Virus record (IMG/VR): IMGVR_UViG_3300025138_000052
Location: 1 to 53,912 of that record
Length of the DNA stretch: 53,912 nucleotides
Reading direction: 5' to 3' (one strand)
Origin: a virus
Lineage: Duplodnaviria > Caudoviricetes
Shown here piece by piece: positions 1 to 53,912 of the stretch (the first letter of the stretch is position 1; each line of letters opens with the position of its first letter). The position numbers were made by a program, and so were the translations under genes. The notes below the pieces were generated by a model. It was not told where the DNA came from. It searched no databases and worked only from the letters and a program-made list of their open reading frames with translations.

Positions 1-1
1 G

Positions 2-328
2 TTTGAAAACGAAGTAATTGAATATACTGGGGGAAACAGAACTAATAATATTTTTAATGTAGTTGCAAGAGGTACTTCAGCTCCTTATAGAGGAGTTAGT
101 CCTGAAAAAACAACAGCAAATTTCCATACAGCGGGATCTAAAGTGTATGGTTCTAGACCTGTTACAATGGTACAAACTACTTCCGTTAATGACGCTAATA
201 CAACTGTTACAGAAGAAAATAGTTATTTAGTTCCAGCTCTTGCTATAGGTATGGATTTTGTAGCTGGCACATATTTAGCAGGTGGTGGTTTGCAGTGTAC
301 ATACGGCCCAATAAATGATAGAGCTTAA
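2..328 (+). CDS. Structural protein, 5'-truncated
   Basis: Frame open from base 2 (FENEVIEYT..ARGTS..TANFHTAGSKV), so the GTG at 143 is internal; shares an NE-I-Y..RG..H-AG segment with the 9292 tail protein. Confidence 0.7.
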   Translation, partial: FENEVIEYTGGNRTNNIFNVVARGTSAPYRGVSPEKTTANFHTAGSKVYGSRPVTMVQTTSVNDANTTVTEENSYLVPALAIGMDFVAGTYLAGGGLQCTYGPINDRA

Positions 329-330
329 TT

Positions 331-1080
331 ATGTCAGGATCTTCAAAATATACATATGCAACATTAACTACAGCTATTAGAGACTACACTGAAGTAGATA
401 GTTCAGTATTAACGCAGGGCATAATAGATAATTTTATAATGGCTGCTGAGTTTAGAATTAATCAAGATTGTCCAATGGATGCAGATCGTTTTGTTCAAGA
501 AGGAACTTTGTCTACAGACAATAATACAATCAATGCACCAGCAGGAACTTTATTTGTTAGAGGTGTGGAGGTTTTTAATTCTACTTCAGCCACCACAGGT
601 GATGGAACCTGGTTAGAAAAAAAAGACCAAACTTATTTATCAGAATATACAGATAGATTAACAGGAACAGAAGGTGATTTAACCGGCCAAGATGTAACAG
701 GTTTTCCAAAATATTATGCTATGTTTGGGGGTGCTACTAACACAACAGATACTACCTCAGGGGGTTTATATATAGCTCCTACACCTGATGCAGCTTATAA
801 ATTTAGAATTTACTACAATAAAATGCCAGTAGGATTAGGGTCTGGTTCTGATGGTAATAGTGATACCTATTTAAGCACATATTTTCCTCAAGGTCTATTA
901 TATGCTTGTTTAGTAGAAGCATATGGATTTTTAAAAGGACCAATGGAGATGTTGACATTCTATGAAAATAAATATAAAAGTTCTATACAACAGTTTGCAG
1001 GAATGCAATTAGGAAGACGAAGACGAGATGATTATACTGATGGAACTGTCAGGATACCAGTTAAATCTCCGTCACCCTAA
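331..1080 (+). CDS. Head-tail adaptor / tail tubular A-like protein
   Basis: G-PKYYA..IAPTPD..LLYACLVEA pattern typical of podovirus adaptors; position. Confidence 0.6.
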   Translation: MSGSSKYTYATLTTAIRDYTEVDSSVLTQGIIDNFIMAAEFRINQDCPMDADRFVQEGTLSTDNNTINAPAGTLFVRGVEVFNSTSATTGDGTWLEKKDQTYLSEYTDRLTGTEGDLTGQDVTGFPKYYAMFGGATNTTDTTSGGLYIAPTPDAAYKFRIYYNKMPVGLGSGSDGNSDTYLSTYFPQGLLYACLVEAYGFLKGPMEMLTFYENKYKSSIQQFAGMQLGRRRRDDYTDGTVRIPVKSPSP

Positions 1081-1095
1081 ACAAGGAGATTATTT

Positions 1096-1533
1096 ATGGC
1101 AATAACATCGGCAGTATGTAACAGTTTTAAAGCAGAAGTTTTACAAGCAATCCACAATTTTACAGCGTCATCTGGAAACAGTTTTAAATTAGCTTTATAC
1201 ACAAGTTCAGCAACTTTAAATAAATCAACAACAGCGTATAGTACATCAAACGAAATTTCTAACACATCGGGATCTGCTTACACAGCTGGTGGAATAGCAC
1301 TTACAAGTGTTACACCTGCTTTATCTACAGACACTGCATGTTGTGACTTTGCGGATGTTAGTTTTACTTCTGCTTCATTTACAGCTAATGGTTGTTTAAT
1401 ATATAACGATACAAACGCTGATAGAGCAGTTTGTGCAATCGCATTTGGTGGAGATAAAACTGTATCAAGTGGAACATTTACAATTCAATTCCCAGCAGCA
1501 GACGCATCGAACGCAATTCTTCGTATAGCATAA
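1096..1533 (+). CDS. Virion structural protein
   Basis: GGAG RBS; FKLALYT..Y.AGG..FGGDKT..GTFTIQFP beta-rich tail-type protein. Confidence 0.6.
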   Translation: MAITSAVCNSFKAEVLQAIHNFTASSGNSFKLALYTSSATLNKSTTAYSTSNEISNTSGSAYTAGGIALTSVTPALSTDTACCDFADVSFTSASFTANGCLIYNDTNADRAVCAIAFGGDKTVSSGTFTIQFPAADASNAILRIA

Positions 1534-1546
1534 GGAGGAACTCCTT

Positions 1547-2593
1547 ATGGCATCAACCTGGGGTAATAATACTTGGGGATCCAACGAGTGGGGTGATGAT
1601 AACATTACTGTTATTCTTACCGGACAATCAACAACATCATCAGTAGGTTCACTAGAAGCTTTTAATGAAGAAGGTTGGGGTAGACAAGAATGGGGTAACT
1701 CTGGTTGGGGTGTTGAATATGCTGTACAACTAACAGGTCAACAAGTTACATCATCAACAGGTTCTATTACTACAGAAATTGCAGTGCCATTAACTGGTCT
1801 ATTAACTACATCTGCATTAGGTTCTCTTACATTAGATATAGAAACATTTGTAAATCTGACAGGATTACAGTTACAATCAGAACTTGGAACTTTTGATAAT
1901 GCAGGTACACTAGTCGGTTGGGGTAGAAATGGTTGGGGTGAAGAACCTTATGGAGATTCATTTAATAGTTTAACTCAACTAGCTGGAGTTAGTTCAACAT
2001 CTAGTGTTGGTGCACCTACTTTAGATTTAACATCTGTTACAACTCTTACAGGTCAAAGTGCTACTTCAAGTGTTGGTGCACCTACTTTAGATTTAACATC
2101 TGTTACAACTCTTACAGGTCAAAGTGCTTCAACGGGTTTAGGTTCTTTAAATATTGAAATAGGTGTGCCATTGACAGGGGTTAGTGTAACATCTGCAGTC
2201 GGTGGAATAATTCTTGATGCATTAGAAATTGGTTTAACAGGTGTATCAGCTACATCTTCTGTAGGATCTTTAATATCTGAAATAGGAGTACCATTAACAG
2301 GTGTATCAGCTACATCTTCTGTAGGATCCCTGGTCCCTGAAATAGGTGTACCATTAACTGGAGTCTCAGTAACATCTACAGTGGGTGCAATAACACCTGT
2401 GCCAATGACGGTTGGTCTAGAAGGACAACAAGCTACATCTAGTGTAGGAGAAGTTATTATACTAGGATATCAAGATGTTGATATTGTAGGAAATACAAGT
2501 TATAGTGCGGTCAATAAAACAAATAGTGCAAGTTATTCGGATGTTGACGTGGTAGGAAATACATCGTATACAGACGTAACAAAAGTAGTTTAA
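1547..2593 (+). CDS. Ser/Thr-rich repeat fibre-like protein
   Basis: GGAGG RBS; WG-x3-WG motifs and repeated LTGxSATSSVG units. Confidence 0.6.
   Translation: MASTWGNNTWGSNEWGDDNITVILTGQSTTSSVGSLEAFNEEGWGRQEWGNSGWGVEYAVQLTGQQVTSSTGSITTEIAVPLTGLLTTSALGSLTLDIETFVNLTGLQLQSELGTFDNAGTLVGWGRNGWGEEPYGDSFNSLTQLAGVSSTSSVGAPTLDLTSVTTLTGQSATSSVGAPTLDLTSVTTLTGQSASTGLGSLNIEIGVPLTGVSVTSAVGGIILDALEIGLTGVSATSSVGSLISEIGVPLTGVSATSSVGSLVPEIGVPLTGVSVTSTVGAITPVPMTVGLEGQQATSSVGEVIILGYQDVDIVGNTSYSAVNKTNSASYSDVDVVGNTSYTDVTKVV
2003..2128 (+). repeat. In-frame tandem duplication (60 bp identical, 66 bp period)
   Basis: 2003-2062 is repeated at 2069-2128. Confidence 0.9.
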
Positions 2594-2608
2594 CGGAGAA
2601 CAGAATTT

Positions 2609-3355
2609 ATGGCATCAACATTCACAGATCTTGGTCTAGAATTAATGGCAACCGGCGAAAACGCTGGTACTTGGGGAACAAAAACTAACGCAAATTTAAG
2701 TTTAATTGAACAGCTTACAGGTGGTTATCTTTCTCAAGCTGTAACTGATTCAGGAACACCGACAGCTCTAACAATAGCAGATGGTGCTTTAACAGGTACT
2801 GCCCAACACAGAGTTATAGAACTTACTGGAACAATATCTGGAAATAGAATTGTAACTTTCCCTTTACTTACAGAAAATATTTACATTATTAAAAATAGCA
2901 CTTCAGGTGCATACACACTACAATTAAAAGCGGTTTCAGGTTCAGGAGCTACTGTTACTTTTTCAGCTACAGATAAAGGATACAAACTTATTTATCTTGA
3001 TGGCGTTGCAACAAACACAGGTGTCTATGATGCAGCTCTATCTCCAGCAGGTACAGTAACAGAAACTGGAACACAAACTTTAACAAATAAAACTTTAACC
3101 GATCCTAAGATAGGTACAAAAATTTTAGATACTAACGGAAATGAATTACTTAATTTAACAGCCACAAGTTCAGCAGTTAATGAACTTACATTAGCTAATG
3201 CGGCAACAGGCAATGCCCCTAAATTTACAGCATCTGGGGGTGATAGTAATATAAATATAAACCTTATTCCGAAAGGAACAGGTGAAGTACAGGCGAATGG
3301 AGTAGGTTTAGCAACAACAGGAAAAGCTATTGCAATGGCAATCGTTTTCGGATAA
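2609..3355 (+). CDS. Tail fibre-like protein
   Basis: N-terminal GENAGTWG, QTLTNKTL repeat, C-terminal GKAIAMAIVFG, as commonly seen in marine podovirus fibres. Confidence 0.6.
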   Translation: MASTFTDLGLELMATGENAGTWGTKTNANLSLIEQLTGGYLSQAVTDSGTPTALTIADGALTGTAQHRVIELTGTISGNRIVTFPLLTENIYIIKNSTSGAYTLQLKAVSGSGATVTFSATDKGYKLIYLDGVATNTGVYDAALSPAGTVTETGTQTLTNKTLTDPKIGTKILDTNGNELLNLTATSSAVNELTLANAATGNAPKFTASGGDSNININLIPKGTGEVQANGVGLATTGKAIAMAIVFG

Positions 3356-3376
3356 TATATAACAGGAGATTAAATT

Positions 3377-3742
3377 ATGGCAGCACCAAATATAGTAAAT
3401 GTAACTTCGATTTTAGGTAAATCCGTTCAAGCAGCCTTGGGCACAACTCTTACTACTGAAATACTTGCATGTCCTTCAAATAAAGTATTAAAAATTAATT
3501 CAATTACTATCGCTAACATCGATGGTACTAATGCCGCAGACGTTTCAGTATTTATTACTAAATCTGGAGGATCACCAATCGCAATCGCAAGTACTATCTC
3601 AGTACCAGCAGATGCATCCCTATCTTTAATTGATAAAAATTCTGGTTTCTATTTAGAAGAAGCAGATAATATCGAAGCGGGTGCAAGTGCAACTGGCGAT
3701 TTAACAATCACCATTTCTTACGAAGAAATAGACGACGCATAG
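3377..3742 (+). CDS. Small tail-associated structural protein
   Basis: RBS; ANIDG..ISVPADASL..YLEE..SYEEI. Confidence 0.55.
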   Translation: MAAPNIVNVTSILGKSVQAALGTTLTTEILACPSNKVLKINSITIANIDGTNAADVSVFITKSGGSPIAIASTISVPADASLSLIDKNSGFYLEEADNIEAGASATGDLTITISYEEIDDA

Positions 3743-3755
3743 GAGGTAATCAGCT

Positions 3756-4784
3756 ATGGCAAATGGCGGAATTATCGGACCAGTCAACGATCCAAGTTCT
3801 ACAACAGCATCAGGAGTATGGAAGACAAATACAGTTTATTGTCAAGTTAAGAATGCCGAATGGCCAACACGAACAGTAGCAATTGATTATTTAGTTGTAG
3901 CTGGTGGTGCAGGAGGTGGTGCAGCTAATGGTGGTGGAGGTGGTGGTGCAGGAGGCTATCGTACATCTTTTCCAGGTGGAACAAAAATTAATTTAAAAGG
4001 AGGTTCTTATTCCATTACAGTTGGAGCAGGTGGAGCAATCGGTAATTTTGGTAATGATTCAATTTTTGATTCTATTACTTCAACGGGTGGTGGAGTTGGA
4101 GGTAAACACAGTTTACCATCTCCTAGTCCAAGCAGAATAGGTGGAGCAGGAGGATCAGGTGGCGGTGGTGGAGGTGGTCCTCAAACAGGTTCAGAACCAG
4201 GATCTCCTGGAGCAGGAAATACTCCTCCAGTCAGTCCTCCTCAGGGTAACGCTGGTGGCCAAGCAGGTTCTAACCCAGGAACTGGGGGTGGATCTGGTGG
4301 AGCTGGTGGTGGTGGAGCATCTGCAGCAGGATCAAATGGTTCACCAGGTACACCACAAGGTGGATCAGGTAATGGTGGAGCAGGAGGTGCAGGTTCTCCA
4401 AATAGTATTTCAGGATCAGCAGTAACTTATGCAGGTGGAGCAGGTGGAGGTAGTGAAAACGGAAATGGTGGAGCAGGTGGAAATGGTGGTGGCGGACCAG
4501 GTGGAAGTGATTTAAAAGATGGACCAGGAGGCCCACCAGCATCAAAAGATGGTATTGCAGGAACAGCTAACACAGGTGGTGGTGGCGGTGGTGGAGGCCT
4601 TGGACCTGGAGGATCAGCAGCTTCTGGAGCAGCTGGAGGTTCAGGAACTATTATTTTAAGAACACCAGGTTCAGTAAATATTTCTGTAGGACCAGGAACA
4701 AATAGTGTTGCTACATTACCAGCGCCAGCAGGTGGATGTAAAGTTGCGACATTTACAGTTTCTGGAACTTTGACCGTTACTTAA
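3756..4784 (+). CDS. Glycine-rich domain fibre/receptor-binding protein
   Basis: YLVVAGG start, poly-Gly tracts, ANTGGGGG, GGSG-IILR end. Confidence 0.7.
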   Translation: MANGGIIGPVNDPSSTTASGVWKTNTVYCQVKNAEWPTRTVAIDYLVVAGGAGGGAANGGGGGGAGGYRTSFPGGTKINLKGGSYSITVGAGGAIGNFGNDSIFDSITSTGGGVGGKHSLPSPSPSRIGGAGGSGGGGGGGPQTGSEPGSPGAGNTPPVSPPQGNAGGQAGSNPGTGGGSGGAGGGGASAAGSNGSPGTPQGGSGNGGAGGAGSPNSISGSAVTYAGGAGGGSENGNGGAGGNGGGGPGGSDLKDGPGGPPASKDGIAGTANTGGGGGGGGLGPGGSAASGAAGGSGTIILRTPGSVNISVGPGTNSVATLPAPAGGCKVATFTVSGTLTVT

Positions 4785-4844
4785 TAAAATGGCAATAGAC
4801 TTTAAACTAATTATAAACTATAATAACAACTAAGGAGAAAAAAT

Positions 4845-5294
4845 ATGGCACATTTTGCAGAATTAGATTCAAACAACGTTGTACAAAGAATTGTTGTTAT
4901 TGGTAATGATATTCCTACAGCGAATGGACCATTAGGAGAAAATGATAAGCATGTAGACGGTGAGTCTTGGTGCATTAATTTTTTTAAAGGTGGAATATGG
5001 AAGCAAACATCTTATAATGGAAATTTCAGAAAACAATATGCTGGAACTGGTTATACATTTGACTTTGCTAAAGATAAATTTATCTCACCACAACCATTTC
5101 CAAGTTGGTCACTAGACTCTAATGATGATTGGCAATCACCTGTTGCTTATCCTACAGTAACTACTTATGGAGATAATGCTCCGTACAGTATTTCTTGGGA
5201 TGAAGATAATCAACAGTGGAAAGCTTTTGATGATCAAAGCAACGAATACGTTTGGGATTCAGAATCATCTAGTTGGTCAGCTACAGGAAATTAA
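4845..5294 (+). CDS. Conserved phage protein (MAHFAEL type), possible fibre accessory/chaperone
   Basis: RBS; WKQTSYN..FRK.YAG.G..D.F..P.P..SW; lies between the Gly-rich genes. Confidence 0.55.
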   Translation: MAHFAELDSNNVVQRIVVIGNDIPTANGPLGENDKHVDGESWCINFFKGGIWKQTSYNGNFRKQYAGTGYTFDFAKDKFISPQPFPSWSLDSNDDWQSPVAYPTVTTYGDNAPYSISWDEDNQQWKAFDDQSNEYVWDSESSSWSATGN

Positions 5295-5313
5295 TCTTAA
5301 ATAGGTTTTTTCT

Positions 5314-7050
5314 ATGGCTAAAAGTAACGGAGGCATAATTGGTACAACCAACCAAACTAGTTTTGGTAGATGCACAGTTACATCTAAAACATCCTCTGGA
5401 AATTTAACCACACAACCAGGAACCAGAGTTGTTAAAACAACTATCGTTGCAGGTGGCGGAGGTGGAGGACACGAACGTGCAGGTGGAGCAGGCGCTGGAG
5501 GTTTAAGAAATATAGAACTTAATGTTTCAGGGAATGCTACTGTTCCTATTGTTGTAGGTGCTGGTGGATCAGCTGGGACTTCTTCTGCTTTAGGAGGATG
5601 TGGTACAAACTCATCTTTTAATTCTACTTCTTCTACAGGAGGAGGTGGAGGAGGTTTGGTTCCAAGTACAGCATCAAAACCTGGTGGTTCTGGTGCAGGA
5701 GGTTATGCTGGTAGTACTTCAGGAGGAACAGGAAACGCTGGAGGTTATGCACCTTCAGAAGGAAATGATGGCGGAGACGGATTACCTGGAGTAAATGCAA
5801 GTGGTGGTGGTGGTGGCGCTTCTGCAGTTGGTGGAAATGCAACACCTTCATCCGTTGGAGGAAATGGAGGAGCAGGAACAGATGTATCTTCTGATTTTCC
5901 AACTGCCCCTAACTCTGGTGTTTATGCTGGTGGTGGAGGAGGTGCGGCTTCTAGTGGGCCAGCTTTTACAACAGGAGCAGCAGGTTCAGGAGGAACTGGG
6001 GGTGGTGGAAACGGAACTAATAATGGTAGTGCAGGAGCAGCAGGAACAACTAATACTGGTGGTGGCGGTGGTGGAGGTGGAGTTTTTGGATCACCTTTTA
6101 CTATTGGTGATGGTGGAGCAGGTGGTTCAGGAATCGTATTAGTAAAAGAATTAAATAAAGCTTCAGGTGTGTGGAGCATGCAATCTCAATTTAGTGCAAT
6201 ACAACAAGGAACGTGGCCAGAGTTTTTGGTCGATGTAGATTTTGATTATTTAGTAGTAGCAGGTGGTGGAGGTGGAGCGGCTGGTTTATCAGGTGGAGGT
6301 GGAGCTGGTGGATTTAGAACATCTTTTCCTGGAGGAACAAAAATAACTTTATCAACAGGTGCTCATTCCATTACAGTTGGAGGTGGAGGAGCAGGTAATA
6401 GCAATAATGGTGGTTTTGGTGCTAGTGGAGGTGATTCTGTTTTTTCAACGATAACTTCAGCAGGTGGTGGTGGAGGTTCAGGAGTTTTAAGAGTTGGTAT
6501 CGCAGGAGGCTCTGGAGGAGGAGGTGGTGGTTTTGGTGCTAGCGCTGGTGGAGCAGGTAATACACCTCCTGTAAGTCCCCCTCAAGGTAACGCTGGTGGA
6601 GCAGGTGAAAGTTCAACACCTACTAGATTTGGTGGAGGTGGTGGTGGAGCAGGTGGAACAGGAGCAAGTGGTCCAGGTGCAGATGGTGGAGTAGGTTTAG
6701 CAAATAGTATTTCAGGAAGTTCTGTAAATTATGCAGGTGGAGGAGCAGGTGGAGGACAACCTAATAGTCCCGCAGTGAATCCAAATGGAGCAGGAGGACC
6801 GTTTGGTGGAGGTAATGGAGGTATTGGAATAGGTTCAGCAGGTGGAAATGGTACAGCAAACACTGGAGGAGGAGCAGGTGGATCAGGGCCAGGTGGATGT
6901 CAATCTGGAGGAACTGGAGGATCAGGTATTATTATTGTACAAGCACCCGCACCGCAAGCACCTTTAATTTCTGTAGCACCAGGAACAAATTCATTCGCTT
7001 GTGGAGTAGCAACCTTTACAGTATCTGGAACACTTACTATTAGTAAATAG
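5314..7050 (+). CDS. Two-domain glycine-rich fibre/receptor-binding protein
   Basis: Two Gly-rich domains joined by ASGVW..WP; second domain paralogous to 3756-4784. Confidence 0.7.
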   Translation: MAKSNGGIIGTTNQTSFGRCTVTSKTSSGNLTTQPGTRVVKTTIVAGGGGGGHERAGGAGAGGLRNIELNVSGNATVPIVVGAGGSAGTSSALGGCGTNSSFNSTSSTGGGGGGLVPSTASKPGGSGAGGYAGSTSGGTGNAGGYAPSEGNDGGDGLPGVNASGGGGGASAVGGNATPSSVGGNGGAGTDVSSDFPTAPNSGVYAGGGGGAASSGPAFTTGAAGSGGTGGGGNGTNNGSAGAAGTTNTGGGGGGGGVFGSPFTIGDGGAGGSGIVLVKELNKASGVWSMQSQFSAIQQGTWPEFLVDVDFDYLVVAGGGGGAAGLSGGGGAGGFRTSFPGGTKITLSTGAHSITVGGGGAGNSNNGGFGASGGDSVFSTITSAGGGGGSGVLRVGIAGGSGGGGGGFGASAGGAGNTPPVSPPQGNAGGAGESSTPTRFGGGGGGAGGTGASGPGADGGVGLANSISGSSVNYAGGGAGGGQPNSPAVNPNGAGGPFGGGNGGIGIGSAGGNGTANTGGGAGGSGPGGCQSGGTGGSGIIIVQAPAPQAPLISVAPGTNSFACGVATFTVSGTLTISK

Positions 7051-7094
7051 CTAATTCTAGCTGACTTGACTTTTTTGTTATATATTCTACAAAG

Positions 7095-7130
7095 AAGAAT
7101 ATAAAGAATATAAAGAATATAAAGAATTTA
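7095..7130 (+). repeat. 9-bp tandem repeat (AAGAATATA x3 + AAGAATTTA) abutting a start codon
   Basis: Read directly. Confidence 0.85.
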
Positions 7131-7870
7131 TGAATTTAACAAATTACTATTGGTATTTTAAATCAGCAATACCTGAACAGGTTTGTGATGATATTATAAA
7201 GTATGGAAATAAACAACGTGAGCAAATTGCGTTGACAGGTGGTCAAACTAAAAAATTAGAAGAGTTAGAAAAAAAAGAAAAAACAAAACCAAAAAAACCT
7301 AAAAAGAAAATAAAAGTTTCAGAAGCAACTGCTCATTTATCAGAGGAAGAGTTAGACGAATTAGATCCAGCAAAAAAATTAGAACAAGAAGAATTAAATG
7401 ATTTACGAAAAAAAAGAGATTCCAATATTGCTTGGCTCAATGATCGTTGGATTTACAAAGAAGTTCAACCCTATGTACATCAAGCAAATGCTAGTGCGGG
7501 ATGGAATTTTCAATGGGATTTTTCTGAGTCTTGTCAGTTTACTAAATACAAATTAAATCAATTTTATGATTGGCATTGTGATTCTTGGGATCAACCTTAT
7601 GCAAATCCAGATAATAAAGATACTCACGGAAAGATTAGAAAGTTATCAGTCACTTGTAGTTTGTCCGATCCAAAAGAATATAAAGGTGGAGAATTAGAGT
7701 TTCAATTTAGAAATACAGATGATCCAAACCCTACTAGACCTTGTCTAGAAATTTTACCCAAAGGCTCTATTGTAGTATTTCCCAGCTTTGTTTGGCATAG
7801 AGTCAAACCCGTAACAGAAGGAACAAGATATTCTTTAGTTATTTGGAACTTAGGATATCCGTTTAAATAA
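7130..7870 (+). CDS. 2OG-Fe(II) oxygenase (prolyl-4-hydroxylase-like)
   Basis: WHCD..RKLS..Y.GGEL..FPS..WHRV.PVT.GTRYSLV.W gives the HxD..H triad plus Arg. Confidence 0.88.
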   Translation: MNLTNYYWYFKSAIPEQVCDDIIKYGNKQREQIALTGGQTKKLEELEKKEKTKPKKPKKKIKVSEATAHLSEEELDELDPAKKLEQEELNDLRKKRDSNIAWLNDRWIYKEVQPYVHQANASAGWNFQWDFSESCQFTKYKLNQFYDWHCDSWDQPYANPDNKDTHGKIRKLSVTCSLSDPKEYKGGELEFQFRNTDDPNPTRPCLEILPKGSIVVFPSFVWHRVKPVTEGTRYSLVIWNLGYPFK

Positions 7871-7871
7871 T

Positions 7872-8567
7872 ATGTCTATTAAAGATCCACTATCTACCTC
7901 CCTTTATTTTCAATCGCCTATCTATCATGTAGAAGCACCTGAATGGGTTAAGTCTACTAATAAAGTTTGTGATACTTATATTAATCAAGCAAGAAAAAAT
8001 TTAAAAAAAACAATTAAGGATAGAGAGAAAAAAACTGGTAAAAAAATAGGAGATCATGGATTAAGTTATCATTCTACTTCTTTGATTGGAGACCCTAAAT
8101 TAAAAGAATTACAAAAATATATCGGAGCCACTAGTTGGAATGTGATGGATCATATGGGTTATGATATGTCAGGGTATGAATTATTTTGGACAGAATTTTG
8201 GGTTCAAGAATTTGCAGATAAAGGTGGTGGACATCACGATAGTCATATTCATTATGATAATCATGTCTCTGGATTTTATTTTTTAGAATGTTCTGAAAAT
8301 ACTTCTATGCCTGTGTTTAATGATCCTAGACTTGCTAAAGTTATGACTCAATTACCATTAAAAAAACCAGAAGAGATTTGTTTTGGAAGTGATAAAATTC
8401 ATTACAAGCCAAAGCCTGGAACTATGATCTTTTTCCCTGCATACTTAGAACATCAATATACCGTAGATGATGGAGTAGAACCTTTTCGATTTATACACTT
8501 TAACTTACAAGCGGTGAGGAAAATGATCACTAATACTTTACGAAGCCCAACCAAGGAGAAAAAATGA
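7872..8567 (+). CDS. Putative 2OG-Fe(II) oxygenase (TIGR02466-like)
   Basis: W..HxH..SG..Y..F.DPR..FPAYLEH..FN. Confidence 0.75.
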   Translation: MSIKDPLSTSLYFQSPIYHVEAPEWVKSTNKVCDTYINQARKNLKKTIKDREKKTGKKIGDHGLSYHSTSLIGDPKLKELQKYIGATSWNVMDHMGYDMSGYELFWTEFWVQEFADKGGGHHDSHIHYDNHVSGFYFLECSENTSMPVFNDPRLAKVMTQLPLKKPEEICFGSDKIHYKPKPGTMIFFPAYLEHQYTVDDGVEPFRFIHFNLQAVRKMITNTLRSPTKEKK

Positions 8568-9220
8568 GTTTTGAGAAAAATGGATACACAGTAATTAAAA
8601 AAGCTATCTCCCCTGAGATTGCTGATTTTGTATACAAATACTTTTTATTAAAAAGAAAAGTAGCTAGAACCTTATTTGACAACAAATACATTTCACCGAT
8701 GACCGAATATTTTGGTGTATGGAATGACGCCCAAGTTCCTGAAACTTATTCTCATTATGGAGACATTGCCATGGAAACTTTACTTACCGAAGTAAAACCT
8801 ATTATGCAAAAACAGACAGGTTTAAAATTAATTGAGACGTATGCATATGCACGAATTTATAAAAAAGGAGATATTTTGCATAAACATAAAGATAGGTTTA
8901 GCTGTGAAATATCTACCACTTTAAATCTAGGTGGAGACGATTGGCCTATTTATATTAACCCAAATAAAAAAGAAGGTGAAGTAGATAATAAAACAGGAGC
9001 TTATAAGCCTTCTAAATCCAAAGGAACTAAAGTAAAATTAAATCCTGGGGATATGTTGGTGTATCGAGGCAATATTTTAGAACATTGGAGAGATGCATTC
9101 AAAGGAACGGATTGCGGACAAGTATTTTTACACTACAATAACAAAGCAACTAAAGGCTCTGAAGATAATAAGTTTGATAAAAGAGAACATTTAGGACTTC
9201 CCGCTTGGTTTAAAAGATGA
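8564..9220 (+). CDS. Putative 2OG-Fe(II) oxygenase
   Basis: R.Y..GD.L.KHKDR.SCEIS.T..Y.G..EHWR..QVFLHY. Confidence 0.75.
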   Translation: MSFEKNGYTVIKKAISPEIADFVYKYFLLKRKVARTLFDNKYISPMTEYFGVWNDAQVPETYSHYGDIAMETLLTEVKPIMQKQTGLKLIETYAYARIYKKGDILHKHKDRFSCEISTTLNLGGDDWPIYINPNKKEGEVDNKTGAYKPSKSKGTKVKLNPGDMLVYRGNILEHWRDAFKGTDCGQVFLHYNNKATKGSEDNKFDKREHLGLPAWFKR

Positions 9221-9234
9221 TATAGTTCCCCCAC

Positions 9235-9271
9235 GCTGGGATAGATTTCCACCACACCAATCTGTCCTGGC
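9235..9271 (+). promoter_or_regulatory. Intergenic RNA stem-loop with C-rich loop
   Basis: GCTGGGATAGATT / AATCTGTCCTGGC 13-bp stem with three G-U pairs; loop TCCACCACACC. Confidence 0.5.
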
Positions 9272-9291
9272 ACCTTATTTAGAGGAGAGTT

Positions 9292-11511
9292 ATGTTACAA
9301 AAATTAGGATTTGCACCAGGATTTAACAAGCAAGTAACCGAGACCGGGGCCGAGGGTCAGTGGTTTGACGGTGATAACGTACGTTTTAGATATGGTTCCC
9401 CAGAAAAAATAGGCGGATGGCAACAGTTAGGAAGTACTAAATTAACTGGTGTAGGAAGAGCTATTCATCATTGGGATGATAATGCGGGTATTAAATATGC
9501 AGCTATAGGAACCAATAGAATTTTATATGCTTATTCAGGGGGTGCCTATTATGATATCCACCCTATTAGAGTTACTTTAACAGGGGCTAATTTTACCAGT
9601 GCATCTAGTCAACCTACCATAACCATAACTACCGGCAGTCCCCATGGATTATTAAAAAACGATATTGTTTTATTTAATAGCGTTTCTGGTCTAAGTGGAT
9701 CTACTTTTACGAACTCGTCTTTTGAAGATCAAAAATTTATGGTTACTTCTATAACTTCGCCTACCGTCTTTGTTATAACCATGGATGCTAATGAGTCCGG
9801 AACTCCTTTAAGTACGGCTGGATCTGCTTCAATTCTTTGTTATTACAGTGTAGGGCCAGCACAGCAATTAGGTGGCTTTGGTTGGGGTACAGGACTATGG
9901 AGCGGTACAGTAGCTGGAACAGCAACAAGTACCTTACAAACAGCTTTAACAGATACAAACACCACTACAATAGTTTTAAACAGTAGCTCCGCGTTTCCGG
10001 GAGCAGGGACCATTCAAATAGGTAATGAATTTATTTCTTATACCAATAATAATACCACTACTAATACTTTAACTGGCGGGGCCAGAGGAGTAGATGGTAC
10101 TACTGCTACAACTCACAGCGCAGGGGATACCGTTACCAATCTTACAAGTTATGCTGGATGGGGTGATCCTTCTTCTACTGACTTTACGATTAATCCTGGT
10201 TTATGGGTATTAGATAATTTTGGTACTAAATTAATAGCACTCATTTATAATGGTAGATGTTTTGAATGGGATGCCTCTGCTGCTAATGCTACCTCTGTTA
10301 GGGCAACATTATTAGCAAATGCTCCTACAGCATCACGCCATGTATTAGTATCCACACCCGATAGACACTTAGTATTCTTTGGAACCGAAACTACAGTGGG
10401 GGATCCTACTACTCAAGACGACATGTTTATTAGATTCTCTTCTCAAGAAAGTATTGATCAAACAGATTCATATACGGTTAAAGCAGAGAACACCGCAGGA
10501 ACACAAAGACTTGCAGACGGTTCTAAAATTATGGGTTCTATTAAAGGTAGAGATTCCATTTATGTATGGACCGATACTGCATTGTTCTTAATGAAATTCG
10601 TAGGACAGCCTTTTACTTTCTCCTTTGAACAAGTAGGTACTAACTGTGGATTGTTTGGAAAGAATGCATGTATTGAAGTAGATGGTTCCGCTTATTGGAT
10701 GTCGGAAAATGGTTTCTTTAATTACGACGGTCAATTAAAATCTATGCCCTGTTTAGTAGAGGACTATGTGTATGATAGTATTAATGATACCTCTAGAGAT
10801 TTAATTAATGCAGGTTTAAATAATTTATTTGGAGAAATTAATTGGTTCTACTGTAGTAATGGATCGGATGTGGTCGACAGATCTGTTACCTATAACTACT
10901 TAGACTCATCAACTCAACGTCCTATATGGACCACATCTAGAATGAATACTGTAACTGTAAATGGACAATCTCGTAAAGTTGGTGTACCGAGAACCGCTTG
11001 GCAAGATTCAGCGGTATTTAATAAACCTCACGCAACCTTTTATGATTCAACAGATAATGCATCTACTGATTGCACTGGTAATACGGACGGTATTACGATA
11101 TACTATAACCACGAAACGGGGACTGATCAAGTTAATGCTGGTGGTATTATTACACCGATACAGGCAAATATATTATCAGGTGATTTTGACATTACTCAAA
11201 AAAGAAGTAATACAGGTCAGACTGTTGGTACACCAGATATCAGAGGAGATGGTCAATACGTTATGAGAATTAGTAGATTTATACCAGATTTCATAAACCA
11301 AACAGGGGACACTCAAGTAAGTTTTACTACTAGGATGTATCCAAATAGTACTCCTCAAACTACCGATTTTGCAATTGATGCAACCACTACTTTTAAAAGT
11401 ACCAGAGTTAGAGCCAGGTCTATTGCATTAAAAGTTTCTAACACAGGTAGCGATCAAGATTGGAAATTAGGTACTTTTAGATTAGATATTTCTCCAGGGG
11501 GTATGAGATAA
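9292..11511 (+). CDS. Tail tubular B / DNA stabilisation (nozzle) protein
   Basis: 739 aa, beta-rich; DNVRFR.G.PEKIGGW, IRFS.QE, WTD, EINWFY; podovirus tail position. Confidence 0.65.
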   Translation: MLQKLGFAPGFNKQVTETGAEGQWFDGDNVRFRYGSPEKIGGWQQLGSTKLTGVGRAIHHWDDNAGIKYAAIGTNRILYAYSGGAYYDIHPIRVTLTGANFTSASSQPTITITTGSPHGLLKNDIVLFNSVSGLSGSTFTNSSFEDQKFMVTSITSPTVFVITMDANESGTPLSTAGSASILCYYSVGPAQQLGGFGWGTGLWSGTVAGTATSTLQTALTDTNTTTIVLNSSSAFPGAGTIQIGNEFISYTNNNTTTNTLTGGARGVDGTTATTHSAGDTVTNLTSYAGWGDPSSTDFTINPGLWVLDNFGTKLIALIYNGRCFEWDASAANATSVRATLLANAPTASRHVLVSTPDRHLVFFGTETTVGDPTTQDDMFIRFSSQESIDQTDSYTVKAENTAGTQRLADGSKIMGSIKGRDSIYVWTDTALFLMKFVGQPFTFSFEQVGTNCGLFGKNACIEVDGSAYWMSENGFFNYDGQLKSMPCLVEDYVYDSINDTSRDLINAGLNNLFGEINWFYCSNGSDVVDRSVTYNYLDSSTQRPIWTTSRMNTVTVNGQSRKVGVPRTAWQDSAVFNKPHATFYDSTDNASTDCTGNTDGITIYYNHETGTDQVNAGGIITPIQANILSGDFDITQKRSNTGQTVGTPDIRGDGQYVMRISRFIPDFINQTGDTQVSFTTRMYPNSTPQTTDFAIDATTTFKSTRVRARSIALKVSNTGSDQDWKLGTFRLDISPGGMR

Positions 11512-12134
11512 TGGCAGTTCCTGGTTTTTACAATGCAGCAGATCAAGATTTATACGATCAAGGAGATTATTTTTTACCGCAAGAACAATACAGATTAAAT
11601 TTAGGAACGGACACTGGTGCTCCGAATAGAGTAGAATTTAATCCCTCTCAAGAGGGTATTGGTTCTTTACAGCAATATTACCCCTTTCCCAATTATGGTG
11701 AAGAGGAGGATGATGATGGTAGAGGTAAAGGATTACCTCCTGGACCTAATGCAGGTCTTGGAAACTTACTTGATAGATATGATCAAGCAGGTTATTTCGG
11801 AAGAAATTTAATTAATATGCCAATGAGTATGTTAGCTCCACCATTAGCAGCTCCATTGGCAATGTATAATATGGGTAGAAGTGTATATGATTTTGGTAGA
11901 AAGGTTCTTGGTTATAATAATGATATTGATATTCCAGAGGGGGGAAGTTTTTCAAGAAATCCTGGGCTAGGTTTTTCTAATAGAGATACGGCAGATGTTC
12001 AACAATTTGGTCAAGACGTTATAGATCGTCAAGATTACGAAACTTTTGGAACAGCGAAAGGTGAAACAGCGGCAGAATCAGAGGCAGCAGATGCTGCAGC
12101 ATCCGAAAGTTACTCAGATAGTGAAATGGATTAA
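11511..12134 (+). CDS. Hypothetical acidic low-complexity protein (possible internal virion protein)
   Basis: TAATG-coupled to the previous gene. Confidence 0.55.
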   Translation: MAVPGFYNAADQDLYDQGDYFLPQEQYRLNLGTDTGAPNRVEFNPSQEGIGSLQQYYPFPNYGEEEDDDGRGKGLPPGPNAGLGNLLDRYDQAGYFGRNLINMPMSMLAPPLAAPLAMYNMGRSVYDFGRKVLGYNNDIDIPEGGSFSRNPGLGFSNRDTADVQQFGQDVIDRQDYETFGTAKGETAAESEAADAAASESYSDSEMD

Positions 12135-12136
12135 TT

Positions 12137-12301
12137 ATGGCAAAAATTGTACAATCACTAACCAGAGCAAGTAAAGAGTATGAACAAAGAACCTTTCAAT
12201 CTTTAGTCAGGGATCTGGACTCCGTAATCACAAAATTAAATTCTTCTTTTCAGGAAGAAGTAAAACAAGAGATAGAAGCTAAGAGCTTCTTTTTAGAATA
12301 A
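12137..12301 (+). CDS. Small helical protein, 54 aa (not in ORF track)
   Basis: MAKIVQSLTRASKEY..KSFFLE; stop overlaps the next ATG. Confidence 0.65.
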   Translation: MAKIVQSLTRASKEYEQRTFQSLVRDLDSVITKLNSSFQEEVKQEIEAKSFFLE

Positions 12302-12636
12302 TGGCAGTAGTAAACCAATACAAATTTGTAGGAACAGATAATAATACTACAGGAAATGCATTAACTGTTTTTGCAACAAATAGTCCTTTGGTAAATGAAA
12401 CTATAATTATTAAATCCATTCTAGTTACATCTGCAGGAACACCAGCAGTGACTGTTACAAACAATAGTATCACAGCTATTAAATCTGCAGCATTGACAGC
12501 TAATGTAACCACAGAATTATTAACTCAACCATTAATCGTAGAAGGTGGGTCTGCTTTTACTATACAATCAAGCACTACAGACTCATTTGATTTTGCGGTT
12601 AGCTTTTTAAACATTAAAAAGGAGAAAATAGACTAA
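12301..12636 (+). CDS. Small structural protein
   Basis: Coupled; beta-rich, IKSILV..ELLTQPLIVE. Confidence 0.55.
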   Translation: MAVVNQYKFVGTDNNTTGNALTVFATNSPLVNETIIIKSILVTSAGTPAVTVTNNSITAIKSAALTANVTTELLTQPLIVEGGSAFTIQSSTTDSFDFAVSFLNIKKEKID

Positions 12637-12836
12637 TGAAAACTACTATTATAGACGGAAAAGAGATACCTATGTTGGATGCAGCCAACGTTACTACTAC
12701 TTATAGACACAAAGAAACTGGAGAAGTTTTTAAAGAAAGAAAAGACTGGGAAACCAAGGGTTATAAAAAAGAAGATATGGCACAAGACGTAAATGTGATG
12801 ATGCCACCTCTTGATTTGTTTTTAAAAACAAAGTAA
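12636..12836 (+). CDS. Hypothetical protein
   Basis: GGAG RBS, TAATG coupling. Confidence 0.6.
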   Translation: MKTTIIDGKEIPMLDAANVTTTYRHKETGEVFKERKDWETKGYKKEDMAQDVNVMMPPLDLFLKTK

Positions 12837-12861
12837 AACGTATAGAATAAGGAAAAATTAT

Positions 12862-14166
12862 ATGGCAATAACAAATTCACAACAAGCTAGACAAATGTAC
12901 AACCAAGGCGGATATGCTGATATGGGTCTTATGGCTCCTAGACAGAACTATGGCCTAGGTAGTTTTGTAAAAAAAGCGGTTCGTGGTGTTAAAAAAATTG
13001 CTAAAAGTCCCATAGGTAAAGCTGCTTTGTTATATGCAGGTACTGCAGGACTAGGTTCATTAGCAGCTGGCGGCGGTTTTGGAAGTTTACTTCAAGCGCG
13101 CACATACGCTCCTTCTATGGTAGGTTCTAATTTATTAACAGGTTTAGCTAGAGCCAGAAGTGGTTTAGGTCTTCTTGGTGGTGGTAGTGGTGGTAGTGGA
13201 GGAAGCACTACAGGTAATCCTAGCTTTTTAAGTAAACTAAATCCTTTCGGTAAAAACTTTAGTGGTAAAACGGCTTTTCTTACTGGAGGTGCATTAGCAA
13301 CAGCATTACCTTTTATGATGGGTGGTGATGATGATGAGGTAGAAGAAGTTTCAGAATCATTTACAGGAATGCCTTCTAGTATTCAGGATATAACAGGTCA
13401 AGCAAGAGCTTATTACAGCGGCGGTCCAAAAAACAGCAATTTAAATTTCATGCCACAGAAAAAATTTGTATCAGAAAATTTTTATGCAGCTGACGGTGGT
13501 AGAGCTGGTTATGCTAATGGTATGTTAGTAGATGATGAAGAAGAAGAATTTATGAGATCACGTGCAGGACAATCTTTTAGACAACCACAAACATTTTTAA
13601 ATATGGGTGGTGGTGCAGGGGATCAACAAGCACAACAAATGTTAATGATGGCTTACGCAAAATATAGAAAACAAGGTGGTGATATGCCTTTTGAACAATT
13701 TGTTAAAGCAGTAATGCAGCAACAACAGTCTCAAGGTATGGAACAACCTACCATGGCAGCTAACGGCGGTAGAATTAATGCTGCTGAAGGTGGAATCATG
13801 GACACGGAACAAGCTGAAATGATTGACATGGGTGGACAAGAAAAAGATTTTAGAGAAACTGGTGGGTTTGTAGAAATGGGTGGTGAAGAAAGAGCTGACG
13901 ATGTTCCTGCAAGACTATCTAAAAATGAATTTGTATTCACAGCCGATGCGGTAAGAAACGCAGGCGGTGGAGATATAGACCAAGGTTCAGCAGTTATGCA
14001 AAATTTAATGGATAACTTAGAAGCAGGAGGACAAATTTCTCAAGAGTCACAAGGTTTAGAAGGTGGTGGTGAAGAAGAAATGATGTCGGAAGAAATTGTA
14101 GAAGAACCAAATGGTGCTCAAGCAATGTACGAACAACAACAAGCACTACAATCAAGGATGATATAA
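12862..14166 (+). CDS. Internal virion/ejection protein with xxxGG repeats and a DDVPARLSKNEFV domain
   Basis: Gly/Met-rich with hydrophobic stretches; first gene of the internal-protein block. Confidence 0.55.
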   Translation: MAITNSQQARQMYNQGGYADMGLMAPRQNYGLGSFVKKAVRGVKKIAKSPIGKAALLYAGTAGLGSLAAGGGFGSLLQARTYAPSMVGSNLLTGLARARSGLGLLGGGSGGSGGSTTGNPSFLSKLNPFGKNFSGKTAFLTGGALATALPFMMGGDDDEVEEVSESFTGMPSSIQDITGQARAYYSGGPKNSNLNFMPQKKFVSENFYAADGGRAGYANGMLVDDEEEEFMRSRAGQSFRQPQTFLNMGGGAGDQQAQQMLMMAYAKYRKQGGDMPFEQFVKAVMQQQQSQGMEQPTMAANGGRINAAEGGIMDTEQAEMIDMGGQEKDFRETGGFVEMGGEERADDVPARLSKNEFVFTADAVRNAGGGDIDQGSAVMQNLMDNLEAGGQISQESQGLEGGGEEEMMSEEIVEEPNGAQAMYEQQQALQSRMI

Positions 14167-15074
14167 TGGCATTACCAGATTATTTACAAGATACTTCAAA
14201 AGATTTTGCCCGTCAGGCGACGGCCGCATATTCAGCACCCATTAATACCGATACGTTTACTGGTAGACAGTTTGTTGCTGGACAAGATCCACTGCAAACA
14301 CAAGCAACAGCTTTAGCCACACAAGGTGTTGGTTCTTATCAACCGTATTTACAAGCAGCACAAACTTTTCAAGGACAATCTGCAGGAGCCTTAGGGGATT
14401 CTGCATCTACGGTTGGGGGTCTAAGTTCTTTGACCGGACCTAACGCTTACCAACCTTTTATGTCTCCATATCAAACAGATGTTATTGACGCTACTTTAAG
14501 TGAATATGATAGATCTAGATTAGGTGGACAACAAAGTATTAGAGATGCCGCAGTGTCTTCAGGTAATTTTGGTGGTGGTAGAGAGGGAGCAATGATGGGT
14601 CAATATAATGCAGACTCATTAATAAACAGAGCTGCTTTACAAGCACAGCTATTACAACAAGGATTCACTCAAGCTAATCAATTAGGCCAACAAAATTTTA
14701 CTAATCAACAGAACATAGGTGTTGCACAAAACAATTTAGCAAATGCTTTTGGACAACAAGGAGTTGCTCAAATGGGTCTATCTAATTTTAACCGACAAGG
14801 TATGGGTGCGGACATTAATGCATTAGGTACACTCGGTTCATTAAATAGAGCTCAAGATCAAGCTCTATTAACCGCGGATCAACAAGCAGCCCAGACAGCA
14901 GCGTATGAGCCTTACGCAAGGCTTGGTCGATATGGTGATGCTATAACTGGTTTAGCTGGTGGAGTAGCTGGACAACAATTTCAACAACAAGCTCCTGCGG
15001 ATCCTTACCAAACTGCACTAGGTACAGCTATGGGTATTGGTGGATTGTACGGAAAAATATTTGGTAAATCATAA
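14166..15074 (+). CDS. Gln/Ala/Gly-rich DNA transfer (ejection) protein
   Basis: Y.PFMSPY..DVID..FGGGR; hydrophobic C-terminus. Confidence 0.55.
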   Translation: MALPDYLQDTSKDFARQATAAYSAPINTDTFTGRQFVAGQDPLQTQATALATQGVGSYQPYLQAAQTFQGQSAGALGDSASTVGGLSSLTGPNAYQPFMSPYQTDVIDATLSEYDRSRLGGQQSIRDAAVSSGNFGGGREGAMMGQYNADSLINRAALQAQLLQQGFTQANQLGQQNFTNQQNIGVAQNNLANAFGQQGVAQMGLSNFNRQGMGADINALGTLGSLNRAQDQALLTADQQAAQTAAYEPYARLGRYGDAITGLAGGVAGQQFQQQAPADPYQTALGTAMGIGGLYGKIFGKS

Positions 15075-15076
15075 TC

Positions 15077-16501
15077 ATGAAAACTTTAAATAGACCAATG
15101 TTTAAATACGGAGGACCCATTAAGGAAGGGGTTATGTCTGGTATTAGAGAACCAAAAAGAAAAGGTGGGTCTATGGGTGAACCACAAGCTATTAACACAG
15201 TAGGAAGTCCTTTGTCACCAATGTCTAGTGATGGCAGAGCTAACTATGCTGCACCATTAATTCCTATTGGAATGGGCATAGCCTCTGGTATTGCAAGAGC
15301 TGCACCTTTAGCATTAAGATATGGAAGACTAGGAATAAATAAATTAAAAAATTTATTTGGTAGAACAGTATATAAACCAGATGTAGGTACAAAAATAGCT
15401 ACTGGAAAAAATAAAGATCCATTTACACCCATTAAAAAAGTTTTTGAACCAAACCAAACTGGTGTGAGTGGATATCTTATGAGATCACCCGAAGCTAAAT
15501 TTCTAACAGGTGCTGGTGGTACGATCTCTAAATATGCAAGTAAGGCTCTAACAGGTGCTGCGAAATCACCTCTTACAATTGGTGGTATTACTTTAGGTTT
15601 TACAGACGCATTTCCTACAGGAAAACCTTTTGGTCCGGATAAATATTTACCAAATGTACTAGGTCAAAGGTTTGACGAGCAAGGTAATAAAATACCTGGC
15701 ACAGGGATATTTAACGATAAAATAAAACCAAAACCTACAGATGATGAAGCTAAAGTTCTAACTGATGCAGAAAAAATAGCTATGGCAGAACAGAAAAAAG
15801 CTAGAATGGAAGGAGCTAAGTTAGCTAAAGAAAAGTTTGCTGCGGAACAAAAAGCAAAGCGTATAGAAGGCTATAGAAAAATTATGGATATTGAAGGTAT
15901 GCAAAAAGATGCTGCTTATGATTCTTTGATTGCAGCTAGTAAAGCTGTAACTAGCGATCCTGACTTTAAAGGAAGTATTAAAGACGGAAGTTTAATTAAT
16001 AAAATCATTGGGTCTACTAGTAAAGCTTTTGATAAACCTAAAGCAACTGAACAAGCAATTAATAGTCTTATTCTTAAAGGCGAGATCCAAAAAGATTTAA
16101 AAAAAGAAGATAAAGGAAGTCAATACCAAGCAGCAAAAAATTATTCAGATGAATTTAACGTTGATATTGGCCAAGCTTATAAAAATTTAGGGTTTGATAA
16201 AAGTAAAAACCTTTCAGAAAATGTACTGATAGCTAATAAAGCTAATAATTCCACAACCGCGACCACTGATACAATCCTTGAAGGTGTGAGATTAACTTAT
16301 GAAGGCGTAGTTCCACAAGTAGTTATTACTGATGCTGAATTAATTGACGCAAAAACTAAAGGTTTAATTAAAAAAGACGCAACGGACATTAAGATTTTTG
16401 AAGACGAAGTTAAAAACAATAAACTAGGTCCTGGCATATATGTTGTAAACAAATCCGTTTTTGCAATTGATGACAACAACCAAAAGAGACAATTAAGATA
16501 G
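15077..16501 (+). CDS. Putative internal virion protein
   Basis: N-terminal LNRPMF; position in the block. Confidence 0.5.
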   Translation: MKTLNRPMFKYGGPIKEGVMSGIREPKRKGGSMGEPQAINTVGSPLSPMSSDGRANYAAPLIPIGMGIASGIARAAPLALRYGRLGINKLKNLFGRTVYKPDVGTKIATGKNKDPFTPIKKVFEPNQTGVSGYLMRSPEAKFLTGAGGTISKYASKALTGAAKSPLTIGGITLGFTDAFPTGKPFGPDKYLPNVLGQRFDEQGNKIPGTGIFNDKIKPKPTDDEAKVLTDAEKIAMAEQKKARMEGAKLAKEKFAAEQKAKRIEGYRKIMDIEGMQKDAAYDSLIAASKAVTSDPDFKGSIKDGSLINKIIGSTSKAFDKPKATEQAINSLILKGEIQKDLKKEDKGSQYQAAKNYSDEFNVDIGQAYKNLGFDKSKNLSENVLIANKANNSTTATTDTILEGVRLTYEGVVPQVVITDAELIDAKTKGLIKKDATDIKIFEDEVKNNKLGPGIYVVNKSVFAIDDNNQKRQLR

Positions 16502-16514
16502 GAGTAATTAATCC

Positions 16515-19500
16515 ATGAGTATTTTAATGGACCGGTTAAACAAATCATCACAACCACAAAATAAAATAGGTGTAATAGAATCCATGTTATCGGGCGTAGC
16601 GTCTGGTGTTATTGCAATACCAAAAGGTTTCTTTTCATTAGGCGCAAGTCTTATGGATCTTGGTGTTGACAGCGGTAAAGCTGCTGCAGTTGAAGCATGG
16701 TTTGATGACCTTACAGAATTTGATGAAAAAGCAGAGGCAACCGCTGCAGGAAAAATTACAGAACTAATTGTTAATATTGGTATTCCAGGTGGTATCGCGT
16801 ACAAAGGTGCAAGTAATTTAGCTAAGACTTCTATGCTTGCAGCTAAAAATAAAAAATATGTTAAATTAAATGATCCAGCGTTAATCAAAGCAGGTCAAGA
16901 TGCTGTATCCTTAACCGCACAAGGTCAAGGTAGGGCTTTTATGGCCGGTGCATTAGGTGGAGGTTTGGCGGAAGGTGTTTTTGTTGGTGATGTAGAAGAG
17001 GCTGGAACCTTTGGAGACTTACTAGGTGGCCCAACTGAAATAAATAGAATTGACACGGATCCAAATGCAACAAGAGAAATATTAAATAGAATTAAATTTG
17101 GTACAGAGGGTGCATTATTTACAGGTGTGCTTGGTGGTGCAGGTAAAGTTATTAAAAAAATAACAAACAGAAACAAAGGATTAGACACGGCTAACTCTGG
17201 GATTGATAGATTGATAGATAAAGTGGTAACAGGGTTCAGGGCACGTAGTGGTAAAACACAAGAGTTTTTTGATATAGAAAGACAGACAATAGGAGCGCGA
17301 GCAATTGATGCGATTGGTACTAAAAATTTAGCTAGAGAGTTAGACATGGATATTGATCGAGTATTTCCTTTCTTTAGAAACATAGGAAAAACACAAACTG
17401 CAAAGCGAAGAAATGAATTTTTAGAGGAGCTATCCGACGCACTAGTATCTGGTACTCCTACACTTACTCGTGAAGGACAAAAAAGAGTTTTAAATGCAGA
17501 AGGTAAAGAATTATTTAAAGCTAGTGCAAAATCCCCCAGAGCTGAAGAGTTACTTATACAACAAATGAAGCAAGCAGATTTAAATCAATATACGGAAGTA
17601 ATAGACAGCAATAGAATGATAGCACAATTTGGAGATATGGATGCTGGTTCCATACAACGAATAAAAGACACAATTAAAGAATTTGCACCTAATGCACAAA
17701 CTGCTGAAGAACTAGAAAGATCTATTCTTGGTGGATTATCTGCTATGCGAATTAAATGGTCAAATTTATTTACTGACTTGGGTAGTGTCGTAGATCCAGA
17801 AGATTTAATAAAATTTAAAGATAAATTTGGTAAGAAATTTAAAGGTTATATTGGTAGTACATATGATATATTTCAAGAAAAAAGTATTATACCTTTTTTA
17901 AGATATAAACCTGCAGCTCAAGCAGTTGAAAATGCAAAAAACTTATTTAAGGCTAGCGCAAAAGAAGCAGGTAAAGATCTTACAGATTTAGAAGCAGAAC
18001 AAATAGTTAGTGGTATTTTAAGAGCGCCTATAATGCCAAAAGGATTTAGAGCAGATAAACCTTCAGATGCTTTATTTAAAGCTCCAGAATTTTTTGTAAA
18101 TAGAACTGTGTTAGATGACGCTCTTACAAGATCTGGTGAAAATATAATATCAATTGGAGATTTAAAATCAGCAGCAGATAGAAAAGTGTTTGATGATCTA
18201 TTTGGTAAACAAAAAAATCCGATGCAAACTATGATAGGTGGTATGGCTAAACTATCTTTAATTACAAGAAGTAATTTATTTTATAATAATCTTATAAAAA
18301 AGAACGATGACATTATTACTAATTGGAAAGCAGCTGCAGATAAAACAACTGTACCACAACCTATGTTTGCAAGATCAGAAGGAGAAGCCAGACAATTTTT
18401 TGGTGAAGCTTCTTTCAGAAGAATAGAACCTATTGATCCTGCACAAACTTTAAATGTAAATATTAGAGCTCAATCAAGTAATCCATTTGGAGATATTATG
18501 AAACCTTTCTATGCAAGAGATGGTATTGCAGATGCTATGGAGCAAGTTTCTAAAAATTCAAATAAAAAAGGAACCCTTACTAGGCTATATGAAAGTTTAA
18601 TCTTATACCCTAAAGCTACTTCACAGATAGCTAAAACAATCTTATCGCCAGTCACACACTTACGTAACTTTGTAAGTGCTGCAGCTTTTGCTGCAGCAAA
18701 CGGTCTCTTACCTGCAGCAGATCCTGCTGCGATTAAACAGGCATATCAAGCATTGCAAACAGGATTAAAAGGTACAAGACAACAGAATGAATTATACGAA
18801 GAACTACTAGAACTAGGTGTTGTAAATTCTAGCGTAAGACTTGGAGATTTATCTAGACTGTTAAAAGACGTAAATTTTGGTGAAACAATGACATCAACTA
18901 AAGGTATGAGATTACTATTAAAACCATTATCAAAACTCAAATCATCAGCACAAGATTTATACACAGCCGAAGATGATTTTTGGAAAATATACTCATGGGC
19001 TATAGAAAAATCTAGATTAGAAGAAGCTTTTAAAAAAATTGGTGTAACAAGAGGACAGTTTTTTAAACGTAATGGTGTAGACGTAAGACTCGATGATCAA
19101 TTTTTAAAAGAAGAAGCAGCTGACATTGTAAGAAACAATATACCTAATTATGATTACGTATCTGATTTTGTAAAAAGTTTAAGAAAGCTACCTATTGGTA
19201 ACTTCGTATCATTCCCAGCAGAAATAGCTAGAACAGGTACAAATATTGTAAGACGAGCATTAAGAGAAATAAGTGAAACCATAACTTTAGCTGATGGTAG
19301 AGTTGTAAAACCTATGGAAAGCATAGGTTACACAAGATTATTTGGTTTTACTACAACGGTAGCAGCTGTACCAGTGGCTACAACAGCTGCTTTCCAGGCA
19401 TTGTATGATGTGACTGATGAAGAAAGAGAGGCTATTAGAAGATTTGCAGCTAAATGGTCTAAGAACTCTACACTACTTCCTATTAAAGATAAAAATGGTA

Positions 19501-20570
19501 ATTTTAAATATGTAGATTTTAGTCATGCTAATGCATACGATACATTACTTAGACCTTTACAAACTGTAATTAATTCAGTGCAGGATGGTAGAACTGATAA
19601 CGATGGTATTATGGATGATTTTTCAAAAGGTATGTTTGTAGCAATGAAAGAGTTTGGTGAGCCATTTATATCAGAATCTATTTGGACTGAAGCGATGTTT
19701 GATATTTTTATAAGAGGTGGAAGATCAAGACAGGGTTTTCAAATCTACAGTGACCAAGACACAGATGGAGATCGTAATCGTAAAATATTTGCACACTTAG
19801 TAGAAGCGCAAATGCCTTTCTCAGCTAACCAATTAAAAAGATTAGATAGATCTATAGAATCTGTTGATGTATTAACTAAAGGTAAATACGATGAGTATGG
19901 ACAAGACTTTGAATTTGGAGATGAGTTTCAAGGACTGTTTGGATTTAGACCGGTGTCAGTTAATCCACAAAGAACAATGAATTTTAAAGTTGCTGATTAT
20001 CAAAAAGGTGTTAGGGATTCTAGAGGTCTGTTTACTAGAGTTTCATTGAAAGGTGGACCTATTGAGTCAAGAGAAGTCGTTGATGCATATTTAAATGCAA
20101 ACCGTGCTTTATTTGGTGTGAAAAAAAATTTAAAAAAAGACATAGAAGCAGCAAATCTTTTAAATATAGGTGAAACAAACCTAAGAAATTCATTAGATAG
20201 AATTTCAAATGCAGAAGTAAGCTCTATAGTAAATGGTGTATATAGACCTCTTACAATATCTTTAGATGTTCAAAGATCTTTTGCAGATAATGCAGCAAAA
20301 ATAGGTCAGGTCAATCCTTTGTTAGAAGCCTTGCCCATAATAGAAAATTTAAGAAATCAGCTTTCTACTTTTAATTTAGACCTGCCTGAATTACCGACCT
20401 TAGCAAACCCTTTGATGCCTATTATGCAAGATACACCTATTACTCCTAATACTGTTGCAGCAGGTAGTGCAAGTATAGATACTGATGCTTTACAAAACCA
20501 AGTATCGGGTAACAATTTAAATGGAATGACAACACAACAAAAAATAGATATACTTTTTAAAGGAAACTAA
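16515..20570 (+). CDS. Large internal virion (ejectosome) protein
   Basis: 1351 aa, helical, last of the block before lysis genes; SP.TH.RN and P.GNFVSF.AEI.R segments. Confidence 0.6.
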   Translation: MSILMDRLNKSSQPQNKIGVIESMLSGVASGVIAIPKGFFSLGASLMDLGVDSGKAAAVEAWFDDLTEFDEKAEATAAGKITELIVNIGIPGGIAYKGASNLAKTSMLAAKNKKYVKLNDPALIKAGQDAVSLTAQGQGRAFMAGALGGGLAEGVFVGDVEEAGTFGDLLGGPTEINRIDTDPNATREILNRIKFGTEGALFTGVLGGAGKVIKKITNRNKGLDTANSGIDRLIDKVVTGFRARSGKTQEFFDIERQTIGARAIDAIGTKNLARELDMDIDRVFPFFRNIGKTQTAKRRNEFLEELSDALVSGTPTLTREGQKRVLNAEGKELFKASAKSPRAEELLIQQMKQADLNQYTEVIDSNRMIAQFGDMDAGSIQRIKDTIKEFAPNAQTAEELERSILGGLSAMRIKWSNLFTDLGSVVDPEDLIKFKDKFGKKFKGYIGSTYDIFQEKSIIPFLRYKPAAQAVENAKNLFKASAKEAGKDLTDLEAEQIVSGILRAPIMPKGFRADKPSDALFKAPEFFVNRTVLDDALTRSGENIISIGDLKSAADRKVFDDLFGKQKNPMQTMIGGMAKLSLITRSNLFYNNLIKKNDDIITNWKAAADKTTVPQPMFARSEGEARQFFGEASFRRIEPIDPAQTLNVNIRAQSSNPFGDIMKPFYARDGIADAMEQVSKNSNKKGTLTRLYESLILYPKATSQIAKTILSPVTHLRNFVSAAAFAAANGLLPAADPAAIKQAYQALQTGLKGTRQQNELYEELLELGVVNSSVRLGDLSRLLKDVNFGETMTSTKGMRLLLKPLSKLKSSAQDLYTAEDDFWKIYSWAIEKSRLEEAFKKIGVTRGQFFKRNGVDVRLDDQFLKEEAADIVRNNIPNYDYVSDFVKSLRKLPIGNFVSFPAEIARTGTNIVRRALREISETITLADGRVVKPMESIGYTRLFGFTTTVAAVPVATTAAFQALYDVTDEEREAIRRFAAKWSKNSTLLPIKDKNGNFKYVDFSHANAYDTLLRPLQTVINSVQDGRTDNDGIMDDFSKGMFVAMKEFGEPFISESIWTEAMFDIFIRGGRSRQGFQIYSDQDTDGDRNRKIFAHLVEAQMPFSANQLKRLDRSIESVDVLTKGKYDEYGQDFEFGDEFQGLFGFRPVSVNPQRTMNFKVADYQKGVRDSRGLFTRVSLKGGPIESREVVDAYLNANRALFGVKKNLKKDIEAANLLNIGETNLRNSLDRISNAEVSSIVNGVYRPLTISLDVQRSFADNAAKIGQVNPLLEALPIIENLRNQLSTFNLDLPELPTLANPLMPIMQDTPITPNTVAAGSASIDTDALQNQVSGNNLNGMTTQQKIDILFKGN

Positions 20571-20571
20571 C

Positions 20572-20760
20572 ATGACAAAAAACGCCTTACAAAAAATAGA
20601 AGATCACGAAAAACTTTGCAGAATTATGCAAAAACAAACTCACGACAAAATTCTAAAGCTTGAGACCCAAATTAATAGAGTAGAAAGTATATTACTAATA
20701 TCTGTTGGAGCCTTGATCACTGGTATGGCCAGCATGATCTTTATGTTAATCACAAAATAG
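20572..20760 (+). CDS. Small membrane protein (coiled coil plus C-terminal TM; holin-like)
   Basis: HEK.C..; hydrophobic C-terminus; precedes the endolysin. Confidence 0.5.
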   Translation: MTKNALQKIEDHEKLCRIMQKQTHDKILKLETQINRVESILLISVGALITGMASMIFMLITK

Positions 20761-20767
20761 GAGTTTT

Positions 20768-21259
20768 ATGAAACTTTCAAAAAATTTCACTAAAGCAGAG
20801 CTGTGCAAGTCCCAAACAGCTACCAGAATGGGCCTAAACAACAACCCCACGGACGATCAGACCGAAAATTTGAGATTGCTCTGTGAGAGGGTCCTACAGC
20901 CCATTAGAGACCATTTCAACCAAATAGTGAGTATATCATCGGGGTTTAGGGACCCTATTTTGTCCCGTAAGATAGGTAGCTCTGAAAAATCACAGCACTG
21001 TCGTGGCGAAGCGGCAGATTTTGAAATATTTGGAGTACCTAATCATGAGGTCAGCGATTGGATTAAACAGAATTTAATGTTTGACCAGTTGATATTAGAA
21101 TTTTATAAGCCAGGTGAACCTAACTCAGGATGGATACACGTGAGCTACTGTAAAGAAATTAATAGAAACAGAAAAGAATATTTAATGGCACTTCTAATAG
21201 ATGGAAAGGTAACTTACAAACCAGTCTCGGGACTATCCACTGATCGTTATGTCAAATAA
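20768..21259 (+). CDS. Endolysin, peptidase M15A family
   Basis: SSGFR, SQH.RGEAAD and WIHVS zinc motifs. Confidence 0.88.
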   Translation: MKLSKNFTKAELCKSQTATRMGLNNNPTDDQTENLRLLCERVLQPIRDHFNQIVSISSGFRDPILSRKIGSSEKSQHCRGEAADFEIFGVPNHEVSDWIKQNLMFDQLILEFYKPGEPNSGWIHVSYCKEINRNRKEYLMALLIDGKVTYKPVSGLSTDRYVK

Positions 21260-21812
21260 CATACTTTTACATAAACATTTAATTATTAGAGCTGAGGTCA
21301 ACAAACCGCCTTTATTAGTATCCTATTTAGAAACTTGGCTTAAAAATTTTATTGAATCTATTAAGATGAAATTATTTATGGGACCTTTTGTAAAATATTG
21401 TTCAATGCCTGGTAATAGAGGTGTTACTGCTGTTGCAATTATAGAAACTTCACATATTGCTATGCACGTTTGGGATGAAGTATCTCCTGCACTTATGCAA
21501 TTTGACGTATACTCTTGTAGTAATATTGATCCAAAAGAAATATGCAATAAGATTAAAAAAGATTTTGATATCGTTAAAATTGAATATAAATTTTTAGATA
21601 GAGAAAAAAATTTAAGAGATATAGCAGGAGGAACTTTTAAACCTTTGTCCAATTACAATGAGAAAATGAAAACGAAAAAGGAAAAGATATTGTTTAAAAG
21701 TAGAAAAGAAGTAGATATTAATGGAAACGGCACCACTGGATATACGATCAAGGAAGGTCCTCAAAAAGGAAGAGTTCTTAAACACATTATAATTCCTAGT
21801 AAAAATACTTAG
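21249..21812 (+). CDS. speD: Pyruvoyl-dependent decarboxylase proenzyme (AdoMetDC/SpeD family)
   Basis: G.T..I.ETSHI.MH.W.E..DVYSC; substrate uncertain. Confidence 0.78.
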   Translation: MSNNILLHKHLIIRAEVNKPPLLVSYLETWLKNFIESIKMKLFMGPFVKYCSMPGNRGVTAVAIIETSHIAMHVWDEVSPALMQFDVYSCSNIDPKEICNKIKKDFDIVKIEYKFLDREKNLRDIAGGTFKPLSNYNEKMKTKKEKILFKSRKEVDINGNGTTGYTIKEGPQKGRVLKHIIIPSKNT

Positions 21813-23242
21813 ATCCAATCCTTTAGTTCTTCACCCATAATTTGACTAGCGATATTTACTTTTTTCTTTAAAGCTTTAACAATCCTAGCATCTACCGTAT
21901 CTTCACAATAAATATCTATGTAAGTCATGGGAAAGTATTGTCCAATACGATCTATCCTTGCTTCTGACTGTTGACGTTTTTCAAGATCATAACCATTAGA
22001 GTAGTACACCATCGTTGAAGCTGCAGTTAATGTAATACCGTAACCACCGGTTTGAGTAGTACCAATAAAGAATCGTACCGGAGAATCAAGGTCCTGGAAT
22101 TTTCTTATATTTTCTTGACGGTCTTTCATAGGTGTCAATCCGTAATAATCTACAAAACTATTTTCGCCAAACTTTTTAGATACTTCCTGGATAATCCTAT
22201 TAACATCTCTTTGCCAGTGGGCCCATATAACAACTTTACCTTCTACTTCTTCAAGGACGTTTATTAACTCTGGTAATCGGTTAGAATCTAAATCTTTAAT
22301 AGTACCATCGTCTGCAGTAAAATGACCGCAGGTAATTTGTTGCAGTCTCATTAATTGAGTCATAACGGTAGCAGTAGTCATCATCTTACCATCCATTTGC
22401 GCCAAAGCTAAAGTCTTCATTTGTAAATAAAGTTTTTTCTGTTCTGCAGATAATGTAACTAATCGTTTTACAAAAGTTTTAGGCGGTAAATCTAAACAAT
22501 CTTCTTTTAAAACCCTATATGAAAAAGCTTTTAGTTTTTCAGAGAGCTCTGGAAGATGTTGATACCCTGTAACTATTTGAACGGATTTTCCTCCGAAGTT
22601 AGCGGTCTTCATAATAGCGTATCTGGTCCTAAACGTATAATAAGAAGTGTGTCCCAGTAATTCTTTTTTAAGAAACTCACATTGTTTATATAAATCAAGT
22701 GGAGATTTGGTTACTGGAGAACCAGTTAAAATTCTTCTATAAGCTGCATGTTCACCAAGAGCACATATATTTTTAGTTCTTTTAGCGTCTGGGTTTTTAA
22801 TAGTAGTAGACTCATCAATAGCCATCATAGTTCTATGACATCTTAAAAATCTTGCTGCAAATTCTACACCTTTTTTAGTAGAAAAAGCTTCTACATTCAT
22901 ATTGAGAATATGTAAGTCGTGCCCTGGTTCAAATAATTTATTTAATTCTTTTTGTTGTTTTTGATTAATTAAAGCTTGCCACAAAACTGATTTATGTTCA
23001 ATGTGATCTGGTAAATGTGTAGGTATTTCACCGTCATACCAATTTTTATACACACCTTTAGGTGAAACAATTAACACACCATTGATCTTACCTGCATCAT
23101 ATAACATGGCAATATTATCAATAAGTACCTTAGATTTACCTGTACCCATTTCCATAAAGTATGCAAAATAAGGTTTTTCCCATGAAAGCTCTAAAGCTTT
23201 TATTTGATGTGCGTATGGCTTAGTCTTAAATTTATAGTTCAT
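21809..23242 (-). CDS. SNF2-family helicase
   Basis: EMGTGKS, DES, LTGSP, G.G.TLT, QSEARIDRIGQ; likely ATG at 23242. Confidence 0.9.
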   Translation of the reverse strand: MNYKFKTKPYAHQIKALELSWEKPYFAYFMEMGTGKSKVLIDNIAMLYDAGKINGVLIVSPKGVYKNWYDGEIPTHLPDHIEHKSVLWQALINQKQQKELNKLFEPGHDLHILNMNVEAFSTKKGVEFAARFLRCHRTMMAIDESTTIKNPDAKRTKNICALGEHAAYRRILTGSPVTKSPLDLYKQCEFLKKELLGHTSYYTFRTRYAIMKTANFGGKSVQIVTGYQHLPELSEKLKAFSYRVLKEDCLDLPPKTFVKRLVTLSAEQKKLYLQMKTLALAQMDGKMMTTATVMTQLMRLQQITCGHFTADDGTIKDLDSNRLPELINVLEEVEGKVVIWAHWQRDVNRIIQEVSKKFGENSFVDYYGLTPMKDRQENIRKFQDLDSPVRFFIGTTQTGGYGITLTAASTMVYYSNGYDLEKRQQSEARIDRIGQYFPMTYIDIYCEDTVDARIVKALKKKVNIASQIMGEELKDWI

Positions 23243-23262
23243 AATTATTTTATTCTTTCTAG

Positions 23263-23300
23263 TTGACACAAGATATATAATATCCTATATCTATTGTCAA
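23263..23300. promoter_or_regulatory. Overlapping divergent sigma70-type promoters with an ATCCTA site
   Basis: TTGACA (+) 23263-68 and TGTCAA 23295-300 flank TATAATATCCTATA, between divergent genes. Confidence 0.65.
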
Positions 23301-23665
23301 TGACAGAAAGCAAGAAAATAGTATACGTAATCCAAGAGTTGCCTGGTACAAAAATAGGTGCTCCTAAAATTAATATTATGAGTGCGAGTAAGTATGGTGA
23401 GTTTAAATTTTTACTCCCAGAATTTTCTCAAATAATATTTTCACCGGGACCATTGATTTTTAAACTTAGAAAACTTCTACAGGATTATACTGAGAACGAT
23501 TATTTATTATTGACGGGAGACCCTGCAATCATAGGTGTAACTTGTTCTATTGTTTCTGACATGACAAACGGTAGATACAATTTATTAAAATGGGACAAGC
23601 AAGATAGAATGTATTATCCGATTGCAATTAACCTACACGAGAAAGGAAAAGTACAAGATGAATAA
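23300..23665 (+). CDS. Conserved hypothetical phage protein
   Basis: VYVIQE..DYLLLTGDP..LKWD; ATG at 23300 preferred. Confidence 0.65.
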   Translation: MTESKKIVYVIQELPGTKIGAPKINIMSASKYGEFKFLLPEFSQIIFSPGPLIFKLRKLLQDYTENDYLLLTGDPAIIGVTCSIVSDMTNGRYNLLKWDKQDRMYYPIAINLHEKGKVQDE

Positions 23666-24215
23666 TACAATAAACTTTGAGGCAGATCAAAGAGAAAATC
23701 TGGACTCAGTAAATGAAGCTGGTAGTTTAGCTGAACAAGTTGTGAAGCTAGAAAAATTAGAAGGGGAACTTCTAATGAAAGAAGGGGAATTAAAAGAACT
23801 TAAAAGAAAAATTGATTTAATTTCCTCGGAAGTCATTCCTACAATGATGCAGGAAATGAATATCTCTACATTGAAATTAGCAGACGGGACTTCGGTAGAA
23901 GTTAAACCTGTCTACGGTGCATCTATACCTGCAGATAAAAAGGAAGATGCATATACATGGCTTCGTGAGAACGGACTGGGTGATCTTATCAAAAATGAGA
24001 TAACCGTTGCTTTTGGTCGTTCCGAAGATAACAAGGCACAGCAATATGCTGTCCTTGCACAAGGTCAAGGGTATGAACCTGTCCAGAAATTAAAGGTTGA
24101 ACCCATGACACTTAAAGCACTGGTCAGGGAGCGTGTCGAGGCTGGACTTGATATGCCCTCTGATTTATTTAACTTGTTCACGAGCAACAGAACAAAAATA
24201 ACAAGGAACAAATAA
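23658..24215 (+). CDS. Conserved replication-module protein
   Basis: WLRENG.GDLIKN..V.PMTLKA; ATG at 23658. Confidence 0.65.
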   Translation: MNNTINFEADQRENLDSVNEAGSLAEQVVKLEKLEGELLMKEGELKELKRKIDLISSEVIPTMMQEMNISTLKLADGTSVEVKPVYGASIPADKKEDAYTWLRENGLGDLIKNEITVAFGRSEDNKAQQYAVLAQGQGYEPVQKLKVEPMTLKALVRERVEAGLDMPSDLFNLFTSNRTKITRNK

Positions 24216-24217
24216 CC

Positions 24218-24985
24218 ATGAATGAAGTAACAGAAAAAAAGTCTGCCTCTCTTCCAGCAAATATGTTTGAAGAAGATGCAGCAAAAGGTTTAGGCAATAT
24301 AGGTCAAGAAGACTTAGCCTTACCTTTTCTTAAGATCCTAGGACAGTTATCACCTGAAGTAAATAAAAGGGATGGTAAACATGTTGAAGGAGCAGAACCT
24401 GGAATGATTTTCAATTCAGTGACTGGAGATTTATACGATGGGGTAAAAGGCATTAATGTCATACCTTCATTTTATAAACTAGAGTACATTGAGTGGAAAG
24501 ACAGAGGAGATGGACCAGGTGCACCAGTGATGGTACACGACTCATCTTCAGATATAATGTCACAAACAAAAACAGATGCTAACTATAAAGATAGATTACC
24601 TAGTGGTAACTATATTGAAAAGACAGCGTCTCATTTTGTGATCATTCAAGGAGATAGTCCACAAACAGCTTTGATTTCTATGAAATCTACTCAATTAAAA
24701 ATTAGTAGAAAATGGAACTCAATGATGTCTGGCATAAAGCTAAAAGGTAAAAACGGTTTATATACACCGGCATCTTTTAGCCATATTTACAAACTAAAAA
24801 CTACTCAAATGTCTAATGACAAGGGAACCTGGTTTGGATGGGAAGTAAATAAAGTGGGTCCAGTTACCGATGCAAGTACCTATCAACAAGCTAAAGCATT
24901 TTCAGAAAGTATTTCAAAAGGTTCTGTGAAAGCAAAGCATGGTGAAGAGAAACCAAAGGTCTCAGAAGCAGCAAGCATTATATAA
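24218..24985 (+). CDS. Putative ssDNA-binding protein
   Basis: P.LK.L..LSP..MKSTQ.K.SRKWN..N.KGTW; upstream of primase. Confidence 0.5.
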   Translation: MNEVTEKKSASLPANMFEEDAAKGLGNIGQEDLALPFLKILGQLSPEVNKRDGKHVEGAEPGMIFNSVTGDLYDGVKGINVIPSFYKLEYIEWKDRGDGPGAPVMVHDSSSDIMSQTKTDANYKDRLPSGNYIEKTASHFVIIQGDSPQTALISMKSTQLKISRKWNSMMSGIKLKGKNGLYTPASFSHIYKLKTTQMSNDKGTWFGWEVNKVGPVTDASTYQQAKAFSESISKGSVKAKHGEEKPKVSEAASII

Positions 24986-25007
24986 TACCCTAGAGGTATG
25001 TGCACAT

Positions 25008-25039
25008 TGCGGACCGGGTGGGCGACTAAACGGTCCGCA
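25008..25039 (+). promoter_or_regulatory. GC-rich hairpin in the primase leader
   Basis: TGCGGACCG / CGGTCCGCA perfect 9-bp stem, 14-nt loop. Confidence 0.6.
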
Positions 25040-25053
25040 TAGACAGGATAGGT

Positions 25054-26694
25054 ATGGAAAAAAAGTATATAAAGTATTTTGATGGATACAGAATGGCCTA
25101 TGGAACAGCCAATCTTAAAAATGCTCAACGTGATCCAGATAGTGGAAAGTTAAAACTACCTAAAGGAGACTACGGCTGGGTTCATCAAGAGCTAACAGAT
25201 CAAATTTATGAGAAGCACCTTAGCGGAGAATTATCTGTAGGTGTACAAGCATGTAATGAAAACTCGGAAGCAAGATTTGGTGTTATAGATGTTGACCCTA
25301 AGAATTATACAGACTTTGATATAAAATTTATTATAGATAGAATACAAGAATATAAATTACCTTTAATACCAGTACTATCTAAAAGCGGCGGCATTCATCT
25401 GTATTTATTTATGAATTCTTTTATCTTAGCGACTAATATAGTTTCATTTTTAAGTAATTTACTACCAATATTTAAACTACCTCCTAACTGTGAAATTTTT
25501 CCTAAACAGACACAGTTAACCAAGGATCCGGAAACAGGGAATATAAAACCAGGACAGTTTATAAACTTACCTTATTTTAAAAAGTCAGAAAGGGTTGCAA
25601 TTAATTTAGATGGAAAACCTTTTACCTTTGAACAGTTTATAGCGGTTATAGAGAGTAATGTAGTTAGTGAACAGGGTTTAAAGGATATAACAAGCAGCAT
25701 TGAGAACAGAGACTTAGAAGGTGTTGATGAAGAATTTAATGAAGGACCCCCTTGTTTAGCCCATCTTAGTAAAATAATGAAAAGCCCAGGTTTTGATGGC
25801 AAGGATAGGTTTATGTATAATTACCATGTTTTTGTAAAAATGAAGTACCCAGATAGCTGGCAGCAAAAAGTTATGAATGCGCCTGTAAAATATTTTGAAA
25901 CGGTTCATGCAAATGCCTGGGACAAACAAACTTTAAATAGCAAAGTTAGGTCATGGGCTAAGTCTGAAAAAGGTTACACCTGTACTCAAAGTCCTATTAG
26001 TGATTATTGTAAAAAAGGAATATGTGTTAAAAAACAATTCGGTATACTGGCAGGATCTAAAGGATCATACCCCGTATTAACTAACTTAAGAAAAATTGAT
26101 ATTGAACCAGATCCAGAGTACGAATTTGATGTAACTAAACCAGATGGCATTGGTAAGGCTACAGTGTATTGTAAAAATATTGAACACCTTACTGATCAAC
26201 GTAAACGTAGAAACTCTATAGCAAGAGCTGCAGGTTTTCCTCCTCCAATAATAAAAGGAGCAGAGGATCAAACTGTTTTGGAAGCTTTATTTAATACACA
26301 AACTATTGTAAATCCACCTGTAGGTACTTCACCGAAAGAAAAATTACATGATGTAATACATGCAAAAATAAATGGACCTAAAGCTATGAACGATGCAGCA
26401 TTTAAATCTGGTACTGTATTAGTGGAAGACGGTTATGCATACTTTAAATTTGAAAAGTTTTACGACAAACTTAGATCTAAAAATTGGAAATACACAGAAG
26501 ACAAAACAGGAGTTATGATGAAAAATAATTATAAGAACTGTGGTATACAATTTTTAGAACAGAAAAGGTTTCCTACAAAAGAAAAAGGAAAATATAATAC
26601 TCCTACCAAGAATGTAGTTTCTATTAGTATAGAAGAATTTGAAGACGTAAAAATTAATCACACGCAAATTAAACATAACACGGAGATAATGTAA
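25054..26694 (+). CDS. Primase (AEP / prim-pol-like) with Cys-containing middle domain
   Basis: IDVD, SKSGG.H.Y, EIFPKQ, INLPY; PPC..C..C..C. Confidence 0.75.
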   Translation: MEKKYIKYFDGYRMAYGTANLKNAQRDPDSGKLKLPKGDYGWVHQELTDQIYEKHLSGELSVGVQACNENSEARFGVIDVDPKNYTDFDIKFIIDRIQEYKLPLIPVLSKSGGIHLYLFMNSFILATNIVSFLSNLLPIFKLPPNCEIFPKQTQLTKDPETGNIKPGQFINLPYFKKSERVAINLDGKPFTFEQFIAVIESNVVSEQGLKDITSSIENRDLEGVDEEFNEGPPCLAHLSKIMKSPGFDGKDRFMYNYHVFVKMKYPDSWQQKVMNAPVKYFETVHANAWDKQTLNSKVRSWAKSEKGYTCTQSPISDYCKKGICVKKQFGILAGSKGSYPVLTNLRKIDIEPDPEYEFDVTKPDGIGKATVYCKNIEHLTDQRKRRNSIARAAGFPPPIIKGAEDQTVLEALFNTQTIVNPPVGTSPKEKLHDVIHAKINGPKAMNDAAFKSGTVLVEDGYAYFKFEKFYDKLRSKNWKYTEDKTGVMMKNNYKNCGIQFLEQKRFPTKEKGKYNTPTKNVVSISIEEFEDVKINHTQIKHNTEIM

Positions 26695-26876
26695 TGAACT
26701 GTTGGCACTGTCAGAACGAATTAATATGGGGAGGAGATCAAGATATAGAAGATAATGAGGATTACGATATTGTAAGTAATTTATCCTGTCCAAATTGTCA
26801 TTGTCATGTTGAGGTATATCACCCCTCATCAAAATTAATTAAAGAGTATAAAGATTATGAGAAAAAACCAAAATAA
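26694..26876 (+). CDS. Small zinc-ribbon protein
   Basis: CWHC..CPNC; coupled on both sides. Confidence 0.65.
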   Translation: MNCWHCQNELIWGGDQDIEDNEDYDIVSNLSCPNCHCHVEVYHPSSKLIKEYKDYEKKPK

Positions 26877-28354
26877 TGAGCACTAGAAAAATATACGGGC
26901 CTCCGGGAACAGGGAAAACAACCAGGCTTATTAATTATGTAAGGACTTTAGTTAAGTTTGGTACACCCATAGATAAAATAGGTTACTTTGCATTTACTAA
27001 GAAAGCTGCAGAAGAAGCCATAGATAGAACTCTAGATCTATATCCAAAATATAATAGAAAAGATTTAAAATATTTTAGGACTTTGCATTCCCTGGCTTTT
27101 ACTCAGTTGGGAATGAAAAAAAGTAATGTAATGCAAGACGAACATTACGAAGACATAGGTAGAAAATTAGGGATAGAAGTTACCGTTTATTCTAATGGGG
27201 AAGAGAAGACAGGATTTGTAGATTCAGACAGTGAATATTTTAATATAATTAATGCAGCTAGAATAAAAAATATAACCATAGAAGAAGAATACAATACTGA
27301 TATGTACTCACAAGACATAGACAAGCACTTACTAAAAATTTTAAAAGACGAAGTAGACAATTATAAGGCAGCATATGGCCTGGTAGATTTCACAGATATG
27401 ATTGAAAAATTTAATGTGTCCGAATTGTGTCCGAAATATGATGTAGTATTTATTGATGAGGCACAGGATTTATCGCCAATACAGTGGAAAATGTACGATA
27501 TACTTAAGAAAAACTCAAAACATATTATATTAGCAGGAGACGACGATCAAGCCATTTATGGCTGGGCGGGTGCAGATGTTTCTAGGTTTCAAAGCGAACC
27601 AGCAAAAGACATTATCTTGCCACAATCTTACCGCATTCCAGGAGCTGTACAAGATTTAGCAAATTGTATTTTAAATAGAATCCCTGATCATAGAAGAATT
27701 AAAAAACAGTGGTCTCCCAGGCCTGAGAAGGGCTACGTTGAATATGTAACTTCTATAGAGAACTTACCCCTACACTCTGGTGACTGGCTTATATTATCGC
27801 GCACTAATGATAAACTTAAAAAATTAGCACCTGAATTAAAAGATAAAGGAGTATATTTTGAAATAAAAAACAAGAAAAGCTACAGGACTCGACTGTATAA
27901 GTCAATACAGGATTATACACGTTGGACCAAGGGTGATGACCTTTCTTTATCTGAATGTAAGGATTTATTTGAGTTTCTAGAATTAAATATAGATCTAAAA
28001 GAAGAGCGTATGTATGACTTAAAAGAGTTTGGTTGTAGTGCTACTGATCATTGGTATGAAATATTTAAAGCCGACCCAGAAGAGTGTTTATATATTAGGG
28101 AAATGATTCGCAATGGAGAAAAACTTTCTCAAGGTTCTAGAATAAAACTATCTACAATACATGCAGCTAAAGGAGGTGAAGCAAATAATGTTTTAATTAT
28201 TTTAGACAACACTAAAAAAATAAGAGAAGCAATTGATAAAAGTTTAGATAAACAAGACGAAGAACACAGGGTTTGGTACGTAGGGGTTACTCGTACAAAA
28301 CAAAACTTATACATAATGGAATCTAAAAGGGAGGACCATGGTTATGACATCTAA
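26876..28354 (+). CDS. UvrD/Rep-like SF1 helicase
   Basis: GPPGTGKTT, DEAQD, GDDDQAIY, TIHAAKGGE, YVGVTR. Confidence 0.92.
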   Translation: MSTRKIYGPPGTGKTTRLINYVRTLVKFGTPIDKIGYFAFTKKAAEEAIDRTLDLYPKYNRKDLKYFRTLHSLAFTQLGMKKSNVMQDEHYEDIGRKLGIEVTVYSNGEEKTGFVDSDSEYFNIINAARIKNITIEEEYNTDMYSQDIDKHLLKILKDEVDNYKAAYGLVDFTDMIEKFNVSELCPKYDVVFIDEAQDLSPIQWKMYDILKKNSKHIILAGDDDQAIYGWAGADVSRFQSEPAKDIILPQSYRIPGAVQDLANCILNRIPDHRRIKKQWSPRPEKGYVEYVTSIENLPLHSGDWLILSRTNDKLKKLAPELKDKGVYFEIKNKKSYRTRLYKSIQDYTRWTKGDDLSLSECKDLFEFLELNIDLKEERMYDLKEFGCSATDHWYEIFKADPEECLYIREMIRNGEKLSQGSRIKLSTIHAAKGGEANNVLIILDNTKKIREAIDKSLDKQDEEHRVWYVGVTRTKQNLYIMESKREDHGYDI

Positions 28355-28562
28355 AACATATGACAAACAAATTGGTGGAACACATTATCAGAAATATAAA
28401 ATACAACCAAGTAAATTTGTGATTGAGAACGAATTGCTATATCCAGAAGGGTGTGCTATAAAGTACATCATAAGACATAGAGACAAAGGAAAGAAACAAG
28501 ACTTAGAAAAAGCTATTCATTTTATAGAAATGATAATTGAAAGAGATTATGGAACCAAATAA
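28344..28562 (+). CDS. DUF3310 / T7 gp1.7-like protein
   Basis: QIGG.HY..IQP..IKY..R..K..DL.KA; second ATG fits the RBS spacing. Confidence 0.75.
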   Translation: MTSKTYDKQIGGTHYQKYKIQPSKFVIENELLYPEGCAIKYIIRHRDKGKKQDLEKAIHFIEMIIERDYGTK

Positions 28563-28629
28563 TCATATACCATCTTACATGGGTTTGTTTACTTGCCTAA
28601 TGATTCTTTGTTATCTACTGGCATCATGA
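28549..28629 (+). CDS. 26-aa membrane peptide (not in ORF track)
   Basis: MEPNNHIPSYMGLFTCLMILCYLLAS; ATGA overlap with the next gene. Confidence 0.4.
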   Translation: MEPNNHIPSYMGLFTCLMILCYLLAS

Positions 28630-28802
28630 AAAACGATAACACTTTTTTACAATTAAGATTAAAGCTACAGGCTGCCATTGAAAGAGTAGAGAAACTTTAT
28701 AATGAAAATCAGGTAATGAAAAGAAGATTACTTAAATATGAAAAACGTAATATGACTCATTACAATAATAAGAAAGGTTTAAATGAAAGTACCGGCGTTT
28801 AA
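28626..28802 (+). CDS. Small coiled-coil protein
   Basis: ATG at 28626, fills the gap before the polymerase. Confidence 0.5.
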   Translation: MKNDNTFLQLRLKLQAAIERVEKLYNENQVMKRRLLKYEKRNMTHYNNKKGLNESTGV

Positions 28803-30639
28803 AGCACAAACCGAGTGGGTATTACCCACCGAATTTCCTGATTTAAGAGATGTTGACGAAATTGCAATTGACTTAGAAACAAGAGATCCAGATTTAATTA
28901 AAAAAGGATCGGGAGCAATTATAGGTAACGGAGAAGTTATTGGGATAGCTGTAGCAACAGCTCATTACAAAGGTTATTTTCCTATCAACCATCACGGTGG
29001 TGGAAACATGGACCGCAAGAAAGTTCTAGAATGGTTTCAAGATATTTTAAAATCAACTTCTACTAAAATATTTCACAATGCAATGTATGATGTATGTTGG
29101 ATCAAGGCAATGGGACTAAAGATTAATGGTAGAATTGTGGACACTATGATTGCCGCAGCAGTGACCGATGAAAATAGATTTAGATATGATCTTAATAGTT
29201 TATCATGGAAGTATAATGGTTATGGCAAAAGTGAGGCAGGTTTAAGTGAAGCTGCAGCAGAGTGGGGCATAGATCCAAAATCTGAAATGTATAAATTACC
29301 GTCTCTAAGTGTTGGTGCTTATGCTGAACGTGATGCCGAAGCAACATTTGATTTATGGCAACATATGAAGAGAGAGGTAATAGAACAAGACTTGGAATCT
29401 ATTATGAATTTAGAAACAGATTTATTTCCATGTTTAGTTGATATGAGGTTTAAAGGTGTACGAGTAGATGTAGAAGCTGCACATAAACTCAAGAAAACTT
29501 TGATAGAAGAGGAGAAAGATATACTAACTGCAATAGAAAAGGAAACGAATGTTAGACCACAGATTTGGGCCGCAAGAAGTATATCAGAAGTATTTGAGAA
29601 TTTAAAAATACCTTTTGATAGAACAGAAAAAACAGATGCACCTAGTTTTACTAAGAACTTTTTACAAGAACATGAGCATCCTGTAGTTAATATGATTGCA
29701 AAAGCTAGGGAGGTTAATAAAGCACATACCACTTTTATAGATTCTATTTTACGTTATGAACACAAAGGTAGAATTCATGCAGAGATAAATCAATTAAGAA
29801 ATGCAGGGGGTGGAACTGTGACTGGTAGATTCTCGTATCAGAATCCAAACTTGCAGCAAATTCCAGCAAGAAACAAGGACCTAGGACCTAAAATTAGATC
29901 CTTATTTATACCCGAAGAAGAATGTAAATGGGGATGTTTTGATTACTCTCAACAAGAACCACGATTAGTAGTACACTATGCTTCGTTATATAAATTACCT
30001 TCCGTGTATGATGTGGTAGATGCTTACAAGGATGATCCAGATTCAGACTTTCACCAGACAGTGGCCGACATGGCGGAGATAAAAAGAACACAAGCTAAAA
30101 CAATTAACTTAGGTTTGTTTTATGGAATGGGTAAAGGTAAATTACAAGCAGAGCTAGGAGTATCTAAAGACAAAGCTGCCGAATTGTTTGATACCTATCA
30201 CTCAAGAGTACCTTTTGTTAAACAGTTGATGGAGAAGGCTACTAATAGGGCTCAGGACCGTGGACAAATCAGAACCTTATTAGGTAGACTATGTAGATTT
30301 CATTTATGGGAACCAAATAGTTATGGAATGCATAAGTCTATGACACATGAAGATGCACTCCAGGAACATGGACCAGGGATTAAAAGAGCCTACACTTACA
30401 AAGCTTTAAATAAATTAATTCAAGGTAGTGCAGCGGATATGACTAAAAAAGCTATGTTGGATTTGTATAATGAAGGTATTATACCACACATACAAATTCA
30501 TGATGAGTTGTGTGTATCAATTGAAAATGACGCGCAAGCAAAAAAGGTAGTTGAGATAATGGAACAAGCTGTTACATTGGAAGTACCAAATAAAGTTGAT
30601 TACGAGCACGGTACTAACTGGGGAACTATAAACAACTAA
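28783..30639 (+). CDS. polA: Family A DNA polymerase with 3'-5' exonuclease (Leu762 type)
   Basis: DLET, HNA.YD, TGRFS..PNLQQIP, DYSQQEPR, AKTINLGLFYG, IQGSAAD, IHDEL. Confidence 0.95.
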   Translation: MKVPAFKAQTEWVLPTEFPDLRDVDEIAIDLETRDPDLIKKGSGAIIGNGEVIGIAVATAHYKGYFPINHHGGGNMDRKKVLEWFQDILKSTSTKIFHNAMYDVCWIKAMGLKINGRIVDTMIAAAVTDENRFRYDLNSLSWKYNGYGKSEAGLSEAAAEWGIDPKSEMYKLPSLSVGAYAERDAEATFDLWQHMKREVIEQDLESIMNLETDLFPCLVDMRFKGVRVDVEAAHKLKKTLIEEEKDILTAIEKETNVRPQIWAARSISEVFENLKIPFDRTEKTDAPSFTKNFLQEHEHPVVNMIAKAREVNKAHTTFIDSILRYEHKGRIHAEINQLRNAGGGTVTGRFSYQNPNLQQIPARNKDLGPKIRSLFIPEEECKWGCFDYSQQEPRLVVHYASLYKLPSVYDVVDAYKDDPDSDFHQTVADMAEIKRTQAKTINLGLFYGMGKGKLQAELGVSKDKAAELFDTYHSRVPFVKQLMEKATNRAQDRGQIRTLLGRLCRFHLWEPNSYGMHKSMTHEDALQEHGPGIKRAYTYKALNKLIQGSAADMTKKAMLDLYNEGIIPHIQIHDELCVSIENDAQAKKVVEIMEQAVTLEVPNKVDYEHGTNWGTINN

Positions 30640-31007
30640 TGTTTTTAATAGACACTTATTTAGATAAAAGCAAAATACAAGGTATAGGAGTGTTTGCAAA
30701 TGAAAACATAAAAAAAGGTCAATTGATAAAAGAAGTTAGACCAGATTTTGAAATAGAATTTAATAAAGATAACCTTCCTAAAATACCTTTGGCTCTTGCA
30801 AAATTTATTGACACGCACGGTTATGAAAGAGAGTTGGGATCTAAAATTTTAGTTATGGGAATTGATAATGAAAAATATTTAAATCACAGTAAGGATCCAT
30901 CAGTTAATGATGAGGGTATTGCCTTAAAAAATATAAAAATAGGCGACGAAATAACTATAGACTATAGGGAATTTGATGATAGCATTGAAAAATTATGTCT
31001 TACTTAA
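30639..31007 (+). CDS. SET-domain protein (putative lysine methyltransferase)
   Basis: S.I.G.GVFA..I.KG, YLNHS..P, ALKNI..GDEITIDY. Confidence 0.85.
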   Translation: MFLIDTYLDKSKIQGIGVFANENIKKGQLIKEVRPDFEIEFNKDNLPKIPLALAKFIDTHGYERELGSKILVMGIDNEKYLNHSKDPSVNDEGIALKNIKIGDEITIDYREFDDSIEKLCLT

Positions 31008-31639
31008 ATGCAAATATACCACCAACATACGCCCAAATAAGGAAAGAATATTTATATGACTGTAAAAAACATCATGGAGAAGTTGAAGACTGTATTATCT
31101 TCGGTATCACCAGCATGGGAAGCCGTGCAATACTATGGCACGCTCTTATGGAAAACGGTGCAGTATTCTATCGCCTGCCTATTAGCGCATTTATCCAACG
31201 TGGTTTCAAAGTCGAAGACGTACCACGAAGACGATTGGATGAACTGGAGCTTTGGAATTCTTTTAGTTATTATCCTGCTGTTACTAGTTGGAATCTTTTA
31301 AGCGCAGCTTCAGGAAAATACATAGGAAAAGATAAGAAATGGCATTCTGGTAAATATTTATTTACTGTTGACTGGGCACACCCAGATGCTAATATGCTAG
31401 ATACTGATCATTCAGAGATCCCACACGAACATAAGTGTGCACACATCATCGCTTTAGATGATGGAAACTATGCGGCCCAACCAAACAATAGATGCATTTG
31501 GGACCTACCTTCATTCACGGTAAAAGATAATACTCCTGATTGGAAAGTACAAACTAATGAATGGAATGTAGAAGACACCGGAGCCTGGAAAACTGAAAAC
31601 ACAGATAATTTCTTCTATGAAATAGAGGAAAAAAAATGA
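30995..31639 (+). CDS. Conserved hypothetical phage protein
   Basis: YLNANIP..R.EYLY..Y.FTVDW..EHKC.H..AQPNNR. Confidence 0.7.
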   Translation: MSYLNANIPPTYAQIRKEYLYDCKKHHGEVEDCIIFGITSMGSRAILWHALMENGAVFYRLPISAFIQRGFKVEDVPRRRLDELELWNSFSYYPAVTSWNLLSAASGKYIGKDKKWHSGKYLFTVDWAHPDANMLDTDHSEIPHEHKCAHIIALDDGNYAAQPNNRCIWDLPSFTVKDNTPDWKVQTNEWNVEDTGAWKTENTDNFFYEIEEKK

Positions 31640-31651
31640 GGAATATAAGTT

Positions 31652-31951
31652 ATGAACATTGCAGAACTATTCAAAAAGAATTTTGTATTAGTGCCGGTTA
31701 TAGCATCTGTGCTGTTCGGAACGTTTACTGGTGTTAAGTACGTAGTTAATTTAACAGACACAATTAATTCTAATCAAATTCAGATAGTAAATCTTCAAAG
31801 AGATTTAAAAGTTGCTGCAAATAAAATTACAGATCAAAACACAAGACTAACTTCTGCGGAATCTACGTGGCAGATGGCAGAGAATCTTTATCGACAGCTC
31901 GCCGACCAGGTACGGGAACATAGCTACGATATAAAAGATTTAAATAGGTAG
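31652..31951 (+). CDS. Membrane-anchored coiled-coil protein
   Basis: N-terminal TM plus heptad repeats. Confidence 0.6.
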   Translation: MNIAELFKKNFVLVPVIASVLFGTFTGVKYVVNLTDTINSNQIQIVNLQRDLKVAANKITDQNTRLTSAESTWQMAENLYRQLADQVREHSYDIKDLNR

Positions 31952-31955
31952 TCAT

Positions 31956-32483
31956 ATGGAGAGTCTTAGGATGAACTACAAATTTACTGCATTATTAATT
32001 ATAATGATAACACTACTAGCTTTTTTTGGTGGACCTGCACATAGTAAAAACGAGTATCTTAATGAGTATGGTGCAAGATGTGGAGATTTTGAAACTAGAG
32101 TAGAGAAAGAAGATAGAAATAATGATTATAGACATTATAGTAACAACAATAATTACGATAGTGATAGTGAAAATTATAGATTAAGTTTTACTTACAGAAA
32201 ATATTTAGGTGTAGATTGTAAAACTATAAAAGAAAATGTAGATTTAAAACAACAACTAGAGTTGATGAAGATGTGTGGTAGAGTTAATAACAATCCTAGT
32301 CTTGCACAAAATAAAAATTTTAAATTATTAGTATCAAAGTGTAGAGGTGTTACCCCAATAACTGATAGAGATAGACCAGATAATTCTAAAAGTGCCTGGG
32401 ATGATTTAAAAGAGACTTATAAAAAAGAAAACCCAGATATTAAATTAATGGGTGATAAATTTATAGGACCTAAAAATGAATAG
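31956..32483 (+). CDS. Exported protein with signal peptide
   Basis: Hydrophobic leader ending PAHS; four Cys; true start may be 31971. Confidence 0.6.
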   Translation: MESLRMNYKFTALLIIMITLLAFFGGPAHSKNEYLNEYGARCGDFETRVEKEDRNNDYRHYSNNNNYDSDSENYRLSFTYRKYLGVDCKTIKENVDLKQQLELMKMCGRVNNNPSLAQNKNFKLLVSKCRGVTPITDRDRPDNSKSAWDDLKETYKKENPDIKLMGDKFIGPKNE

Positions 32484-32664
32484 GAAGACTAACACGATGC
32501 TAATTGCTTTACTGGGCACCATTTTAATGGGGTTAGCCACGTGGACACTGGTCACACTAATAGAATTGTCAACCATCGTGGCCATGCTACAGCAAGAAAT
32601 GATGGACCTGGACAAGGTAATAGGTCGAATCTATTCTCATATGGATCGCATAGCAGATAGATGA
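32476..32664 (+). CDS. Small membrane protein
   Basis: N-terminal TM. Confidence 0.55.
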   Translation: MNRKTNTMLIALLGTILMGLATWTLVTLIELSTIVAMLQQEMMDLDKVIGRIYSHMDRIADR

Positions 32665-32873
32665 AATTTATATTAATTATTTATGCCTGCTCTGTTGTTT
32701 ACGGAGCTTGTGGTGAAGGGGTACAGGACTTAGAATTGTATGATACTCATAAAGAATGTATGTTAGCTGGCTATCAAACATCTATTGATGCTATTAATAC
32801 TTTAGAAGAATCTTTGATTAATCAAGAAAAAATATTTTATAAATTTAATTGTTTATTCACATCTAATTCTTAG
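32661..32873 (+). CDS. Small exported Cys-containing protein
   Basis: MKFILII..C..C..EC..C. Confidence 0.55.
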   Translation: MKFILIIYACSVVYGACGEGVQDLELYDTHKECMLAGYQTSIDAINTLEESLINQEKIFYKFNCLFTSNS

Positions 32874-32908
32874 TGTGATAAATAAAAGTATAACAATAAG
32901 GATAACTC

Positions 32909-33061
32909 ATGGGACAACCACTAACAGGCAAATGCAGTAAATGTGCAGAAGATTTTTTTATAACAGATAATCAATTTTTTTGTGATAAATGTAAACCAAA
33001 GAAAAAAGAAACACTTGATGATCTTGACAAAGACAGCGATGAATGTTTAAGTTGTCAATAA
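32909..33061 (+). CDS. 50-aa Cys-rich peptide ending DSDECLSCQ (not in ORF track)
   Basis: AAGGA RBS; three CxxC pairs; TAATG-coupled to the next gene. Confidence 0.65.
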   Translation: MGQPLTGKCSKCAEDFFITDNQFFCDKCKPKKKETLDDLDKDSDECLSCQ

Positions 33062-33276
33062 TGAAAGTTCAATTTAATAAATTAGACATCGTGCATGGTA
33101 TATGTCCTACTTGTGAGGAACAAGTTTTGCTAATAAGTCTTAGTATGGATTTTTATAAGTGTGTCGAATGTGGTGCAGAACTACAGCAACATGTTAATGG
33201 AAAGATTAGTTATTTACCTGTCGTACACACCACCAAAAAAAAGAACTCTTTAGTGAAAAATTTGTTTGAAGAATAA
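33061..33276 (+). CDS. Zinc-ribbon protein
   Basis: CPTC..CVEC; ATG at 33061. Confidence 0.65.
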   Translation: MKVQFNKLDIVHGICPTCEEQVLLISLSMDFYKCVECGAELQQHVNGKISYLPVVHTTKKKNSLVKNLFEE

Positions 33277-33404
33277 TGGCTAAGACTAAAGGAGACGAGT
33301 TTACACCTAGAACAAAAAACCGTAAACGTCCGGGAAGACACACAAAAAGCCTTAATAAAAGCCAAAAATTGAGCTATAAAAAATATCGAGGACAAGGGCG
33401 TTGA
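33276..33404 (+). CDS. 42-aa basic peptide ending KKYRGQGR (not in ORF track)
   Basis: TAATG-coupled; MAKTKG..RKRPGRH.K.LNK..KKYRGQGR. Confidence 0.65.
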   Translation: MAKTKGDEFTPRTKNRKRPGRHTKSLNKSQKLSYKKYRGQGR

Positions 33405-33430
33405 CAATTATCATATAATATCCTATAAAT
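33401..33430 (+). promoter_or_regulatory. Sigma70-type promoter with ATCCTA site
   Basis: TTGACA-N17-TATAAA, with ATATCCTA overlapping the -10. Confidence 0.65.
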
Positions 33431-33435
33431 AAAAC

Positions 33436-33666
33436 ATGAAAGGAACTTATATGATAAAAGAACTAATAACATACAATCGTGGATTAAAAAACTTTGTTGA
33501 AGGAAAAATAATCCAATACATGGGAATACCATTTGAAGAACAAAATTCAGAACCTTTGTTTAACATAATTAATAAATATTTAGACGAAGCAGAAATCATA
33601 CAACTAAGAATAAATACTCTAGAAAGGATGGCCGATGTCGCAAAGAAAAGTAACACTAGTTTGTAA
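33436..33666 (+). CDS. Hypothetical protein
   Basis: Downstream of the promoter; start may be the second Met. Confidence 0.5.
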   Translation: MKGTYMIKELITYNRGLKNFVEGKIIQYMGIPFEEQNSEPLFNIINKYLDEAEIIQLRINTLERMADVAKKSNTSL

Positions 33667-33823
33667 GAATATATCACAAAAACAGTGGTCTAATCTTATC
33701 TTAGAATTGAACCTGATGAAAAAAGCCTGGGCTCCTTACGCAGGAATAAATATAGAAGGACACGGGATCAAGAAAATAATTGATTGGGGCACGAATAGTA
33801 CTTCTGAAAAATATAAAGTGTAA
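33635..33823 (+). CDS. Hypothetical protein
   Basis: KQWS.L.LELNL.KKAW..Y. Confidence 0.55.
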   Translation: MSQRKVTLVCKNISQKQWSNLILELNLMKKAWAPYAGINIEGHGIKKIIDWGTNSTSEKYKV

Positions 33824-34042
33824 ATGAAAGAATTAATTATACTTATTTTAATGTATGACGGCACGTTAATACATCAAAAATTAACATTACCACCTATAAA
33901 TATATCTGTTCATGAATGCTTAGAATTCTCAGATAAATACAGAGAACGCCATAGTATTTATAAAACATTTGAGGACCCTAAAAAAAATGGGCATTATTTA
34001 AAAGATGGTAGAGGGACTATTCAAGGTTTTATATGCCAGTGA
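33824..34042 (+). CDS. Hypothetical protein
   Basis: Hydrophobic N-terminus, Cys pair. Confidence 0.5.
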   Translation: MKELIILILMYDGTLIHQKLTLPPINISVHECLEFSDKYRERHSIYKTFEDPKKNGHYLKDGRGTIQGFICQ

Positions 34043-34052
34043 ATATAAAAGA

Positions 34053-34090
34053 TTGACATTACAGTTATATAGGATATATCCTATATTATA
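34053..34090 (+). promoter_or_regulatory. Promoter with a perfect 20-bp palindromic operator
   Basis: TTGACA at 34053; ATATAGGATATATCCTATAT at 34067-34086. Confidence 0.7.
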
Positions 34091-34114
34091 TAAACAAATG
34101 AAAGAGGTAAACAA

Positions 34115-34288
34115 ATGACCGATATAACTAAATATAAAAATATATCTTTAAAACATATAGACTATAATCTGATCGATAAAATAAGAAGGGTTTTAGTTCC
34201 TAATATGATTCTAAGTAGATCACAAACAGTAAGCATTATTATTAATGAGAAAGCGAAGAAATTAAATGGAAAACTTAAAAAAGCCTAA
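34115..34288 (+). CDS. 57-aa candidate ribbon-helix-helix regulator (not in ORF track)
   Basis: GAGG RBS; KYKNISL strand, helix, then SRSQTV.III helix. Confidence 0.55.
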   Translation: MTDITKYKNISLKHIDYNLIDKIRRVLVPNMILSRSQTVSIIINEKAKKLNGKLKKA

Positions 34289-34457
34289 AGCAATATGCCC
34301 TACGTGTAGGGGAAATGGTTATATTAAAGTACCTTTTGAGTTAACTAGAGAATATGTGACTGCACAATGTACGGTGTGTCATAGTCAAGGTGAGATTGAC
34401 GAAGATAAGATTAAAGATATTGTCATAGACTCAGATGGTTTTCACAGCCTACAATAA
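34266..34457 (+). CDS. DnaJ-type zinc finger protein
   Basis: CPTCRGNG..CTVCHSQG. Confidence 0.65.
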   Translation: MENLKKPKAICPTCRGNGYIKVPFELTREYVTAQCTVCHSQGEIDEDKIKDIVIDSDGFHSLQ

Positions 34458-34714
34458 TGAAAAAGGTATTTAAAGTGAGTGAAGAAGATATAAAAAGAAT
34501 ACAGGAACAACAAAGAGGACCCTTGGATTTAGAACAAAGGATCGAGGACCTTATCAAACAAAAAGAATATTTGCAGTTCCAGTGTCGTAAGGCAGCGACG
34601 GCGATACTAGAGCAAGAAGTTAAATATAACTCTTTAGTTAAAGAGTTTGATAAATTAAATGAAGAAAATGATAATTTAAAAATTGTACTTTCTAATCAAA
34701 AGGATGCCAAATAA
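34457..34714 (+). CDS. Coiled-coil hypothetical protein
   Basis: Coupled; heptad pattern. Confidence 0.55.
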   Translation: MKKVFKVSEEDIKRIQEQQRGPLDLEQRIEDLIKQKEYLQFQCRKAATAILEQEVKYNSLVKEFDKLNEENDNLKIVLSNQKDAK

Positions 34715-35024
34715 AAAACAAATAAAAGGTGAGCGTGCTGAGCTAATTGCTGCTGAGTATTTTATGGATTTAGGATATTTAGTAGCTCGTAACATGTCGA
34801 GTAATGGCACCGTTGATTTAGTCTTAGTGGACGAAGATGATACAGGAGGAATTATTTTAGTAGATGTAAAAGCTTTTTCGGTTCGAGCTAAAACTGGATG
34901 GAAAGTTGGTAGAGTTCTTACTGACAAACAAAAAAAATTAAACGTACAATTAATTTTTGTTAACTTGGATACTAAAAAAGTATCTTTTGATCATATAGAT
35001 ATGGATAGAAAGGATTTAAATTAA
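34704..35024 (+). CDS. PD-(D/E)xK endonuclease (YraN/Hjc-like)
   Basis: KG..AE..A..GY.V..DLV..VDVK; ATG at 34704. Confidence 0.7.
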   Translation: MPNKKQIKGERAELIAAEYFMDLGYLVARNMSSNGTVDLVLVDEDDTGGIILVDVKAFSVRAKTGWKVGRVLTDKQKKLNVQLIFVNLDTKKVSFDHIDMDRKDLN

Positions 35025-35031
35025 AACTATT

Positions 35032-35175
35032 ATGGGTACCAATCCAGTAGCAAAGCACTTAAATAAGTTTAACAAGCCGAAGAGGATTGAAGACAAACGT
35101 TATAAAAAACAAATAAAAAGAATGATGAAAGAGTTACAAGAACAACAGGAGGCATATAAAAAACAATATGAGTAG
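35032..35175 (+). CDS. 47-aa basic protein with NPVAK motif (not in ORF track)
   Basis: MGTNPVAKHLNKFNKPKRIEDK..; overlaps the next start. Confidence 0.45.
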   Translation: MGTNPVAKHLNKFNKPKRIEDKRYKKQIKRMMKELQEQQEAYKKQYE

Positions 35176-35389
35176 AGAAAAAGGACGTAAATGGGACGGC
35201 AGATCTAGAATTCCTGATGATACCTACCGGAAAAATTGGGAAGATATTTTTAATTGTACTAAAGAAAAAAAGAAAAAACAATATAATGATTTTGATTCTT
35301 TTGATTCTAATTGGAGTACTTCTTATAAGGAAAAAGAATTAGATCCTGAGTCTCAAGAATATATTGACAGTTTAAAAGATAAACTATAA
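35168..35389 (+). CDS. Hypothetical protein
   Basis: WDGRSR....YR.NW..IF. Confidence 0.55.
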   Translation: MSREKGRKWDGRSRIPDDTYRKNWEDIFNCTKEKKKKQYNDFDSFDSNWSTSYKEKELDPESQEYIDSLKDKL

Positions 35390-35416
35390 ACTATAATTAG
35401 AAAGTGAGGAATAACT

Positions 35417-35599
35417 ATGAGTAATACATACACAGATAAGTTTAAAGAAGATCTATTTGAAAATCTATTGGAAGAAATACAGGAAAGATGTTTTGTAGGA
35501 TTAGATGCACTTGATGAACCTGTCTTTTCAAAAACGGATGAAGAAATTGAAGTAGAGGCTTCTGAGTTAGTAAATAATTTAGAAGTGGAACTTGAGTAA
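35417..35599 (+). CDS. Small acidic protein
   Basis: GTGAGGA RBS; Asp/Glu-rich. Confidence 0.55.
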   Translation: MSNTYTDKFKEDLFENLLEEIQERCFVGLDALDEPVFSKTDEEIEVEASELVNNLEVELE

Positions 35600-35730
35600 T
35601 TACAGAATAGAACGTGGGAGATTTCCTATGGGGATAGTGGTAGGTTCCTGACAATTAATGTCGACGTTGGTTCGGGGCCTTCGTTCTTGTTTTTTTTACC
35701 CGTTAAATTAACTACTACCACAACTAACCT

Positions 35731-35904
35731 ATGAAAAAGAAAATATATACTAAAGAAACGTACAACAAGATTTTGCTGATACATAGCCAGTGGATGAAAA
35801 AAAATGAATATGATAATTGGAAAGAATGTGAGCGAGCAAGTAAAGACCGATTGAAATTGAGTTTTGCAGATAGAGTTAAGAAGCCGAATAATGTTAATAA
35901 ATAA
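35731..35904 (+). CDS. 57-aa hypothetical protein (not in ORF track)
   Basis: Open frame overlapping the exonuclease start; no clear RBS. Confidence 0.35.
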   Translation: MKKKIYTKETYNKILLIHSQWMKKNEYDNWKECERASKDRLKLSFADRVKKPNNVNK

Positions 35905-36571
35905 ACTTTATCAATACCCTAAGTCTATGCGTTCTGTGGTTAATGGTGGCAGACACTATGATATAGACGGTGATAAATTACCGAGCGTGACTACGATACT
36001 TTCAGCTTGTCAGACGGATGAAAAGAAAGCTTCTCTTGCAGCCTGGAAAGCTAGGTTGGGAGAAAAAGCTGCGGATGAGGTCAGGGATACTGCAGCCACT
36101 CGTGGAACCGCTATGCACACGTTTCTAGAGGGATATATTGACGGCACCGGGCACATGGACCTAACACCCCTGGGTAGACAAGCGGCTGTCATGGCCAACA
36201 AGATTATAGAACAAGGGCTCGGGGACCTGGAAGAAGTGTGGGGGCAAGAAGTAACTTTATATTACCCTGACCTCTATGCAGGGGCCACGGATATTGTAGG
36301 CATATATGATGGACAACCTGCAATTGTAGATTTTAAACAAAGCAACAAACCAAAAAGAAGAGAGTGGATAACTGATTATTTTGAACAGCTAGCAGCTTAT
36401 GCAATGGCACATAATCAAGTCTATGATACTAAAATACAGTCTGGAGTCATTTTAATGTGCACAAAAGATTATCTATTTCAGAAGTTTGAGGTGTCTGGAA
36501 TGGAATTTGTAAGGCATAAACACTCTTTTTTACGTAAAATAGACCAATATTATAAAATTGTATCTTCTTGA
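35891..36571 (+). CDS. PD-(D/E)xK exonuclease (MGME1/Cas4-like)
   Basis: PSVTTIL, RGT.MH, E..YAG.TD, IVDFK, QL.AY. Confidence 0.85.
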   Translation: MLINKLYQYPKSMRSVVNGGRHYDIDGDKLPSVTTILSACQTDEKKASLAAWKARLGEKAADEVRDTAATRGTAMHTFLEGYIDGTGHMDLTPLGRQAAVMANKIIEQGLGDLEEVWGQEVTLYYPDLYAGATDIVGIYDGQPAIVDFKQSNKPKRREWITDYFEQLAAYAMAHNQVYDTKIQSGVILMCTKDYLFQKFEVSGMEFVRHKHSFLRKIDQYYKIVSS

Positions 36572-36805
36572 AAAGACCCTCCAGATACAATTATTGATCA
36601 ATGAAGTCAGTAAAACTGCGGGTTATAGGCGATTTAAATAATTGTATACTGATTTCTGTATAAAAAATAAAAAACTTTTTTATTTTTTTTTAAAACAGGG
36701 TACAAAAGGTACAAAAGCTAGAATTGTTATATACCAACACTTATTCGCTCAAATTTGTATCCTGGAGCAGGATACAATTGGATACAAAAGATACAATTGT
36801 ACTAA
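36556..36805. repeat. GRTACAA iteron-like array with an A/T-only tract (candidate origin)
   Basis: Eight GATACAA/GGTACAA copies in both orientations plus variants, in a non-coding gap. Confidence 0.6.
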
Positions 36806-36896
36806 AAACATAACAATACCAACGACTTAAGGGGCGCGAGACAACTTTTTTACATTTTTCAAATGAAAAATATCTGAGAGAATGTTATACTAACGT

Positions 36897-37232
36897 ATGA
36901 TTAAATCTAGGAGTAAGAAAAGAAAAACAAAGAACAAAAAAATAATACCCCTTAATTCTAAAGCCTCCACAGACGATATATCCAGGTACCCTTTCGTTGA
37001 AATAGAATGGTTTGATATTGAGTCAGATGCAAACTGGGTCGAAACAAAAGATTTAAGTGTAACAAAATTACCTCTATGTGTTTCAACAGGATATTTATTT
37101 AGTCAAAAGAAAGGTGTTACAAGAATTTTTTCTGATTATATTAAATCAAAAAACAAACCCACATTTGAAAATATTAGTGGAACAACAATAATACCTACTT
37201 CTGTTATTCAGTCGATTCGGAAGATTCGTTAG
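36897..37232 (+). CDS. Hypothetical phage protein
   Basis: V.I.W.DI....W..S.GY..IP..I..I. Confidence 0.6.
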   Translation: MIKSRSKKRKTKNKKIIPLNSKASTDDISRYPFVEIEWFDIESDANWVETKDLSVTKLPLCVSTGYLFSQKKGVTRIFSDYIKSKNKPTFENISGTTIIPTSVIQSIRKIR

Positions 37233-37722
37233 TTTCTGGTGCGGTTAAAGATTCTAATCTGTCTTTTTGTATTTCTTTAATACGTTTTATTTCTTCTAAT
37301 TTTTCAGCTCTAGTTAGATCATTTAAATTGCCATGAATATGTATATCCATGAATTGACCGGTTGCTTTACCTATTAAATTCTCAAACCCTAATGCCTTAT
37401 CAATCTTACCTTGTTGTACTAATTTCTCAGATAACACTTGCTGTCTTCTAACATAGTTATTTTTTGTTACTGTAAATGATCTGTTAACTTCATTTGATCT
37501 AGCCTGTAAGTACCTTTGAATTTTTGGGTTTTGCATGAGCTCCGACCCTTCTATTCTAGCTCGTTTAGGTTCGTATCCAGCTTGTATGGCCGCCTCTGTT
37601 CTAGTAGTCCTGCCTTCATTCATGATTAAATACTCACAAAATCTACGCTGCATTTCTGTAAGCTCTATTGGATAAGCCGCCTTTTTCTTGACAATTTCTT
37701 GACTCATACTTGCTTTATACAT
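37204..37722 (-). CDS. terS: Terminase small subunit
   Basis: LT..QR.FC..T.AA..AGY..L..P.I..Y HTH pattern; start may be the second Met. Confidence 0.75.
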   Translation of the reverse strand: MYKASMSQEIVKKKAAYPIELTEMQRRFCEYLIMNEGRTTRTEAAIQAGYEPKRARIEGSELMQNPKIQRYLQARSNEVNRSFTVTKNNYVRRQQVLSEKLVQQGKIDKALGFENLIGKATGQFMDIHIHGNLNDLTRAEKLEEIKRIKEIQKDRLESLTAPETNESSESTE

Positions 37723-37745
37723 AATATCTTATATAAACACAATAT

Positions 37746-37973
37746 ATGAAAGCAAAAGAATTAAGACAATATTTAGACAAATTCTTAACATCTCCCGCAG
37801 CTCAACAAGCTAGAGTTCAGTTTGAATTACCTAATGGTGAAAAATTAGACCTGTACGAAATTCAATTATTGGAAACTAGAATAATTGGTGATAGAGACAC
37901 GCACATTTTAAATTTAAAAGGAATTAAAAGAGGCGGCACTTGGAAGATGCCAAAGATTATCTCTAAATTATAG
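37746..37973 (+). CDS. Hypothetical protein
   Basis: ORF divergent from terS. Confidence 0.6.
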   Translation: MKAKELRQYLDKFLTSPAAQQARVQFELPNGEKLDLYEIQLLETRIIGDRDTHILNLKGIKRGGTWKMPKIISKL

Positions 37974-37984
37974 CAGAGGTTACC

Positions 37985-38422
37985 TTGGCTAAATTAGAGA
38001 AAGATTTGTGGTGTGAAGTTAAAAAATTTAAGAGCAAGATTAATTGGACAAGGCTGGAAAACCGTTGTTTATTTGGGACTCCTGACGTACTGGGTTACAA
38101 TAATAATGGACACTTTTTTCTTGTAGAGCTGAAGGTAACATCAGGTAACAAAATACGCTTTTCACCCCACCAAATAGCCTTTTTCGTACGTCATCCAAAA
38201 AACTCATTTGTCCTTGTTGCCCGGTCCCAGAAACCAGAACCAGGTTCAGAACCAGGTTCAGGAAAAAACAAAAATCGAAAAACAGGGCGGGCCCACCCTA
38301 AGCTTGTGCGCTTGTACCCTGGTTCCAGGATCCTGGAGCTTGTAGACTTAGGCCTCCAGCTTGAACCCTTGGCTTGTGGGCTTGAGGACTGCTTCGCCTT
38401 GCTTGAGGGCTTGGGAGCTTGA
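37985..38422 (+). CDS. VRR-NUC / Holliday junction resolvase-like nuclease
   Basis: GAGG RBS with TTG start; E..RLEN..G.PD..ELK..SPHQ.AF. Confidence 0.75.
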   Translation: MAKLEKDLWCEVKKFKSKINWTRLENRCLFGTPDVLGYNNNGHFFLVELKVTSGNKIRFSPHQIAFFVRHPKNSFVLVARSQKPEPGSEPGSGKNKNRKTGRAHPKLVRLYPGSRILELVDLGLQLEPLACGLEDCFALLEGLGA

Positions 38423-38539
38423 CGACTTACGGGAGGGCCCACCCTTTTTTTTAAGCTTGCACCCTTGCAAGCTTGTGGCCCAGCCCCCTGGCGGTTTATT
38501 ATTTTCATTGATTATTTTGATTAGATTTTTAAGTTTCAT
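38348..38539 (-). CDS. Hypothetical small protein running into the repeat block
   Basis: ATG immediately after the GP88 stop; C-terminus is repeat-derived. Confidence 0.35.
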   Translation of the reverse strand: MKLKNLIKIINENNKPPGGWATSLQGCKLKKKGGPSRKSSSSQALKQGEAVLKPTSQGFKLEA

Positions 38540-38540
38540 A

Positions 38541-39152
38541 TTAATGAACCCCGTAAGCTATGTTTTTGATATCAGGGTCCCAGCAATTTCTACAATCTCC
38601 ACAATTGCCGCCTTGAGTTGGAGCCGGGCAGGTTGCATCTTTCGTTACTACGGTTGAAGTATTGCTCCAGGTACCAGCGGATGGCTGGTCGATCATAGTC
38701 ATAGATAAACGAATAATCAAATTTTTTGGGCATCTGGTTAAATGGTCCTTGATCCAGGCTTCTCGAGTTGGCATCCAATGCTGCATATCAGGCGTTAACC
38801 TACAAACGGCAAAAATTTTGTTTAGGTGGTCCAGGTCCTGGACGTCGCCGGCATCGTGCCATCTGAAAACTTTATGCTTTGAAACGGCTTCAGAATTAAT
38901 TACAACGGCCATAGCCTCCACCCATAACGGGTTTTTTATAGACTCAAGCCTTTTATATTGTGCTTGTACAATTGCAGGGAATCTTACATAATTATTTTTT
39001 AATGCATAGCAGCCCTCGCAAACGCTGTTAGGAATCAACCTAAGTTTGGCACCCGTTTTACATTCCGCTGCCGGGATCCCGTAAGCATAGCCCGGCATTT
39101 TCTCCGGCTTGCTCAATGATACTATTATTTTTTTTGCTTCTTTTATATTCAT
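38541..39152 (-). CDS. GP88-like Cys-rich (radical-SAM-like) phage protein
   Basis: KMP..C..C..CYA, FRWHDAGD, CPA..C..C..CW. Confidence 0.65.
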   Translation of the reverse strand: MNIKEAKKIIVSLSKPEKMPGYAYGIPAAECKTGAKLRLIPNSVCEGCYALKNNYVRFPAIVQAQYKRLESIKNPLWVEAMAVVINSEAVSKHKVFRWHDAGDVQDLDHLNKIFAVCRLTPDMQHWMPTREAWIKDHLTRCPKNLIIRLSMTMIDQPSAGTWSNTSTVVTKDATCPAPTQGGNCGDCRNCWDPDIKNIAYGVH

Positions 39153-39179
39153 GTTTTTATATCCTTTTGATTTATATTC

Positions 39180-39208
39180 ATCCTACAATATCCCAGAACC
39201 CCTGTCAA
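39180..39208 (-). promoter_or_regulatory. Promoter for the GP88-like gene
   Basis: Minus strand TTGACA-N17-TAGGAT. Confidence 0.6.
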
Positions 39209-39304
39209 GCTTGAACGCTTGCAGCCTTACGGGAGGGCCCACCCTGAGAGCTTGAACGCTTGCAGCCTTACGGGAGGGCCCACCCTTTTTTTTAAAAAAT
39301 TTTC

Positions 39305-39333
39305 CCGCATCAGTTGCATAGCAACCAATGCGG
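39305..39333 (-). terminator. Hairpin downstream of the minus-strand early genes
   Basis: CCGCAT..TTGC ATA GCAA..ATGCGG next to A/T runs. Confidence 0.35.
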
Positions 39334-39355
39334 TTTTCCAACAGATTGGAATTCA

Positions 39356-39613
39356 TTAATCTAGAAGCGTGTAATATTGCTCAGTAAAATGGACCTGGAA
39401 CCAATGGATCCCCTTCCTTACAATATCATAATCTTCAGCTAGTTCAGCCTCCTTGATGGTGTCGTATACCGCGACCGCGTAACGGGGCAGCTCGCAGGAC
39501 TCACCGCTGTAAGGGTTGGTAACCTCCTCCATCCCAAACTTAGATGCTGGATCAGTCATCATAATTTTAAAGGGCAGCTTTTCAGCTGGTTTAAATATTT
39601 CTTTTAGTTTCAT
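39356..39613 (-). CDS. Hypothetical early protein
   Basis: GGAGG RBS; N.YSGES..L....AVYD.I..Y..LLD. Confidence 0.65.
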   Translation of the reverse strand: MKLKEIFKPAEKLPFKIMMTDPASKFGMEEVTNPYSGESCELPRYAVAVYDTIKEAELAEDYDIVRKGIHWFQVHFTEQYYTLLD

Positions 39614-39780
39614 AGATTACCTCCTTGTATATCTTCAATCGTTGAATCATTATTTAAAGCTAAAATAATTTTTTCTTTTAAATTAGCGCTATCCTCCTGA
39701 ATACCTTCAGGAGGGGGCTCGTCTATGTTACAGTCTAGCCAGGTTAACACCATGTCAATGATGGCTTTTTCTTTAGTCAT
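39610..39780 (-). CDS. 56-aa hypothetical early protein (not in ORF track)
   Basis: AAGGAGG RBS; ATGA-coupled to the next gene. Confidence 0.6.
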   Translation of the reverse strand: MTKEKAIIDMVLTWLDCNIDEPPPEGIQEDSANLKEKIILALNNDSTIEDIQGGNL

Positions 39781-39928
39781 TTTTAGCCTCCTTATTTTTG
39801 AGCATCTCTAATCTAGCATCTATTTCTTTAATGCTGTTTTGACTCTCAATGATTACTTTCATTAAGGCTATTTTATAGCAGTACAACTCGATTTGATTAC
39901 TGTCTTTTGTAACAAGTTCAACTTTCAT
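39773..39928 (-). CDS. 51-aa hypothetical early protein (not in ORF track)
   Basis: AACAGAAGGG leader; first gene after the promoter. Confidence 0.55.
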   Translation of the reverse strand: MKVELVTKDSNQIELYCYKIALMKVIIESQNSIKEIDARLEMLKNKEAKND

Positions 39929-39959
39929 TTTTTTCCCTTCTGTTTAATTAGATCTTCAG

Positions 39960-39984
39960 TATAGGATATTATAGGATCTGTCAA
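39960..39984 (-). promoter_or_regulatory. Leftward promoter with tandem ATCCTA sites
   Basis: Minus strand TTGACAGATCCTATAATATCCTATA. Confidence 0.7.
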
Positions 39985-40003
39985 CTATTTATTTTCCCTG
40001 GTC

Positions 40004-40012
40004 TGTGGATAA
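40004..40012 (-). promoter_or_regulatory. Consensus DnaA box
   Basis: TGTGGATAA. Confidence 0.6.
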
Positions 40013-40161
40013 CTCTTAAAAATTATATGGGAGGGCCCACCCTGCTTGAGAGCTTGCTAATATTTGGGAGGGCCCACCCTGCTTGCAGCCTTACTATTAT
40101 CTGGGCGGGCCCACCCTAAAAAAAATAAATTTAAATGCAACTATAAAGTGAAAAAATAGAC

Positions 40162-40190
40162 TTGACATATATCCTACAATATCCTATAAG
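40162..40190 (+). promoter_or_regulatory. Rightward promoter with tandem ATCCTA sites
   Basis: TTGACATATATCCTACAATATCCTATAAG. Confidence 0.7.
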
Positions 40191-40309
40191 AAATACGGTT
40201 GCAAGGGTGGTCATGAAAGACGGCAAAGTCGAGGGTAGCCCGAAATTGTGTTTTGAAAAACTTTCACATAAGAAACACGGCAACCACTAAATAAACAGAA
40301 AGGAAAAAA

Positions 40310-40894
40310 ATGAAACCAATACGATCAAATGAACTAGAATTTTTTAAAGAATTAATTAATTCTAAATTCACAGATAAACAACGGTCACTTGATACTGAAA
40401 TAAACATTGAGGCAGAAAAGCTATCCGATAAAAGAAAAGGTGCTTTTGCTTCGGAGTGTGGTGTCAGTAAAGAGTTGAAAGCGTTGGAGCAAGCAGATAA
40501 AAAATATAGGGACTTTATAAGAACTAAAGACCAAGCAGAAAGACTACTTTTAGATAAAGTGGCTTTGATTGGTACTTCCTTGTCCGAGAAGCTAGGACGG
40601 TTGTCCAAGAATAGAGACTGGAACGACAGCTTTCACGATTTTAGTCCTAAGGAAGACGGCGTTGAATTTTTTATTACACGCCTAGATAATGCTTGTTATC
40701 GAGAAGCAGAAAGACACGTTAAAAAAGGGCATAAGTTATTTAATGCTTTAAAAGAAAAAAAGGACAATTGTAAATTAATTGTTCACACTGGAAGCGACAT
40801 ACAAACCACTGTTCAAACGCTTCAAACTGAAATGGGTAGCGCAGATATAAGGTTATCTATTCCTGATAAACTTTTACAGATAGCTGTAAAATAA
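40310..40894 (+). CDS. Hypothetical helical early protein
   Basis: AACAGAAAGG leader; 194 aa. Confidence 0.7.
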   Translation: MKPIRSNELEFFKELINSKFTDKQRSLDTEINIEAEKLSDKRKGAFASECGVSKELKALEQADKKYRDFIRTKDQAERLLLDKVALIGTSLSEKLGRLSKNRDWNDSFHDFSPKEDGVEFFITRLDNACYREAERHVKKGHKLFNALKEKKDNCKLIVHTGSDIQTTVQTLQTEMGSADIRLSIPDKLLQIAVK

Positions 40895-40898
40895 GCAC

Positions 40899-40932
40899 TT
40901 GACATCCCTATCCTATTGGTTATAGGATAGGG
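40899..40932 (+). promoter_or_regulatory. Promoter with an inverted ATCCTA operator
   Basis: TTGACA then CCCTATCCTAT-N5-ATAGGATAGGG. Confidence 0.7.
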
Positions 40933-40952
40933 TAACAACAGAAAGGTAAAAA

Positions 40953-41126
40953 ATGAACGATAAAAAAGCAGAAGCATTAGTTGATATTATGGCTAAGCAA
41001 AATAAGTTAATACTTTCAACTAGAGAACGATTAATTATATTAGAGCAAAAAAACAGAGCCCTAACTATTTTTACAGTGGTGTTATCTTTTTGCTTAATCA
41101 TTGGATTGGGGGTTATCAATGGTTAA
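40953..41126 (+). CDS. 57-aa membrane protein (not in ORF track)
   Basis: AACAGAAAGG leader; C-terminal TM. Confidence 0.55.
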   Translation: MNDKKAEALVDIMAKQNKLILSTRERLIILEQKNRALTIFTVVLSFCLIIGLGVING

Positions 41127-41322
41127 TGGTGAAAGATTTATTATTACTTACTATGCTAAAAAGCATGGTAAGTTTGTCGATAGGCGCGGAACGTGGGATT
41201 TGAAATGCCGTTATTGGTTTTCAAAAACTATGCAACCATTAGTAACTTATTTTGATTTAGACGCTAATAGTTATAGGACTGCTTCGGGTTCGTATAGAGT
41301 GAAACGGGGACAAGATGTATAG
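41119..41322 (+). CDS. Small SH3/Sm-like (WYL_2-like) protein
   Basis: ITYY.KK.G....R.GT..VTYFD..YR pattern. Confidence 0.4.
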   Translation: MVNGERFIITYYAKKHGKFVDRRGTWDLKCRYWFSKTMQPLVTYFDLDANSYRTASGSYRVKRGQDV

Positions 41323-41440
41323 TTTAACATCTCTAATAGCTATTGCTCTATTTACCTTTGGTATATTTGTAATAGCTTTGTGTATGCTTCTAAATCATTT
41401 AGAGGATATTAACTATCAAGAAAGGAAAGGAAAACGATGA
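41315..41440 (+). CDS. 41-aa membrane peptide (not in ORF track)
   Basis: N-terminal TM; overlaps both neighbours. Confidence 0.5.
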   Translation: MYSLTSLIAIALFTFGIFVIALCMLLNHLEDINYQERKGKR

Positions 41441-41595
41441 AAAAAATAAAATCATGGGCTATCGTTGTTGAGTGGGTTGAGAGGGTAGATGATAACGAAA
41501 CTTGGAACACAGAAACTATTACAGAAATTCCAAATGATGTTTCTCAACCAATAGATGATTGGTTAACTGAATATGAAAGTGAGGAAAACAAATGA
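41437..41595 (+). CDS. 52-aa acidic protein ending ESEENK (not in ORF track)
   Basis: AAAGG RBS, ATGA coupling. Confidence 0.6.
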   Translation: MKKIKSWAIVVEWVERVDDNETWNTETITEIPNDVSQPIDDWLTEYESEENK

Positions 41596-41747
41596 AACGA
41601 ATAAAAATATATGTTGAGGGTGGTGTAGTGCAAGATGTTATTTTTGAAGGGTTAATAAAAGATGAAGAAATGACTTATGAAGTTATTGACTATGATGAAA
41701 TAGACGCTACAAAAAATAAAAAAACAGAAAGTGAGGAAAACAAATGA
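41592..41747 (+). CDS. 51-aa acidic protein ending ESEENK (not in ORF track)
   Basis: I.VEGGVVQDV..V.DYD; flanked by 24-bp direct repeats. Confidence 0.65.
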   Translation: MKRIKIYVEGGVVQDVIFEGLIKDEEMTYEVIDYDEIDATKNKKTESEENK

Positions 41748-41953
41748 AACTAAAAACAGAAACATTTGAAATGACTGTGAAAGATAAAAAAGTAGAAGTC
41801 ACTCATCAAGGATTTAAATCATTCAAGGAACAGAAAGAAGGTTTAAACCAAGTAAAGGAGTGTATAGAAGAATCTATTAGTCAGGAAGAAAAGAAAGACG
41901 GATTTATTCCCTATAATAACTTTGAGTGTTCAGTTAGTTGGAAGTTAATATAA
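41744..41953 (+). CDS. Hypothetical early protein
   Basis: GTGAGG RBS, ATGA coupling. Confidence 0.6.
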   Translation: MKLKTETFEMTVKDKKVEVTHQGFKSFKEQKEGLNQVKECIEESISQEEKKDGFIPYNNFECSVSWKLI

Positions 41954-41956
41954 TTT

Positions 41957-42004
41957 AAACTACATCTAGTATGTCAAGCATTATCTACATACTAGATGTA
42001 GTGG
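41957..42004. promoter_or_regulatory. Tandem NrdR-box-like pair (also a 16-bp perfect inverted repeat)
   Basis: AAACTACATCTAGTAT-N16-ATACTAGATGTAGTGG versus consensus acaCwAtATaTwGtgt. Confidence 0.55.
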
Positions 42005-42057
42005 CTTGTGGATTAAAATTTTATTGGGCGGGCCCACCCTTTTTTTTATTTAAGAAG

Positions 42058-42066
42058 TTATCCACA
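42058..42066 (+). promoter_or_regulatory. Consensus DnaA box
   Basis: TTATCCACA. Confidence 0.6.
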
Positions 42067-42150
42067 GACCGATGAAAATAAAATTAAATTAGTTCTTGTT
42101 TATCCTATTAGATCCTATATAACTTTACTTAACAACAGAAAGGAAAACAA

Positions 42151-42501
42151 ATGCCACTAGAAGTACACTACGTAAACGACAAATCTTGGAACCCGGAAAC
42201 TGAAAAGTTTGACGATCCAAAATTAAGAAATGAGGCGGATGATATTGGTCACATATTAATGTTGATTGGTATTACTGAGGTAACTGATCAGACAATCCCA
42301 GAGATCATAATCAGAAGCATGATTTTGGACAGGGTGTATAATAACAAGGAAAGAAAACCTGAAGTGTTCACTGCTCCTTTACAAAGACACATAGGTTTAA
42401 AAATTGAGGGAAAATGGGCGGGCAACGAGACTCGTTGGAAGTTCACATCTCGTATTGCCAAAGGTATGATGCATGATATTGCTAACACGGTGTTGAACTA
42501 A
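42151..42501 (+). CDS. Hypothetical early protein
   Basis: Tandem ATCCTA at 42102/42112 and AACAGAAAGG leader. Confidence 0.65.
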   Translation: MPLEVHYVNDKSWNPETEKFDDPKLRNEADDIGHILMLIGITEVTDQTIPEIIIRSMILDRVYNNKERKPEVFTAPLQRHIGLKIEGKWAGNETRWKFTSRIAKGMMHDIANTVLN

Positions 42502-42507
42502 CCCAGC

Positions 42508-42535
42508 TGGGGGTATGTAGAAAGGCATACCCCCA
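42508..42535 (+). terminator. Strong hairpin after the 42151 gene
   Basis: TGGGGGTATG / CATACCCCCA; no U-tail, so function uncertain. Confidence 0.4.
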
Positions 42536-42564
42536 CATATAGTGTCTATCACTTTATAGTTGTA

Positions 42565-42573
42565 TGTGGATAA
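42565..42573 (-). promoter_or_regulatory. Consensus DnaA box
   Basis: TGTGGATAA. Confidence 0.6.
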
Positions 42574-42756
42574 AAGAATACTGGGCGGGCCCACCCCCAA
42601 TGTATGTAGTATTCAATAGAGGTACCAGACCGATCCATTACAAGTATTGACTTTATAAAAGTCGACCCCCCTTTTTGACAGATAGGGATCCTAAGCCTAG
42701 TATATATAGACTAATACACATAGTTAAGGTAAAAGTTTTGAAAACATATTAATAAT

Positions 42757-44235
42757 ATGCAAAAAAATATTACAAAAAATTTAGATGGATTGACTCCAGA
42801 TGAAAGTGCTAAATTACTAGAGCTTGAACGCAGCGTTGCTTTAGATGAGGCTCGCCCAAATATTACAAAAAATTTTTTAAGTTTTGTCAAATATGTTTGG
42901 CCAGAATTCATTGAAGGTTCTCACCACAAAATTATTAATAAAAAATTTAACGATTTGGCTAAGGGTAAGATCAAACGTCTTATTATCAATATGCCACCAA
43001 GACATACCAAATCAGAATTTGCATCCTATCTATTACCTGCATGGATGATTGGAAAAAACCCAAAGCTAAAAATTATTCAAGCTACTCACACAGCAGACTT
43101 AGCCATTGACTTTGGACGTAAGACCAAGAACTTGGTTGACCAAGATGATTATAAAGAACTTTTTGAAACCAGACTACAGGAAGATAGTCAGGCAGCAGGG
43201 AAATGGAAAACCGATCAAGGAGGTGAATACTTTGCAGCCGGTGTAGGTGGAGCAATCACGGGTCGTGGTGCCGATTTATTGATTATTGATGACCCACATA
43301 AAGAACAAGATATTAGAGCTGACAGTAAAGCTTTTGAAAAAGCTATGAACTGGTATACGGCTGGTCCACGTCAACGTTTACAACCTGGTGGAGCTATCGT
43401 TATTGTAATGACAAGATGGTCTACCAAAGATGTAACCGGACAATTATTAAAAGCACAGAGTGAAGAAGGATCAGATCAATGGGATGTAGTGGAATTACCA
43501 GCCCTGCTCCCCGATGGAAAACCCGTGTGGCCTGAGTTCTGGACGGCGCAAGAATTACTTAAGACGAAAGCATCTATTCCAGTTACTAACTGGAATGCAC
43601 AATACATGCAACAACCGACCGGGGACGAGGGAGCTTTAATTAAAAGAGAATGGTGGAAAGACTGGACTTCCAAATATCCACCGCCAACCGAATATATTAT
43701 TCAATCTTATGACACCGCGTTTACCAAAGGAACCAAATCAGATTACAGTGCTATTACCACTTGGGGTGTTTTTACCACGGAAGAGGGTGGACAGAATTTA
43801 ATATTGATGGATGCTTTTAAAGCTCGATATGAATTTCCAGAGCTTAGACGTTTTGCTTATCAACAATATTTAGATTGGAAACCGGATATGGTAATCATTG
43901 AAGCCAAAGCTTCGGGTCTACCTTTAACCCATGAGCTTAGACAAATGGATATCCCTGTTATTAACTTCACTCCTTCACGTGGAAATGATAAACATGTACG
44001 TGTGAATTCTGTTGCACCTTTATTTGAATCTGGTAAGATATGGGCTCCAATGCATGAACATTTTGCTCAAGAGGTAGTTGAGGAATGTGCGTCGTTCCCT
44101 TTTGGGGAACATGATGACTATGTAGATAGTACCACACAGGCGATCATGCGTATTAGACAGGGTGGTATGGTTCGACATCCTGAAGATTATAAAGATGAAC
44201 CGGTAGTAAGAGGCGAAATAAAATATTATGGTTAA
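42757..44235 (+). CDS. terL: Terminase large subunit
   Basis: MPPRHTKS Walker A, ITGRGADLLIIDDP, MTRW, YDTA, HDDYVD nuclease motifs. Confidence 0.93.
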   Translation: MQKNITKNLDGLTPDESAKLLELERSVALDEARPNITKNFLSFVKYVWPEFIEGSHHKIINKKFNDLAKGKIKRLIINMPPRHTKSEFASYLLPAWMIGKNPKLKIIQATHTADLAIDFGRKTKNLVDQDDYKELFETRLQEDSQAAGKWKTDQGGEYFAAGVGGAITGRGADLLIIDDPHKEQDIRADSKAFEKAMNWYTAGPRQRLQPGGAIVIVMTRWSTKDVTGQLLKAQSEEGSDQWDVVELPALLPDGKPVWPEFWTAQELLKTKASIPVTNWNAQYMQQPTGDEGALIKREWWKDWTSKYPPPTEYIIQSYDTAFTKGTKSDYSAITTWGVFTTEEGGQNLILMDAFKARYEFPELRRFAYQQYLDWKPDMVIIEAKASGLPLTHELRQMDIPVINFTPSRGNDKHVRVNSVAPLFESGKIWAPMHEHFAQEVVEECASFPFGEHDDYVDSTTQAIMRIRQGGMVRHPEDYKDEPVVRGEIKYYG

Positions 44236-45283
44236 TAAAACTTTATTAGAAATTGCAGTAAAACTAGCTCAAAGGCTTGGTGCTAATCCATCCAAGTTCC
44301 TCGGCACCAAAACAAACGTTGATTTCCTGGGATCAGGGCCCAAGGATGGAATGCTATTTCAACAAAACATTAACCCAGAAGCATATTTAAAAATTGGTAA
44401 AGAAAAAGTATTACCCATGATTGAGGATTCTATGGGCTATTTTTCTGGTGGTAAATTAAACAATGTTCAAGGACAGAAATTAATAGATAATATGAACGTC
44501 ATGCTAGACCTTGAGAAAAAAATGCCTCAGTTACCAGGGACCGGGGGACTGGGATCTCTAAAAGAGACTCCTGAGATAGCTTCCGTACTACCGGGTCCAG
44601 AAGCAGGATACAAATTTTCAAAACCTATGTCTACTAGAGATAAATTTAAAAAAGCATATAGAGATGGTGATCTCACTGGAAATAGAAAAGGCCGTCAAAA
44701 TGCAGTGGATCTATCTCCTAATGCACCACCAGGTACAATACCCGCTCCTAAACAAAAAGGTAATAAATATTCCAAAGCATTTGCAGCAGCTTCTAGTTTA
44801 GATATGCAAGGCAAACCTTTAACACAAGTATATAAAAATATAGCTAAGATAAAAAAGGAAGAGGATGCTAGTAAACAAGTATTAAAATCATCACTTGAGC
44901 AACAAAGCATCATTAGTGAATATTTAGAAACATTAGCTTTCTACAGACAAAAATTTGGAGCGAAAAAAGGTCCTGTTCAATTGAACAAAGATTATAAAAA
45001 ATTTTTCCCTGAAAAATTTAAATTCCTTTTCCCTGAAAAAAAAGCAGAAGGCGGAAGAATAGGATTTTCAAATGCAGGTATTGTTCCAGGAACTAATAAC
45101 AAACTTCGGTATAGTAAAAATTTAATGCAAGAATATAAAGCAAATGTAGATGAAGGATATGAAGGATCGGTTGATGATTATATTAGAGAATTTTATGGTG
45201 AACAATATTTAGATCCAAGTTATGCTAAAGGCGGAAGAGTAGGTTTTTCAAAAGGCGGTCTTGCTAAAATCTTGGAGTTGTAA
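44228..45283 (+). CDS. Hypothetical late protein with GGR repeats
   Basis: KAEGGRIGF and YAKGGRVGFSKGGLAKIL. Confidence 0.65.
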   Translation: MVNKTLLEIAVKLAQRLGANPSKFLGTKTNVDFLGSGPKDGMLFQQNINPEAYLKIGKEKVLPMIEDSMGYFSGGKLNNVQGQKLIDNMNVMLDLEKKMPQLPGTGGLGSLKETPEIASVLPGPEAGYKFSKPMSTRDKFKKAYRDGDLTGNRKGRQNAVDLSPNAPPGTIPAPKQKGNKYSKAFAAASSLDMQGKPLTQVYKNIAKIKKEEDASKQVLKSSLEQQSIISEYLETLAFYRQKFGAKKGPVQLNKDYKKFFPEKFKFLFPEKKAEGGRIGFSNAGIVPGTNNKLRYSKNLMQEYKANVDEGYEGSVDDYIREFYGEQYLDPSYAKGGRVGFSKGGLAKILEL

Positions 45284-45990
45284 TGATTCAGCCTCTTGAA
45301 AGCTCGGATCAAATTCTTGCAGATGCATTAGGAGAAGACGGTATTGGTCTTGTAAAAGAATTTAGAAACGATGATTCTAGTACTTATTTATCTAACGAGA
45401 GACAGCAAAAAAGTATGTTAATAGATATGTTGGTAAAACCAATAGTATCTCCAACGGCAGCAACAGAACAATCTAGTGTATTAGATCAACAGCTTCCCGT
45501 TATGGGTGCAGCCACAGTAGGCGGTGCCGCATCAGGTGGAGAAGAACTTTTTAAAGATCGTACAGGGGTTCGTTCTAATTCAAAATTTGTAGGTCCTCTC
45601 AAAAAAGGGGTTAGTAAAACTAGGGCAGCTTTAGGTCCTGTTAAAGGAGTCCTTGGAAAAGGATTAGCTACGAGCTTAATGCCAGCAGCACTACTACCGG
45701 TAGCAGCCATGGATCTTACTAATCAAGTAAGAGAAGGAGATTCTACTTTAGATATTGCTACCAACCCAATGAATTATTTAGGACCTGCTTTTTCAGGTTC
45801 CCTGGTTAAGGAAGCCACAGCTTTCTCCAGTCCTACTGCATCCAGTATCATGCGACTAGGAATTAGTCCAAAGGTATTAAAAACGGTATCTAGAAGATTT
45901 GGATTACCGGGTCTTGCAATATCTTCTGGTATTAGTGGGTATGAGATGTTTGATAATTATAGAAAAGGAAAAGGTTTATTTGATGATTAA
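45283..45990 (+). CDS. Hypothetical late protein with hydrophobic Gly/Ala stretches
   Basis: TAATG-coupled. Confidence 0.6.
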   Translation: MIQPLESSDQILADALGEDGIGLVKEFRNDDSSTYLSNERQQKSMLIDMLVKPIVSPTAATEQSSVLDQQLPVMGAATVGGAASGGEELFKDRTGVRSNSKFVGPLKKGVSKTRAALGPVKGVLGKGLATSLMPAALLPVAAMDLTNQVREGDSTLDIATNPMNYLGPAFSGSLVKEATAFSSPTASSIMRLGISPKVLKTVSRRFGLPGLAISSGISGYEMFDNYRKGKGLFDD

Positions 45991-46168
45991 AAATAAAACT
46001 TTAGTTAAAAATATGGAGTATGTTAAATTTGATAAAATACCACCATTAAAAGGACCTAGCCCACAGGGGTTGAATGTTTCAATAAAACAAAGTACAACAG
46101 TGATGAACTCGGAGAATATAAATGGCGGATATAGACAAAGCGTTACCAAACGTAGAAACAGAAATTAA
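45983..46168 (+). CDS. 61-aa protein with PPxxGPxPQGL motif
   Basis: ATG at 45983 behind AAAGG. Confidence 0.5.
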   Translation: MIKNKTLVKNMEYVKFDKIPPLKGPSPQGLNVSIKQSTTVMNSENINGGYRQSVTKRRNRN

Positions 46169-48635
46169 AACACCCAGCGACGAGGAACTAGCAACAGTAG
46201 AACAAGAAACCCTTGAAGCTCAAATAGGTCCTGATGATATTGACATTACCGAAGAAGAAGATGGAAGTGCTACTATTAATTTTGATCCAGCAGCTGTTAA
46301 TCAAGCGGGTGGTGAAGGTCACGGAGACAACTTAGCAGAATTATTACCAGAAGATGTATTAGGAAAACTATCTTCTGAACTTGCAGAAAATTATCAAACG
46401 TATAAAGCAGCTAGATCGGACTGGGAAAAAGGTTATACTCAAGGATTAGATCTTTTAGGATTTAAATATGAAAATCCTGCTCAACCTTTTCAAGGTGCTT
46501 CGGGTGCAACTCACCCTGTACTAGCAGAAGCGGTAACACAGTTTCAAGCCCAGGCGTACAAAGAATTACTACCAGCTACCGGACCGGTAAGCACTCAATC
46601 TTTAGGATTACCCTCTAGACAAAAAGAAGAACAGTCTAATCGTGTAAAAGAATTCATGAACTATCAGCTCATGGATGTGATGAAAGAGTATGAACCCGAG
46701 TTCGACCAAATGCTTTTTTATCTGCCTCTCAGCGGCTCTGCTTTTAAGAAAGTTTACTATGATGAACTACTTGGTAGAGCCGTATCTAAATTTGTTCCAG
46801 CCGATGATATTTTAGTTCCTTACACCGCATCTTCTATTTCAGATTCTGAAGCAGTGGTTCATGTTATTAAAATGTCAGAGAACGATTTAAGAAAAAAACA
46901 AGTAGCAGGTTTTTATAAGGATATAGAATTACAACCTGGCTACAACGAAGAAACGGAAGTAGAAAAAAAAGAAAGAGATCTAGAAGGTTTAACAAGAACT
47001 AAAGACGAAGATGTATTTACCGTTTTAGAAATTCATACGGATTTAGATTTAGAAGGTTTTGAAGACAAAGACTCCACAGGAGAAAACACAGGAATTAAAC
47101 TTCCTTATATTGTAACCTTAGAGTTAGGTAGTTCAGAAATATTATCTATTAGAAGAAATTATTTACCAAATGATCCGTTAAAAAAGAAACAAGAATATTT
47201 TGTACACTTTAAATTTTTACCTGGAATGGGTTTTTATGGTTTTGGTTTAATTCACATGATTGGTGGATTATCTAGAACAGCAACCACTGCATTAAGACAG
47301 TTATTGGATGCGGGTACGTTAAGTAACCTGCCTTCAGGATTCAAACAACGTGGAATACGTGTAAGAGACGAGGCTCAGTCTATACAGCCCGGCGAATTCA
47401 GAGATGTAGATGCACCTGGTGGAAGTATCAAGGATGCATTTATGCCTTTACCATTTAAAGAACCGTCACAAACTTTATTACAGTTGATGGGCATAGTGGT
47501 TTCGGCAGGGCAGAGATTTGCCTCCATCGCTGACATGCAGGTCGGTGATGGCAACCAACAGGCGGCTGTTGGAACGACTATAGCTCTCTTAGAACGTGGT
47601 TCAAGGGTCATGTCAGCGATCCACAAAAGATTATATGTGGCAATGAAAAGTGAGTTTCAGTTATTGGCTGGAGTATTTAAAACTTATTTACCCCCAGAAT
47701 ATCCCTATGACGTAATAGGTGGACAAAGAAATATTAAAGTTACAGATTTTGATGACAAAGTAGATATTTTACCTATTGCAGACCCTAATATTTTTTCTCA
47801 GTCACAAAGAATATCCCTTGCACAAACAGAATTACAACTTGCACAGTCAAACCCTGGAATGCATAATTTATATGAGGCATACAGACATATGTATGAAGCA
47901 ATTGGTGTAAAAAATATTGATCAAATCTTACCACCACCTCAACCACCAAGTCCCATAGACCCTGCTAGTGAAAATATTTTAGCAATGTCTAATAAACCTT
48001 TTCAAGCTTTTAAAGGACAAGACCATCAAGCTCATATTACAACCCATTTAAATTTTATGGCTAGTAATGTTGCAAGAAATTCACCGGTGGTAATGGCTAA
48101 TTTAGAAAAAAACATATTTGAACACATATCTATGATGGCACAAGAGCAATTAGAGGTAGAATTTAGAGAAGAAATACAAAAATTAATGATGCTACAACAA
48201 CAAATACAACAAAATCCACAAATGGGACAAAATCCACAAGTTCAACAACAGATGATGCAAATGTCAATGGCTTTAGAGTCTAGAAAAGCTAAACTAATTG
48301 CAGAATCTACAGAAGAATTTAAAAATGAAGAGGCTAAAATCAGTGGAGAGTACGGTGGAGACCCTATTGCTAAACTTAAAGCAAGAGAACTTGATTTAAG
48401 AGCTATGGATAACAGTGCTAAACGGGAGCAAGAAGAAGAAAAGATTAATATTGATAAAATGAAAGCTATGATGAACCAAGGTCAGTTTGACAGAAAATTA
48501 GATCAAGCAGAAGAGCTTGCAGAACTTAGAGCGGATACCTCTTTAGAGAAGACTCAGATGGGAATTGACGCTAAAAGAGAAAATGACTTTATGAAACAAA
48601 TGGACGTTAGGATCTTGAAAGGTCCGAGAAGATAG
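46122..48635 (+). CDS. Portal protein
   Basis: 837 aa after TerL; HPVLAEA..FQA, MNYQL, GSAFKKVYYD, FYG.GL.H. Confidence 0.85.
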   Translation: MADIDKALPNVETEIKTPSDEELATVEQETLEAQIGPDDIDITEEEDGSATINFDPAAVNQAGGEGHGDNLAELLPEDVLGKLSSELAENYQTYKAARSDWEKGYTQGLDLLGFKYENPAQPFQGASGATHPVLAEAVTQFQAQAYKELLPATGPVSTQSLGLPSRQKEEQSNRVKEFMNYQLMDVMKEYEPEFDQMLFYLPLSGSAFKKVYYDELLGRAVSKFVPADDILVPYTASSISDSEAVVHVIKMSENDLRKKQVAGFYKDIELQPGYNEETEVEKKERDLEGLTRTKDEDVFTVLEIHTDLDLEGFEDKDSTGENTGIKLPYIVTLELGSSEILSIRRNYLPNDPLKKKQEYFVHFKFLPGMGFYGFGLIHMIGGLSRTATTALRQLLDAGTLSNLPSGFKQRGIRVRDEAQSIQPGEFRDVDAPGGSIKDAFMPLPFKEPSQTLLQLMGIVVSAGQRFASIADMQVGDGNQQAAVGTTIALLERGSRVMSAIHKRLYVAMKSEFQLLAGVFKTYLPPEYPYDVIGGQRNIKVTDFDDKVDILPIADPNIFSQSQRISLAQTELQLAQSNPGMHNLYEAYRHMYEAIGVKNIDQILPPPQPPSPIDPASENILAMSNKPFQAFKGQDHQAHITTHLNFMASNVARNSPVVMANLEKNIFEHISMMAQEQLEVEFREEIQKLMMLQQQIQQNPQMGQNPQVQQQMMQMSMALESRKAKLIAESTEEFKNEEAKISGEYGGDPIAKLKARELDLRAMDNSAKREQEEEKINIDKMKAMMNQGQFDRKLDQAEELAELRADTSLEKTQMGIDAKRENDFMKQMDVRILKGPRR

Positions 48636-48659
48636 TGTATAAATAACCAAGGAGAAAAT

Positions 48660-48881
48660 ATGACAAATAAAACATTTTTTACAAGGAATAACCCAAAGTA
48701 CGTTGGTGAAGTTGTGTCGGATACGCCTAAAGCGGATTCCACTAACACACTAAATACTAATGCAGATGGATTTTCCCAAGAAGTAGAAATTAAAGTTCCT
48801 TTAGGACAACCAACTGTGAATAAAGTTAGTGGCCAAAAGAGAATGTTAGCTTCTAAAAAATCTACTTGTAAGTGGTACTAA
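48660..48881 (+). CDS. Small hypothetical protein
   Basis: AAGGAG RBS. Confidence 0.6.
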   Translation: MTNKTFFTRNNPKYVGEVVSDTPKADSTNTLNTNADGFSQEVEIKVPLGQPTVNKVSGQKRMLASKKSTCKWY

Positions 48882-48884
48882 CTC

Positions 48885-49262
48885 ATGTGGTTTTCGGCAA
48901 TTAAATTAGCCGTTTCTGCAGGAAGTCACATCTATAAAAAGAAACAAGAAACTAAAATGATGATGGCAAATGCACAAGCCAAGCATGCAGAAAAAATGGC
49001 GAACGGGGAATTAGAATACTCGGGAAAACTTTTAGAATCTAGAAATTCAGACTGGAAAGACGAATTTATTTTGATTTTACTTTCGGTGCCTATCGTAATG
49101 TTAGGATGGTCCGTATGGTCAGACAATCCCGTACATATGGAGAAAATGGAGTTATTTTTTGTCCATTTTGGTAATTTACCCTTATGGTATCAAACAATTT
49201 TTGTAGGTGTAATTGCGAGCGTTTATGGACTTAAAGCAACACACTTGATAAAAGGTAAATAG
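48885..49262 (+). CDS. Holin-like membrane protein (3TM type)
   Basis: SDWKDE followed by two TMs, LP.WY. Confidence 0.6.
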   Translation: MWFSAIKLAVSAGSHIYKKKQETKMMMANAQAKHAEKMANGELEYSGKLLESRNSDWKDEFILILLSVPIVMLGWSVWSDNPVHMEKMELFFVHFGNLPLWYQTIFVGVIASVYGLKATHLIKGK

Positions 49263-49302
49263 TAGTATAAAAAACGTATTAAAATAACTTAAGGTATACA
49301 TT

Positions 49303-49731
49303 ATGAGTTTAAAGAAAAAATTAAAAAAAGCGGCTAAAGCAGCAGCAGTAGTTGGAGGAGCATTCCTTGCTTCTAAAGCTCTTGGAAATAAAAAAAGAGA
49401 CAAGGCCATTGATTCAGGAATAAAAGCAGCAGACGCTGACAAAGGTTCTGACATGTCTCCTATGACACCAAAACCTAAACCATCAACACCATCAACACCT
49501 AAAAAAAAGAAAGCAACCATTGCAGGTGATTATAGTGGTATTGTAGATTATGGTGCAGATATAGATGTATCTGGCCCATCTACTCCCAGAAAAAAAATGA
49601 CACCTGGTCCAAAATCAATACCTCTTATACCAAATGCCGGTTTTAAATCTGGTGGAAGAGTTAAATCAAAAATTAAAGGCTGTGGAAAAGCACTAAGAGG
49701 CTTTGGTAGAGCAATGAAGGGGAGAAAATAA
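49303..49731 (+). CDS. Lys/Pro-rich basic protein
   Basis: First gene of the basic cluster; FKSGGRV..GCGKA. Confidence 0.6.
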   Translation: MSLKKKLKKAAKAAAVVGGAFLASKALGNKKRDKAIDSGIKAADADKGSDMSPMTPKPKPSTPSTPKKKKATIAGDYSGIVDYGADIDVSGPSTPRKKMTPGPKSIPLIPNAGFKSGGRVKSKIKGCGKALRGFGRAMKGRK

Positions 49732-49946
49732 TGGCTAATCCAAGATTCAATACACAAGTTACTAATGTTAGAGGTAAAACAAATACAACTAAAAAAAGAG
49801 TTAAAAAAAACATGGGCGGTTCTATGAACCCAGCTATGGCAAGAAGAGATATGGCTTCAGGATATTATCCATCTGATATGGGTATGGAAGGCGGCGCTAT
49901 GTATAAAAAAGGTGGCCGTGTTATGAAAAAGAAAAAGAAAAAATAA
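49731..49946 (+). CDS. Small basic protein
   Basis: TAATG-coupled; NMGG, YKKGGR. Confidence 0.65.
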   Translation: MANPRFNTQVTNVRGKTNTTKKRVKKNMGGSMNPAMARRDMASGYYPSDMGMEGGAMYKKGGRVMKKKKKK

Positions 49947-50053
49947 TGTTAAAAAAAATAAAAGAAAAAATATGTGAATTGTTTTGTAAACTATTTGGTA
50001 TTACACAATGTTTGTGTGATCACGAATGCGAATGTAAAAAGGATAAAAAATAA
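49946..50053 (+). CDS. 35-aa Cys/Lys-rich peptide (not in ORF track)
   Basis: ..CELFC..CLCDHECEC; TAATG overlaps at both ends. Confidence 0.6.
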   Translation: MLKKIKEKICELFCKLFGITQCLCDHECECKKDKK

Positions 50054-50205
50054 TGCCTGGAAAAATGATGATGAAAAGACCTATGATGAAAAAAGGTGGA
50101 AAAGCTTTAAAAAAAGTTAAGCCAAATCAAAAAGGTTTAAAAAAATTGCCCAGAAAAGTTAGAAACAAAATGGGTTTTATGAAAAACGGCGGAAGAGCTA
50201 AGTAA
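50053..50205 (+). CDS. 50-aa Lys/Met-rich peptide (not in ORF track)
   Basis: MMKKGGK..GL.KLP..VRNKMGFMKNGGR; TAATG at both ends. Confidence 0.65.
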   Translation: MPGKMMMKRPMMKKGGKALKKVKPNQKGLKKLPRKVRNKMGFMKNGGRAK

Positions 50206-50336
50206 TGGCCGGTAAAGGTTTGTACGCAAACATCCACGCTAAAAGAAAACGTGGTGGTAAAATGAGAAAGAAAGGTGCAAAAGGTGCACCAAAAGCAAAA
50301 GATTTTAAAAGAGCAAAACAAACAGCGAGATCATAA
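50205..50336 (+). CDS. 43-aa basic peptide (not in ORF track)
   Basis: GLYANIHAKRKR..MRKKG.KGAP; TAATG at both ends. Confidence 0.65.
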   Translation: MAGKGLYANIHAKRKRGGKMRKKGAKGAPKAKDFKRAKQTARS

Positions 50337-50647
50337 TGACTAAACTTTGTCCTAGAGGAAAAGCAGCAGCGAAAAGAAAATTTTCGGTATACCCTTCAGC
50401 ATATGCAAACGCATATGCCTCTAAGATTTGTGCAGGTAAAATTAAAGACCCATCTGGAGTTAAGAGAAAAGATTTTAAAGGACGTAAACCAGCAGCTATG
50501 GGTGGTACGATGAGAACCGGTTACATGGGTGGTGGACTTACAGAAGCTACAGCTAAATTAAAAAGACAAGGATTAAAACGTGGTGGCATAGCCACAGGTT
50601 GCGGTAAGGTCATGTCAAATAGAAGAAAGATTACTAAAGTATATTAA
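50336..50647 (+). CDS. Small basic protein
   Basis: CPRGKAAAKRKF.VYPSAYAN.YASK.C. Confidence 0.7.
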   Translation: MTKLCPRGKAAAKRKFSVYPSAYANAYASKICAGKIKDPSGVKRKDFKGRKPAAMGGTMRTGYMGGGLTEATAKLKRQGLKRGGIATGCGKVMSNRRKITKVY

Positions 50648-50651
50648 CACC

Positions 50652-50912
50652 ATGGCAAAAAATGGGCTAGATAAATGGTTCAAACAAAAATGGGTAGATA
50701 TTGGTTCTAAAAAAAAGAACGGCTCATTTGCAAAATGTGGTCGTTCCAAACAGAAAGCAGACTCGAAACGAGCTTATCCAAAGTGCGTGCCACTTGCAAA
50801 AGCAAGATCTATGTCTTCATCTCAAAGAGCTTCTGCTGTAAAAAGAAAAAGAGCAGCAGGAAACACGGGTCCTAAACCAACTAACGTTAAAACAATTGTG
50901 AGGAAAAAATAA
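50652..50912 (+). CDS. Small basic protein (DUF5872-like)
   Basis: L.KWF...W..CGR..YPKC.P. Confidence 0.6.
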   Translation: MAKNGLDKWFKQKWVDIGSKKKNGSFAKCGRSKQKADSKRAYPKCVPLAKARSMSSSQRASAVKRKRAAGNTGPKPTNVKTIVRKK

Positions 50913-51040
50913 TGGTAAAAGAATTAAAAAAAGTAATTAAAGGTTTAAAGAAAGCTTCTAAATTACACGCAGGACAAGCTAAGCTAGTTAAAAAACATAT
51001 CAAAAAAATGAAGGGCAATAATGGTAAGAGCAGCAGATAA
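50912..51040 (+). CDS. 42-aa Lys-rich amphipathic peptide (not in ORF track)
   Basis: KKVIKGLKKASKLHAGQAK; TAATG-coupled. Confidence 0.6.
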   Translation: MVKELKKVIKGLKKASKLHAGQAKLVKKHIKKMKGNNGKSSR

Positions 51041-51305
51041 TATGCCTGCAAGAAATAAAAAAAACTTTAGACCAACAAAGTCTGGAGCAGGAATGACACA
51101 AGCTGGTGTTGCCGCTTATCGAAGAAAAAACCCTGGAAGTAAATTAAAAACAGCGGTGACTGGCAAAGTCAAACCAGGATCTAAATCTGCAAATAGACGT
51201 AAGTCTTACTGTGCACGTAGTGCAGGACAAATGAAAAAATTTCCCAAAGCTGCAAAAGACCCTAATTCAAGGCTTCGCCAAGCACGCAAAAGATGGAAAT
51301 GTTAA
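51021..51305 (+). CDS. Small basic protein
   Basis: G..AYRR.NPGSKL..RRKSYCARS.G..SR...AR..W.C. Confidence 0.7.
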   Translation: MVRAADNMPARNKKNFRPTKSGAGMTQAGVAAYRRKNPGSKLKTAVTGKVKPGSKSANRRKSYCARSAGQMKKFPKAAKDPNSRLRQARKRWKC

Positions 51306-51324
51306 AAAATAGAGAGGTAGTATA

Positions 51325-51561
51325 ATGGACGACATGAGTTATGTAGACAAGATAAGAAAAGTTATTAAAATGAGACATGATGATATAGTTTCTGCTCTAG
51401 CATCAGGAGCTGTTGACAACATGGAAAAATATCAATATATGTTAGGACAAATACGAACATATCAGTATTTAAGTCAGGAAATATCCAACCTGTTAAACAA
51501 AAAGGAGCAAAATGAACAAGACGGAACCATTATTAACCTCAACTCAAAACCAAAAAATTGA
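51325..51561 (+). CDS. Conserved small protein preceding GroES
   Basis: GAGG RBS; G......Y....G.I pattern. Confidence 0.65.
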   Translation: MDDMSYVDKIRKVIKMRHDDIVSALASGAVDNMEKYQYMLGQIRTYQYLSQEISNLLNKKEQNEQDGTIINLNSKPKN

Positions 51562-51949
51562 GTTACCCGATAAGAAATTAGTAGGTGTAAAACCTATAGA
51601 AAAAAAATCAGATGAAATTGGGAAAACTCCAAAGCCTACGGGTTGGAGACTTTTAGTTTTACCTTTTAAACAAAAAGAAAAAACTAAAGGTGGAATATTA
51701 TTATCCGATGTAACAGTAGAAAGATCTCAAGTAGCATCAACTTGCGGTCTAGTTTTAGATTTGGGCCCACACTGTTATGATAAAGAAAGATACCCAGAAG
51801 GTCCCTGGTGTAAGAAAGGTGATTGGATTATATTTGCAAGATATGCAGGATCACGAATTAAAATAGATGGGGGTGAAATAAGACTTCTCAATGATGATGA
51901 AGTTTTAGCAACTGTGGAAAACCCTGAAGATATATTCCACGAATTTTAA
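51512..51949 (+). CDS. groES: Co-chaperonin GroES (Cpn10)
   Basis: P.G.R.LV..KTKGGI.L..GD...F.RYAG..I..LNDDEVLA. Confidence 0.9.
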   Translation: MNKTEPLLTSTQNQKIELPDKKLVGVKPIEKKSDEIGKTPKPTGWRLLVLPFKQKEKTKGGILLSDVTVERSQVASTCGLVLDLGPHCYDKERYPEGPWCKKGDWIIFARYAGSRIKIDGGEIRLLNDDEVLATVENPEDIFHEF

Positions 51950-51963
51950 CCATAGGAGAAACT

Positions 51964-53001
51964 ATGCCACTAAACGAAGACGATAAAACAGTTGAACTAG
52001 ATGTAACCGGACCAGGTGCTACTGTTGAACTGCCAGATACAGAAACTGAAAATGAAACCGATAAAAAGGAGAACAATAATGAGCCGACTGTTGCTTACGA
52101 TAATGAGTCCAATGATACACCTGAGAAACCTGATGAGCAGTTGGATGTTCGAGATGAAAAGAACCAGGGAGGCGAGGTTGTACAGAAAGTTCCTGAAGAT
52201 GGGGATAGTAAACAGAAAAACAACTCTAAAGATGTTGAAGAATACTCTGAAGGGGTTAAGAAAAGAATAGCAAAATTAACCAAGAAGATGCGAGAAGCAG
52301 AGAGACAGCGAGAAGAAGCTGTATCTTATGCACAGCGTGTCAAGGCGGAAAGAGATAGATATGAAGCTACAGCTACATCTTTAGATAAAAATTATGCTAC
52401 CGAAATGGAGGGTAGAATTTCTTCTTCTCTTGCAGCAGCTCAAGCAAAACTTGCAGCAGCAAGAGTTAATGATGATGCAAAAGCAGAAGTAGAAGCATTA
52501 ACGTCTATTTCTCAATTAGGTTATGAACAAGGTAAACTTGCTGAATTAAAAACTCAACATCAAATGCAGGAAACTGCTGAAAAAGAAAAACTTGTTCAAC
52601 CAGAATATCAACAGCAGCCAATACAACCAGCACCTGCGGCAAGAGACCCTAAAGCAGAAGCTTGGGCTGACAATAATGAGTGGTTTGGCAAAGATAATGC
52701 TATGACTTATACAGCATTTGATTTACATAGAAAACTTACCGAAGAAGAGGGAATGGACCCACAATCAGATGATTATTATTCTGAGGTGGATAAAAGAATA
52801 AGACTTGAATTCCCCCACAAATTTGATAAGATAGAACAACAGACTAGTAAACCTACACAAAACGTTGCCTCTGCAACGCGTAGTTCAAAGACAGGTCGCA
52901 AAACTGTGAAGCTCACACCGACACAGGTAACAATAGCTAGAAAGCTAGGTGTGCCACTAGAAGAGTATGCGAAACAACTTATAATCACGAAGGAGGCATA
53001 A
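51964..53001 (+). CDS. Putative capsid scaffolding protein
   Basis: Acidic N-terminus, coiled coil, W...N.WFG, C-terminal ARKLGV..EEYAK. Confidence 0.65.
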   Translation: MPLNEDDKTVELDVTGPGATVELPDTETENETDKKENNNEPTVAYDNESNDTPEKPDEQLDVRDEKNQGGEVVQKVPEDGDSKQKNNSKDVEEYSEGVKKRIAKLTKKMREAERQREEAVSYAQRVKAERDRYEATATSLDKNYATEMEGRISSSLAAAQAKLAAARVNDDAKAEVEALTSISQLGYEQGKLAELKTQHQMQETAEKEKLVQPEYQQQPIQPAPAARDPKAEAWADNNEWFGKDNAMTYTAFDLHRKLTEEEGMDPQSDDYYSEVDKRIRLEFPHKFDKIEQQTSKPTQNVASATRSSKTGRKTVKLTPTQVTIARKLGVPLEEYAKQLIITKEA

Positions 53002-53006
53002 AGCAT

Positions 53007-53495
53007 ATGACAAACAATAAACCAACTCGTGCGAGTCAAACTAAAAGTGATTCTACAAAAGTAGAATCAAAATCAAAATCGGTTGCACCAAAAGTACAAC
53101 CTAAAGTTTGGTCTCCACCATCGTACTTAGATACGCCCAACGCGCCAAATGGATTTAGACACAGATGGGTCAGGACAGAAATTATGGGGTTTGTCGACAC
53201 CAAAAACATACAAGGACGCTTAAGGTCTGGGTATGAATTAGTAAGAGCCGACGAATATCCTAGTGAGGACTTTCCAACAATCACAGACGGCAAATACGCA
53301 GGGGTAATCGGGCACGGAGGCCTTGTGCTGACAAGGGTACCGGAAGAGATCGCGCAGTCAAGAGAAAATTATTACGCTAGAGAAGCTAATGATCAAATGA
53401 CAGCAATTGATAACGATCTTATGAAGGAACAGCATAAGGGAATGCCTATTAATATTGATAGGGATTCTCGTACAACCTTCGGTGGCAAAAAGTAA
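53007..53495 (+). CDS. Conserved head-module protein
   Basis: W.PP..L..P..P.G..HRWVR..GYE.V..GGL.L.R.P. Confidence 0.65.
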   Translation: MTNNKPTRASQTKSDSTKVESKSKSVAPKVQPKVWSPPSYLDTPNAPNGFRHRWVRTEIMGFVDTKNIQGRLRSGYELVRADEYPSEDFPTITDGKYAGVIGHGGLVLTRVPEEIAQSRENYYAREANDQMTAIDNDLMKEQHKGMPINIDRDSRTTFGGKK

Positions 53496-53530
53496 TTTTA
53501 CTTTAAACCAACGAAATTTAAAAATAAACC

Positions 53531-53559
53531 GTGACTGGAGGCCCGCAAGGGTAGGTCAC
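53531..53559 (+). promoter_or_regulatory. Leader stem-loop with GNRA tetraloop
   Basis: GTGAC..GCCC-GCAA-GGGT..GTCAC just before an AAGGAG RBS. Confidence 0.55.
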
Positions 53560-53575
53560 ATAAGGAGAAAACAAT

Positions 53576-53912
53576 ATGGCTAATGCGTCAACAGTTGGGT
53601 TTGGTTACAGACCCATTAAAATGGTTGGTCAGGCATATAATAACGCTGGACTTTCAGAGTACAGTGTTGCTGCTTCTTCTGCTTTAATTTCGCACGCATG
53701 TATGGTGCAATTAACAGCAAATGGAGTAGTACTCGAATCAACAAACGGGATTCCGAATAATCTCGGTACCTTGAATGGAGTATTTTATACTGATGCAACT
53801 TCAAATAAACCAACGTTTAGTAACTTTTCACCAGCAAGTAATACTGCGACTGATATAGTAGCTTTTGTAAACGATAATCCTCAACAAATGTTTGAGATTA
53901 TGTCTGCAGATA
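53576..53912 (+). CDS. Capsid-region (decoration/minor capsid-like) protein, 3'-truncated
   Basis: MANASTVGFGYRPIK..NGVFYTD..KPT..V.D.P...F.I; open to the window end. Confidence 0.65.
   Translation, partial: MANASTVGFGYRPIKMVGQAYNNAGLSEYSVAASSALISHACMVQLTANGVVLESTNGIPNNLGTLNGVFYTDATSNKPTFSNFSPASNTATDIVAFVNDNPQQMFEIMSAD

Follow-up and report, generated by a model that had tools for sequence, protein, structure and literature searches.

The window analysed here, a virus contig of 53.9 kb with an estimated completeness of 86%, holds within a tight run of small genes on the + strand an open reading frame (ORF) whose 50-residue product ends in the manner of the alpha subunit of class I ribonucleotide reductase (RNR), and it raises the question of what such an end may do on a separate, phage-encoded peptide. 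In the class I enzyme the C-terminal Cys pair of the alpha subunit is reported to re-reduce the active site and to be reduced in turn by thioredoxins (PMC11903788; PMC5704485). A sequence-only reading of the window had proposed that the ORF encodes a free mimic of the host tail on a zinc-ribbon scaffold. The features to which the text refers are these:

28783-30639: PolA, window gene
32897..32902, + strand: TAAGGA, ribosome-binding site 6 nt 5' of the ATG, read directly
32909..33061 including the stop, + strand: ORF of 50 aa, the putative tail-mimic peptide of family 1, read from the sequence and conserved in relatives
32933..32992, + strand: zinc-ribbon-like four-Cys part, C9-x2-C12 ... C25-x2-C28, from alignment A1 and the AF2 model
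33002..33031, + strand: acidic linker KETLDDLDKD, residues 32-41, a low-confidence predicted helix, from alignment A1
33035..33058, + strand: invariant terminal tail, residues 43-50, SDECLSCQ, which closes with the same six residues as the SAR11 class I NrdA
33061..33276, + strand: zinc-ribbon ORF of 71 aa, CPTC...CVEC, whose ATG (33061-33063) overlaps the stop of the peptide (TAATG)
34266-34457: further small zinc-ribbon neighbour, window gene, from the Pfam scan
35864-36571: exonuclease phrog_298, window gene

Reading of the sequence bore out the position of the ORF, its ribosome-binding site and the TAATG overlap, as had been described from the sequence alone. The frame runs from the ATG at 32909 to a TAA stop at 33059-33061 and encodes MGQPLTGKCSKCAEDFFITDNQFFCDKCKPKKKETLDDLDKDSDECLSCQ. 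The six Cys of the peptide are arranged as two knuckles (C9/C12 and C25/C28) and a terminal CxxC (C46/C49), which lies 17 residues past the last knuckle and closes the chain as C46-L-S-C49-Q50-stop, with the Cys pair inside the last ~10 residues. Codons for ECLSCQ-stop are present at a single site of the window and were produced by none of 100 shuffles, and the promoter and terminator matches found in a scan of the stretch surrounding the gene were at chance level. The downstream 71-aa zinc-ribbon ORF accompanies the peptide in 31 of 53 loci.

The peptide has no significant Pfam or PHROG match. The best sub-threshold Pfam match was to the Zn-ribbon region of HypA (E 0.021; 15.3 bits vs a cut-off of 28.9) and the best PHROG match was phrog_10481 (E 0.06); a sequence search of the PDB returned chance-level zinc-finger knuckles only (best E 0.0066). 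Two invariant Cys pairs spaced by ~12-13 residues in 31 sequences are as expected for a zinc ribbon, and no curated family was matched significantly. The peptide is not a thioredoxin-fold redoxin (Trx, Grx or NrdH), for which it gives no Pfam match and is too short at 50 aa, and it is not a piece of an RNR alpha polypeptide, being a 50-aa ORF with its own ribosome-binding site in a record without any match to RNR alpha (PF02867).

Relatives were collected by a word-based protein search, which gave three clusters, by a scan of viral contigs, which gave 47 confirmed loci, and by a scan of species-representative genomes, which gave six loci. Five of these last are members, located on short low-GC MAG/SAG contigs; the sixth (L054) is HypA and hence a non-member. 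The frame ends in ...SDECLSCQ-stop in 47/47 viral loci, and SDECLSCQ is unchanged in the 53/53 loci examined, while the last 16 codons appear there in 32 distinct DNA versions and each of the eight SDECLSCQ codons in two to six synonymous forms, switches between AGY and TCN serine codons included. This synonymous variation excludes a cause of the conserved 3' end at the DNA or RNA level and, the eight residues being constant while their codons vary, shows purifying selection on the tail at the protein level. The ORF is thus kept beyond chance, in all 47 confirmed viral loci and on five MAG/SAG contigs, with only synonymous change in its last eight codons.

The 31 distinct proteins of alignment A1 are 51-84% identical to the window peptide. 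Invariant positions are C9, C12, C25, C28, F16 and F24, followed by nearly the whole C-terminal third, in which L36, L39, D40 and K41 of the linker are included. The ribbon half is otherwise variable, and its second knuckle is written as CxxC or CxxxC. The terminal motif, whose conservation among homologues had been put forward as a check on the mimic proposal, is accordingly the most conserved part of family 1.

A profile search of 1.84 billion representatives returned 453 matches at E <= 0.001, most of which are zinc-finger-like repeat arrays aligned to profile positions 2-30, that is, to the ribbon only. Of the 453, 150 were listed, and 30 of these that were short or matched in one stretch only were fetched; 20 carry the ECLSCQ end. 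The other ten (P0005, P0006, P0008, P0009, P0026, P0029, P0038, P0071, P0075 and P0091) are read-through, cut at contig ends, variant or tail-less, so a few ribbon relatives without the tail exist. The taxa of the relatives were resolved to phylum level in the Protein Atlas. A word search among proteins of 89-2000 aa found one candidate sharing short words with the peptide and none at E <= 10, which is weak evidence.

Judged by its sequence matches and gene content, the window is an HTVC023P-type pelagiphage. Fourteen phage records match a stretch of 6 kb that surrounds the gene, and 11 of these belong to Pelagibacter phages; HTVC027P is the best match (70.4% identity across 29% of the query) and 023Pt_psg01 the next. 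The primase, helicases, PolA, PurM-like protein, exonuclease, terminase, SU10-type portal and tail proteins of the window fit the HTVC023P type. From kinship to cultured pelagiphages alone, the host of the phage would be SAR11. Among public sequencing runs, all or part of the stretch is present in 20 of the 21 listed (13 studies), and at least half of its words in 12; these 12 are seawater, marine or brine metagenomes, all labelled DNA by guess. The single firm RNA run covers 31900-32385 and 34087-34300, outside the family 1 ORF, two runs with a guessed RNA label cover 32953-33114, and one run that is probably DNA covers 32730-32996.

The two closest cultured relatives show neither an ECLSCQ-stop site in a pattern search nor such an ORF in their syntenic stretches. 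A tblastn search with the peptide, or with that of the second family described below, against 50,697 phage records gave no match, possibly on account of the low-complexity filter or the shortness of the queries. Since HTVC027P replicates with neither peptide, the peptide is dispensable for an HTVC023P-type phage.

The tail of the candidate host enzyme was examined in bacterial genomes reached via a member contig in an alphaproteobacterial MAG. Of its class, 301 genomes were sampled and 273 gave an RNR alpha match. Several genomes of 1.1-1.4 Mb encode an NrdA of 617-646 aa that ends in ...YEECLSCQ-stop, and in the order of one of these genomes (G120) this end, YEECLSCQ-stop, preceded by a linker that is hydrophilic and variable, was found in 20/20 tails of the 646-aa class I NrdA. 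The phage peptide and the SAR11 NrdA are therefore identical in their last six residues and the stop (ECLSCQ), and the alignment to candidate-host C-termini that the sequence-only reading had called for came out in its favour. At position -7 the family 1 peptide has Asp and the host tail Glu, a conservative difference; at position -8 it has Ser and the host an invariant Tyr. The further invariant L-x-x-L-D-K of family 1 has no counterpart in NrdA. A likeness of this linker to the C-terminus of NrdB was looked for by eye and rejected, the SAR11 NrdB proteins ending in ...WAEAFN, ...WVEAFS or ...WVEAFDFTR.

The motif is specific within these genomes. ECLSCQ-stop is coded exactly once each in 89 of the 151 genomes of the order of G120, as against four matches of the reversed pattern in the same 151, and in every genome where its location was checked the site is the end of nrdA, which is followed by nrdB in three genomes inspected at length. 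Identical or near-identical proteins are named ribonucleoside-diphosphate reductase alpha from Pelagibacteraceae or Candidatus Pelagibacter. The target of a 16S probe that we take to mark SAR11 was present in 5/5 genomes of the YEECLSCQ type, with 0-2 mismatches, and absent from 5/5 class I genomes of other types. An ECLSCQ site is lacking in about half of the genomes sampled from the host order; four of the five motif-less genomes checked encode instead an NrdJ-like enzyme of ~1200 aa ending in a Cys-rich, zinc-finger-like sequence, and the presumed SAR11 probe target was found in none of five.

Elsewhere the class I alpha subunits end differently in detail, with ...PEDCLTCSA, ...EECLSCSI or ...EECIACAV in other Alphaproteobacteria and ...DDCLMCGS in two flavobacterial assemblies. 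All the ends inspected have an acidic stretch followed by a CxxC no more than three residues from the end, and they fit the general rule of an acidic tail with a terminal CxxC that the sequence-only reading had stated. The two flavobacterial assemblies, labelled Flavobacterium and Winogradskyella, are those in which two member contigs of family 1 were placed; these contigs have pelagiphage gene order and may be mis-binned.

The same end was found on a second scaffold. Viral contigs scanned for YEECLSCQ-stop contained 69 such loci, of which 12 are full-length viral NrdA genes and 57 a Cys/His-rich peptide of 51-54 aa (56 closed frames plus one running off the locus edge). The consensus of this family 2 peptide, present in 27 distinct versions, is MMVKCKTCGHGCHC..DKIDSEHYTPLMDLCECKKC.HE..KEIEYEECLSCQ; it ends in ...EIEYEECLSCQ and has seven Cys and three invariant His before the tail, the tail itself being constant by construction of the search and carrying no claim of conservation. 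None of three family 2 peptides gave a Pfam match. BLASTP aligned 26 residues of the two families and hhalign 20 terminal columns at 64% probability; by these comparisons family 2 resembles family 1 over the last knuckle and the tail only, and its N-terminal part has no detectable similarity. The two share size, phage group, terminal motif and a place in the region downstream of PolA, with no RNR in their records; family 2 keeps the host Tyr at position -8, unlike family 1 (Ser). In 6/6 records the PolA of family 2 carriers is 53-71% identical to that of the window, and the peptide gene lies shortly downstream of it. None of the records checked has both families, a single ECLSCQ-stop site being present in the three family 2 records checked and in the window. 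Related phages thus carry, with the same end, a second peptide that has no detectable N-terminal similarity to the first. A corresponding probe of viral contigs with the flavobacterial end, DDCLMCGS-stop, found no short free peptide among 16 loci, only viral NrdA genes (14 of the 16 frames open to the locus edge and two closed at 261 aa).

The carriers of either peptide lack the enzyme. No RNR alpha was found in the window (0/1), in three further family 1 records (one of them 91% complete), in 14 family 2 records (one 96% and one 89% complete) or in HTVC027P and 023Pt_psg01. Conversely, the 12 viral records with their own NrdA of this end have no second ECLSCQ-stop site, three of them being 99-100% complete. 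As RNR and peptide are mutually exclusive in the records checked, a phage has either the enzyme with its tail or the tail alone, a pattern that is confounded by lineage, the two sets being different phage groups. A detached tail for a tail-less phage RNR was considered and is excluded by the absence of RNR alpha from the carrier records.

What these observations suggest about function can be stated at several levels. The peptide probably affects the provision of DNA building blocks by the host, and it is likely that its point of action lies somewhere in the re-reduction pathway of RNR. The more specific reading, in which the free peptide would mimic the redox tail of the host RNR and, as a shuttle or adaptor in trans, support the activity of that enzyme, we regard as having about an even chance of being right. 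The earlier proposal of a free tail mimic of host NrdA on a zinc-ribbon scaffold is supported by the match to the host tail, the conservation of the tail, the second scaffold and the RNR-less carriers. According to this reading, the gene would encode a free copy of the SAR11 NrdA C-terminal redox tail, displayed on a small four-Cys zinc ribbon via an acidic linker. The two terminal Cys would be free thiols and not Zn ligands. Host thioredoxin or glutaredoxin could then reduce the peptide as they do the tail tethered to NrdA, and the peptide could enter the active-site channel of NrdA in the re-reduction half of the RNR cycle. We lean towards an additional electron shuttle or adaptor in trans that would sustain turnover of the induced host RNR for the benefit of phage DNA synthesis. 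Tethering gives the native tail a very high local concentration, for which a free peptide would have to make up by docking affinity.

Several observations would speak against a mimic: the differences at -7 and -8 together with the extra invariant residues that lack an NrdA counterpart; the half of the host order without ECLSCQ, with NrdJ-like enzymes in four of the five genomes checked; the placing of two member contigs in flavobacterial assemblies, in which NrdA has another end; the dispensability of the peptide in a cultured relative; and, by analogy with class II enzymes, in which inter-subunit electron transfer is possible, the reported failure of a separate class II Cys-rich zinc-finger domain (CRD) to restore activity in trans at equimolar amounts (PMC5704485). 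A wider formulation, that RNR-less pelagiphages recruited the eight-residue redox tail of the SAR11 RNR at least twice onto unrelated zinc-binding mini-proteins, as a diffusible shuttle or adaptor controlling the re-reduction half-cycle, is put forward tentatively, its probability falling somewhat short of even.

The strongest competitor is a peptide of the same make with the opposite effect. As a competitive blocker it would fill the site of NrdA's own tail or form a dead-end mixed disulfide and slow the host RNR, for example so that host replication is stopped while the phage uses nucleotides from degraded host DNA. Such a role agrees equally well with the evidence for mimicry. Among the classical inhibitors of RNR are peptides modelled on the tail of a subunit, the differences at -7 and -8 and the extra invariant residues could give tighter binding than that of the native tail, and nucleases in the window (exonuclease phrog_298) make salvage of host DNA plausible. 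We nevertheless consider a blocker unlikely. The carrier phages have no RNR of their own, and the peptide is missing from phages that encode an NrdA with this end, a distribution more in keeping with a substitute than with an inhibitor. In infections of HTCC1062 with HTVC027P, a relative without nrd genes, host nrdA is reported to rise 3.1-8.9-fold and nrdB 2.5-5.8-fold at 9-15 h (PMC12753301), a several-fold mid to late increase that suggests a need for the host RNR and makes dependence on it likelier than its shut-off. These points are indirect and confounded by phylogeny; support is favoured over blockade because phages of this type rely on the host enzyme and raise its expression, and because RNR-bearing phages do without the peptide.

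The target could also be the reductant, the peptide capturing host thioredoxin or glutaredoxin or redirecting it, e.g. to a phage process. Redoxins are reported to recognise the flexible acidic RNR tail (Berardi and Bushweller, cited in PMC5704485), and a Pfam scan found no thioredoxin, glutaredoxin or NrdH among the 61 ORFs of the window, so any reductant would be the host's. Nothing indicates a phage client, however, and the either/or pattern with viral RNR is not predicted by a redoxin decoy, which we hold to be improbable.

The AF2 model, computed with the family alignment, has a mean pLDDT of 65 and cannot place metals. It shows strands at residues 5-8 and 15-18, with pLDDT 70-79 over residues 1-30, a low-confidence helix at residues 32-41, and no secondary structure over residues 42-50 (pLDDT 52-54). 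A flexible acidic segment (DDLDKDSDE) is thus predicted. The model fits a zinc ribbon with a flexible tail and proves neither; the unstructured tail of the prediction is as expected for such a tail. The model of the family 2 peptide has a mean pLDDT of 59.8. A complex prediction of SAR11 NrdA residues 1-616, with its own tail removed (A2), and the peptide (A1) gave 0.01 vs a mark of 0.32, in a run without controls, a score that speaks neither for nor against binding.

That all six Cys build structural metal sites in a small DNA/RNA- or protein-binding zinc protein, the likeness to NrdA being coincidental, would agree with six Cys within 50 residues, with the many small zinc ribbons of phages (neighbours 33061-33276 and 34266-34457 included) and with the modest, metal-free model, yet it has little probability, because the same tail occurs on NrdA and on a different scaffold already holding seven Cys and three invariant His, the six terminal residues and stop are a single-copy host motif found nowhere else in host genomes and arising in none of the shuffles of the window, and invariance is found in the tail rather than in the ribbon.

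The preferred reading, a tail mimic that would support the host RNR, can be set against known systems. In E. coli the tail pair of the class I RNR is Cys754/Cys759. In yeast the C-terminal domain of Rnr1 acts across the dimer and Sml1 competes with it. Peptides from the C-terminus of R2 inhibit RNR. These systems offer precedents for a tail acting on the active site of another polypeptide and for tail-docking competitors that regulate RNR; they are eukaryotic or herpesviral and without homology to the phage peptide. With the class I alpha tail (NrdA/NrdE) the peptide shares a terminal CxxC after acidic residues on a segment without predicted structure, and it differs in being free of the RNR chain, on a four-Cys zinc ribbon and in an RNR-less phage. 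The corresponding pair in B. subtilis is C695/C698 (PMC11903788). The disordered class I tail is described as vital for interaction with redoxins (PMC5704485), and thioredoxin can reportedly dock on alpha for re-reduction, by mechanisms that are diverse among organisms (PMC11903788).

A closer parallel in composition is the CRD in which dimeric class II RNRs mostly end, where four Cys are proposed to hold Zn and two shuttle electrons (PMC5704485; PMC9669993). Like the peptide, the CRD has six Cys divided into a zinc module and a redox pair (Loderer et al. 2017; Burnim et al. 2022, PMC9669993). The CRD, however, is fused to NrdJ and has its redox pair within or beside the finger, whereas that of the peptide is on a free tail, and no interaction of the CRD with redoxins was observed in the work reported by Loderer et al. 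(2017, PMC5704485). The peptide does not belong with the CRDs, being free-standing and, by eye, unlike the NrdJ ends of the host order. A literature search at title and abstract level found no description of a free-standing or phage-encoded RNR alpha tail. What appears to be new, from sequence comparison, is that a known module, the RNR redox tail, is encoded by viruses as part of free peptides with a zinc-binding scaffold.

How much DNA precursor is available depends on RNR. A natural, soluble 50-residue protein with the exact tail of the host RNR would give viruses a new means of acting on nucleotide metabolism. If the wider formulation with two recruitments is true, it would also be the first protein effector of RNR to be described that acts in trans at the tail site of alpha, through which a phage would control dNTP supply in the ocean's most abundant bacterium. 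Re-reduction is described as the least understood half of the RNR cycle (PMC11903788), and HTVC023P-type pelagiphages have been reported as the most abundant in the ocean, with ~7.6% of viromic reads (PMC12753301). As these abundant carriers infect SAR11, an effect on dNTP supply would therefore be of large-scale relevance to burst size and carbon turnover. Two scaffolds with one end may represent a general, so far undescribed strategy of RNR-less phages.

The sequence-only reading had also suggested that the peptide complements NrdR boxes. With an NrdR-box consensus and at most two mismatches, the window has six matches vs 3.24 +/- 1.61 expected, and 7 of 100 shuffles reach six; the total count of NrdR-box-like sites in the window is not above chance. 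Two of the sites (41957-41972 and 41989-42004), whose starts are separated by 32 bp, form the two arms of one inverted repeat (41957-42004), which is followed by a GC-rich hairpin and a T run. On the host side, NrdR is present in 5/5 SAR11-type genomes, and in G120 one NrdR-box-like site lies 35 bp before nrdA.

The ECLSCQ-stop motif was found in 89 of the 151 genomes sampled from one GTDB order (0.7-1.5 Mb, the SAR11-type genome G120 included), and in roughly 25 of these that were read further it forms the end of a class I NrdA of ~646 aa. The site is absent from the other 62 sampled genomes, and four of the five motif-less genomes checked (G306, G308, G310 and G312; loci L082-L089) carry an NrdJ-like RNR of ~1200 aa, whose end is a Cys-rich zinc-finger-like sequence. 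Because genomes of the NrdA and NrdJ types alternate in the genome listing, this distribution suggests that the order holds two families with different RNR classes.

The same terminus recurs in a second family of peptides, encoded in related RNR-less pelagiphage contigs (L131-L199), usually shortly downstream of PolA. These are Cys/His-rich, 51-54 aa long and end in EIEYEECLSCQ; 27 distinct versions were collected. A search of Pfam with them found no family, and AF2 models the peptide with low confidence. One example is:
L141:1366-1524, second-family peptide on a viral contig

The gene order of pelagiphages (PolA, a PurM-like gene and, further along, the tail peptide of the window's own family, an M15 peptidase and a zinc ribbon) was also seen on contigs in assemblies labelled as flavobacteria, namely L055 (a Flavobacterium sp. 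SAG scaffold) and L050 (a Winogradskyella MAG contig), and the NrdA of these assemblies themselves ends in DDCLMCGS. Their placement either results from mis-binning or co-sorting, or hints at a phage group that is not confined to SAR11. Among viral NrdA genes ending in DDDDCLMCGS, those of contigs L116 and L117 may be split or interrupted, as the open frame leading to their stop spans just 261 aa; the remaining 14 frames stay open to the edge of the 1.5-kb flank.

As to the NrdR boxes, which the sequence-only reading had tied to a hijack of host RNR, the window was scanned with an NrdR-box consensus. Box-like sites in the whole window number 6 vs 3.24 ± 1.61 expected, which is not above chance. 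Two of them, with starts 32 bp apart, are the arms of one inverted repeat, and an ORF (42151-42501) lies downstream of the whole arrangement:
41957-42004, two NrdR-box-like sites, 2 mismatches each
41957-42004 and 42027-42048, their inverted repeat, then a GC-rich hairpin and T run
NrdR is present in 5/5 SAR11-type genomes, and in G120 one similar site is placed 35 bp before nrdA.

Several other genes of the window were noted:
30639-31007, SET-domain protein of 122 aa (PF00856 in Pfam, E 2.6e-9, above cut-off)
33276-33404, very basic 42-aa peptide (phrog_17967, E 3.3e-12)
7130-9220, two proteins resembling 2OG-Fe(II) oxygenases and one labelled ferrochelatase by PHROGs, auxiliary-type
21249-21812, S-adenosylmethionine decarboxylase domain (PF02675, E 3.3e-15), auxiliary-type
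51512-51949, GroES-like protein (phrog_3188), auxiliary-type
The SET domain, encoded directly 3' of PolA, is of the lysine-methyltransferase type, here in a pelagiphage. The basic peptide is kept in 26 of the related loci, usually just after the zinc-ribbon ORF that trails the tail peptide.
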